Assembly (NCBI GenBank): GCA_951406725.2
Contig: OX597836.1
Coordinates: 31,372,001 to 31,436,000 of the forward strand
DNA from: Octopus vulgaris
Taxonomy: Eukaryota
Direction: 5' to 3'
Length of the DNA: 64,000 nt
The translations under genes were made by a program, and so were the position numbers. The notes beneath the pieces are model-generated. The model searched no databases. It was not told the origin of the DNA and worked only from the letters and a program-made list of their open reading frames with translations. This document shows, one piece after another, positions 1 through 64,000 of this stretch; within the stretch, counting starts at the first letter, position 1; every line of letters begins with the position of its first letter.

Positions 1-36
1 GAGAGAGCAAATAGAATTTGAGACATTATTATTACT

Positions 37-380
37 GGACGGCGAACTGACCAAAGCGGTAGAGCGTTGGCCCAAACGCTTTATGATATTTCTTACGACG
101 TTTTACGTCCCGAGTTCAAATTCCACCAAGATCAACTTTGCCCTTCCTTTTGCAGCAGCAGGTCGACAAAATAAAGTATCAGTCAAGTATTGGGTTCAGT
201 GGTATCGACTGATTCCTTCCCCTCAAAACTCCTAGCCATGTACCTAAATCAGAAACCATTGATAGTGGATTTGACAAGCTGACGCAATCGTTCGCACGCC
301 GGACAAAATGCTTAGCGGCATTTCATCCGTCTTTACGTTCTGAGTTCAAATTCCCCTGAGGTCGATGTAATCGACTTAAC
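37..380 (+). mobile_element. Two degenerate tRNA-derived SINE family A copies
   Basis: GGCGAACTG..., GTTCAAATTCC B-box and GACTTTGCC...GTCGACAAAATAAAGTATCAG match the family A copies elsewhere in the window. Confidence 0.75.
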
Positions 381-386
381 TTCTCA

Positions 387-570
387 TGGAGGCGTTTGGC
401 TTAGTGGTTAGGGGTGTTGGACTTATGATCGTAAGATTGTGGTTTCAATTCCTGGACAGGGCGAAACGTGTTCTTTAGCAAAACACTTCATTTCAAATTG
501 CTCCAGTCAACTCTGCTGGTAAAAATGAATAATCCTGCAATGGACTGAAGTCCTATCCAGGTGGGGAGGG
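387..570 (+). mobile_element. tRNA-derived SINE family C (V-SINE-like), degenerate
   Basis: TGGCTTAGTGG A-box, GGTTTCAATTCC B-box, CCTGCAATGGACTG..CCTATCCAGG; similar to 61671-61920. Confidence 0.75.
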
Positions 571-1431
571 CACACCTCATCAATTGGGAATGAAGTTGAA
601 CATTATTGATACAGTTATAATATATATATATAAATATACGATTAAATTATACATTGTATTCTCTCCCTTTAAAACAGTATTAGGTGATTAGGTTGCTATT
701 TCTAGCAAGTTCAGCAACTCGACCACATGCGGCTTGAAGAAGCAGTGTGAAAATTGATTAGTGGTTCATCATTACCTGGCAATGTAGTAGTAAGTTCTAA
801 TTCTTGTATGGATTATAGTTGGGGGGAGAGGGACAGAGAGATGAAGGGAGAGAGGGAGGGAGCGAGGGAGAAAAGAATTTGTCAAACTGACTTGTCCCAG
901 ATATACACCCAAAGAAGATGAGCCAGCAAGCGAGTCTCTCTGCCTACAAGAAATAGCAGCAAAATTTCCTCCTCAGATAATATACTCTACCATCTCGATC
1001 GATGAATGGATGGATAGATTGAAAATAAGATGGGGGTGGTGATATCTGTAACACTGTTAATCACCGATCTGCTAGATCAGGGGTGACTCGGGGCTGAACA
1101 AGTGCAATAGCATTAGATGAAACACAAGTCTCCGACAGTGCTGCTGCACCAGTACAGCAGGGTGGGGGTGGGGGTGGGGGGGGTAATACATAGAGAGAGC
1201 AGAAAACAATGAAGCCCCCTGAAGCTGAAGTAAAAAAAAAAAAAAAAAAAGGAAAAAAACCCATAATAATCTGATAAAAGAAATAAACCATTAACAATCT
1301 AATTACTCTTCTAAGTTTATACAGCAACAAAGTATGGAAACGAGGAATGATGTGGTGGTGGTGGTGGTGGTGGTATCGAAGGATTACATTCTTGGAGATG
1401 ACATAATAAGAGACTGTCTCCCTCTGCCTCC

Positions 1432-1537
1432 TCATCCGATGTCTGCTATTGAAAAAGATGCAGGCTTTGCAGAGACACAACAAAAACTGGGACACAAATT
1501 CTTCAGAAACTGGAGAATTTCTGGTGCAATGAACCAA
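1432..1537 (-). CDS. Candidate terminal exon (phase 2: WFIAPEILQFLKNLCPSFCCVSAKPASFSIADIG*); product unknown
   Basis: Non-repetitive island preceded on the minus strand by ttattttatag; no homology recognised; the phase-0 frame is also open. Confidence 0.3.
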
Positions 1538-2196
1538 CTATAAAATAATAATAATAATAATAATAATAATAATTATTATTATTATTATTATTATTATTAT
1601 CTCTATTTTGTATGCATGTACATGAGATTATGTGTGTGTGTGCATACCAGATATAAATCAATGTAAATATCTATGTTATTTACATTTAAAGTAAAGAAAC
1701 CCTTAAAAAAAAAACCCAAAAAAGCTGTGTAACTCAAGAAATGAGCTCAACTATTAAACAGATAGAAATTGATAAAATAAGTACCAGATCAAGTATTAGG
1801 GTCAATATTTTTGACTAAAACCCTTGAAACAGTAGCCCAGCATGGCCACAATCCTTGGATTGTGGATAGAAAAATATGGGAGAACAAGTGTTAATGTCTT
1901 TCTGTGTGTATATGTCCCAAAACGTTGCCTCTGCTAAGTATTTAAATATTTTTGCCCTTGTGGAAAATACAGAATTATTATTATTTTTTGAACGGTGTAT
2001 CTTGAAGCAGATAAAGCTATAAATAATAGCATGTAGATATCAGGTTAAAAACATTTGGATAGAAAAGGTTGGAGGTTGCCCATTATTATACTGAAAGTAA
2101 TTAAAGCTTTGAATTATTTTTCTGTCTTTACTGTGTAACTTTCTTTTTATTCTGACAAATTATTATTATTATTATTACTAACAATAATAATAATAA

Positions 2197-2425
2197 TATT
2201 TCTTTACTGCCCACAAGGGGCTAAACATAGAGGGGACAAACAAGGACAGACAAATGGATTAAGTCGATTGCATCGACCCCAGTGGGAAACTGGTACTTTA
2301 TTTATCGACCCCGAAAGGATGGAAGGCAAAGTCGACCTCGGCGGAATTTGAACTCAGAACGTAACGACAGACGAAATACGGCTACGCATTTCGCCTGGCG
2401 TGCTAACGTTTCTGCCAGCTCGCCA
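2197..2425 (-). mobile_element. Full-length young tRNA-derived SINE family A (MESC/Meta-like central domain)
   Basis: Reverse complement reads GGCGAGCTGGCAGAAACGTTAGC..GTTCAAATTCCGCCGAGGTCGACTTTGCCTTCCATCCTTTCGGGGTCGATAAA; aataataatat on both flanks. Confidence 0.9.
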
Positions 2426-2895
2426 ATAATAATATATTATTATTATTATTATTACTACTACTACAATTACAACTACTACGATTATTATTACCATTATTAT
2501 TATTATTATGAAAGCTATGAACTCAAAGAAGAAAAAAAAAAAGGTCAGAAGACAATATGAAGTAATGACTCCATGCTGGAAATATCTAGAATAATAGAGC
2601 TTTTTTTTTTCCCCTCACTCCTTTAAATTTTCTCCATAAACAACTCACTTTTTAATCTTAAATGAACATTCTTATTTTGGAAAGAGAGGAAAGAGAGAGA
2701 GAGAGAGCCTCTTGTGAACTTTCACTGTCTTTTCCTTGCTGTACACATTGTTTAGAATGAATGGTTCTTTTGTTGTTGTTGTTGTTATTCTAGTCTTCAG
2801 GAAATGAAAAACACTTCAGTTCTTCATATTGCTTCTCCAGAGTTTTCTAAGCTATTGCTGTATGTGTGTGTGTGTGTAAATAAATAAATATATAA

Positions 2896-3102
2896 ATGAG
2901 GGGGTGCCGAAAAGTAAAAGAAAATACAGGAGGATCAGTTAATTATGATTTCATTCAACATACTCTCCTCTCAGATTCACACACTGATTACTGTGGTCGT
3001 TCAGTTTTTCTAAGCCCTGCAAAAGAACTCAGAAGGTTGGGTCTCCAACCAGGCCTTTCATGATACTCTTAAAGTTAGGAACTTTCCAGCACTGACTCAC
3101 AT
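2896..3102. mobile_element. Tc1/mariner-type MITE, degenerate
   Basis: Imperfect TIRs GAGGGGGTGCCGAAAAGT / AGGAACTTTCCAGCACTGACTC in a TA-rich context. Confidence 0.55.
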
Positions 3103-3223
3103 ACATATATACATACATACATATATATATATATAAATATATATATGTGTGTGTGTGTATATACACACATACACACACTCATATTATATGTATATATATA
3201 TACACCCACCCACACATTCATAT

Positions 3224-3259
<36 letters not shown>

Positions 3260-3295
3260 CCACACATTCACACATATATAACATCTTTGCCAGTG

Positions 3296-3347
<52 letters not shown>

Positions 3348-3431
3348 TACAGTGAAGTTTTACTATAGCGTCATATATTATCAACTTATTTCTAGTAAAC
3401 ATAGGTGCATTGTTGTACCACTGTTCTATAT

Positions 3432-3470
<39 letters not shown>

Positions 3471-3938
3471 TTCATATACTGAAAAGACCTGTGTTAGCAA
3501 GATATTATTTGTTGAAGAATTTGGCTGCTATTTTTTGCAGGTTGAATGAACAATAGGCTTCCTCAACATTTCAATTGTGTAAAAATAACGAGAAAAAAAT
3601 ATTTAAAAATTTCCAGTAAAAAGGTGACTATTACACATTTAAAAATACTTTCAAATGAAGGGAGTGTTTGTTTATAATTGTTTTTTTTTTTTGTTGTTTT
3701 TTTTTTCTTACACTGGGTGGAGTAAAAAGGAGGGATAAAAGGAATATCTGATCTTAAATCAAGCATTATCGGCAGACAATGAACAATTATGTCGAATCAT
3801 CTTTGAAAAATGCTGCCAGGATTTTTAAAATTAAATGGAAAAAGAAAAAAAACAAAAAAGTAAAATAGTATTTAAAAAAAAAGACTCTACATGAATATAA
3901 GATTTTGGTTCAGAGAACCCCTACAATTATAAAACACA

Positions 3939-4170
3939 CATGGCTGTGTGGTAAGAAGCTTACTTTCACATGGTTCCTGGTTCAGTCCCACGGCATGGAA
4001 CCTGAGGCAAGTGTTTTCTACTATAGCCTTGGACTAACCAAAAACTTGCAAGTAGATTTGGTAAATGGAAACTGAAATAAGCCCATTGTGTGTGTGTATG
4101 TGTGTGTGTGTGAGGAGTGAGAGAGAAAGAGAGAGGTCTGTGTGTGTGTCTTCGTGTTTGTCCCCACCAC
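3939..4170 (+). mobile_element. tRNA-derived SINE family B (CORE-like), 5' part
   Basis: TGGCTGTGTGGTAAG A-box, GGTTCAGTCCC B-box, CCTGAGGCAAGTG, GATTTGGTAAATGGAAACTGAA. Confidence 0.85.
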
Positions 4171-4199
4171 TGTTGTCTGAAATAAAGGCTACAATATCT

Positions 4200-4426
4200 A
4201 TTTCTTTACTACCCACAAGGGGCTAAACACAGAGAGGAGAAACAAGGACAGACAAATGGATTAAGTCGATTATATCGACCCCAGTGCGTAACTGGTACTT
4301 ATTTAATCAACCCCGAAAGGAAGAAAGGCAAAGTCGACCTCGGTGGAATTTTAACTCAGAACGTAACGGCAGACGAAATATGGCTACGCATTTTGCCCGG
4401 CATGCTAACGTTTCTGCCAGCTCGCC
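4200..4426 (-). mobile_element. Full-length SINE family A with 12-bp TSD
   Basis: TSD gctacaatatct at 4188-4199 and 4427-4438. Confidence 0.92.
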
Positions 4427-5153
4427 GCTACAATATCTTTGACCATAGGCATATTCAATCAGAGCCGACCATTGTCAGTCTTCTTTCCTGGCGAGTTCTA
4501 AGAATCAGTAGTAACTGCCCATCCCATGTCCATATCAACACTACAGTCATTTCTTCCACAAACCTGAGTTGGCGAGTCATCTACATTCTTACATTGTTAT
4601 ACAGCCTACTACAAATAGCAACTAAAACACGCCTCAATATTGAAAGGAGAGGGACACATCAGATAATGTAGTCTCAGATGCACAATGCCCAAGAGGGCAG
4701 GGTAGTCATAACTGGAACATCTCCGGTCATAAATTACAAAAAAACCCATGTAAATTGACTAGTACTTCATTTTAACAACCCTGGAAGAATGAAAGGCAAA
4801 GTTGACCTCAGCTGGATGTGAACTCAGAAAGCGAGGAACCAGAAGAAATACTGCACGATATTTTTGTCGGACACTAATGATTCTACCAATCCAGTAATAA
4901 AGTGTTCCGAACATAGGCACAAGGCCAGCAGCAGTTGTTGCTTCTAACATAAACATCAAGCCAGAAATTTACAGAAGGAAACTGTAGATTATATCAACCC
5001 CAGTATATGACAGGTACTTTATTTTATCCAGAACATAAAAAGACCCGGCAAGTAAAGTGAGATCACAGCCGTAGCCTATACCAGTGTCGCATATCCAGCC
5101 CATTTAAAAGGAGCCTTGATCCATCAGGCGATACGCTGCAATTGACAAGACCT

Positions 5154-5292
5154 ATTAAGTCACATCGACCCCAGTGCGTAGCGTAACTGGTACTTAATTT
5201 ATCGACCCCAAAAGGATCAAAGGCAAAGTCGACCTTGGTGGAATTTGAACTTAGAACGTAATGGCAGACGAAATACGGCCACGCATTTCGCC
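5154..5292 (-). mobile_element. SINE family A fragment
   Basis: atcgaccccagtgcg..aaggcaaagtcgacc..gacgaaatacgg. Confidence 0.8.
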
Positions 5293-5316
5293 GTAGCATG
5301 TAATAAGTACCAATCA

Positions 5317-5495
5317 AGCATGGGTCAATGCCAGTGCTACCTGATTGGCTCCCTGTGCCGGTGGCATGTAAAAAACACTATCTGAATGTGGTCGATGCCA
5401 GTGCCACCTGATTGGCTCCCGTGCCAGTGGCATGTAAAAAGCACCCACTACACTCTTGGAGTGGTTGGTGTTAGGAGCCGTAGAAACCTTGCCAG
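5317..5495 (+). mobile_element. RTE LINE 3' UTR fragment
   Basis: Repeated gatgccagtgccacctgattggctccc..ggtggcatgtaaaaagcacc units, as seen downstream of the RTE ORF relic at 20640-21540. Confidence 0.7.
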
Positions 5496-5509
5496 ATGAT
5501 AACGAGTAA

Positions 5510-6100
5510 TCTCTTTCACTGGTTTCAGTCATTAGACTGCAGCCATGCTGGAGCACTGCCTTGGAAAATTCTAGTCGGAGAAATTGACCCCAGTACTTAT
5601 TTTTTTAAGCTTGGTACCTATTTGCCAAACCACCAAGTTATGGGGATGTAAATAAACCAACACCAGCTGTTAAGCAGTAGTGGGGGACAAACACACACAT
5701 GATTGGTTTTCAATTCCCATCTATCAAATCCACTTGCAAAGCTTTGGTCAGCTTGAAGCTATATATTTCTTTACCACCCACAGAGGGGACAAACAAGGAC
5801 AGACAAATGGATTAAGTTGATTACATCGACCCTAGTGTGTTACTGGTACTTAATTTATCAACCCCTGAAAGGATGAAATTTATCGACCCCGAAAGGATGA
5901 AAGGCAAAGTCGACCTCGGCGGAATTTGAACTCAGAACGTAACGGCAGACAAAATACGGCTATGCATTTCGCTCGGCGTGCTAACGTTTCTGCCAGCTCA
6001 CCACCTGCAGCTATAGCAGAAGACACTTGGCCACAGTGGGACTGAGCCTGGAACCATGTAGCCGAGATGGGAATGTTTTACCACACAGCCACATCTGCTC
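5510..6100 (-). mobile_element. SINE family B interrupted by a SINE A (about 5765-6005)
   Basis: Family B halves on both sides; agctata on both sides of the insert. Confidence 0.8.
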
Positions 6101-6622
6101 ATGATAACATAAAAAAAAAACAGAACAAAACAAGGCTGCGTTTCAGTGCTCTGACTGCCCTACACTGTTAATCTGCTGCCCTCAGAGATAAAAGATAATT
6201 GTTTCTTATCTATAACAGACAGACTAGTAGCAGTCACAGCCATGACAATAATCAGTTACAGGTGTTGTTTCACTTGCCATTTAACAGGTGTTGGGATATT
6301 ACATTTTCTGCAGACACTGTAGTAGAGAGATGTTTCAGAGAAAGTGGGGGATGGGTAAGGAAATTAGAGAAAAGATAGTTGATACTTGGGAGTTGGGGGA
6401 GATGGAAATTTATGGATACTTTACTAATGTAGGTCCTCTACCTCCTTCAAATCACCCTCACCGGAATCTTTACCAGAATATTGGCGACACAGTTAAAGTT
6501 AGTTTCAGATTGCAGCAACAAGAGATTTTCATTACACATTCACATCCGTATTGTGCTTAACACCCATCCTACCCCATATTATTATTATTATTATTTTATT
6601 ATTATTATTATCATCATTATTA

Positions 6623-6860
6623 AGGTGGTGAAATGGTAGAATCATTAGAATGCCAGATGAGATGCTGAGTGGTATATCGTCTGTCTGTCACTACATTCTG
6701 AGTTCAAATTCCACTGAGGTCGACTTCACCTTTCATCCTTCCGGGGCTGATAAAATAAGTACCAGTTGAACACTAGGGGGTGGGGTCGATGTAATTGACT
6801 TATCTACTCCACCCCCACCCCCCAAATTACTGCCCTTGTGGCAAAATTTGAAATCATTAT
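6623..6860 (+). mobile_element. SINE family A (older subtype with ATT tail)
   Basis: gagttcaaattccactgaggtcgacttcacctttcatccttccgggg. Confidence 0.85.
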
Positions 6861-7086
6861 TATGAGTATTATTATTATTATTATTATTACCAGCTAAAAT
6901 ATATTTTGACGATAGGATTTCTGGTGTCAAAAGAAAAAAAAACAAAAAGGAAAAAATAAAAAAGAAAAGGAAAAAAAGGTTTCTTCACTATCATCGCAAG
7001 CATACTTCAATGTCCTGGGACGTTTCTAAGACGACATAGTCTGCGTGACTCACTATTTTCAGGAAATACGCAATCTGCTGCGGCAT

Positions 7087-7172
7087 CTACGTCAAATACA
7101 GCAAAAATAATATAGCAGCAAACTGCGAAGAACGTGATGCGATGCGACACATTGGATCAGAAATCTTAATAG
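7087..7172 (-). CDS. Candidate terminal exon (phase 1: IKISDPMCRIASRSSQFAAILFLLYLT*)
   Basis: CpG-retaining unique island, aattcaatgcag acceptor, hydrophobic end; no homology recognised. Confidence 0.25.
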
Positions 7173-7610
7173 CTGCATTGAATTACAAACACACCACGCC
7201 AGTCAGAGAGTTTCCTCACACTTGTATCTAATTCCATCAGCATGACACTACACTTTAACACCTCACTTATCTCCCCCCTCCCCCTCCCCGACACCATAAC
7301 CATAACCACCACCACCACCACCACCACCTCATATATCCCTATATCTGTTTGATCCTTTCACACAATGTCACAGCCATCGTTTACACGTCAAGTTTACAAA
7401 ACATCAGTAGTTTGGTTGACAATAGAGGAATATTAACTTACAATATTATGTAACCTGAGAATCTCTTTCACACATAGAAACCAATTCAATTTAAACAATG
7501 TATTGTGTAACTGTAGGAAACAAAACGATTTTCCTCACTAAGATCAAAGTGTATTATTACTACTACTACTAGTATTATTATTATTATCATATTATTATTA
7601 TTATTATTAT

Positions 7611-8412
7611 GGCAGTGAGCTGGCAGAACCATTAGCACACCATGTAAAATGCTTAGCTGCATTTCTTCCGTCTTCAGGTTCTGAGTTCAAATTCCACTGA
7701 GGTCAACTTTGCCTTTCATCCTTTTGGGGTTGACAAAATAAATACCAGTTGTATACTGGAGTCGATGTAATCAGCTTACCCCCCCCCCCTGAACTTGTTG
7801 GCCATGTGCAAAAATTTAAAACCATCATTATTATTATTATTACTATCATCATCATCATCATTATTATTATTGTCATCATAAGGTGGCAATCTGGCAGAAT
7901 TGTTAGCACGCCAGGTGAACTGCTTTGGCAGTATTTCGTCTGCCACTACATTCTGAGTTCAAATTCCGCCAGGGTCGACTTTGCCTTTCATTCTTTCAGA
8001 GTTAGTTAAATAAGTACTAGTTACACACTGGGGTCGATGTAATCGACTCATTCCCTTCACCCAAATTTGAATTTGAAGCCTTGTGCTTCCAGAAGAAAGG
8101 ACTATTATTATTATTATTATCATCATCATCATCAGCATCATAAAATGCTTAATGGCATTTTGTTCATCTTTAGGTTCTGAGTTCAAATTCCCAGGATGAC
8201 TTTGCCTTTCATCCTTTCAGGGTCGATGTAATTGACATAGCTCCTCCACCAAAATTTCAAGCCTTCTGCTTACAGTAGGAAGGATTATTATTATTATTAT
8301 CATCATCATTATTAAGGCAGCAGAATTGTTACTGTGCCAGCCAAAACACTTAGTGGCATTCCTTCCGGCTTTATGTTCCCAGATCAAATTCTGCCAAGGT
8401 CAACTTTGCTTT
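7611..8412 (+). mobile_element. Cluster of four head-to-tail SINE A copies separated by (ATT/ATC)n
   Basis: Copies start near 7611, 7881, 8140 and 8314, each with a caaattc..gactttgc-type core. Confidence 0.85.
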
Positions 8413-8714
8413 GTTAATGCTGAATAGGATGACTTGCAGTATCAGCCTTGCCTTTCACCTGCATTCTAGGCTCCTGGCATTATTATAGCAACAGCATTCA
8501 AAATTTAAAAAAAATAATAAATAAAAAGATATCAAAATAATAATAAGGATAACAGGTAATGTATAGTCTAGAATATACAAAATGATTGGATGGTTGAGGC
8601 TAAAATAGCTTGGATCACCATGGCTTAGGTGAATCCAAGTTGTCCCAGGACTAAACAACAACAAGAGGTAGAACCTTCATACACCATTAACTAAACCAGC
8701 AGACATCTGAAAAC

Positions 8715-9235
<521 letters not shown>

Positions 9236-10327
9236 AGGTATTTTTTAATATGTTGGCCATTCATAGAATTTTTTTCGAAAAATTTTATCCTATATTATAT
9301 ATATATACACACATACATATATATGTATGTATGTATGTATGCATATATATATATATATATATAAAAGTGTGTGTGTATGTGTGATATATATGAGAGCTGA
9401 CAAAAAGATGACATCACTGAACAGGCTGCAGGCTCTGAATCAGTCAGTTAATTTGCATTGTTCTGATACAACAGGCAATGACTAATAAGTGTGGCGATTA
9501 TTATTGTTCTTATTATTATTTTCTCACTGGTTGAATAAGATGGGAAGTATTAGAGACAGACACGTGCAGGCACCATTAGTTGGACAGTTAACATAAAACA
9601 GATAAGTCACCCTCTACGAGACAGGCACAAGGCCCGAAACTTTGGGGGTGGGAGCTGGTCGATTACACCTTGCCAGTACCCATGTGGTACTTATATTATT
9701 AACCTTGAAAGGATGGAAGTTAGAATCAACCTCAACAGCATCTGAACTCAGAACAAAACCTTGAAGAAATGTTGTTAAATATTTCGTCTGGTGCAGAAGT
9801 GATTCTACCAGTCAACTATCCTACAGTAGCATATAATACCATAAGTTATAAGAGGTTAGATGGTTCAATACCCAGGCAAATAATAGATTGTGTCACATGT
9901 GTGTGTGAGGTCCTAAAACCAAGGTGCCACATAAAAAAGCATTGGTGTGGGTGCTGGTGCCATGCAAAAAGCACTCAGTACATTCTGAATAGTGGTCGGT
10001 GTTAGGAAAGGGCATCCAGACATAGAAACCAAGCTAAAACAGATTATGGAACATTGTGTGACCCCAGGCCTTGCCAGTTCTCATTGGTTTTTTTATTATT
10101 AGACAATGCTGAGTTGAGGTACATTGTTACTGTAGTAGTCTAACTGCAGGTTGGTCCTCCCTGATTGAAGAAAGCACTCTCAGCATGACCAACCCATGTT
10201 TTTTTTTATATTGGAGAGTTATGTTACTAAATGTATCCTTCTGCTTTCTAAAGCAGTCAGGTGTGATTTTGGAGAAATGTGGCTGCACTTTCTAGCAGGC
10301 TGAATGACTGCAGCAAAAGAAGCCCCA

Positions 10328-10469
10328 TCATTTGTTTGAGTTTAAGTTAAGGTTGCTTTGTGGTGGAGAAGGAATGTATATTTTGTACCAAAAAGCAAGT
10401 AGCAGTGCCCATAGCCAGAATAATCCTTTCCCACAGACAGAAGAGGCTGACGAACTGAGTGATGTCTCT
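10328..10469 (-). CDS. Candidate terminal exon (phase 2: ETSLSSSASSVCGKGLFWLWALLLAFWYKIYIPSPPQSNLNLNSNK*)
   Basis: About 40-nt polypyrimidine tract ending gttctcag; Ser-rich spacer then hydrophobic stretch; all three frames are open for 40 codons or more, so the frame is uncertain. Confidence 0.35.
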
Positions 10470-10527
10470 CTGAGAACAACAGAGGCGAGGAATAAGGAGG
10501 ATGAAGAAGGATTAGAAGTTTTCAATG

Positions 10528-10670
10528 GTGCAGGCATGGCAGTGTGGTAAGAAGTTTACTTCCCAACCTCATGGTACTGGTTTCAGTCCCACTATGTAGC
10601 ACCTTGGGCAAGCCAACCAAAGCCCTTGTTGAGTGGATTTGGTAGATGGAAACTGACAAAAGCCCGTTTA

Positions 10671-10714
<44 letters not shown>

Positions 10715-11045
10715 AAATCAAAGGTACAAAAATAACGTTCAAAGGGTAAGGTAATCCAGTGTAGGGAAAATCCAAGAATTGGGTATTCTCAATCATCATC
10801 AGGATATAGAAGATCCGTATGACCATGCAATAAAGGGAAAATCAAAAATAAAAGCACACACACACACACGTGTTGGTTTGTTTACAACCCCATGACTTAG
10901 TGGTTCAGCAATACAGATCCAATAGAATTATCACCAGGCTTTAAAAAAAAGGTGTTGGGGTTGATTCATTCAATTAAAAACAATTCCTTCAATGTGGTGC
11001 TCCAGCATGGCTCGACTCTAATGACGGAAATACGTCAAAGATAAA
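10528..11045 (+). mobile_element. SINE family B, degenerate, with an insert in its internal microsatellite
   Basis: Head ggtgcaggcatggcagtgtggtaag; tail ggtgctccagcatggc. Confidence 0.8.
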
Positions 11046-11208
11046 TGGTGATGATGGGAGAGGGGATGGCAAAAAAAGACAAACAAGAAAATCAGGCGGG
11101 TTGCTACAGAGTTAGTAATTCAGTCCAATAATAACTGGAAAGATGAGTCAACCCTGGATTTGAACTCACAAATGGACATAACTAAATACTGCAAGGTATT
11201 TTGTTTCT

Positions 11209-11437
11209 TATTTCTTTATTACTCACAAGTGGCTAAACACAGAGGGGACAAACAAGGACAGACAAATGGATTTAAGTCAATTATATTGACCCCAGTGTGT
11301 AACTGGTACTTAGTTTATCGACCCCGAAAGGATGAATGGCAAAGTCGACCTCGGTGGAATTTGAACTCAGAACGCAGCGGGGGACGAAATACCACAAAGC
11401 ATTTCGTCCAGCATGCTAACGTTTCTGCCAGCTCGCC
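11209..11437 (-). mobile_element. SINE family A, full-length
   Basis: Matches 2197-2425. Confidence 0.9.
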
Positions 11438-11604
11438 GGCTTTCTATCACCCAACACCTTTTATACTTGACTTATCCATCATTCCATGCTTTTCGCATTG
11501 CAAGCCGGCAGGGCTTGCTCTGAGCATTCTAAGCCACAGAAGAATCACTAAATTAATACAGGCATAATAGGTAAAAATTTTAGTGAATAAGAATAGTGTC
11601 TTAC

Positions 11605-11638
11605 CTCTGCAAAGGATGCAGAAGGAATGTCAGTTAAT
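11605..11638 (-). other. Candidate internal micro-exon (34 nt, LTDIPSASFAE) with strong donor
   Basis: atatcag|ATTAAC...GCAGAG|gtaaga on the minus strand. Confidence 0.35.
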
Positions 11639-12195
11639 CTGATATCATGATTTTGAGTTTAGCACCAAAGGCACTGGATTCTGTCACACACACATACACA
11701 CATATGATGGCCTTCTTTCAGTTTCTGTTTAACAAATCCATTCACAAGGCTTTGGTGAAGCTATAATAGAAGACACTTGGCTAAGGTGCCTGTCATACAG
11801 TGGGACTGAATCCAACACCACACAGTTGGGAAGCAAGCCTTTTTTTTTTTTCTTACCTACACACTGATGCCTGCATCCGTAGTGTAATAATGATTTCAAA
11901 CATCAGCAAAACACCAGACATTTTGAGGAGGAAAAAGATTAACAGCATCAGGCTCAGTGCTTAACGAGTACTTTACTTCATTAACTCACAGGAAAATGAA
12001 CTGTAAAACAAATTGTGGCAGGGATTAGTAATAAATTAATTATTCCTAATATAAAAACAAAGCAACAAATTATGGTGGGCAGGGTAGTTCAGTTAATTAC
12101 ATTGACTCCTGTACTTGACTAGTACATTGTGTAATTAACTTCAGAAGGATGTGCGTTAAAATTGCTTGTCACGGGATTTCCAATAAACTGATTAA

Positions 12196-12980
12196 GATGC
12201 AGGCATGGCTGTGTGGTAAAAGAAGCTTGCTTTCCAACCACATGGTTCTAGGTTCAGTCTCACTGCATGTTGTTCCTTCTCGAGCAATGCCTGGCTCATT
12301 AGGGCTGGTTTCCCAGTTTCCTTGGCGTATAGGTTCCCCACCTGGACAGGACGCCGGTCTGTCGCAGGTGAGCTGCAAGACACAGGAGCAAAAAGTGAGA
12401 GAAAGTTGTGGCAAAACAGTCAGCAGAAGTTCGCCATTACGTTCTGCCGGAGCCACATGGAGCTTAGGTGTTTCGCTCATAAACACACACATCGCCCGGT
12501 CTGAGATTTGAACCCGCGATCCCTCGACCGCGAGTCCGCTGCTCTAACCACTAGGCCATGTGCCTCCACAGTCTCACTGCATGGCACCACGGGCAGGTGT
12601 CTTCTATTTCAGCCCCAGGCGAACCAAAATCTTGTAAGTGGATTTGGTAGATGAAAACTGAAAGAAACACATCAGATCGTGTGTTTGTGTGTGTGTGTGT
12701 GCATGTTTGTGTGTATGCATGTGGGTGTGTATGTGTGCATGCACACATGTGTTAGTGTCTCTTTGTCTTGACATTGCATCATAGTTCTAAATGATTGTCC
12801 CTGCACTACATGCAGTGTTATTCATCTCAATATTTTGAGAGGGCATGTCTTGCCATGGGGAAATATTACCTTGCTTGAAAACAAGTGAAGGTTGGTGACT
12901 GGAAACGCATCTGTAAAAAATCCACTTTAATAAACTCTGACTCACACAAGCATGGAAAAGTGAACATTAAAATAACGACA
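12196..12980 (+). mobile_element. SINE family B host interrupted by a SINE C
   Basis: Head before 12269 resumes at 12584 with gcaccacgggcaggtgtcttc. Confidence 0.85.
12270..12568 (-). mobile_element. Young full-length tRNA-derived SINE (family C-related) with 15-bp TSD
   Basis: Reverse complement has TGGCCTAGTGG A-box and GGTTCAAATC B-box; TSD cagtctcactgcatg at 12255-12269 and 12569-12583. Confidence 0.92.
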
Positions 12981-14079
12981 ACTATATCAGTTAATATTCC
13001 CAACAAGGCAACAAAGAGAGGGCAGCAATAACTCAGTCAATTTTATGTACTCTAATTCTTTGACTGACACTTTATTTCATCAACAATGTTGAAAGGATAA
13101 ATTGCAGAAATTTAACTCCAGTAGGAACTGAACCCAGAACAGAAAAGAATCAGAACTAATCGTTAAATACCTGAAGGCATTTTCCCCTCATATAGTAACA
13201 GATGTGCTAATTCTGGAATCACAAATAAAACCTCCCAGGAAATGAAATTTTTCATACTCATCTCACAAATATGCTATAATGAGAGCGAAAAGTTTCTTTT
13301 ATAAAAATATAACAAAAGAGAGAGAGGAGTGGAGGGGGAGTTAATTACAAGCGCAAAATGATGATGCTAAAATATTTTTAAAAATAACAATAGCCATCAT
13401 CATCATCTTCATCATCGCCATCCATCTTTCAGTTTTTGTCAATGGCGCTGCTAATGTATCAGAATTGCCTTTGTTCTTTTTTGCTTGTTAAGTCATTTCC
13501 TTTGTACAAACCTTCTTCAATTTATTTCCACGTCTCATCATGGAGCTGAACCTGCTAGAAAAAGCAGCTGATTCCTTCACAATACACTCTGGACTGAACT
13601 GGATTGGATAGTCCATGTTCAGTCCACTGCAGGACAAGAGCCTCAGCATGTTCTACCAACCATGGTCCGATGCGGAGGCCATGAATTTGAGCTTGAAATC
13701 ATACTGGCTTGATAAGCCTATCTCCCACACTGGCTCAACATGGCTTGGCAGAGGGGCGCAGTTTTTATACTCTTACCCAGGAGTAGCTAAGTCGATTACA
13801 TTGACCCCAGTGCTCAACTGGTACTTATTTCATCGACTCTGAAATGATGAAAAGCGAAATTGACCTTGGCTGAATTTATACTCAGAGCATTTAGACGGGT
13901 GAAATACAGCTAAGTATTTCACCCAGCTTGCTAACAATTCTGCCAGCTCACACGTGTGTATGTGTGGTGGTGGTGGTGGATACATTGGGGAGTGCAATTC
14001 TAAATATATAAAACAACAGGATGGGCCATGGCTGGAATGCTGTTGATCACTGGTTCTCTGCAGTTAGAGCAGACCTAAA

Positions 14080-14292
14080 AGTAACCCTTTACTATTCAGA
14101 TTAGTCAAATGTAATACTTATTCATTCACATTGTTTTTAAATTAGTCAGGCATTATCTTGCAGCTTTGAGATTTTGATGATGTGATTGTATATTTTTTTA
14201 ATGAATTGTAGGGTAGGTCTGAGAAGGCTGGTTTGGGTATAAAACAAGAATATTTGAGCCAGATATGGCCAGTTTAAATGTTAAAGGGTTAA
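14080..14292. mobile_element. piggyBac-type (TTAA) MITE of about 215 bp
   Basis: Ends taaccctttt..attc / aatgttaaagggttaa; at least five copies in the window. Confidence 0.75.
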
Positions 14293-14658
14293 ACAGCAAC
14301 TATAGACAGTGTAGTATATATGTGTATGGTGGTTTCAGTCACCAAGATTCTTCTTAACAATAGCCAAAAGAGGAAGTACTGGAAAAATTATTTGATGATG
14401 TCAAGACAAAGAGGATGTAGGATGAGAAAGTTGGCCAAGTGGAGAAAACCAGGACTTCAAGTCTGTTCCATATATGTACGTGCTTTATTCCTTAAGTGGT
14501 TTCTGACTCATCTAGTTCGCTGTTATACATTCGAGAGACAGGTATGTCTGTCTGTACATGCAAAAATTCCCCGACACATCATGTTTGATACAAATTCAAG
14601 TGTTGGCCATTAAAAGGTTTCTGAGGGATTAGAAAGTGTGGAATCAAGAGGACAAATG

Positions 14659-14731
14659 CTATTCACCAGATACACAGAACAACAAAAGAGAGTTTATTAA
14701 TAGAATCCTGCTCAGAATCTGGTTTTTATCA
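14659..14731 (-). CDS. Candidate terminal exon (phase 2: DKNQILSRILLINSLLLFCVSGE*)
   Basis: Long polypyrimidine tract then gacag; the other two frames close within 6 codons. Confidence 0.3.
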
Positions 14732-14863
14732 CTGTCGTCACCAACAGGAAAGGAAAAGAGGAGGGGAAAAAGCAATTGGATGTTAAAGACAACAATTGGA
14801 TATGTGTAGGATAGATGATTGTACTGGTGAGCAAAGGATGCTATTCATGTACATATGAATAGG

Positions 14864-15024
14864 TGCAGGCATGCTATTTATATATAGATATAGGTGCTTC
14901 CCAACCACGTGGTTTCAGGTTCAGTCCAATTGTGTGACACCATGGGCAAGTGTCTTCTACTATAGCCTTGGGCCAACCAAAGCCTTGTGAGTGGATTTGG
15001 TTGACGGAAACTGGAAGAAGCCAT

Positions 15025-15077
<53 letters not shown>

Positions 15078-15120
15078 CTATATGTGTGTCTGTGTGCGTG
15101 TTACTGTCTCCTTGCCTTGA
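14864..15120 (+). mobile_element. SINE family B
   Basis: tgggcaagtgtcttctactatagcc..gtgagtggatttgg. Confidence 0.85.
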
Positions 15121-15329
15121 TCAGTTGATCAGGCAAGGCAGTTGGCATTTACAGCTCAATCAAACACAGTAACTCTTAATATGAAAAACAAATGATAAGC
15201 CGGTATTAACAGAGTTAAATAGGTTAACTAGAAATACTTATATAATTAATACTAGAAATAATTACAGGTGAAGAAAAAAATTATATTTAATCAAAGACTA
15301 ATATATTTTTTGTTTTTTCAGTAATTACA

Positions 15330-15655
15330 TGAGCCAGCTTTGGGCATATTTCAGTCTTATTCTAAACTCTTTAATAAAAAAGCCTAGTACTTATTCTATC
15401 AGTCTCCTTTGGTGACTTAAAGGGATGTAAAAAGACCAACACCGGTTGACAAGTGGTGGTGGGGGACAAAGAAAGAAAGACACACAAATACACACACACA
15501 TTGGGTTTCTTTCAGCTTACATCTCCCAAATCTACTCACAAAGCTTTGGTTGGTCCAAGGCTCTTGTAAAAAGATTCTTACCCAAAGTACTGTGCAGTGG
15601 GACTGAACCCAAGACCATGCAGTTGAGAAGCAATCTTCTTACCACATGGCCATGC
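15330..15655 (-). mobile_element. SINE family B, degenerate
   Basis: cctagtacttattctatc..cagtgggactgaacc. Confidence 0.75.
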
Positions 15656-16265
15656 TAAGCAAACACTAAAAAACCCAATCATCTTTCTAGTGAGAAGGAA
15701 GTAAAAATAGACTCAATGACTAATGTTCATCAAATAATCACCAAGTCTTTATTTCCCTGTCCTCATTATAAAGGTAACTTTAATGAATTGAAATTTATTT
15801 GCTCACTGTATTAATTATGTGAGCACTCAGAACTTTATAGGAGATATGCTAATGTTGCCTCCTTTAATAGCTTGCATCTAATTATATCCAAAAACAACAA
15901 TTGATTAAAACAGGTCTATGTGAATAGGAAAAATTTATGGCACTCTCTCTCTCAAGATATATAATCACTGATGTTACATCTTGATGTTCACCAAAATAGT
16001 TAGACCATCTTCAAATTAATACGATTGTTTTTTTTTATTGTTTGTTCGTTTGTTTTTCTGTGAACCACCTGAAAAGGTGATGCTCAAGTTTTTTCCCACA
16101 CTTGACATTTCACCTTGACCATCGGAACGAGCAACAAAATGTCAGATTTAACAGGTAGGCTGTCCTTCTGGCCTGCCCATTAGATGTTTATTTTTGAAGT
16201 TTCACATCAATTTTAACAATCTCATCATATAAGAGACAGATAGACAGAAGGAAAGAAAGGGAGAG

Positions 16266-16297
<32 letters not shown>

Positions 16298-16377
16298 CAA
16301 CCAAATATTTCTCGAAGCTACTTATAACCCACTTACATTAATTACACTACAGCAAACTGAATTTTATCAAGTTTTAA

Positions 16378-16606
16378 TTTAACCCTTTTGCATTCAGATC
16401 ACTCTGTCAAATGTCATGCTTATTTATTCACACATTGTTTGGAATTAATCATGCATTATCTCGTAGCTTCAAGATTTTGATGAGGTGAGTGGTAATTTTT
16501 AGAATGACATTGTAGGGTAGGTGTGAGAGACCGGATATGACCTGTTTGAACAAAAAACGGGTAGAATATTTGGGCTGGATATGGTCAGCTTAAATGCTAA
16601 AGAGTT
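16378..16606. mobile_element. piggyBac-type MITE copy
   Basis: ttaacccttttgcatt...aatgctaaagagttta. Confidence 0.75.
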
Positions 16607-18150
16607 TATCCAGAAAGAAAAAAAGGAAATGAAATGTCTTATAAAGATAAAGAAATATTTAACCAGACAACATATCAAGAAAGTTTTTTTGGGGTTTTCA
16701 TTTCAGAGAGGCAAGAAGACTGATGGAAAATAGAAAAGAATTAATCAGAGACTTTGGTTAGAGAAAATTAACCAGACATAAATATATGGCTTAGCAACTA
16801 TATGGCACCAGGTTCAATCCTACAGCATAGAACCTTGAGCAAATGTCTTCTTGAGAAATAGGCTTCATAAGGTCTTGTGAGTGAAATTTGAAAGAAATTC
16901 TATGCAAACCAGTTGTATAAATAATAAAGGTTTCTAATTTAGGATCAAGGCCTTCAGTTTTGAAGGGAGACCATTAGTTGATTACATCAATCCCAGTACT
17001 TGACCAGTACTTTTATTAACCGTAAAAGGCTGAAAGGCAAAGCTGACCTTGGTGGTTGACATTGCTTGTATGACAGGTGTTTCTTTACAATCTTCACATA
17101 ATGTCAAGACAAGGCCACACACAAACATAGACACATCAAGCTTCTTTCAGTTTCATTCTACTAAATCCACTCACAAGACTTTGGTCATCCCTGGATTATG
17201 GTAGAAGATAGTTGCCCTTGGTGCCACACACTGGGATTGAACCTGAGACCATATGGTTGGGAAGTAAGCTTCTTAACCATACATATATGCCTGACACTCA
17301 TATGCAAACTGAAACAGCAAAAAGATAGATGAAATAGTTACTGTTTAGCTGCCACTCATCCTCGTCAAGCAGGTGTCAGATCCAAAGTATTCTACCCTTG
17401 ACCCTTTTGTGCCCCAGACTACATTTTCCAGTATGTCATTCCTGTTTTAAGATGACTGAGTGTAGTATGAAGAAGATATGTTTGCTATTTCTAGCATGTC
17501 CAGTAACCATGTAAATGTTCTTATAGGAAGACAAAGTTTTGAAGAAGGAACATCATATACACCTCTCAGCCCAATTCCCAGAAATCCTCATTAAACTATA
17601 TTGTATAGGTGGTGGTTGTTGTTTAGTCCCCACCCAAGCCCTACCTGTTCTGTAAACCAATAAAGATGTTACAGTTGTGAATATTCAGTCTTTTAATACG
17701 TTTCTAGAACTATACCATTTAATATGTCTTTCCATGCTTTTAAGACACTAGGGTGTAGTTTGAGGGTGATTTGGTTGGTATTTCTAGCAGATCCAACCAC
17801 CTGATAGAGAAGGCATGGGCAACCCTTTATAAGATGCAGGTCAGGTCACATGAGACATGACTTATCATTAGGTGGGCCACACTACTACAAAAGAAAAAAA
17901 AACTCAAAAAATGTTAAGGAAGTCCCATGAGCCTCATGCAGGCACAGGTGACCCTTGATTGTGATAGAGCTTGAAGAGACTATCACTGGTTGGACTATTC
18001 TATGGATATAAAGAAGGACAGGGGTAATGCAGGTGAGAAGATTTGGATCAGCACTTCATCAGAGTAACAAAAAAGAGCATGGGTGGCCCGTTGCCAGTAG
18101 ACCTACTATGTGACCCAGAAAAATCAATTTGGTCAAGCAATTTCACTTAC

Positions 18151-18230
18151 TCAGCTAATGAACGAGTATCCTTGAGTTAGGCTAAAAATAGAACCAATCC
18201 CATTTCTCCACAACAGTTGTGTAACCTATC
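18151..18230 (-). other. Candidate 80-nt exon with stops in all three frames (terminal, poison or UTR exon)
   Basis: actttctcag acceptor and TGA|gtaagt donor on the minus strand. Confidence 0.35.
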
Positions 18231-18353
18231 CTGAGAAAGTTCACAAGGAAATGACGGAAACCCTTTTGATACCAACTTGCCAATACACACACCTTGGTTT
18301 CTGGATATAAAACCTCTTTTTGTTTTCAGTCTTGACACATTTAAACACGTCAA

Positions 18354-18450
<97 letters not shown>

Positions 18451-18860
18451 TACAGGTATGGCTGTGTGGTAAGAAGTTTGCTTCCCTACCACACGGTGCC
18501 AGGTTCAGTCCCACTGCATGGCACCTTGGGCAAGTGTCTTCTACTGCAGTCTCAGGCTAACCAAAATCTTGTGAGTGGATTTGGCAGTTGGAAACTGGAA
18601 GAAGCCCATCATATATATCATCATCATCATCATGTGTGTGTGTCTGCGTTTGTCCTGCACCACCATTTTGATAACTAGTATTGGTGTGTTTACATCCCTG
18701 TAACTTAGTGGTTCAGCAAAAGTGACCGATAGAATAAGTACTAGGTTTAAAAAAGTATATGCTGGGGTTGATTCATTTGACTAAAATTCTTCAAGGCAAT
18801 GCCCCAGCATGGCCGCAGTCTAATGACTGAAACAAGCAAACGTTAAAAGATAAAAGATAT
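18451..18860 (+). mobile_element. SINE family B, full-length
   Basis: Head, accttgggcaagtg core and aatgactgaaacaag tail. Confidence 0.9.
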
Positions 18861-18879
18861 ATTTTTCTTCTGTTGAAAT

Positions 18880-19555
18880 TCTTTAGGATTCAGATTTCTC
18901 TGAGAAATATAACATTTACCTTATTTTGAATTAATCATGTATTACCTTGTAGCTTCGAAATTTCAGCAGTGTTATTGTTTATTTGTAGAATGACATCGTA
19001 GGGTAGGTGTGAGAGGCCAGACCTGGTCGGTTTGAACATAAAGACAGGTAAAATATTTGGGCTGGATATGGCCAATTTAAATGCTAATGAATTAAAGAGA
19101 TGTTTCAAATAGACACTATATTCCCAAAATCATCTAAATATGAAAATGTCTTAAGTTATGTATCAAACATCATCTTAAGACATCCGTGTAATTTGTCTTA
19201 TGTTAACCCTTTAGCATTCGGATTACTCTGTCATATGTCATGCTTATTCATCCCGATTGTTACCTATTGTTTTGAATTAACCATGCATTATCTTATAGCT
19301 TCAGGATTTCAGTGATATGATTATATATATATTTAAATGACATTGTAGGGTAGGTATGAGAAGCTGGATCCACGCAGTTTGAACAGAAAACAAATAGAAT
19401 ATCTGGGCCAGATATGGCCGGTTTAAATGCTAAAGGCTTAAAGATATGTATCCAATATACACTATATTCCCCAAACCATTTAAATATTAAAAAATATCAT
19501 AAGTTATGTATCAAACATCATCTTAAGACATCAATGTAATTTGTCTTATGTTAAT
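18880..19555. mobile_element. Two piggyBac-type MITE copies within a roughly 345-bp tandem duplication
   Basis: MITE plus about 110 bp of flank ending aatttgtcttatgttaa occurs twice. Confidence 0.75.
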
Positions 19556-20639
19556 GGTATTTTTATTTTGTTACTTGTCTTAGTCACTGGATTGCAGCTA
19601 TTCTGAGAGTTTAGTTGATCAAGCCAACCCAAGCACCTGTTTATAAGAATAGTATTTATTCTACATCTCTTTTGATGAACTGCTAGGTTACAGGCGTATA
19701 TACAATCCAACATCAGTTGTCAAGTGGTGAGAGACAACAACAAGAATGCACACTTGCATAAGGAAGGGCAGCTTGCCAGCTGCAGTCAAAACCAGCCAGC
19801 ATGGAAGACAGACGTATGATGATTATAATGCGTTTCTAGCTAACTAGATCTACACACACACACACACACACACACACGTGTGATGGCCTATAGCAGAAGA
19901 CACTTGACCAAGATGCCTTGCAGTCGGATGAACCTGAAACCACATGGCTGTGAAGCAAACTTCATAAACCACACAGCAAGGCTTTTATCTATGTTTCTAA
20001 AACCATTTCAATAGACTAAAGTCCTCTGTTTTGCCCTAAATCCCTCCGAAATTGTTACATTAATTTCAAAATTAATTGAAATACATAGGTCGTGTGTGTG
20101 TGTGTGTGTGTAATAGTTGTTAAGCATGTGATTAAAAACATTATAGAGTTATAGATATAATTGGAAAGATTGTTATCTTCTCTGTTGTCCCATAGATAAA
20201 TCATTTCTGACAAGGAAACAAATTTATTACCAAGCAGGACAGAGATAAGAAACTTATTAAAAAAAACAAGATATTCATTAACATTTCTTGTGAGACTCTA
20301 AGAGAAATCCTCACAGCAGTAGCAGCTGGAATGAATAGTAGTACTAGTTTAGACCGGATCAGCCCTGATCCAGTAAACTTATCTCAGATTAAAGATATCC
20401 CAGCAATGAAATGACCATCCTGTCTGTTTTGTTTGTTTGTTTCTTGAGACAGAATATCTATGACTACATTTTCTCATGTATTCTTCTATTAAGAAAGATG
20501 TGATTCGCAGTAGATTTGGCTGCTTGCTTCAACAAGTTAAGCAACCAAAGAATTTACCAAGAGATTCAGTACTGTTTCTAGCAACAACTGCTCCCATTCC
20601 TACCATCAGCTGATGTAACATTGGCGGCAAGCTGGCTGC

Positions 20640-21540
20640 TAAAAGCAACACACTGGTATGGATAAGGACAGCTGTATAAAGAAGTGCCAATTTCTGACTG
20701 TGGAGGGAACCTGTCGAAAAGGTAGACCCAAGAAGACATGGGACGAGGTGGTGAAGCATGATTTTTAAACATTGTGCCTCACAGAGGCAATGACTAGTGA
20801 CCGATACTTTTAGTAATATGCCGTGCTTGAGAAGGCACATCAAGTCAAGTGAAACCATAGTCGTGGCCAATGCCAGCATCATGCAACTGGCACCCAAGCC
20901 AGTGACATGCAAAGAACACCTTTTGAATGCTGTGCCTCACGGAGGCAATGTGGCTACTGCCAATGTCATGTAACTAGCACCTGTGCTGGTGTCACATTAA
21001 AAGCACCTTTCAAGTGCTGGGCCACACAGAGGTAATGACAAATGACTGAGACCTTTGGTAATATGAAATGTTTGAGTAGACCCATCAAGCTTAGTGAAAT
21101 TGTACTTGTAGCAGATACTAGTGTCACACAACTGGCACTCATGCCAATGGCACGTAAAAGCACCCATTAAACTCAGCATTAGGAAGGGCATCCAGCTGTA
21201 GAAACCATACTAAATCAGGTGGCAAGCTGGCAGAAACGTTAGCACACCGGGTGAAATGCTTAGCGGTATTTCGTCTGCCGTTACGTTCTAAGTTCAAATT
21301 CCGCTGAGGTCGGCTTTGCCTTTCATTTTTTTGAAGTCGATAAATTAAGTACCAGTTACACACTGGGGTCGATGTAATCGACTTAATCCCTTTGTCTGTC
21401 CTTGTTTGTCCCCTCTGTGTTGAGCCCCTTGTGGGCAGTAAATAAATAAGAAACCATACCAGATCAGACTGGAGTCTGGTGCAGCCCTGGTCAAACTGCC
21501 CAACCCATGTCACTACAGACAATGGACATTAATGATGATG
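20640..21540 (+). mobile_element. RTE-clade LINE 3' end (ORF C-terminus, repetitive 3' UTR and (GAT)n tail)
   Basis: Translates to MDKDSCIKKCQFLTVEGTCRKGRPKKTWDEVVKHD, containing the RTE-type GRPxxTW motif; ends ggacattaatgatgatg. Confidence 0.85.
21219..21448 (+). mobile_element. SINE family A nested in the RTE 3' UTR
   Basis: Imperfect TSD agaaaccatactaaatcag / agaaaccataccagatcag. Confidence 0.9.
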
Positions 21541-22043
21541 AAAAACGAGAGAAAGCAAAAGATGAAGACTTTCAGATGAATATTTAAGTACAAATACATA
21601 GACATGTATATTAATAGATCCAACTTAAACAGAGTACAAACAACAGAAGTATGTGTGCGTGTATTATATGATACACACGCACACACACTCCCTTCAAGGG
21701 ACTTTTATTTACTAATTGCTTGGAAAATCTCAGGTGACTGAAGTTTTTCAACTCACTACGTCATGTAGGCAAGAGCATTTGCATATCAAATACAATCACA
21801 GGGAGACCTCCTCACATATGTGAAATGTGCCATGTTAAATGGTTGGATTAATTCAATGTCACGTAAGTATACAAGTAATCAAAAGATAATTCCCATGTTT
21901 GTTTGCTTTTTTTTTTATTATAAATTAGCCTTCAGATCATCCTTCTGTAACTACTTCATTAAAATATTAGCCTGTAAAGCTACATTAAACATTAACCAGG
22001 AATCTCATCAAATATCAATCAAAATCTTTTTTTTGTTTTTTTT

Positions 22044-22411
22044 ACTCTTTTACTTGTTTCAGTCATTTGACTGTGGCCATGCTAGAGCACTGCCTTTAGC
22101 CAAGAAAATCAACCCCAGGACTTATTTTTTGTAAACCTAGTACTTATTCTATCAGTCTCTTTTGCCAAACCACTACGTTATGGGGACATAAACACAGAAG
22201 ATGGGGGGACAAACACAGACACACAAACATACACATACATAAATATACATATATATATATATATACACACACACACATATATACATACATATATATGACA
22301 GGCTTCTTTCAGTTTCTGTCAATCAAATCCACTCACAAGGCTTTGGCCGGCCTGATGTAGTAGAAGACACTTGCCCAAGGTGCCACGCAGTGGGACTGAA
22401 CCTGGAACCAT
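22044..22411 (-). mobile_element. SINE family B
   Basis: tttacttgtttcagtcatttgactg..acttgcccaaggtgccacgcagtgggactgaacc. Confidence 0.9.
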
Positions 22412-22464
22412 CTTAATGACTAAAAATAAAAAGGAAAATTTCTTTCTCTCTCTCTCTCTATATA

Positions 22465-22506
<42 letters not shown>

Positions 22507-23378
22507 CGGTTAACGTCCGCTTTCCATGCTAGCATAATAGTAATAATAATAATATAAGCAGTATTTAAATATATATCAATAACTACAGTAAACATAGACA
22601 GGTAAACAGCTAGAAATAGCTGCAAGTTTTTCCACAGATGTTGACTTGTAAAAACTCAAGAGAAACATTCAAGATATCAGTTTTCACTGGTCTAGGAGGG
22701 CCTGCAAAGACCATGGACACTGCTTCTTTCTCCAAACTCAACAAATATTTAAAAAAATAAACAAATAATTTGAAAAAGCTAGTTTGTAAGATTTCATTTT
22801 CTGTATAAGCCATATATTTCAACAAATATATAAACCTGTTTAATAAGATCTGGGTCATATTTTTAACTGGTGCAGACAAACAAAACATTATATTTTATAT
22901 TTATATTTCATCTAGTTTCAGCTCACAAGCTGTGACCATCCTGGGGCACCGCCATTGTGAAAAAAAAAAGAAAAGAAAAGCAATTTAATTCTCTATTTTG
23001 CTGAGTAATCCATATAAAATAAATTTATGTCTTTTTCTCTTTTTTTTGTTTTGCTCCAGTTGTTCTGAGATTGCTGAAAGGTCACTTAAATTGAAGCAAT
23101 GAATCAAAACAAGTCGGCTTTGGCGGTTGTGTTATTGTTGGACCAGAGATATGGCAAGTAAAAAAAAAGAAAATGATTGCCGAGGGAGGGAGTGCACGAA
23201 CACATGGAATGAATAAATAACAGCAAAGCATTGTTGTTGCTGTTTACCCCTTCAGATCAGGTTTGATCATTTATGCTCAAAGACAAATTAGCCACAACCA
23301 TCCTATCATGCCTGTCCCGTCCTATATATTTTTTTTCTTTTTTAAAAGGCAGCAGAGTATGATTTAAGAGGAGAATTT

Positions 23379-23516
23379 ATTTCTTTACTACCCACAAGGG
23401 GCTAAACATAGAGGGGACAAACAAGGACAGACAAAGGGATTAAGTCGATTACATCGACCCCAGTGCGTAACTAGTACTTAATTTATCGACCCCGAAAGGA
23501 TGAAAGGCAAAGTCGA
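23379..23516 (-). mobile_element. 5'-truncated SINE family A with 10-bp TSD
   Basis: gaggagaatt on both sides. Confidence 0.85.
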
Positions 23517-24230
23517 GGAGAATTGGCAGCTAATTCTAGCAGGTTGAGCAACCATATAGATGCTTGCTCTCTGATTGGTACAGTATAGTATCCATTATAC
23601 ACTATGGTGTGGTACTGTAATTGTTTAACCACAGTTCATTCCTGATTGAAATAGATTTATCATCATTTTAACATTCACTTTTCCATGCTCACATTGGCCA
23701 GACAGAGTTTATTGAAGCAGACTTTCTATGGCCAGATGCCCTTCCTGTCACCAACCCTCACCTGTTTCCAGGCAAGGTAATATTTCCTTATGGCCAAAGT
23801 TTTTCTTGCATAATACTGGAAATGAATGACACAGCTACTGTGACAATTACACTCATAACTATCACACAATGTCAAAATAAGAAGATACACACACACACGC
23901 AACTGGTTTTACTCAGTCAACCAAATGCACTTACAAGGCTTTGGTTGATCCAGATTTGTAAGAAGACACTTGTCCTAGGCACCACAGTGGGACAGAACAC
24001 AGAACCAAACTTCTTACCACACTGCCACACTTGTACCTATAAACAAGGATATTTCAGCCAAGGTCATCTTGTCCTATTTTTTTTAGATCTATGGAACACG
24101 CGGTCAGATATATTTTCTTGGAATTGTTTTTAAGACAGCAGGGTGTATTGTGTGATCTGGTTGTTGTCTATAGCCTGAGAGATGATCTAAAGTTACATTT
24201 GTTACCTAAAAGCATGTCCTGTAACCTTAC

Positions 24231-24256
24231 CAGGAACCACTTTAGGTTTTAAATTT
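24231..24256 (-). other. Candidate 26-nt micro-exon (NLKPKVVP)
   Basis: ttttcttttgacattttag|AAATTTAAAACCTAAAGTGGTTCCTG|gtaagg; both splice sites near consensus. Confidence 0.45.
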
Positions 24257-24535
24257 CTAAAATGTCAAAAGAAAACAAGCTTCCTGTTTGAGCTGCCTCA
24301 CAGAAGCTCCCCTATTGGCTCACAGCATGAAGAGACATATGTGAATAACTTGATTTTTTTTAACGAGGTCATTAGCACACTACAGAACATTTATCTGCCA
24401 ATATACATTTGTACATTTTTGTTTTGCTTTGGGAGCGATCTAAGACAAAATACAAGAATATATCATTGGTTTGTTTTAACCATCACAACTAAGACTACAC
24501 TGGAGCACAGCATTCATAAACCTTCTTGGTTAAAA

Positions 24536-24687
24536 TTAAGTTTGGATACAATAAATTATTACAAGGGGGAAGAAAAAAATGACTACCAATGAGATTGAAC
24601 CCGCAAGTCCAAGTCTTGATATAGCAATTAGAAAAATAGAAATTTGTTCATATATATAACCTAAGTCTGTTACATTAACACAGGGCT
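24536..24687 (-). CDS. Candidate terminal exon with TM-like end (phase 1)
   Basis: ctttttctttcaaatttag acceptor; PCVNVTDLGYIYEQISIFLIAISRLGLAGSISLVVIFFFPLVIIYCIQT*. Confidence 0.25.
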
Positions 24688-24899
24688 CTAAATTTGAAAG
24701 AAAAAGGTTATAACAGAGATTTGAATCAATTCCAATATATAACTGATGCTTCATTTATATTAACTCAGGAAAAGATTGGTATCTGCCAAAGAGGGAAGCC
24801 TCCAAGTGGTTGACCAACCTACTAAACAGAAACAGTAGCTAATTCTTCCACAAATCACACTAAGTTACTATCTTAAAAATATATTCTCTTTATTCATAA

Positions 24900-25172
24900 G
24901 ACCTTGCAAAGTACTTGGTGACCCTGTCGTTGCTGGCATCACATAAAAAGCACTGGAGCAGGTGTCACATAAAAAAGCAATGGTGCTGGTTCCACTTAAA
25001 AAGCATCAAATACACAGTAAAGTGCTTAGTGTTAAGAGAGTAATCAAGCTGTAGAAATCATACCAAAACAGACATTGGAACCTGGTGCAGCTTGTGCTCT
25101 TGCCAGCTCCAGTCAAACCATCCAACCCATGGCAGTATGGAAACCAGATGCTAAATGATGATGATGATGATG
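24900..25172 (+). mobile_element. RTE 3' UTR, degenerate
   Basis: cataaaaagcac units, gctgtagaaa..ccatccaacccatg and a (GAT)n tail. Confidence 0.7.
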
Positions 25173-25214
25173 ACATACTGAATTACAGAACAATGAAATT
25201 ATGAGTGCAAACAT

Positions 25215-25278
25215 TTAATTATTTTTAGACAGAGCTCTGGCCCAGATGCCTGCAACATTGTGTACTCCAAAATCAACT
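25215..25278 (-). CDS. Candidate terminal exon (phase 2: VDFGVHNVAGIWARALSKNN*)
   Basis: Strong acceptor cttttactttttatttctccag; the phase-1 frame is also open for a similar length. Confidence 0.3.
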
Positions 25279-25789
25279 CTGGAGAAATAAAAAGTAAAAG
25301 CGAACCACAATAACACCTGATCTGTAAAAGAATGTCACTGAACAAAGCAAAGATACTTAGTCCAGTAAACATTATCAAACACATATGATGTATGTGCTTT
25401 GCTAGTTTGCCAGTAGGCTGCAATTTGGTGTGGGCAGGCAAGCAAAACACATACTTCGGGTATATGTGTTTGATAATGTCAACACCACTAGCACTGCTTC
25501 TAACTCACATTTGAACATAGTACAGTGTTCTGCTTTGGCCATTCTGCAGTACTTTAGTACAAGCCAATGAAGGAGACTATTTCAGGGCTGGAAGAACCAT
25601 TTTAGTACCAAGCACAAATTACAAGAGCATAAGAACCTGTAGGACTTCATCCTTAACCCCTTTTGTTACCATATTTCTTTTCAACCACACCATCTTTATT
25701 TTTATTTGATTTTGAAAATAATGAAGAATTTACTAAAATATCTTGGTCATTACTGCAGTAAGTGAAATATAAATTAAGATGAAATTTTC

Positions 25790-26220
25790 AGGCGCAAGAG
25801 TGGCTTACATGGTTCTGGGTTCTGGGTTCAGCGTAGGAGTAGCTGTGTGGTAAGTAGCTTGCTTACCAACCACATGGTTCCAGGTTCAGTCCCACTGCAT
25901 GGCACCTTGGGCAAGTGTCTTCTACTATAGCCACAGGCTAACCAAAGCCTTGTGAGTGGATTTGGTAGGCTGAAACTGAAAGAAGCCTGTCATATGTGTG
26001 TGTCTGTTTGTCCCCCACCATCATTTGACAACCAGTGTTGGTTTGTTTACATCCCTGTAACTAAGCAGTTCAGCAAAAGATACCAAACAATAAGTACCAA
26101 GTTTTAAATAAATAAAATAGTAGGGTAGATTCATTCAGTTAAGACCTTTCAAGGCACGACCCAAGAGTTGTTGCAGTTCAATGATAAACAAGTAAAAACA
26201 ATAAAAAAGAAAAGAAAAAG
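25790..26220 (+). mobile_element. SINE family B with duplicated head
   Basis: ggcgcaagagtggct.. followed by gcgtaggagtagctgtgtggtaag. Confidence 0.85.
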
Positions 26221-26433
26221 ATCTCTAGAAAGCAACTACATCTTAATTTCTCAGTTTTCCAGGTTTCTGTATCCAAAGACTAAGGCTGTTCCCCATTCAG
26301 CTAAGCTTTCACAAACCAGAAATCCAATGACAGCACACCCAACCAACAGATATTTAAACACAGATTATTGTTATCTTATATAATTGCATCTGTATGTGTG
26401 TGTGTGTGTGTGTGACTTTGTATAAACAACTAT

Positions 26434-26530
26434 TCATGATGAGACCAGAGCAAAGATAAGTAGTGCCAATTCTGGAGAATTGGACCAGCTGGGAAAACCA
26501 TTTACAATATAATACTCAAGTACTTGTAAC
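26434..26530 (-). CDS. Candidate terminal exon (phase 2: LQVLEYYIVNGFPSWSNSPELALLIFALVSS*)
   Basis: tatctaatttcatttag acceptor; other frames close early; hydrophobic end. Confidence 0.3.
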
Positions 26531-26584
26531 CTAAATGAAATTAGATAAGATGTCTGGTGTAAAATTTCATTGTCATCGTCGTCG

Positions 26585-27228
26585 TGAGCAGATAGAAGCA
26601 TTAACACACCGGACAAAATGTTTAGGAGCATTTTGTCTGTCTTTACATTCTGCCTTCAAATTCTGTTGATGTTGACTTCACCTTTCATGGTTCATGAAAT
26701 AAGTATCAGTCAAGCACAAGGGTCAACGTAATCAACTAGCCCCAACATCTTAAAAATTTCAGGCTGTGTACCTATAGTAGAAAGGATTATTACTATTATT
26801 AGAGCAGTAGATTTGCAGAATCCTTACTGTTGGGGGAAAAGGCTTTGCAGTATTTGTTCTGGCTTTACAATCTGAGTTCAAATCTTCTTGAGGACATCTT
26901 TGTCTTTCACTCCTTCAGGATCAATAAAATTCAGTGCCAGTCAAGCACTGGGGTGGATAGTATTGACTAAGACCTTCCCCATAAAATTGTTAGCTTTGTC
27001 CTAAATTAGAAATAATAATGATAATGATTTCAAATTTTTGTACCAAGGCCACCTTAGGGGTTATAAATCGATTAAATCAACCCCAGTGCTCTCAACTCGT
27101 ACTTATTCCATTGACTCCAAAAGAATGAAAAGCAAAGTCAATCTTGTAGGAATTTGAACTCAGAAGGTACATATGGACGAAAATACTGCTAATCACTTTG
27201 CTTGGTGTCCTAACGATTCTGCCAAACT
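26585..27228. mobile_element. Cluster of degenerate SINE A copies (two plus, one minus)
   Basis: ttcaaattctg..gacttcacctttcat motifs and their reverse complement. Confidence 0.7.
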
Positions 27229-27229
27229 T

Positions 27230-27615
27230 TTGCCGGTGGCACATAAAAAAGCACCAACCAAATGTGGCCGATGCCAGTACCCCCAGACTGGCTCCTGTGC
27301 AGGTGGCATGTAAAAGCACCAACAGATCATGGCTGATGCCAGTACCCACTGACTGGCTCTTGTGCCAATGGCATGTAAAAAGCACCATCTGAACGTGATC
27401 GATGCCAGGCCCGCCTGACTGGTTCCTGTGCTGGTGGCACACAAAAAGCACCCACTACACTCTTGGAGTGGTTGGCATTAGGAAGGGCATCAAGCTGTAG
27501 AAACACTGCCAGATTAGATCGGAGCCTGGTGCAGCCGCTGGCTCTCCAGACCATAGTCATACCGTCCAACCCATGCTAGCATGGAAAATGGACGTTAAAC
27601 GGTGGTGATGATGAT
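27230..27615 (+). mobile_element. RTE 3' UTR with about 55-bp internal repeats and tail
   Basis: Four ggtggcac(a/g)taaaaagcacc-type units; aggaagggcatcaagctgtagaaa; ggacgttaaacggtggtgatgatg. Confidence 0.85.
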
Positions 27616-28411
27616 GACACCAAGAAAATATAATCACACCACACAAAACTTAATCATAAGCAGCATGCAACCAGAATCCTCATGAATTGACCCAAATATT
27701 CAATGTCATAATCACAGAGGATCAGACAGCAGCTCATTTTGTAACATATGGTAGAACTACATCTCAATAACAAGCCTTTTACTTCAGACTCACAAAGCTC
27801 AGGTCAGACCCACAAATGATTGCTGTGTTAACATCTGGGATAGTGCTTGCTGTTGTTGCTATATACAGCTACTAGTAGCTGGATATAGCAACTGATTGGC
27901 ATAAAGTCAATCTCGCACAATTTAGCCTCTACTGTCCAAGCTTGTTTCTTTGCGTTTGTCACCACAAACTCGTTTAGGCTTAGCAGCCCTTGCTGTTTGT
28001 TTTCACTGTCAAAATGGGTGACAAAAGGTCACCCATTTTGACCCTCTGCAAAATCCCAAATTTTATTTAATTTGCTTTGTGGGAGAAACTGTTTTATCTA
28101 AGGCATATTTTGTCGTGAAATGCTCGAAATATGGATTAGAAAAATAGCCGACAACTGATGAAGGGTCATTGTTTGTGTCGTTTGTCTTGTTTTCCATTTT
28201 TTTTTGTTCATAAAGAAGTTGATTTTCCATGTCCTCGTACTTTTTGTTGTTTACGTTTTGTGACGTCCTGTGCCCACATATGCATATACGTATACATGTA
28301 AATATGTACATATACGTATGTATATATGCACACACATATATGCAAGCATATGCTCATATATATGCATGCATATGCACATATATATGCATGCATAAGCATA
28401 TATACACTCAC

Positions 28412-28450
<39 letters not shown>

Positions 28451-29100
28451 TATATATATATATACACACATATATATATATGCACACATATATATGTGCA
28501 TATATATATACATGCATATTTGTGTATATATACGTGTTTGTGTGTGTGTGTATATATATATATATATAAAATGTACGATGTGTTTGGGTATGTGTCAGTG
28601 TGCGACACGTAAACTCCACGAGGAACGTGATGGGATGGTAATGGAAAAAGATTCTAAGTGGCGACGCAATAAAAAGCACGAACTCTATCACATGCTGTCA
28701 TTCTCCATTTTGTGTGAATGGAAACATTTATCGAACACACAAACACATCATATATACAGGTTACAAAAGCACTAACAATACTCACAAACACAGCATAGAC
28801 AACAATGAAGCACTAACGGCACATGCACGCACGCACACACGCGCGAGTGCATATATATATAGGCAGCAATAAAGCACCAATACGCACGCACACACACACA
28901 CAGCTAATCAGATCATTCATCGATATGACTAAGTCATGAAAAATGACACCCTAAAGGGATAGTCGCCTTATTGGAAGAGTTACCTCCCTTACTTTCCTCC
29001 TGACTCATGCTTGTTTTAAAACGATGGAGACCAAAGTTTCCTTCGATTCATTCATTGACACCATGGATTATTTGCAAGAAAACAAACTATACCACACACA

Positions 29101-29136
<36 letters not shown>

Positions 29137-29689
29137 TATTATATTAAATTAGAGATAAAACCACTATTAGGCAAATCATACAATGAAAAACTTAAGCCAA
29201 TACATAAGATTATTTAATTTATATTATTTAAATATATAACAAAATTATTAAAAAAATATAATTAATATCTGATTTTTCCCTGTAAGTTTGGATTTATTCC
29301 CTAATATTTATTATATATAAATATATATATATATATACACGCAGCTCAAAAGTAAATAGACACCTGTTTTTTTTTTGAAAGATTTACTTCTAGAAATAAA
29401 GTAACGTCATTTGATGAATTCAAATTAAATACAGAATTTAATTTGAATTTAGTAAAGATGCGCAGTTTTTAATGATTTAAGCCCTTTGGCCTTCGTATCC
29501 ATGAATAGCGTTCACACATAAAACGGTAAAAATGACCGTGTGGTGTTACCTATATTTTTGAATAATTTGTCACTCATAAGCTCTACTAATTCTTCCTTCA
29601 TTAGCCACAAGGGCGATAAAAATACACTAGAAAAAAAAAATCTCCCAGCTTGGCAGTTTATCATCAATCAGTTACTCGACTGTATGTAA

Positions 29690-30230
29690 CCTTCTCCGAT
29701 CCCGGAAGTGATACACGACATCACAATTACTTTGGGGGTAGGATGGGGAGATGAGAGATTATAATCGATTAAATTGATTGCCTAGTAATTAACAAAATGA
29801 AGAAATCAAAAATGCTTTATTAAAAAAAAATACTTGGAGACATAAAAAAAATTGAATTGATTTTTTTTTTTCTTTCATCCAAATAAAAATAATGTAATAT
29901 TGATTACGCCAATATTACATTATATTATATTATATTATATTATATAGGGATGAACAGGACAAAATCACCGTTCCTGCCGTGCCAGAGTCGTCGTTTTAGA
30001 GATCTATAGGACTACAACCTCATCCAACCCCAACCGTTTCCCTCCTCCATTAAGGCTGCTAGTTGACTTGTGATGGCTGCAGAGGTTAATTTGCCGTTTA
30101 GTCCTCCGTGACCCCGTTCTAGCACTCACCCACCCACCCATAAACTGCACCTACTGGAATTCCTTCCACGCCCAATTTTCCTTCTGCAGACATTAACGGA
30201 TTAATTTGGGAGGATCCGTAAGAAAAAGTG
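29690..30230. promoter_or_regulatory. Possible promoter or first-exon region
   Basis: ETS consensus CCGGAAGTG at 29702-29710; CpG-retaining unique DNA; minus-strand donor TGG|gtgagt at 30129. Confidence 0.3.
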
Positions 30231-32148
30231 ATGAATACAACTACTGCACTTATCACACACAAACACACACACACGCGTATATATATATAAACATGTACGT
30301 ATACACACGCACACACGTGGGTATATATACATACGTACGTAAACAAGCATTCATAAGCTTATCAACAGCCAATGTAGTTACTCTGTAATTATCAACATTA
30401 TCTGCTCTGAAAGTGGTAGTTTGCACACCCTATCACTGGTAAACACACTACAAGCACTAAGTGGGTCTCTTCGCTGATTATTTACATCTATATTATTTCT
30501 GTTTCATAGGTTTCATCGTAGAACTTTACAATAGAGATGAGGGATCATCCATCTACATGATCACACAGCTTGCTGGAAATGGTAGCTAATTCTCCCTCAA
30601 ATGCATACCCCTCACTTCCTCAAATAATAATAATATAAATAAAGATTCATACTAAACTCTACCCCCAACATAATATAGGCTGGGGACCTAGAAATTATGT
30701 TACAAACTGCCGTTCAAACCGAAAAGATCCTAGGCTGGTCATAGATGGGGCGTTTTAAATCACAGGTCTGCTGGGTTAAGGCTGGCCCGTGGCTATACAA
30801 CATCAACACACACACAGAAGACGCAAGAGAAGGCAGGAAAAGAAGGAGAAGGAGTAAATAGGTTAAATAAGAAGTTGTTAATATGAAAGTATAAAGAAAA
30901 AAAAATCAAGAACAACAACAATATGAAGATGATTATTGTTATCTATAGCCAAGGACAACACTGATCAAACAAAACTATGTTCAAAGGCTTCCCAACTATG
31001 TCTGACTCTTTTGTACATCTGAGATTATTATCCACTGTATCTTTCACTTTAAGGTGGTACACAAATTAGTTTATAAGCAGCTGATCTATGTTATAGATCA
31101 GGGAAGAAAAATCGAGTACGTCTTCCTTGAGGAGCAGTCAACAGTTCATGAAACGGTCTGTCAGGAAACTCCCCTTTTCCTCCCCCAAATGTCAATAATA
31201 TAAAATGAATGTGCATACATTTTTATTTAATTCACATAAGGCATTATGATATTTCAATATATTTCAGGTCTTCTGGTTTACACCGTGTTGAGCATAGATA
31301 AATATTGTTAAATAAAATTGAAGTGATTTTAAACTCTTTAAAATCGCCAAATGCCACAGTAAAGAACTGTATCAATAGAAAACCTGTCTTCTGCATAGCC
31401 CTTTTGTTACCATATTTCTGTTCAATACACCAAACAGATCTATGATTAAAAAGCATTCAGTATATGGCAATTCCACTTGTTAGGGATATACAAGATTATG
31501 ACTAGTAGAATGCAATGTTTGAGGAAGACTTGGCTGCAATTTCTAGTAGTGGAACTACCATGCAGAGGCTTCACTGGAAGTGAGTGGGTGTAAAAATGAA
31601 ATAATTGCCTTTTAGTAAATATCTATGACAGGGCACTTACAAAAATTTTTTAGGGAGTTGCAAAGTCCTTGGGGAGTGAAAGGCGAGACACCAGAAATTA
31701 GAAGTGTGGGGGCGGAAATGACAAATGAAGCCTGGTGGACAGAGTACAATAAAGGAACAGAGGCTATTGTAATTGTAAAAAACAGGGGCAGATGAAACAG
31801 GAACACCTGGCAAAATGTAGGATGAGTTATCACACAACAAACAAGGTCAATGGAATTTTGGAATTTATCGCTTCCTGTTGACACAAAGGCCAGGATTGGG
31901 TTGATCAAAGGCATTCCAGCCTTAGCCCAGCTCATATATATATATATTTATTTAAAAAGGAGATGTGGAACACGAGTTGTGATATATAAAAAAAGGAAAT
32001 GAAGAAAATGCTGACAAAATAATTTAAGTAATTTAAGTAATTTAATTAGGTGAAAGTTCTTTTTACCGGTTGCGCATTTGTTATGCTTATCAAAAGAATT
32101 TTTTTTAAGAGAGATAGAGTTCCTTTCTGATAGATTTTTTCCTCTTAT

Positions 32149-32196
<48 letters not shown>

Positions 32197-32379
32197 TGCA
32201 AAATGGGACAAGAACGCAAAACATCCGGATAGCTAGGTGATACAAAAATGGGACAACAAAACATCCAGATAGACGATACAAAGAAAACAAGGACGGGTCA
32301 TTCGAAGCCCTCTAATCCTCAGTCAAGTACTAGATTGTCCTATCTTTTAGTAGCTCGGTCAACGGCCTACGTCATCCTC

Positions 32380-32850
32380 AGGTGTTGGCTACTCCCAGCG
32401 AGTTGAATACCTATTTCTTTATTACCCACAAAAAGGCTAAACATAGAGGGGACAAACAAGGACAGACATAGGTATTAAGTCGATTACATCGACCCCAGTG
32501 AGTAACTGGTGCTTAATTTATCGACCCCGAAAGGATGAAAGGCAAAGTCGACCTCGGCGGAATTTGAACTCAGAACGCAGCGAGTTGAATACCATGAATC
32601 GCCATCTCAGTTTTTCTTGTGCTGTCCTTAACGCATTCAGTGTATTTCAATACGCCACTTTGATATTATCCATAGTTATAATTCATAGTTTTCTTCTTCC
32701 TCTCTTCCCATCCATTCTGAATTCTATTAAGAACTTCTGTAAACCAATTTCTTCTAATTAAATCTCCAAAATATTTTAGCTTTCTCTTTTTGATAGTGTC
32801 TTCTATTTGGCCCACATCAAAGACATTTTATCTTTGCACGGATTACACTC
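32380..32850 (-). mobile_element. RTE LINE 3' relic
   Basis: Reverse complement translates, with frameshifts, to TIKKRKLKYFGDLIRR..LIEFRMDGKRGRRK..MDNIK..RTAQEKLRWRFMV. Confidence 0.75.
32412..32577 (-). mobile_element. 5'-truncated young SINE A inserted in the RTE relic, 16-bp TSD
   Basis: cagcgagttgaatacc at 32396-32411 and 32578-32593. Confidence 0.92.
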
Positions 32851-33290
32851 TCTACATTTCTAGAAGGTGGAACTGTTGTTAGAAAGGTTCAGTGGAGCAT
32901 ATTGTCCCCAATATATAATTTTTTTCCCTAGCAGATGTCATTCGTTGTTGAGGAAGTGCCGCAGTCGATAAAATCTACTCCAATACACGACAGCTGTTCT
33001 ATCTACTCGAACCCAGAAGATGAAATGTAAACTCAGAAATATTAGTGGGGAAAAAACATGACTAGACACCGCATGGAGTTATAACCAGCTATTCTGTCGA
33101 TTCAACAAATAAACCACCGAATCAGCGATTCAATGAAACTTCTACATGGTCAATAGATATACTAAAAATAACAGCCAATCCCCTCTCAAATCACACTCCA
33201 CCGTCTTTAAAAAGAAAAGTATAAAGAATGTAGGTTACTTTCCTATTATCGACAGCCAACTGGCCAATTTTTATTATCATTATTATTATT

Positions 33291-33610
33291 ATTTACAAAT
33301 GAATTAATAAATAAATTCCTGAGACAGGTGTAATATTCGTTCGTCGGACTTTCAGAATAGCTATCTTTACCTCATGCAGACTTTCCTTAAACCTAACCCT
33401 AAGAGGGCAAGGAATTGCGGGAATGTTTCGTTCTGGGAAATAATAATTTTTTTAAAGCAAAACATTTCTGTTTTTAAATTATTTTTGCGCTCCTATTCCG
33501 TGTCCTTTTCCAGTAAAATTTTACAAGTGCTTTTCTCCATGAGGTAAGTGATAGCTATTCCGAAACTCCACCGATTTACACCCGTTTCACGAATGTAATT
33601 GCTTAGTAAA
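33291..33610. mobile_element. MITE with about 85-bp imperfect TIRs and internal telomere-like cctaaccctaa
   Basis: gaatagctatctttacctcatg versus catgaggtaagtgatagctattc; tgagacaggtgtaa versus ttacacccgtttca. Confidence 0.65.
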
Positions 33611-34322
33611 TAATAATAATAATAATAATTCGTTCGTTTATTGGCCACAAGGGCTAACAAAAATCAATTAAAACATAAAGGGACAAAACACAGGACGAAA
33701 GTTACAAAGGGTTTTGTCCGTTTGAAAAAGTCCGTGTATATAATAATAATAATAATAATAATTGGTTGCCGATAATTGGAAAGTACCGAAGATAGTAAGT
33801 GTGAGAATAAATTAAGCTTGAAGAGACGAGATGGTCATGGCTTGGAATACTGTTCGGTCAGGCTTAACCCGAGGCGGAGTATTCGCCTCAGGACTCACAC
33901 GAAATAGCATCTAAAATTGTCTCAAATGTAGTTGCTTTTACTTAGATATTATAATCGTAGATAACATATGATGCCCTGTGATCAGGTTACAGTAATCAAG
34001 AGAGGATGCCTCAAGTGTAAGCAATAACAAATGTCTGTTGATATCACTGAGAGAGAAAATAACTTTGCTAACATAACTTCCAGTGTTCATTTATAAACAT
34101 GTTTTCCGAAGTATGTCATCATTACATACTTTGATCTTCATCTACATCCATAGAAACACAATGATATCACACACCCACACAAACACACACGTTTTGCGTA
34201 TACAACGCACACATATTATTTAAACCGAATTCTGGATAGAAATGAAAAAGATGTTTACTTTGTTCAATATTGTCTGCATGCAATCACACATTTATATCAC
34301 ACTCACAAGAAGAAATAACGTG

Positions 34323-34394
<72 letters not shown>

Positions 34395-34494
34395 TTATGG
34401 TATGGAAATCTTGAGATAGTTGAAACGTTTCCACGTTTTGTCGCAGTAGTGTTTGTGGGAGTACACACAGATGTATTATGTGTGTGCGTGTATG

Positions 34495-34525
<31 letters not shown>

Positions 34526-36454
34526 TAGCGCGGACGCGATCCTATCTAATTCTATTCCAGCCTATGTCTTGTAAAATGTAAGTAGATCTTGATACCGACA
34601 GAATTCCCTGTGGCATTTATTTCATCACATACAACGTCCAAAAGCCAGCAGATGTTCCTGCTTTTCTTATTTATCGTACAACCACCGATACCTTCAAGTC
34701 TTTCTCCCACTATCCCCTTTACCAAATGATTCCTTCAATAGACACAGTCATACAGAGGCGATAGGTGGAACAAAAACCATCAACATTAAATGCATTCTAA
34801 CAGGTGCTGTACAAGACTGCAAAATAAGGTAGAATGAGGGAACAGTTAATTACATTGAACCCTTGTATTTAACTCGTATATATTTTATCGTTCCCAGTTA
34901 AGGGATGCAAAGATGAAAGGCAAAATTGACTCGAATGGAAATTGAACTCAGGACGTAAAGAGGCGTGACTAAGTACACTAATATTTTTTTTTTACTACAG
35001 GCACAAGGCCTGAATTTTTTTTGTGGGGAGCGGGGCAGTCTGTTATTGATAACAGTCCTTTCCAGCATAGGTACAGGGCCTCAAATTTAAATGGGGGGAA
35101 AGAATGTGTTTGTCGGTTATTGCATCGACCGACCAGGTGATTTGTAACGGGTACAAGGTCGAAAATAAGGTCCAAGTGGATAACGTCAAACTTGCAGTAC
35201 TTAGTCAACTGACATCCGGCAAGGCTAAAAAAACAATACTGCCCAAGTCAACATTCGAACAAGAAAATGTGAAGAGACTTAATATGATCGCTAAGGCACG
35301 GACAACTACCATTTTAGGGACCTAGAAGAATTCAGGGGGAGGTAATTAGTTGGGTTTGGCGTGCTAACAACCACTTTACCAGAATCATTCGTTCGGATGG
35401 AATTGTGTGGGAAGAGGGTCGAAATTTGTGGCGTAAATTAATGAGAATATCGATACTTGGGTCAATTTATGTAACAATATATTTCATACTGGTATTCTTT
35501 GAATTGAATGAATATTTTAAAATACTTTTTTGAAACTGGATAAACCACATTTATTAAACAAATTATGATTATAAGTATTATGGCATATCTACACAAGTTT
35601 GTTCTTCATAGCTTTCACAGAAAAAGACATTTTAATAAAAAATGAAATTCTGCCGTCTCAGCCTTGAGGAAAACAAAGCCAAGGCGTGTGAATCTTTCGA
35701 AACTCCTCTTCCCCCCACACCTTTGAGTATTTTTTTTTTTTTTTCACACAATAGATTCCGATATAATTGGAGTTCACACTTAGTGAAAGTTCTGAGAAAA
35801 CAAATCGGTAGTGGGTGGGACACGTTTGTGTAGGTTTACCAACATTATTTCCCAGCTAACAAATCTATTTTATTTACATAAAAAGCCCCCGATGAGAAGA
35901 AAAATTTCTATATATCTCTCGTCCGATTCCAGCAGTTTGTAAAAATGGTTTCACTGTGATTACCTGCCCCTGAGTCTTCGAGGAACCCTTAATGATCGAT
36001 GAAGACCGGAATTTGAAATAATTTCCCACTATAGGCACAAGGGCTGACATTTCGATGGGAGACAGCTGATCGATTATCTAGATCCCTAGTGTTTCAACTG
36101 GTACTTATTGCAATCAACCCCGAAAGATGAAAGGCAAAATCGAACTCAGCAGAATTTGAAATAATGATTTCTTTTTATCTTTTATATAAACAAGGTTTTT
36201 TTAACATAGCGGACAAGGCCGCACACATTAGATAGGGAATGGTACACACACACATATTGTCAATTATATCAATTATATTTTCATGTTAGTTGTACATGAA
36301 AAGTTGGAATCTAAAGGAAACATTGGAAGGGATGAGAGGCAAAGGTGAGATTTGAACCGATAGTGAACAGAAGCAGCGTGTTGCGGAATAAACATTCAAA
36401 AATTTAGAGAGACAGAAAGAGAGAAAATGCATATATATCCACTTATCACTCTCT

Positions 36455-36721
36455 CCCTATATATATATATATATATATACACCCACACTATCACATATAC
36501 ATATATATATATACACTATCACACATATATATATATCCACACTATCACACACATATATATATATATCCACACTATCACACACACATATATATATATCCAC
36601 ACTATCACATATATATATATATATATCCACACTATCATATATATATCCACACTATCATATATATATATATATATATATCCACACTATCATATATATATAT
36701 ATATATATATATATCCACACT

Positions 36722-36757
<36 letters not shown>

Positions 36758-36890
36758 CACACTATCATATATATATATATACATCCACACTATCATATAT
36801 ATATATATACCCACACTATCATATATATATATATATATATATATACCCACACTATCATATATATATATATATATATATACCCACACATAC
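36455..36890. repeat. Minisatellite: CCACACTATCA plus variable (TA)n spacer
   Basis: More than a dozen repeats of ccacactatca. Confidence 0.95.
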
Positions 36891-37649
36891 TGAAAGGTAA
36901 ATTGATAGTATTCAAACATTAAAACAGAATATTTTTTCTGCTGATATAAAAGATATATATATATATATATATATATGTTGAAGAAATAAATACGTAACAG
37001 AATAAGCGAAATATTGACAAACCTTTTTCGTCGAAGTTCGTTTCGATGGCATTCCTCACCAATGTGGAACTCATCTTTGGTTATTTTGGGGTTATTCAAG
37101 TTGTTTTAAGGTTACCAATTAGTAAAATATGTTATTCACGAATCAACAACAGAAATTTCTGACCCAACGTAAGGGGGTTCATGTGTAGGTAAATCGAACA
37201 CTTGGTTAATAATACAGATGTGATGTGGTGAATATATGTATATAGATATATATATATATGTATATATATTGTAGGAATACCCTGTAGTTTGGTAGTCAAT
37301 ATATTGTGTATGTGTGTGTATAGAGAAGGTGTGAGACAGAGGAAGAAGGGGTTAAGTTGAATTGGTGGCCAACATTATGTAAAAATGGCCAGGAAGAGAG
37401 AATAAAAGAAATAGTAACCACCAAGGCCCTCACGACACTCTGTTGTCTTTTTGTAAACCGTCTCTTTCTTGCTTTCTTATTTAAACTCTCGTTGTAACAG
37501 GGCGAGATTACAACGAGAACTTTAAACTAGCTCGCATCTAACATCTATCTATTCCCAATATCATTCCGTATCCATTCCTATTTTGATATATCGTTCATTC
37601 TATTCTGCTATTCTGTTGTTCACTCCTCCGTGAGAATGTGTGTTCGTTT

Positions 37650-38220
37650 TTCTTTTAGTATTCATTCTCTTTCTCTCTCTCTCTCTTACCTTTTTTTTTT
37701 TGCTCCTTCCTCTCACTCTTTCTCTCTCCCCTCCCTTTTCACTCTTCTCTCCCCTCCTTTTTCACTCCTGTTTCTCTCTTTCTCTCTCCCCTCCGTTTTC
37801 ACCCCTGTTTCTCTCTTTCTCTCTCTCCTCCCTTTTCACTCCTGTTTCTCTCTCTGTCTCTCTTCCACGCTTTCTTACTCAGCACTTTATCTTCTACTCT
37901 TTCTATATATATATATTACTCTCTCACTCTATCTTTTACTCACTCTTTCTCGCCTTCTTATTCTATCTGCTACTCCCTCTATATATATTTTGCTCTTTCT
38001 CTCTTTCGCTTTCTGATTCACTCACTCTATCCTCTACTCTCACTGTATGTTTTGCTCTCTCTCACGCACACTATTTCCTACTCCCTCTCTCTCTCTCTAT
38101 TTCACTTTGTAACTTTATTATTTGGTTTCTCTATATACTTTGCTCTCTCACGCCTTCTATTTTCTACTCTCTTTCTCTTTCTCATTCACTCTATATCCTA
38201 CTTTCTCTATATATTATTTG

Positions 38221-38254
<34 letters not shown>

Positions 38255-38260
38255 TAATGT
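37650..38260 (+). repeat. CT-rich polypyrimidine low-complexity tract
   Basis: Direct inspection. Confidence 0.9.
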
Positions 38261-38978
38261 TAATACCACGTTTTCTTTTATGACTACTCCTACTACTACC
38301 AACTACCACCACTATCACTACATTCTATACTAACACCGCTACTACCATCTCCAACAACGCTACCACCAACACTGCTATCACTACTAACACTACAACCGCT
38401 GTCACCTCCACCACCAACAACAACAACAACAACACTACCACCACAACCACCACCACTGCTACAACAGCTACTGCTCTTTTCTGCACTTGTCACTTCAGCT
38501 CTTCTCTACAGAACGTGATTTCTACTATATCGATTCTTTTCTTTATGCTGTTGTTTGTCTCAGGTGATCGATTCCTATAACTATATCGATCGATTCCACT
38601 ATTCCGCTATTCCTTCGATCATATTCTCACGATTGCTTGTCCGCGATTCCGTCATCTCACGGCGTTTACTCACTCTTTTCTCACACGGCCTTTCACTTTC
38701 ACTCTCTCTATTTCTATCTCTGTCTTTCGCTCTTTCCCTCTCTCCCGTCACATTAATTCTTCCTTCCTTCCCTTCTCTTCTTCCTCACTCATTTCTCTCT
38801 ACTTTCTCTCCCCCCCCCTCTCTCGGAATATTCTACCCACATTGATTCTCTAATTCCGTTATCGCGCTCTCGTGATTGCCACTCCTGATAACATATACAT
38901 TCATCCAGAGCCTTGCACCACCACCACCACCACCACCACCACTACTACCATCATATCAGTGTGGTGTGATGGTGGAGA

Positions 38979-38979
<1 letters not shown>

Positions 38980-39024
<45 letters not shown>

Positions 39025-39044
39025 GTTACTACTGTTACTACTGT

Positions 39045-39081
<37 letters not shown>

Positions 39082-39083
39082 GT

Positions 39084-39126
<43 letters not shown>

Positions 39127-39128
39127 GT

Positions 39129-39162
<34 letters not shown>

Positions 39163-39164
39163 GT

Positions 39165-39222
<58 letters not shown>

Positions 39223-39223
39223 G
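38980..39223. repeat. (TAC)n microsatellite with TGT interruptions
   Basis: Direct inspection. Confidence 0.95.
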
Positions 39224-39359
39224 TATCAGTTCGATAGGTAATTATACGTGAACACGGGCGTCTACTACAATTGTATCTATATCTAATGTGGTGGTAGAGG
39301 GGAAGGGCAAGGACTACTACTACTACTACTACTACTACTTGTAAGTTCCCCTCAACATC

Positions 39360-39480
39360 CCTGCTGACGTTCGCTCTGGCATTGACTTTTGTGACGTCAT
39401 ATTAGTTGCCAGGAAGTAGTAATACGAAACTGGAAACACCTCAGTTGATCATCTTCTTACCTGCATCCCATCATCTATAA
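39360..39480. promoter_or_regulatory. Candidate cis-regulatory cluster
   Basis: Full CRE TGACGTCA at 39392-39399, half-CRE TGACG at 39365, ETS-like CAGGAAGT at 39410-39417. Confidence 0.35.
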
Positions 39481-39636
39481 CTTTATACTGCCGTACTTTA
39501 CTTCATTACATACACTTTATTTACTTCCACATAAAAGGTAAAACGACCATAATAGCCATAAATGGTTTATATATATATATATATATATATAGGTTTATAT
39601 ATATATATATATATATATTCTTTCTCTTTCTCTTTT

Positions 39637-40240
39637 CTCTTTTACTTGTTTCAGTCATTTGACTGCGGCCATGCTGGAGCACCGCCTTTTTTTTAGTCGA
39701 GCAAATCGACCCCGGGACTTATTCTTTGTAAGTCCAGTACTTATTCTATCGGTCTCTTTTGCCGAACCGCTAAGTGACGGGGACGTAAACACACCAGCAT
39801 CGGTTGTCAAGCAATGCTAGGGGGACAAACACAGACACACAAACACACACACATACATATATATATACATATATACGACAGGCTTCTTTCAGTTTCCGTC
39901 TACCAAATCCACTCACAAGGCATTGGTCGGCCCGGGGCTATAGCAGAAGACACTTGCCCAAGATGCCACGCAGTAGGACTGAACCCGGAACCATGTGGTT
40001 GGTTAGCAACCATACAGTTCCGATTCCTTGGGCAAGTGTCTTCTACTATAGCCTCGGACCAACCAAAGCCTTGTGAGTGGATTTGGTAGACGGAAACTGA
40101 AAGAAGCCCGTCGTATATATATGTATATATATATGTGTTTGTCTCCCCAACATCGCTTGACAACCGATGCTGGTGTGTTTACGTCCCCGTTACTTAGCGG
40201 TTCGGCAAAAGAGACCGATAGGATAAGTACTAGGCTTATA
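39637..40240. mobile_element. Young SINE B (minus) fused back-to-back with a partial SINE B (plus)
   Basis: Orientation switches near 40010-40027; CpGs intact. Confidence 0.9.
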
Positions 40241-40267
40241 TATACATATATTATAGATGGATAGATA

Positions 40268-41245
40268 TTCTTTTACTTGTCTCAGTCATTTCACTGCGGC
40301 CTTGCTGGAGCACCGCCTTTAGTCGAACAAATCAACCCCAGGACTTATTCTTTGTGAGCCTACTACTTATTCTACCGGTCTCTTTTGTCGAATCGCTAAG
40401 TTATGGGAGTGTAAACACCCCAACATCGGTTGTCAAGCGATGATGGAGGGACATACACAGACACTCAAATACATACATACATACATACATACATACATAC
40501 ATAGCCACTAGACACATTTTTTTCTCTCCTTGTTTTTTTCTGTGTCCCTTTCTGTAGAAGAGCATAGGCTCGAAACGTAAAAGACTTTTTCTATTCCTGA
40601 GCGTTATATTAATACATCTGTTTGTTTTGTACACCACCTGTCTTGGTCTTTTGTTTTTTCGTAAACTCTTACTATATATACGATAGGCGTCTTTCATTTC
40701 TCGTCTACCAAATCCATCCACAAGGCTTTCCTCGGCCTGAGGATATAATAGAAGACGCCCAAGGTGTTACACAGTACGACTGAGCTTTGAACCATGTGGT
40801 TGGGACGCAAGCTTTTTACCACACACTCGCATGCACGCACGCACGCATACACACACACATACACACACACGCACACAGACTGCGACCATGCTGGGGCACC
40901 GCCTTGAAAAATTTTTAGTTGAATGAATCAACCATAGTACTTATTTTTCCTTTTAAGCCTGGTATTTATTCTATCGGTCTCTTTTACTGAACTGCTAAGT
41001 TTCAGGGACATAAACACATCAACACCGGTTGTCAAGCAGTGGCGGGGGCAAACACAGACACGAAGACACACACACATACACACACACGCACACACACACA
41101 CACACATACACATACATGCATATATTCATGCATACATACGACGGGCTTCTTTCAGTTTTTGCCTACCAAATTCACTCACAAGGCATTGGCTATAGTGGAA
41201 GACACTAGCCCAACGTGCCAGGCTGTGGGATTGAACCTGGAACTA
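40268..41245 (-). mobile_element. Two further SINE B copies, the first with an insert
   Basis: Tails near 40268 and 40878; heads near 40820 and 41245. Confidence 0.85.
40502..40672 (+). mobile_element. Short microsatellite-associated repeat (Penelope pLTR/retrozyme-like) with hammerhead-like motif
   Basis: Same element is inverted at 41893-42082 and 62541-62696; CTTT-CTGTAGAA-GAGC/GCTC-GAAAC-GTA-AAAG. Confidence 0.6.
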
Positions 41246-41333
41246 GGATGTTTTATATGTGTTTATGGTTTCATTATAGCAGTCTGATATGAATCCATAA
41301 ACACATATAAAACATCCAAGGGTATAGTTTTTC

Positions 41334-41391
41334 CTCTCTGAAGATATGTTCACGTCATATGAATGAAATTCATCGAAACAGCTGTAAGGGA
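41334..41391 (+). ncRNA. Type I hammerhead ribozyme-like motif (degenerate stem II) in a Penelope-like repeat
   Basis: CTCT-CTGAAGA-(30 nt)-GAAAC-AGCT-GTA-AGGG; palindromic minimal stem III typical of PLE hammerheads. Confidence 0.65.
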
Positions 41392-41480
41392 TCATGATTA
41401 ATTTGTTGTTAATAATAAACAATTATTGACTTCCCAATCTCCATTTTCTTTTTCTTCTTTTTTATGAATATAAACTATAC

Positions 41481-41540
<60 letters not shown>

Positions 41541-41832
41541 CAAAATCAGAAAATGGAGAAATACATCTAAATCATTAATCACCTACCAGATAATACCCAA
41601 TCACATACTTTATTGAACCACTACATAAGAACATTAAGGTTAAACATAAAAATATATAACAAAGCAGCGTACATGAATGAGTAATACAATACAATAGGTA
41701 CAATCATTATAAGAGGATATAAATAAATAAATATAAATAGATATAAATATAAATATACACTATATCTTACAGCTATTTCGGCCATGCAGATAAATATGTC
41801 TCATTTTACCTATATTAGCCATGTATAGTATG

Positions 41833-41892
<60 letters not shown>

Positions 41893-41896
<4 letters not shown>

Positions 41897-42082
41897 AGAG
41901 TTTACGAAAAAAAGAAAAGACGAAGGCAGGTGGTGTACAAAACAAACAGATGTATTAGTATAACGCTCAGGAATAGAAAAAGTCTTTTACGTTTCGAGCC
42001 TACTCTCTTCTACAGAAAGGGACACAGAAAAAAACAAGGAGGGAAAAAAATGTGTGTAGTGGCTAACGATCTATCATGGCGA
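41893..42082 (-). mobile_element. Second copy of the short hammerhead-like repeat, flanked by (TA)n
   Basis: Reverse complement of 40502-40672. Confidence 0.65.
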
Positions 42083-42085
42083 CTC

Positions 42086-42124
<39 letters not shown>

Positions 42125-42404
42125 ATTTTAAGGAAACTAATTCTCCAAAAATACTTGGAATTGGACCAGTATTTCCTTGAATGAAACCATCCCTTCATGA
42201 GGTTAACAACTTCTAATCGAATTTTACACATACACGCTCGCGCGCGCATATATGTGAATAATTGCTTGGATTTTAGGTGTGTCTATTAGTATGCTGATTA
42301 AAGTACATTCATCGTTTGGGCTACCTGATGTCATCATTCACAGTTACGGTATAATTTTCAATGGATCTACGTCACGAATTCCGCAGTGTTCGTTTGGATC
42401 ATAA

Positions 42405-42690
42405 ATGATGAGGGTATCGGAAAATGAATTTGGTACGAATCTTTGTTTAACTCGACTACGACCCGTCTCATAGTATTACGAGAGCGTATAACATGCCTGG
42501 AGGAACTCAGTATATTTAACAGGATATACCTTTATACCGAACACCTGAGAAGACTCAGACTTCACTGCTCTATGCAACACAACTAGATGCACAATGTCCT
42601 ACCCGTAAGGGACAGCTTCAACATGGGTCAAAACGATCGTCACGTTGAATAAAGATTTGTACCAAATCCATTTCATTTTCATCATCAATT
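42405..42690. mobile_element. Old MITE or foldback element
   Basis: aaatgaatttggtacgaatcttt (42422) versus aaagatttgtaccaaatccattt (42651). Confidence 0.5.
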
Positions 42691-42790
42691 ATATATATAT
42701 ATATACGAAAAAGCACATTCTAAACCTAAGATTTTGTTGTCAAAATTTATGCGCAATAAACTAGTTATATTTCTACAATGCACAAAATAT

Positions 42791-43000
42791 TCTTTTTTTA
42801 CTCTAGGCACAAGGCCTGAAATTTTGGGGGAGAGGGGGGCAGTCGATTAGATCTAGCCCAGTACGCAACTGGAACTTAATTCATCGACCACGAAAGGATG
42901 AAAGGCAAAGTCGACCTCGGCGGAATTTGAATACAGAACGTAAAGACAAACGAAATAACGCTAAGCATTTCGCCCGGCGTTTTTGCCAGTTCGCTGCCTC
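42791..43000 (-). mobile_element. SINE family A with TSD
   Basis: caat(g/a)cacaaaatatt on both sides. Confidence 0.85.
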
Positions 43001-43054
43001 AATACACAAAATATTTAAACATTCTTTAATACAATTCCTAACAATGTTCAATCA

Positions 43055-43486
43055 TCTCTATATATATAAACGGCAGTTTGTCTGTCTGTGTGTCTGTCAG
43101 GTTGTACCCTCACCCTGACTACGGCTTTCAACCGATTCTGATGAAACTTGACACACACATAGCCCAATGTCATAATTCAAAACTAACGCAGTGAAAATTT
43201 TGAAAAGTTCCCCCAGTTCTGAAAAAAATCGATAAATTCGACATGGGGTCGAGAATCTAAGCTTTTTATATGCAACACATTTTCTGTCTAGGGGACACAA
43301 CTCGACCTTTTTATCGCCCAAAGGGACAGCTAGGAACATCGTATACACAGAAGTATTCGAGTGAAGAGAAGACATTGCAACCTACACATGTGCCTTCGTT
43401 CCCTAGAGGGAAAGGACTAGATTAGGATTAGTCGTTGCCTACTAGGGGCTCTTACATACCCGGGCAACGCTGGGCTATGCTGCTAG
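43055..43486 (+). mobile_element. Non-autonomous Helitron
   Basis: A|TC..TATATATAAA start, subterminal GC hairpin cccgggcaacgctggg, CTAG|T end, no TSD. Confidence 0.85.
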
Positions 43487-44060
43487 TAAAAACATAAAAG
43501 GAGATTTTTTAAACATCGAATAGCTATGAGAGTCCCATGCCCCGAGTTAAAATGGTTGAGAAGCACTGCTCTAAAGCAGAAAGCAGTAATGTATTTAAAA
43601 GTAGTTGAGCTTATAGTCCGGTTATAGAGTGAGCAATGGTTCAGCATCCACAATTTCGTTGGCCTGTGAACGTCTCGTCAGACTCTAAAGCCGAAGACAT
43701 ATGTAACTCCTCACCTCAAGAGATCCGGCTAAAAATCCTGCTTCTTTTTTTAAATACCATGAGAAGTGGTACTTCTCCTGCGCACATGCATCCAAATACA
43801 AACACGCACATATCAAAACATCTATGTACAGTAATTGTTGCCAGTTTTTAAAATATTTAATTTTATTTCTATTATTATTTAAGAAGACCACCTTTCCACT
43901 TAATGAATGTCGTTACGAGGTCTTATGGTTGTTAGCAAGTCCGGCTCTGGACAAGCAAACATTGTTGGATATGTTATAAACATCTGCAAGCAAAAAAAGT
44001 TTCTGGGACTGAAGTAAAGTCTGATTTATGAAGTGTTCGTTTCAAGATGTCTTAAGTGCC

Positions 44061-44126
<66 letters not shown>

Positions 44127-44589
44127 ACGCACGCACACACACACAGACACACACACACACACGCACACACACCTTATCCAAATTTAAACATTTATTTTGA
44201 GATTTCCCTCACGTGCGAAAAAGCTCGTTTAATTTTATTTTTAATTCTAATTAAAACTTAGACTAATCGCTAATTAATTTAATGCTCACAGAAACCATAC
44301 TCATGTATCTACTAAGTTCTTTTTCTCTTCTACACATAATAGTGTGTGTGTGTGTGTGTGGGGGGGGGGGTGAATTAATAAATGTTTGTGTTTACAAACG
44401 CTGGCAAAAAGTACTCAATACGTTCTATGAGAAGCTGAAGCATCTTAAATTGTAACTCAGAGTTTCGCGGCTCCGATTGTCCACACGATTCAGAACAGTC
44501 GCAAAGTAAAACATAAGTGTTTCAGCTCAAACTCCTGTTTTTCATTAAATGCACTGCTCCTCCGGCACGCATGTACACGCACATACAAA

Positions 44590-44934
44590 CATATATACAC
44601 ACACACATACATACATACATACATACATACATACATACATACATACATACATACATACATACATACATACATACATACATACATACATACGTACGTACAT
44701 ACATATATATATGTATGTGTGCAAGAGAGAGAGAGAAAGAGACAAACAGACAACGAGACAGAGAGATGATCAAAGTCTTGAGTGGATTTGGCAGACAGAA
44801 ACTGAAAACCGCCCGTCAGGTGTGTGTATGTGCGTGTATGTATGTATGTATGTATGTATGTATGTATGTATGTATGTATGTATGTATGTATGTATGTATG
44901 TATGTATGTATGTATCTATGTATGTATGTATGTA

Positions 44935-44965
<31 letters not shown>

Positions 44966-45205
44966 ATGTATGGTATGTATGTATGGTATGTATATATGGT
45001 ATGTATATAAGTATGTATGTATGTATGTATGTATGTATGTGTGTATATGTATGTATGTATGTATGTGTATGTATGTATGTGTATGTATGTATGTATGTAT
45101 GTATGTGTGTATGTATGTATGTATGTATGTATATGTATGTATGTGTGTATGTATGTATGTATGTATGTGTGTATGTATGTATATATGTATGTAGGTAGGT
45201 AGGTA
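44590..45205. repeat. (CATA)n followed by (TATG)n microsatellites; the latter lies inside a SINE B (about 44775-45450, plus)
   Basis: Direct inspection; SINE B motifs on both sides of the TATG tract. Confidence 0.9.
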
Positions 45206-45342
45206 TTTGAGTTTGTCCTTTTGTTTGGTCCCAAGCATCGCTTGACAACCGATGCTGGTTTGTTTACGTTCCTATAACGTAGCGATCGTGCAAAAGTGGC
45301 TGGTTTAAAATAACTACCAGGCTTTTTATTTAACAAAATAAA

Positions 45343-45375
<33 letters not shown>

Positions 45376-45774
45376 ACTGAGGTCGATTCGGTCGACTAAA
45401 ATCACTTCAGCATGGCCGTAGTCCACCAGTTACTGAAACAAGCAAGCGATAAGAAATAATAATATTCAGAGCTGTTGATAGGTAAATTCTACTTCGCCTA
45501 GATCTGAACTTTCGAACATGGTGCAAGGGCAGAAACTCTCTATTCATATTGCGCGACGTAGCACGGGAGTGGACGCTTTATAACAGCCAGTGGAAAAGGG
45601 AATATCCTTATGCACTGTTGAAAGGGAGTCTCGTGTTGTCTTTGGCTTTTCTGGACCATCTTTAACGACCTGAAACGAATGCACTCAGTTTTATATAGAT
45701 ATTATATAAATAGAGAGAGATTTATAAAATATGGTGGTGTTTGCGTATAATACGCAAATTATGCGTATAGCTTT

Positions 45775-46800
45775 GTATGTATGTATGTATGTATGTATGT
45801 ATGTATGTATGTATGTATGTATGTATGTATGTATGTATGTATGTATGTGCGTATGTATGTATGTATGTATGTATGTATGTATGTATGTATGTATGTATGC
45901 ATGCATGCATGTACGTACGTACGTACGTATGTATGCATGCATGCATGCATGTATGTACGTACGTACGTACGTATGTATGTATGTATGTATGTATGTATGT
46001 ATGTATGTATGTATGCATGCATGCATGCATGCATGTACGTACGTACGTACGTACGTACGTATGTATGTATGCATGCATGTATGTATGTATGTAGTACGTA
46101 CGTACGTACGTATGTATGTATGTATGTATGCATGCATGCATGCATGCATGCATGTATGTATGCATGTATGTATGTACGTACGTACGTACGTACGTACGTA
46201 CGTATGTATGTATGTATGTATGTATGTATGCATGTATGCATGCATGCATGCATGCATGTACGTACGTACGTACGTACGTACGTATGTATGTATGTATGTA
46301 TGTATGTATGTATGCATGCATGCATGTACGTACGTACGTACGTATGCATGCATGCATGCATGTATGTATGTATGTATGTATGTACGTACGTACGTACGTA
46401 CGTATGTATGTATGTATGTATGTATGTATGTATGTATGCATGCATGCATGCATGCATGTATGTACGTACGTACGTACGTACGTACGTACGTATGTATGTA
46501 TGTATGTATGTATGTATGTATGCATGCATGCATGCATGTATGTATGTATGTATGTATGTACGTACGTACGTACGTATGTATGTATGTATGTATGTATGTA
46601 TGTATGTATGTATGTATGCATGCATGCATGCATGCATGTATGTATGTACGTACGTACGTATGTATGTATGTATGTATGCATGCATGCATGCATGTGTATG
46701 TATGTATGTATGTATGTATGTACGTACGTACGTACGTATGTATGTATGTATGTATGTATGTATGCATGCATGCATGCATGTATGTATGTATGTATGTATG
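45775..46800. repeat. About 1 kb compound tetranucleotide satellite TATG/CATG/TACG
   Basis: Direct inspection. Confidence 0.97.
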
Positions 46801-46834
46801 CCAGTATGTATGCAAACATGTATTTTTGTATCAG

Positions 46835-46885
<51 letters not shown>

Positions 46886-46889
46886 ATAC

Positions 46890-47165
46890 ATGATTCAGTG
46901 GTGAGAGCGTCGGGCTCACAATCATGAGGTAGTGAGTCCGATCCCCGGAGTGGGCTGCGTGTTGTGTTCTTGAGCAAGACACTTTATCGGCCTGCTTTTC
47001 TTTGGATAAACGGAGGTGCAATCCCATGGTCATCCATGACCAAAAGGGGTTACACACACACACACACACAGCTGTAGAAATAAGCATCGGCCTGCTTTTC
47101 CTTTGGATAAACTCGGAGGTGCAATCCCATGGTCATCCATGACCAAAAGGGGTCTTTACCCTTTA
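46890..47165 (+). mobile_element. tRNA-derived SINE (family C-related) with duplicated 3' part
   Basis: cagtggtgagagcg..gtccgatccc..cttgagcaagacactt; about 65 bp repeated at 46986 and 47086. Confidence 0.7.
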
Positions 47166-47294
47166 CACACACACACACACACACACACATACACACACAT
47201 TAAAGTAAGCTAAGGCCGGTTTATGGGATTACCTTAGGTTTCACGTCTATAAAGGGCTTAGCTATATGGCGTACCATCAGATCCTAAAATATAT

Positions 47295-47690
47295 AGGCAC
47301 AGGAGTGGCTGTGTGGTTAGTCGCTTGCTTACCCACTGCATGGTACCTTGGGCAAGTGTCTTCTACTATAGCCTCGGGCCGACCAAAGCCTTGTGAGTGG
47401 ATTTGGTAGAAGAAACTGAAAGAAGCCCGTCGTATATATGTGTGTGTGTGTGTGTGTGCGTGCGTGTGTGTGTGTTTGTTTGTCTGTGTTTGTACCCCCT
47501 AGCATTGCTTGACAACCGATGCTAGTGTGTTTACGTCCCCGTAACTTATCGGTTCGGCAAAAGAGACCAATAGAATAAGTACTAGGCTTCCAAAGAATAA
47601 GTCCTGGGGTCGATTTGCTCGACTAAAGGCGGTGCACCAGCATGGCCGCAGTCAAATGACTGAAGCAAGTAAAAGAAAATAAAAGAGAAA
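47295..47690 (+). mobile_element. SINE family B, young and near full-length
   Basis: Head, core and tail present, CpGs intact. Confidence 0.9.
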
Positions 47691-47896
47691 TACGGAGATG
47701 TACTTGCATAGCAAGTGACCTGATCTGAGATCGTGTACTGGAACGAAAACAATTGCAGCGTGGAAGGTGTTTACAAGCCATTTAAGAAACACACGAAACC
47801 CGTTAGATTCACTTCAACATTTTAATTTAATTTGTCAAAATATTTTCGTCGCTTTGAGACCGCGACCTGTTCTGACAAAATTCCGTGCCACACACA

Positions 47897-47998
<102 letters not shown>

Positions 47999-48604
47999 GA
48001 AACAGGAGATTGGCAAAATTGTTTTGCATTATTTATTCACCATTATTTTTTTTCCAATCTCGTATTTTGATATGTATTTATGCTGCAAAAAAAATATTTT
48101 CCAGTATTTTTCAACTCTAATGCATACTTCACACTTATATAACATCTACACACAACTTTAGAGTACTGGAATAAGCAGATGTCCTTCAAGAGGACACAGC
48201 TTGTATTGTAACCCTATCTACAATGTGTGTGTGTATGTGTATGGAGGGTGCATGGCCTAATGGTTAGAGTGCTGCACTCACGACCCCGAGATTGTAGGAC
48301 TGGGAGGTGCATTTTGCTCTTGAGCAAAATACTTAATCTCACAAAAAGACAAAATAAAATTAGTAAAAAATTTACTAGTTTTATTTTGTCTTTTTGTCTT
48401 CTCTTCTTGTGCTATATATGAACACTTAATGTGGTCTTAGAGTCAGATCCTGGCTGCTATTTTCAGAATAGCGGTATCTCGTAGATACCCTAAGATATAA
48501 TTTTAATAATAATTATTACCTTTGAAGGTTTTTATTTGCATGCTAGCCACTTGATAAGATCGTTATTTAATTTAAATTAAACGATCTTATCCTTATTTAT
48601 ATAA

Positions 48605-48677
<73 letters not shown>

Positions 48678-48806
48678 TGTATGTATGTATGTATGTATGT
48701 ATGCATGTATGCATGTATGTATTAAATGTTCGGCACCCACCTTTTTTAATAATGAATGGAGAAAGTTTAAAAAAAAGATTTTTTTAAGAAAAAAAAAATC
48801 AGTGTT

Positions 48807-49190
48807 TCTTTATATATAAAAGTGAAGTTGTGTGTCTGTCTCCTACGATTTAGATTCCTAACTACTCCCACATTTTGCGGTGCAGTTTAACCAAAACCGG
48901 GTATCTTATAGTCGTGATTCATATCGAGCCCTTCTGGGTATTAGCGCGCGTCTACGATGAGTCTACGATTTTAAGAAAAAATTACCATCATTTTTTTCCA
49001 TTTTAATGCATTTCTTTCGCTATTATATAAGGGAAGTAACTCTCTAAAAATGTCTACGATGAGTCAAGGATTTAAAAAGAAATTTACCATAATTTTTTTC
49101 TATTTTTAATGCATTTTTTGGCTATAACTCTAAAAATGCTTTATAGTTATTTCCCTTACAAACCCGAGCAACGCCGGGCGATACTGCTAG
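48807..49190 (+). mobile_element. Non-autonomous Helitron (second family)
   Basis: TC..TATATATAAA start, cccgagcaacgccggg hairpin, CTAG|T end; internal duplication of about 100 bp. Confidence 0.85.
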
Positions 49191-49431
49191 TTTATCATAA
49201 TACTTCATATCACTTATACAATCCACCCTGGTGTGAATTATCTATGAAGCTTAGAATAGCTTGTTAAAAGTTTACTCAGAGAAGTTGAGAATTTAATCTA
49301 CCTTTTAATTATGTAGAATTTCCCTACGGATTGCAAGGCCTATATTGCACTTGTTTGACCTATTGCCAAAATCCAGCGCAGATTAGATAGATAGATAGAT
49401 ATTATAGATAGATAGATAAATAGATAGATAA

Positions 49432-49466
<35 letters not shown>

Positions 49467-49467
49467 T

Positions 49468-49511
<44 letters not shown>

Positions 49512-49587
49512 CAATGGCAAAGTAATTTATTTTACTATTCTAATGAGTTCAGTATGTGGCAAAGTAATTTATTTTACTAAGCCCTTT

Positions 49588-49636
<49 letters not shown>

Positions 49637-49660
49637 TATATATATATATATATATATATA

Positions 49661-49696
<36 letters not shown>

Positions 49697-49856
49697 GTAG
49701 ATAGATAGGCAGACACAAACATGTATATGTATGCATATGCATACATGAATATACATATATATATGCACATATAGATGCAAATATATCTACGCATATTATA
49801 TATATGTAATATTTGTGCACGTATACACACATGCGTGTATACAACCCACACACACG

Positions 49857-49899
<43 letters not shown>

Positions 49900-50253
49900 A
49901 CGCATACATATGCATATATCCATACATAGATTTGGTTGGTGCTTTTCACGAAACTTGAAACCTTTGAGTCACTTATATAACTTCATAATTATATATCCGC
50001 GCGTGTGTGTGTGTGCGTGTGTATGAACATTTACAATACACATAATATTCACGTTTCTAGTGTAGTCTATAATTATATAAATATAGTAACAGGGGGAAAA
50101 CTCCTGTTTAACTGAAAACCCGTCCAACCATTTATCGTCTCTGCGCTCTCACACACATACACACGCTCTCACTCACTCACTCTCTCTATGAATGTATAAC
50201 CAACTCTCTCTATCTCTCTGTCTCTGTCTCTCTCTTCTCTCCCTCTCTCGTAG

Positions 50254-50383
50254 AATGATGCTACTATACTGAAAGTAGTAACCTTTGCTAACAACATAAC
50301 AGAAAGACGAGAAGATACACCAAAATGATTGTTACCATTTATACCTTTACACTCTGATCTGGAACATTATTCGTTAACACCAA
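50254..50383 (+). other. Candidate 130-nt exon, probably untranslated
   Basis: Long CT tract ending cgtag; CAA|gtaagt donor; stops in all frames. Confidence 0.45.
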
Positions 50384-50417
50384 GTAAGTGTCTGCTTTAA
50401 TTATATAAATACATTAA

Positions 50418-50503
<86 letters not shown>

Positions 50504-50917
50504 CCTGTCTGTCTGTCTCTATATCTGTCTGTCTTTCTGTCTATCTGTCTATCTATCTATCTGATTATCTGTATCTATATATAAATATATAGTGCTGAGA
50601 TTACCCTATATTGCTACTCCGAATCTCGTGAACCGCGCTGATCACGCAAGTGAAAACTCCTTTTCTCCTATTTTCGGTTGCTTTAACGGCGAAGATTCAT
50701 ACCGAAACTTGGAGTAGCATCCAATTAGCACAGAACCATAATAACGATTATGCTATATTACCGCTATGTTTTAATTTTGCTTCTTGTTTTGTTAGTAAAT
50801 TCGAGCGTGCAAACATACACAAACGCATGCACACACACACGTACACATGCACATACACACTAATACACACACACACACATTTATTTATTTATGTGCATGC
50901 ATACATATATCTAGCCA

Positions 50918-50956
<39 letters not shown>

Positions 50957-51061
50957 TTGCTTGCATGCATTTAGATTTTCCATAAAGCGAAGTAAACAAT
51001 TATTTGTGGGTGACAATTGTGTCAAATATGTATTTGCATTACGAGTGTGTATGTGTGTGAA

Positions 51062-51081
51062 AGACAGACAGACAGACAGAC

Positions 51082-51152
<71 letters not shown>

Positions 51153-51153
51153 C

Positions 51154-51196
<43 letters not shown>

Positions 51197-51221
51197 AAGG
51201 TAGGTAGGTAGATAGATAGAC

Positions 51222-51259
<38 letters not shown>

Positions 51260-51282
51260 TATACACATATAGAAAGGTAGTG

Positions 51283-51330
<48 letters not shown>

Positions 51331-51380
51331 GACAGACAGACAGACAGACAGTGTGATAGATAGATAGATAGATAGATAGT
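51062..51380. repeat. (GATA/GACA)n microsatellite
   Basis: Direct inspection. Confidence 0.95.
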
Positions 51381-51439
51381 GCGTACGTACGTGTGACAGA
51401 GAATACGTATATCTCAATATATGTGTGAATGCATTAGTG

Positions 51440-51589
51440 CAAGCATGGACAACCTTTTTCGGAAAGCGAGCTGCATGAGATATGGTTCGTTGTCAGGCAT
51501 GCTGTGCTATTAAAAAAAATTCATGTAATTTTTTTAGTTTAGGCGTGCCATTCAGTGTGTCCCAACGGGCCGCAGGTTGCCTATGACTG
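51440..51589. mobile_element. hAT-type MITE
   Basis: TIRs caagcatggacaacct / aggttgcctatgactg; 8-bp TSD cattagtg / cgttagtg. Confidence 0.75.
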
Positions 51590-51919
51590 CGTTAGTGTTG
51601 TAAGAGGTGTGTGTTAGTGTCAGGGAAGGGTTCTTCTGTAATGCAATATAAGCGAGATGCCTGTATAAATGTGTGCAGACGACAGGAGGGGGGGAGAAGG
51701 AATTGTACTATAATTGTGGGGCCACAATAAAGATGTGGGTAAAAAAAAGGGCAATCCCCTGGAAAGACCAATGCTGCTTGGCATTTCCTTGAAGGAGCGA
51801 TGCTGTCGGAAGGTGGTGAAATCTTCATAACTCAAGTCGACAGCTGAGAAGGAGCAGTGCCTACAGAGCAAGTTACGTGTAATACATACATACACACATA
51901 CATATATGCATTCATACAT

Positions 51920-51954
<35 letters not shown>

Positions 51955-52006
51955 TACACACACACATACATACATACATACATACATACATACATACATA
52001 CATACA

Positions 52007-52040
<34 letters not shown>

Positions 52041-52470
52041 CACACACACATACATACACAAATCCATACATACATACATATGTGTGTATGTATGCATGTG
52101 TGTATATTTATGCATGCACGTATGCATAGATGTGTGTACGTGTGCATTAATGAGTGTATGTATGTATGTATGCATGTATGTATGTATGTATGTATGTATG
52201 TATGTATGTATGTATGTATGTATGTATGTATGTATGTATGTATGTGTACCTGTAGCTTGCTTTTTAATCCCTTAATCTGGAAGAATAAATCTTTTGATCC
52301 CTCTATCACAATCCTTTGATTCCTGCTACCAACTGTAATTTCGACCCACACCCCGAAATCAACTTTCGCTAAAAGCACTTAATTCTAGGTCGAATGTCAT
52401 GCCAAATATTTGGTATATCCCGTTCTGTACACACGTTCATGCAAACTCAAAATGACAGCTGTAACCGTTT

Positions 52471-52503
<33 letters not shown>

Positions 52504-52737
52504 TTCCTAATGAAATTCTTCGTATCCAAACTTGTAGTTTGTACAGTTCTTACGTTGCTACTTTCCAAAACTAAATATTTATTGTACATTAAAAGCTACT
52601 TGAAAAGTCTCGTCCGAAAGGGAAATCGCTTTTGTTAATACATTTGTGTAGAAATTTTAATTAAAAGCGGACACTTCGTCAATGGAAAAAGATTCCTTGG
52701 TTCGTAATATTCACCTGTATTCCCCAACATTTTTTCT

Positions 52738-52778
<41 letters not shown>

Positions 52779-53967
52779 GTGTATAATTATAATTATTAAC
52801 TAACTAGGGAACCCCTACATCATCTTACAGCTTGCTAGAAGTAGCAGCCTAATCTCAAATCACGTTCTACCATCTTGTAGTTAAAGGTTGTAGCTGGCCG
52901 TAGTTCAGCCTGAGGTCAGCCTTGATCGTGCAGATATACGATCTCAAGCTTTCCAGATACGACTATCCAGTCTTTTTAAGAGTATTTTGGACTACATTGA
53001 CCAATATGTCTTTACCATTTTTTAAGCCGGTGGGATGCGATATGAGAAAGATTTAGCTGCTATTTCTAGCACGAAGAGCGGTGGCGCCGGGATTTCTTCT
53101 TTCGCTGTTATGTATAGGTGTTACTGTCCCGATTGAGGAGACCAAAGATGAAAAGATGAGGCGTTTCTTCCTCTATTTTTTAAGACTGTAAAGTGGGATT
53201 TCAAAGAAATTTGACTACTATTTCTAGCAGGTGATACCACAATGTGTAGGAGCTCCCTCATTCGTTTACGTTTGTGTTGGTGTTCAGACTTATTTCCAGC
53301 AGTTTTGACCAAAGACGTCCCATTTGTGATCATTTCGTCTTTCACTCACTGTGTCTGGAACCACATTATCTAATGTGTCTTTACTCGTTTTATTAGTCCC
53401 ATTATGATAGGTTTCTAGCCGAAACTCCCTCGTATTTTTCCTGCATATAGTGCATTTAAGACCACATTATCAAGCATGTCCTTCTCTAATACGACTTTTC
53501 TTTATTGTTTAATCAAGGAGAAAAGGCAGCATCCATTGCCTTTTATTTTGGAGGGACATCTGAGATCACATTGTTGACCTGGATGGAATTCTTGCCACAG
53601 AGTGCTTCGCTAAGGGCATCCAATGACCATGTGGGGGTATTAGACTGGGTGACGGTTTGAGTCCACTACTCAAGAACTTAGAAAGATAAAGTGTCAGAAC
53701 ATTGACAAAGAATCTTGTCTGAGGCTCCAAAAATTCCGCATTGATTGGTACTTTATTTTATCGACCTTAAAAATATGAAAGTCAAAGTTATCTTCAGGAA
53801 TTTGGACTCAGAGCACTCTAATGACTTAGCAAATTCGTGTGTTTCTATGGTTTGAAGTAGATGTGGCTGCTATTTCTAGCAGGTGCAATAACCGCTCAGA
53901 TGTCGCTTTATTATTTCGTGGTTTTGATAGATTTTGCACGTTGCACATGGCCCTCATTTCTTATATC

Positions 53968-54049
<82 letters not shown>

Positions 54050-54252
54050 CCTCAAGCGTACACACACAAAACATACGCACACACACACACTCACACACAC
54101 ACACACACACACACATGCTACAGATTGGTGACTCTCTCGCGATGTTGTTTCTTCATAATTCTCATTAAAATGCTTGCATTAAAATGTGATTTTGCAGAAA
54201 TACGTTTCCAAGATTGTAGATTACATGATATTGATGTTTCAAATATATAAAT

Positions 54253-54320
<68 letters not shown>

Positions 54321-56040
54321 TGGGGTGGAGAGATGTTAAATTTATAGAAATTGCTGGTAACAAAGTCAGGGCGGTGCTGGGAAGAACGAACCAAAATCTT
54401 CAAGTAAAAAAAAAAAGAAATTTTTTCCCCTAAATTTTATCAGCATAATTGTAATATACACTGTTAGGTATGTAATAACTCTGCAAAATTTAATTAAAAA
54501 ATATACATTTTCCAGAAAGTTATAAGGAAACAGAGTATCGGTAGAGGCACTAATCTGTAGTTATGCCATACATACATACATATTTTTATGTATGTATGTA
54601 TGTATTAGTCTGTGTGTGCGTGTGCACATACACATATTTTACTGATAATTTAAACGACCGCGTGGCCCAGTCGTTTAAATTACCAATAGGGTTTCTTTTT
54701 ATTTACTTTGAAGTAGTAACCACTTAGTTTATTAACAAGCAAGATTTTTTATTATTCTTATTATTATTTTAATTTCAAATAAACGATATTGTTAAAGTGA
54801 GGCTCAGGTGCGTTGGTGGAAACTTCTGTCAGCCGTTCGTTGTTAATCATAATCTAAAGCATTACGGAGATAACTTGGTCACGTTCCTATTTCGTAGTTG
54901 TTTACTTGAGAAGAAAGGCTTGAAATAGGTGATGTGTTCAACCACTACCTATCGGCCTACCTACCTACTTTTTTCCTAAATACCTTCACTGCATGTGCTG
55001 TCATAGTTTCTCTCTTAACTAACGAACGAAACACGTTGACTTTGGATGTTGTATCTATTTACCCTGTGCAAAGAAAGAAGTTCATATTAATGCGAATATT
55101 CATTAAGAATCGATGACAAACTCTTTTATATTTCATTTATAAGTTATATTTAATTATCATAGTTAGCGAATCTGTGTATAGCTTAAGGAAAGGAGACCAA
55201 CAAAAGTTTTAATTAACCTGCTGAAACAGAACCAGAGTCACACAGGTAAGATACAACTAACGTATATACATGTATATAACCGGTCATAATTATGAAATAT
55301 AAATTATCATGTAGGTTTTATTGTTACTTTTTATTGATAATGTTTATTCCAAGCGATGAAACGTTTGTTTGAGAAGTTTTTAGGATCCGATTCTATTCTA
55401 ACATTTAAAAAAAAATATTGATTTAAAAAAAAAATGACTGGTCTCTCGTTAAGGTTTGATCGAATTATGGAAGTTATAATTTGAAGCGGCTCTTGCCAAC
55501 AGCACTGACTAAATATGGGTAGAGTTTGATTCCTTCCACACCTTACTAGTTCTGTTTATTGTTACAACGTCTGACATTTGAAAAAAATCGTTTGTGCTCT
55601 CTCTGTGTGTGTTTTATTTTTATTTTTCCGCATTCCATGTTTTTGTCTAATCGCGAATCTTTGTTCTCGATTGCTAAGCTTGTTAGGGCTTGTTTTTTTT
55701 AAAACTGTTTACGTGCTGTTTTGATGGAAGTGATAAAAAAACACAAAACATTATAATTATGTGATAGCTTTCATTTGGTGATACAAAATGAACTTGCTGT
55801 CTTTAATTGTCACAGACATGCAAAACAATGCTATTACCATGCACACACACACACACAAATATCGAACGTGGTGGAAGGTTTTCAAAGACTATAATATAAA
55901 ACAATTGCATATATGTGTATGTACACACACACACACACACACACGTATACACTCACGCAGATGGACATACACACATACATACATACACATGCACAATCAT
56001 TCGCAGATCATCAATGACAAAATCGGAGTAAAGATTGAGA

Positions 56041-56087
<47 letters not shown>

Positions 56088-56155
56088 CGCCTAATAATAC
56101 TTTCATTGTTCCACCTCCTTGCGTTGTTGTCTTTTTTGTTTTCTTGTTTGGATTA

Positions 56156-56218
<63 letters not shown>

Positions 56219-57245
56219 AATTCATAGCATAATTACTTCTACAGGAATAAACAAGTTTCAGTTTAGAGACTTGGCTCTGTTGGGACAAGACAAACTGGAG
56301 TGGTTTTGATTGTGTGACATGACCTTTGAAGAATTAACCGGGGTGGCTAGGGAGGACTAATACAATTTAATCATGGCAATAATATATATTGTATTAGCTA
56401 AACAAATCTCTACACTGAAGTACAATTAAATCTGATTTTAGGTCAGCCGAACAGTTTGAGATATTTATGTTTTAAGTTTGTTCAATATAATTGCGTAGAT
56501 AATGTCTTTTAAGTGAAATGTCAAAAAAAAAAAAAAAATGTACAGTGCCGACTGAAGCTGGAAAAATCATTGTGAATAGTTAGTTTGTTTACTCCATCGA
56601 AGAAGTTCTCTGGATGCCTTGCTAAACTTATTAATTAATTATTACCTGCTGCAAATTTTGAAGCATAACTACTTAGTAAAGATTATATATATATGCTGCT
56701 CCCTTGCTCACCGTATATTTCAGACACATTGTGTGTCGATGACCAGCTGGAAAAGATGTTTTCCTGGGGGGTTAAAAAGTAATTACATGGTCCTACGCAG
56801 GACTGTCACCTTACGCTGGCAAATAAATTTTACGATATATTTATATATAGGTAGATAGATAGATAGAGAGTAGATAGATATACTGCTGTTGTTATTAGCC
56901 TCAAGTCAAGCATTTAAGCAGAACTATAACGAAATCTATTCAAACCATCATCACCATCCTGTCTTTTTTTTTTCTTTCTAATTTCCTTTTCGGGCATTCC
57001 TTTTCGGGCAATGTCCTTATTTAAACAGTAGAGGGTTATTTGAGGGAGATACAGTTACTATTTATAGCAGATCGAGCGACAGTGTAGATATCCTAGTCCA
57101 CTAGTATGTTTGTTATTGATTCTAGCCCTCGTTGAGTACTCCTAAGATCAAAAGCAATTCCAGCTATGGAATTTTCTAAAATAATTCTATAGATTTACAA
57201 AAAGATGACATGTATACGTTTCATCCTTTCCATTTCTCTATCTCC

Positions 57246-57307
<62 letters not shown>

Positions 57308-58789
57308 GTCTGTCTAGAACTACGATGTCCAATGTATGCATGTGTATTTTAAGGCAAGGCTGTGATTTTTTTAGATGGGGAGAGAGAATTTGTCTGCGGT
57401 TTTTTAAAAGATCGAGATTATGCCGTATTTATCTCCACACCCCTGCTGCTCTATATATGTATAATTAATAATATATAAAACATGCTACCAAAACAAAAAA
57501 AGAAAGAGAAAAAGAAACGTGATTTATTAATCTTTGACGGTGTTATATGAAAGGTGGGTGATGGGAAGACTTTAAGATCAATCGATATATAAACGCAATC
57601 GTTGTGTTCACCTGACAGTGTCACGTGTAGAAAAGCTCGCTTTCATCCCAAGTGTAATCTAAAACCGTCCCAGCTACTACTAATGTTGTAGCAAGTACTA
57701 AGTAGTTGTAACTAATCTGCACAAGTTTGAAATAATCGAAATATTCTAACTGGGCTACTACGTTTAGAAACCATCTAATCGAAATATCGTAACTAGGTTA
57801 CTACTTTTAGAAACCATCTATACATTGTGTGTGTGTATGACACATTATTACTAAATTAATTTATCATTTCGCAAGGAAAAAAAATACTCTATTATTTTAA
57901 AATATAATTCTAAATGCAACAACTATGCAATCAAATGATAAACTCTTTTCTATTTGTCTAACTACTTATTTACCTGCCTGGTTATCTCCGTATTTATCTA
58001 GTTATCTATCAACCTACCTCACTCTTTCTGTGTATGTGTGTGAGTGTTTGTACCTCTATATCTGCTTGCCTGACAACATACGTTAAAATCAGGAGTCCGA
58101 CGATCTGCATCTTCTCTTGCCTCGTCCAAAGAACGGTTCGGTAACTTTAACTCTTCGCGTACTTTTACAACTGCCTGAAGACATCCGGCTCACCTAACTC
58201 ATTAATTTTACTGGGTGAAATAGGTGTTCACCATCCCTAAGCACCTAACTACATAGTATTTATCTGACTGTTTGTTAATAAATAGAAATGTAACGAATGC
58301 GAATGACCTGCTGTGTATCAGATTACTCTATCTCTAGTTTAATTCGATGATATTACTACATAGAACCAAATAGTTTTCACTGTCTCACTCGGGTGGGTAG
58401 CAACCACAATTGTTGGTTTGGGTATGACGCAAGACTAACGTTTCTAACCGCTAAAAATATCGAAACCACTATTTATAGGTTTATATTTTATCGATCCCAG
58501 AGTAAGTTAGTTATTGACAAGTTTAGCAGAAGATACGACAACTGAAATATACTTTATGGAGTGTGTGTGTTTGCACATACGTTTATGTGTATGTATATAT
58601 ATTTGTCTTCAAACACACATATATGTTAATATATATAAGTACAGTGCAGAGTCTTCGAAATTCCGAGCTGTTGTCCGGCACACTATGACCAGAGGGGGTG
58701 AAAGCACTCTTTAACTTTCGTTGAAGTATGTCTCTAGGTGAAGGTTACATTGTTGTAAAACCTCTTAACGTTGCTGAGACAGATTGTGC

Positions 58790-59165
58790 AAGCTGTTCTC
58801 AAAATTTCGCACGGCCATTGCTGACATATTTTCTAATTCTCAATGATGGTCAAACTCGTTTAACGAGTTAACTTTATTCTCATCGTGGAGAATAATTCGA
58901 CGATAGCCCCCCCATGGGTGAGTTCACAAATCCCACCCGCCACATTTTTGCTTGTGATCCGTCACTGTGAATGTTCATCTTCTTGAACCAACACTCTACT
59001 AGCCTTGAAAGGGGCATGCCACTCAAAAACTTACGATCAACTTAAAAATTAATTTTAATGTTCACTAAAAGCCTGAAGAAGCGTTTTACAGGTTTTGATA
59101 GTTGATTTTCCATGCAAAATTTGAAGGCAAGAATGTTTCTCAAATTTGTCAGCTATCATAAAAAC
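58790..59165 (-). pseudogene. Mariner transposase N-terminal relic
   Basis: Reverse complement gives LLQAFSEH..S*VFEWHAPFKASRVLVQEDEHS, resembling the mariner HTH segment (VFEWHKRFKEGRESVEDD.RSGRP). Confidence 0.7.
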
Positions 59166-59739
59166 TGCACAATTCTTCTAACACCATGTTGCAAAATCTT
59201 ACATAATGATTGAGGTAGCTTGTACAACTATCTCAAAGATGTTTATCTAAAAGAACCATGAACTTTTTGCCTGCATGCTTTGAATGTTAATTCTAATGTA
59301 GGGAAGAAATTACTGGCCTTTTTAAACAGAAGGTCGTGGATTTTTTCGCTTTGACCAGCAGATTTTAAAAATAATTTCTTTGTATCTAAACACTTTTAAA
59401 CTTCGTATACTGGTAGAATGTGTTACATAAAACATCTTTTTCTCTTGGCTTTCTTGAGAAAATTCTGTAGTTTGTAAGCTATTTATTGTTTAATTTCTTG
59501 CATTTCGGCAATTTCAACCAATCAATGACGTCTATTGAGGTGAAGGTTTTCGAAAAGTATTCCATGAAAATCAGCTACAGTTCTCTTAACAATGAAGGTA
59601 CTCATCACAAACAAGCTTGTTAAACATGACAGGCCTGGTTGTTCATGCAGGAAGACAGTTACTTGCCTTCTTAGGTTAGATATTCAATGTAAAATTGATT
59701 ATATATAAAGTGTTGGTTACCTCTAACATGCTAAACTGA

Positions 59740-60192
59740 ATAGCAGATAATTTCTGTTAGTTTGCTGACCTAACTGGCAGGGGAGGAGGATGCTCTGAAA
59801 GCATAGATGCTAAAATAAGAATTGGCTGGAGAAAGTTCAGAGAGCTTTTATCTCTGCTGGTAATGAAAGGCCTCTCTCCCAGAGAGAAAGACAGATTGTG
59901 AGATGCTTGTGTATGAACAGCAACATTACATGGTAGTGAAACGTGGGCTGTGAATGCAGAAAGGTTAGAAAAAAAAAGAGAAAAAAAGAAGCCAGTATAC
60001 TTCACTTCAGTATGTATGTACAACAAAATGTTAATATGTATTAAGAGAAAAATTGAGAAATGGAAACATCAAAGAGAAGACTGCTGGTATAGTTGTGATG
60101 GATATGGATGAGGACTGCTGCATAAAGAAGTACTGACCGCTAAATGTGGATGGAGTCTGTAGAAGAGGTAGACCCTGGAAGGTATGGGGAGA
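59740..60192 (+). mobile_element. RTE LINE ORF relic (post-RT region)
   Basis: GGGCSESIDAKIRIGWRKFRELL..TATLHGSETWAV..MDEDCCIKK..VDGVCRRGRPWKVW with stops. Confidence 0.85.
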
Positions 60193-60193
60193 A

Positions 60194-60435
60194 AGTTAAC
60201 TTTATTCTCATCGTGGAGATAGCCCCCATGGGTGAGTTCACAAATCCCACCCGCCACATTTTTGCTTGTGATCCGTCACTGTGAATGTTCATCTTCTTGA
60301 ACCAACACTCTACTAGCCTTGAAAGAGGCATGCCACTCAAAAACTTATGATCAACTTAAAGATTTATTTTAATGTTCACTAAAAGCCTGAAGAAGCGTTT
60401 TACAGGTTTTGATTGTAGATTTTCCATGCAAAATC
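60194..60435 (-). pseudogene. Near-identical duplicate of the mariner relic
   Basis: Aligns to about 58867-59120 with few differences. Confidence 0.85.
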
Positions 60436-61189
60436 TTGAGATAATGAGTCTCACAAAAATGATAAAATGAGTTGATTGATGGTTTACTGTGCTCAAGAAA
60501 ACCTATCCATTGCAGCAAAAATGAGGCCCTAAAAACATATTGCTTTTGAATATGCCCCTGCATCCAATCTCTCCCTGGCATATCTCTTCCCTACAACTCC
60601 TCTTCCTAACACCCACTTCTCTATCACTCTTCTGACTACAGCACTATTCACTCAGCGACTGGAATTATATGAGAGTGGAACTGAGCATCTTCCATCCTCC
60701 ATCATTTTTTGTACTCCATTTCACCCTTCCTGGGACCACTCACTATGTCTTTTGTATTCTCAGTATCTTCCCTTACTTCCTTATTTTCTGCTGACTGGCT
60801 CTTTCTCCTCCACTTTTTCCCTTGTACATCCTCTCATTCCACCAATGTAAGTCCCCACTACTTATGTTCATCTCCCACTATTTCCACCCCTATGTACCTC
60901 TGACCTTGTCCCTGGAACTGTGCATCTCTTGTTCACTGCCCACACTCCACATCACCTATGCTACCTCCTATTGCCTTCACTTTCTCCCCCAACACACACA
61001 CACACACAACCAAAAAAGCAAAGATATTCAACCATTCACTGCATTCACCCCTATCTCTATCTGCTACCCTCCTTTCACATTCTCATGATCTTACTATGCG
61101 CTCACCCTGTCCAATCCTCTGGACCATTTCTCTTATATTTACCTTCCTGTAACTTAAGGATACACCACGACAATTCTTCACCACCCTTC

Positions 61190-61315
61190 TTCATTTCATG
61201 TTGCTCCAGTCCACTCAGCTGGCAAAAATGAGTAACGCTGCGATGGACTGACATCCCATCCAGCTGGGGAACACATATGCCATAGAAACTGGGCCCATGA
61301 GCCTGGCTAGGTTTC
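61190..61315 (+). mobile_element. 5'-truncated SINE family C
   Basis: Matches 61772-61905. Confidence 0.85.
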
Positions 61316-61532
61316 TTTTCCAACTGAGTTAGCCATGTATCTCCTCTACTGTATGGCATCTGTTTTTGTCCCTCTGTTGTGCTTTAACCTCTCATCTCTT
61401 GGCATAAAGCCGCCTCCCTCAATACTGCAACCCATCCTCAGTTAAAGAGTTTTGTTTTGCGAGATACTTGGTGACCTGAGGGAGTGTTGCTACCACATAA
61501 AAGCACCCAGTACAGTCTGTGAAGTGATTGGC

Positions 61533-62036
61533 TTAACCCTTCAGCATTCAGATTGCTCTGTCAAATGTTACACTTATTCACATTGCTTTGAATTAATTAT
61601 GTATTATCTTGTAGTTTTGAAATTTCGATGATGTGATTATATGTTTTTAGAATGACATTATAGGGTAAGGTGGAGGCACGTGGCTTAGTGGTTAGGGTGT
61701 CAGCGTCATGATCGTAAAATTGTGGTTTCGATTCCCGGACTGGGCGACGCGTTGTGTTCTTGAGCAAAACACTTCATTTCACATTGCTCCAGTCCACTCA
61801 GCTGGCAAAAATGAGTAACGCTGCGATGGACTGGCATCCCATCCAGCTGCAGAACACATATGCCATTGAAACCAGGAAACCGGGCCCATGAGCCTGGCTA
61901 GGCTTTAAAAAAAAGGGCACGTTTATTTTTTTATTTATTATAGGGTAGGTGTAAGTTGCTGGATCTGACAAGTTTGAACATAAAAACGGGTAGAATATTT
62001 GGGCGAGATACGGCTGGGTTAAATGCTAAAAAGTTG
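61533..62036. mobile_element. piggyBac-type MITE interrupted by a SINE C
   Basis: ttaacccttcagcatt...aatgctaaaaagttgaa. Confidence 0.8.
61671..61935 (+). mobile_element. Full-length SINE family C (V-SINE-like) with TSD
   Basis: A and B boxes, ctgcgatggactggcatcccatccag; attatagggta on both sides. Confidence 0.9.
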
Positions 62037-62276
62037 AAGGGTTTCAAGTCATGGAAACGATGACATGGCAGACATTCAAACTTGATACGATTCTCTGGCT
62101 TGTCAGCTCCTGTCATACTATCCAATCCATGTTGGATGGGAAAACAGACATTATTCACACTCACACACATATACACACCCATTTGATTTTATCATTATAC
62201 TATCTTCACATGCTTCTCCGTTTTCACACCTTTTACACAACAACAGTCCCTCAATATATACACACACACACACATA

Positions 62277-62511
62277 CAGGATTGGCCAAAAGTCACTTGA
62301 CATTAAATCAAAACCCATTAAATTCCAAGATTTATTTATGTTTAACAACTGAATGAGACTTCACTAATTAATGAACAGACAAATGTTGAGAAAATAACTG
62401 ATTTTGACTCAGCATTTAATTATCTAGTATTCACAATTGGAATGAATAAATAAAACTGAATATTAAGTATTTATGGACTTTTGATTACTGTTGGGTGACT
62501 TTTGGCCAACC

Positions 62512-62514
<3 letters not shown>
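62277..62514. mobile_element. Tc1/mariner MITE
   Basis: TA|CAGGATTGGCCAAAAGTCAC ... GTGACTTTTGGCCAACCCTG|TA. Confidence 0.88.
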
Positions 62515-62540
<26 letters not shown>

Positions 62541-62542
<2 letters not shown>

Positions 62543-62696
62543 ATGGGAAGCTTTATGAAAATAAACAAAAGACAAACGCAGGTGGAGTACAAACAAACAA
62601 TTGTATTAGTATGGCGCTCAGGAATATAAATAAAACAAGTCTTTTATGTTTCGAGCCTATGCTCTTCAACAGAAAGATACACAGAAAAAAAAAAAA
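62541..62696 (-). mobile_element. Third copy of the short hammerhead-like repeat, flanked by (TA)n
   Basis: Reverse complement CTTT-CTGTTGAA-GAGC/GCTC-GAAAC-ATA-AAAG. Confidence 0.65.
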
Positions 62697-62783
62697 TATA
62701 TATATATATATGTAGGTCCCGGGTTGAGTCGGGGTTAACCACAGTAAATAAGGTACTCAATACATAGCAGAGTAAATTAATTT

Positions 62784-62890
62784 ATTTTATAGAAGGAGCT
62801 TCTACAGGACTAGAACTGTTTCATTCAAATGAAATCATGATTTCATTTGAATGAAACAGTTCTAGTCCTGTAGAAGCTCCTTCTATAAAA

Positions 62891-62891
<1 letters not shown>
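62784..62891. repeat. Perfect 108-bp palindrome with no spacer
   Basis: 54-bp arms, centre at 62837/62838. Confidence 0.95.
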
Positions 62892-62922
<31 letters not shown>

Positions 62923-62924
<2 letters not shown>

Positions 62925-64000
62925 CGTGCTGTGGGCACAACAAACACCATCCGATCGTGGCCGTTCGCCAGCCTCATCTGGCACCTGTGTCGGTGGCACA
63001 TAAAGACACCATCCGAAGACCCGGCGACGTAGTCAGTCCACCTGTGCATACCTTCCCTCTTATGACACTTGTGAAGACCTGTTGAGGCAAGTGTGTGACA
63101 CTTGTGAAGACCTGCTGAGGCAGAGGCAAGTGTGTGACACTTGTGGAGACCTGTTGAGGCAAGTGTGTGACCCTTGTGAAGACCTGTTGAGGCAAGTGAA
63201 AATCAAATCAAACCAAATCAAAATAGATGAACATCAATGGAATTTGTATCTTTGTGGTTCCAGTACCGGTGGCACACAAGAAAACCATCCGAACGTGGCC
63301 GTAGCCAGTACCGCATCGACTGGCCTCCGTGCTGTGGGGACGTAACAAACACCATCCGATCGTGGCCGTCCGCCAGCCTCATCTGGCACCTGTGTCGGTG
63401 GCACATAAAAACACCATCCGAGCGTGGCCGTCTGCCAGCCTCGTCTGGCACCTGTGTCGGGGGCACATAAAAACACCATCTGAGCGTGGCCGTTCGCCAG
63501 CCTCGTCTGGCACCTGTGTCGGTGGCACATAAAAACACCATCCGAAGACCCGGCAAGACTAGTCAGGCCATAACCCGTGGCCCCTACCTGGGACGTAGTC
63601 AGTCCACCTGTGCATACCTTCCTTCTTGTGACACTTGTGAAGACCTGTTGAGGCAAGTGAAAATCAAATCAAATCAAAACAAATCAAAATAGATGAACAT
63701 CAATGGAATTTGTATCTTTGTGGTACCAGTGCCGGTGGCACATAAGAAAATCATCCGAACGTGGCCGTAGCCAGTACCGCATCGACTGGCCTCCGTGCTT
63801 TGGGGACGTAACAAACACCATCCGATCGTGGCCGTCCGCCAGCCTCATCTGGCACCTGTGTCGGTGGCACATAAAAACACCATCCGAGCGTGGCCGTCTG
63901 CCAGCCTCGTCTGGCACCTGTGTCGGGGGCACATAAAAACACCATCTGAGCGTGGCCGTTCGCCAGCCTCGTCTGGCACCTGTGTCGGTGGCACATAAAA
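62923..64000 (+). repeat. Higher-order tandem repeat (about 466-bp unit with about 60-bp subunits) related to RTE 3' UTR
   Basis: aaaatagatgaacatcaatgg at about 63220 and 63686; ggtggcacataaaaacacc subunits; runs off the window end. Confidence 0.9.

What the first reader, a model, noticed from the sequence alone, without database searches (positions are those of the whole stretch)
40548..40583. Minimal hammerhead-like motif with a CUGUNGA core in all three copies
Seen: CTTT-CTGTAGA-A-GAGC(ATAG)GCTC-GAAAC-GTA-AAAG here, and on the minus strand at 41984-42019 and 62641-62676 (CTGTTGA). The topology matches a type I hammerhead: stem I CUUU/AAAG, 4-bp stem II, GAAA, cleavage triplet GUA (AUA in the third copy). 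Stem III is a loopless ACGU palindrome that could pair only in a dimer, and the conserved A6 is U in every copy. Established: Penelope-like elements and retrozymes carry minimal hammerheads that cleave as dimers. Inference: a microsatellite-targeting retroelement family of about 170 bp with a non-canonical ribozyme core.
Basis: partly seen in the sequence, partly recalled or inferred. Interest (0 to 1): 0.72.

Follow-up and report, generated by a model that had tools for sequence, protein, structure and literature searches.

The report
Penelope hammerhead with fixed U6 core
These are end-pieces of a very abundant Penelope-type jumping gene whose small self-cutting-RNA motif carries one changed core letter (U instead of A at position 6) in about 21,000 genomic copies, a change that likely slows or stops cutting, so the element likely spreads from uncut RNA.

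Summary
The three motifs are real. They are not a stand-alone 170-bp family but 5'-truncated ends of a 4.5-kb Penelope-like retrotransposon (1,079-aa RT plus GIY-YIG ORF) whose intact copies carry the motif in both terminal repeats. U6 is the lineage's normal state: 20,953 exact U6 cores against 329 A6; all 43 hammerheads in relatives from other organisms have A6, so U6 is derived. Across eight subfamilies the 36-nt motif changed only at N7 and H17, the two positions a hammerhead leaves free. No trace of cutting was found: no excess of copies starting at the cut, and no U6-snRNA copy joined there, whereas two smaller A6 families show 8 such joints. One canonical A6 family also shows none, so U6 is not proven to be the cause. 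Best reading: a conserved hammerhead fold with strongly reduced cutting; untested at the bench. Architecture is published (Cervera 2014); I found no paper on a natural A6U core, but Lunse 2017 was unavailable. This scan noted the A6U core before, in this genome and others. New variant of a known kind.

The parts
40548..40583 (+). Minimal type I hammerhead motif, copy 1: stem I 40548-40551/40580-40583; core 40552-40558 with U6 at 40555 and N7 at 40556; extra A 40559; stem II 40560-40563/40568-40571; GAAA 40572-40575; palindrome 40575-40578; predicted cut between 40579 and 40580
   Evidence: sequence; numbering by the published min-HHR scheme
40502..40672 (+). 5'-truncated terminal-repeat stub of the Penelope-like element (A7 subfamily), ending in a short TA run
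   Evidence: 76% over 184 columns to the intact element L155; 94-98% to the best 40 genomic copies
41984..42019 (-). Hammerhead motif, copy 2 (U6; one mismatch in stem II)
41894..42084 (-). Stub of the same element (A7 subfamily); 5' end at the common CCATG-box hot spot; (TA)n on both sides
62641..62676 (-). Hammerhead motif, copy 3 (U6, U7; palindrome broken by a G-to-A change)
62539..62693 (-). Stub of the young U7 subfamily; (TA)n on both sides
   Evidence: 92% over 156 bases to the 3' end of intact element L155

Best explanation
These 36 bases are the minimal hammerhead motif in the terminal repeat of a very abundant Penelope-like retrotransposon whose whole lineage has U at core position 6, which likely leaves the fold intact but cutting very slow or off, so that the element likely copies itself from uncut RNA. 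Shown: the window's copies are 5'-truncated 3' ends of a 4.5-kb element with one RT + GIY-YIG ORF and the motif in both terminal repeats; U6 is fixed in this lineage and A6 in outside relatives; copies end at an internal TA run of the element and sit in (TA)n. Inferred: a promoter 60-80 nt upstream of the motif starts the RNA; the element's protein nicks (TA)n DNA and primes reverse transcription at the internal UA run about 95 nt downstream of the motif; copying back to the RNA's 5' end gives the 170-190-bp stubs, which contain the motif whole because the template was not cut. Inferred: U6 lowers catalysis by loss of the A6 contacts and by pairing with A15.1, while selection keeps the hammerhead shape, most likely as part of the RNA that the element's protein binds.
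For: Parent element: L071 has RT-GIY-YIG ORF, 3' UTR, motif, (TA)n twice in a row; 12 elements have the motif twice, 4,464-4,580 bp apart, 95-99% identical to L155, 11 of the 12 with one open frame across RT and nuclease; L155 ORF 1,079 aa, Pfam RVT_1 E 1.4e-7, GIY-YIG E 0.0065, below its cut-off. U6 fixed: 20,953 against 329 A6, with 161 for the same T-to-A change at position 4; 62 of 62 motif rows in 50 ORF-selected loci, some overlapping; 25 of 26 copies found by their tail alone, 0 A6. U6 derived: 43 of 43 motif rows, from 37 of 80 related metagenome loci, have A6; other stem-II families in this genome give 653 A6 (control 14) against 76 U6 (control 25). Fold under selection: subfamily majorities differ at 2 of 36 motif columns (N7, 5 steps; H17, 3 steps) against 27 of 72 tail and 18 of 24 head columns. 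Uncut template: about 33 of 93 copies begin in a 10-nt window upstream of the motif (hand count); 5' ends near the cut are level (50 rows over five upstream positions, 42 over the four positions around the cut, 2 rows dropped, of 94, hand count). No snRNA joint at the cut: 0 of 24, 0 of 3, 0 matches, against 2 insertions for family B (1,847 cores) and 6 for family C (1,208 cores); 55 expected at their pooled rate. U6-A15.1 pair probability 0.38-0.98 in 6 natural U6 copies, 0.00 in 5 natural A6 copies. Literature: HHR mutants do not change insertion and uncut RNA is the main substrate in another PLE (PMC11167929); all single changes in the CUGA turn gave low activity (PMC9901934); A6C is slow in Mg (PMC3088659, PMC7151607).
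Against: No cleavage assay and no raw RNA reads. The snRNA-joint test does not isolate U6: a fully canonical A6 family (3,309 exact cores) also has 0 joints where 8.7 were expected; both silent families have the 4-nt palindrome, the families with joints a 6-nt one, so stem III length may explain the difference; and families B and C were found through their joints, which inflates their rate. The 5'-end test had no working positive control (one search was dominated by deletions and inversions). Keeping every catalytic residue through eight subfamilies is what a working ribozyme would do. The tree behind the subfamilies is weakly supported (17 of 123 branches starred), and most copies in it were picked by their core. 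A6 copies are about twice the T-to-A background. The start site and the priming site are inferred from copy ends only. No intact ORF was seen for the A7 subfamily of window copies 1 and 2 (0 of 7 long copies; they reach the shared 3' UTR, one holds a 25-aa RT piece at 76%).
Confidence: 0.55

Rival explanations
1. The U6 motif is still a working dimeric ribozyme whose cutting matters, but only with help: the element's own protein, or Mn, rescues the U6 core late in the cycle, and cut RNA is not copied into DNA.
For: Only N7 and H17 changed between subfamilies and H17 was never G as a majority; the anole PLE hammerhead cuts only when protein is added (PMC11167929); natural A6C cuts at about 0.3 per min in Mn (PMC7151607); a canonical family also leaves no snRNA joints, so the negative is not decisive.
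Against: 0 joints for 20,953 cores, an upper bound about 18-fold below families B and C; no excess of 5' ends at the cut; U6 favours a competing helix; no reversion to A6 became a main subfamily.
Confidence: 0.22
2. The motif is catalytically dead and is kept for another job that does not need the hammerhead shape: a plain hairpin (U4-G5-U6 paired with the ACG strand) or a DNA promoter element just downstream of the start site.
For: Predicted monomer fold is an extended hairpin; the motif lies 60-80 nt downstream of the 5'-end hot spot; loop II and blocks of the tail are as invariant as the core; no compensatory change inside the lineage.
Against: Change is confined to N7 and H17, the two positions free in a hammerhead; the hairpin would favour U7, yet N7 took all four bases (37 U, 27 A, 19 C, 10 G of 93).
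Confidence: 0.18
3. One reading: an independent non-autonomous element of about 170 bp (retrozyme or SINE-like) that propagates through its own ribozyme-made circles.
For: About a third of copies share both ends; no intact ORF seen for the A7 subfamily; one three-copy run exists (L082).
Against: 5' ends form a continuum from inside the motif to the ORF; the same sequence is the terminal repeat of intact elements; copies are dispersed, and the run in L082 is broken by (TA)n; ends do not lie at the cut.
Confidence: 0.05

Closest known systems
Minimal type I hammerheads (min-HHR) in the pLTRs of metazoan Penelope-like elements (Cervera and De la Pena 2014, PMC4209133); closest single row: Acropora digitifera Neptune element in its Fig. 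S3/Table S1
   Same: Short stem I, extra base between 9 and 10.1, G10.1-C11.1, 4-bp stem II, loopless palindromic stem III, one copy in each pLTR, most copies solo from 5'-truncated elements. Coral-type loci 55-61% identical to this RT carry that very motif with A6.
   Different: U at position 6 in the whole lineage; all 56 rows of Fig. S3 have A6. Their descriptor fixed the core boxes, so it would not have found this form.
Endonuclease-positive PLEs with the CX2-5CxxC linker (Neptune/Nematis; Craig et al. 2021, PMC8557442)
   Same: One ORF, RT then C-terminal GIY-YIG, DKG motif, C-X4-C-X2-C linker, partial tandems forming pLTRs, (TA)n insertion.
   Different: Non-canonical hammerhead core; clade not placed by a tree with named references.
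Natural A6C hammerhead of phage Bcep176 (Perreault 2011, PMC3088659; Naghdi 2020, PMC7151607)
   Same: A natural change at core position 6; slow in Mg.
   Different: C, not U; a single full-size phage ribozyme, not a minimal dimer-type motif fixed in about 21,000 copies; its Mn rescue is untested for U6.
PAc (Poseidon, Anolis carolinensis; Frangieh 2024, PMC11167929)
   Same: Copy ends set by reverse transcription starting inside the RNA, downstream of the hammerhead; uncut RNA as template.
   Different: PAc has a canonical core and primes at a site not homologous to the cut DNA; here the ends fall at an internal TA run that matches the (TA)n target.
Non-LTR retrozymes (Cervera 2020, PMC7229834)
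   Same: Short hammerhead-bearing repeats of animals.
   Different: Those are tandem 150-450-bp units with canonical type I hammerheads; these are dispersed truncated ends of a coding element.

Membership tests
min-HHR of metazoan PLEs | Core C3 U4 G5 A6 N7 G8 A9 ... G12 A13 A14 A15.1 ... U16.1 H17 | tested here: not met
   Every position fits except 6, which is U in 20,953 exact copies against 329 A
min-HHR of metazoan PLEs | Extra base between 9 and 10.1; G10.1-C11.1 pair | tested here: met
   A in 26 of 26, G10.1 26 of 26, C11.1 24 of 26 tail-found copies
min-HHR of metazoan PLEs | Palindromic 15.2-16.2 allowing an intermolecular stem III | tested here: met
   ACGU is the majority in all eight subfamilies; broken in window copy 3
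min-HHR of metazoan PLEs | Position in both pLTRs of an RT-EN element | tested here: met
   12 elements with the motif on both sides of the ORF
min-HHR of metazoan PLEs | Compensatory changes in stems | tested here: inconclusive
   Stems are invariant across subfamilies; double changes at 10.2/11.2 are a mix of paired and unpaired; covariation is clear only across the A6 families
min-HHR of metazoan PLEs | Self-cleavage after H17 as a dimer | not testable with these tools
   No assay; genomic proxies negative but not decisive
EN+ Penelope-like element, Neptune/Nematis type | Single ORF with RT and C-terminal GIY-YIG | tested here: met
   1,079-aa ORF; RVT_1 at 454-643, GIY-YIG at 874-907; homologues carry PF00078/PF26215/PF01541
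EN+ Penelope-like element, Neptune/Nematis type | DKG motif; CX2-5CxxC linker; CCHH in the nuclease | tested here: met
   Read from the translation against the motifs named in PMC8557442; CCHH by eye only
EN+ Penelope-like element, Neptune/Nematis type | pLTRs from partial tandems; (TA)n targets | tested here: met
   TA-type run after the tail in 78 of 93 copies
EN+ Penelope-like element, Neptune/Nematis type | Placement in Neptune rather than Nematis by RT phylogeny | not tested
   No named references at hand; indirect only: nearest outside loci share the hammerhead of the published A. digitifera Neptune element
Non-LTR retrozyme | Tandem 150-450-bp units, canonical type I hammerhead, no coding parent | tested here: not met
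   Dispersed, variably truncated, coding parent present
Non-LTR retrozyme | Expressed as circular RNA | not testable with these tools
   Only contig-level runs of uncertain kind were served

The most novel reading that the evidence does not exclude
U6 is a selected brake, not decay: by pairing with A15.1 it locks the core shut, keeps the capped RNA whole for translation and copying, and let this lineage outgrow the genome's cutting A6 families many times over while the hammerhead shape was kept as the handle for the element's protein: a natural ribozyme turned into a non-cutting structural signal, with the genome's U6-snRNA joints recording which Penelope families do cut in vivo.
Probability: 0.25. 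Interest if true: 0.75.

Novelty: new variant of a known kind. Interest (0 to 1): 0.5.

Why it matters
What the hammerhead does for Penelope elements is open: it is weak in vitro and dispensable for insertion in the one reconstituted system. A young, intact, very successful lineage with a core change predicted to cripple cutting, yet with the rest of the motif frozen, is a ready-made test of whether the fold or the cut is what matters. It also shows that descriptor searches that fix CUGANGA miss the commonest hammerhead form I counted in this genome. The snRNA joints in sister families give a genome-only record that some PLE hammerheads likely do cut in vivo.

Tried and rejected
Rfam scan: no hammerhead among the 150 of 314 rows shown. 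No RT/GIY-YIG match to the parent protein inside the window. First GIY-YIG search led to a different, 781-aa PLE family only about 29% identical, with no same-strand motif by my descriptor in 30 of 30 loci; rejected as the parent. No solved-structure match; Pfam blank for the C-terminal 357 aa. RNA: no RNA holder on record was listed; the four runs laid were contigs with RNA only guessed, no joints or piled ends; no evidence either way on expression, circles or cutting. 5'-end control on a canonical A6 family was unreadable. A7-subfamily junction list (100 of 169 rows shown) was inspected but not counted, as many rows were shifted full copies. My junction patterns would have excluded snRNA joints, hence the separate searches. 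Co-folding did not return the hammerhead dimer as the best structure for any of 11 natural copies. Tree: A6 against U6 needs 10-13 changes and cannot show one origin; a small old A6 subfamily is possible, not shown. Not in print: searches listed no paper on a natural A6U hammerhead or on this family; Lunse et al. 2017 (RNA Biol 14:1499), which describes many PLE hammerhead variants, is not held and could contain it; supplement file 1 of PMC4209133 could not be searched, and the numeric A6U value in PMC9901934 was not seen.

Full report
Observation. The motif is at 40548-40583 (+), 41984-42019 (-) and 62641-62676 (-); 3 matches against 0 in 100 shuffles. All three have U at core position 6. Copy 2 has a mismatch in stem II and copy 3 has lost the palindrome. 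The window lies in a 2.8-Gb genome, G000; that it is an octopus is my inference from its size and repeats and the wording of earlier notes, not a tool result.

Abundance and consensus. The U6 form has 20,953 exact matches, the A6 form 329, reversed controls 0; the same T-to-A change at position 4 gives 161, so A6 copies are 1.5%, about twice background. Among 27 copies found by their downstream tail alone, 26 kept the motif: 25 U6, 1 C6, 0 A6.

What carries it. Copies share a fixed 3' end followed by a TA run (78 of 93) and have variable 5' ends. L071 shows RT + GIY-YIG ORF, pyrimidine-rich 3' UTR, motif, (TA)n, twice. A protein search gave 114 scored matches at 92% identity or more. Of 20 long-frame loci fetched, 12 have the motif on both sides of the ORF, 4,464-4,580 bp apart, 95-99% identical to L155. 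L155 encodes 1,079 aa with DKG, YIDD, a C-X4-C-X2-C linker and GIY-YIG, the layout given for Neptune/Nematis PLEs (PMC8557442, passages). All 62 motif rows in the 50 ORF-selected loci are U6. Window copy 3 is 92% identical to the L155 end; copies 1 and 2 belong to an older A7 subfamily at 73-76% whose long copies reach the shared 3' UTR but for which I saw no intact ORF (0 of 7). In intact elements the upstream repeat runs on through an internal TA run into the 5' UTR, and all downstream ends fall at that run: I infer priming there on nicked (TA)n DNA, like the internal start shown for PAc (PMC11167929, parts 1-2 of 4) but with a matching target.

U6 is derived. In 80 related loci from metagenome contigs, a descriptor free at positions 6 and 7 found 43 motif rows in 37 loci, all A6. 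The nearest (55-61% aa) carry the motif printed for the Acropora digitifera Neptune element (PMC4209133 supplement file 2, parts 1-2 of 3), where all 56 rows are A6. In this genome, families with other stem II sequences give 653 A6 (control 14) and 76 U6 (control 25) matches.

The motif is under selection. A tree of 126 of 166 collected copies (near-identical ones thinned; weak support) gave eight subfamilies. Their majorities differ at only 2 of 36 motif columns, N7 (5 steps) and H17 (3 steps, A or U), against 27 of 72 tail and 18 of 24 head columns; 23 steps would be expected in the other 34 columns at the tail's rate. Most copies were picked by their core, but the tail-found set shows the same pattern. 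Because the stems never changed there is no covariation inside the lineage.

Does it cut? Published data predict a large loss: all single changes in the CUGA turn were low (PMC9901934, passages); natural A6C has kobs under 0.1 per min and prefers Mn (PMC3088659, passages; PMC7151607, parts 1-2 of 4); minimal PLE hammerheads are weak even with A6 (PMC4209133, parts 1-2 of 4; review PMC6765202, passages). Folding adds a second brake: U6 pairs with A15.1 with probability 0.38-0.98 in 6 U6 copies and 0.00 in 5 A6 copies. Genomic proxies: (a) of 93 copies recovered from the first 100 rows (5 rows not fetched), about 33 begin within 10 nt at a CCATG box 60-80 nt upstream of the core, which I read as the transcription start (hand count; the reading was prompted by note e1-8023305); such copies contain the motif whole. 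(b) Among 94 copies that start near the cut, junctions are level: 50 over five upstream positions, 42 over the four that cannot be told apart around the cut, 2 dropped (hand count); the canonical control was unreadable. (c) RtcB joins U6 snRNA to RNA with a 5'-OH (PMC6789731, abstract and outline), the end a hammerhead leaves. The genome has 322 exact snRNA 3'-end matches; most of the 100 rows shown of 278 run into SINE-like repeats. Two PLE-type families that keep A6 have snRNA joined exactly at their predicted cut: family B, 2 insertions, 1,847 cores, and family C, 6 insertions, 1,208 cores; one more case is likely (L544). The U6 lineage has none (0 of 24, 0 of 3, 0), where 55 would be expected at the pooled rate. 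Against over-reading this: a canonical A6 family with 3,309 cores also has none, B and C were found through their joints, and they have a 6-nt palindrome (-8.3 kcal/mol) where the two silent families have 4 nt (-1.7). So the lineage shows no sign of cutting, but U6 is not shown to be the reason.

Mechanism. Most likely (0.55): a hammerhead fold kept by selection with cutting much reduced, and transposition from uncut RNA, as shown in vitro for PAc, whose hammerhead mutants insert normally. Rivals: helped but needed cutting (0.22); dead motif kept as a hairpin or promoter part (0.18); independent retrozyme (0.05). That the copies are PLE ends is close to certain; the function is inferred.

Comparison and novelty. 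It works like, and sits like, a PLE min-HHR and meets every tested feature but A6, so I file it as a variant rather than a plain member. It is not a retrozyme (PMC7229834, passages; bioRxiv 10.64898/2026.07.22.740005, part 1 of 5). Eight literature searches listed no natural A6U hammerhead; Lunse 2017 could not be read. This scan had noted the A6U core before, in this genome and in several others, one called a shark; those notes are leads, not support. Verdict: real, new variant of a known kind, interest 0.5.

Noticed in passing
L463/L464 (G000:C10:96.76 Mb), L471/L472 (C23:13.82 Mb); L504, L535, L536, L537, L559, L560; L544: Copies of spliceosomal U6 snRNA joined exactly at the predicted hammerhead cut of three other PLE-type families (2, 6 and 1 insertions), several as inverted pairs ending in (TA)n: a likely genomic record of in vivo cleavage followed by RtcB ligation.
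   Followed up: partly
L475-L478, L112, L159, L257: Family B hammerhead has two core changes, U3-A8 and C at position 13 (GCAA for GAAA), in 1,847 exact copies, often as inverted pairs, and still shows snRNA joints at the cut.
   Followed up: partly
L515-L534: Family C hammerhead has U3-A8 and an A-U pair closing stem II, 1,208 exact cores.
   Followed up: partly
L451-L474, L479-L508: Most retroposed U6 snRNA copies are joined to the 5' ends of abundant SINE-like repeats (20 of 24; most of 100 rows).
   Followed up: no
L538 (G000:C4:31.80 Mb): Inverted pair of U6 snRNA joined to an AT-rich tail that ends in (TA)n; parent family not identified.
   Followed up: no
L097, L102 and other loci: A young PLE family with many 781-aa open frames has no minimal hammerhead by my descriptor within 1.5 kb downstream of its GIY-YIG domain.
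   Followed up: partly
window 62779-62898: Near-perfect palindrome of about 120 bp just upstream of copy 3, holding GAAAC followed by a CTGTAGAAG stretch, a hammerhead-like core in reversed order; likely an inverted end of another element.
   Followed up: no
window 41235-41400: A palindrome followed by CTGAAGA, two short hairpins and GAAAC; possibly another hammerhead-like repeat between copies 1 and 2.
   Followed up: no
L041-L045, L062: A6 copies with U7 share old-type flanks and cluster near the start of contig C1; a small ancestral A6 subfamily is possible.
   Followed up: partly
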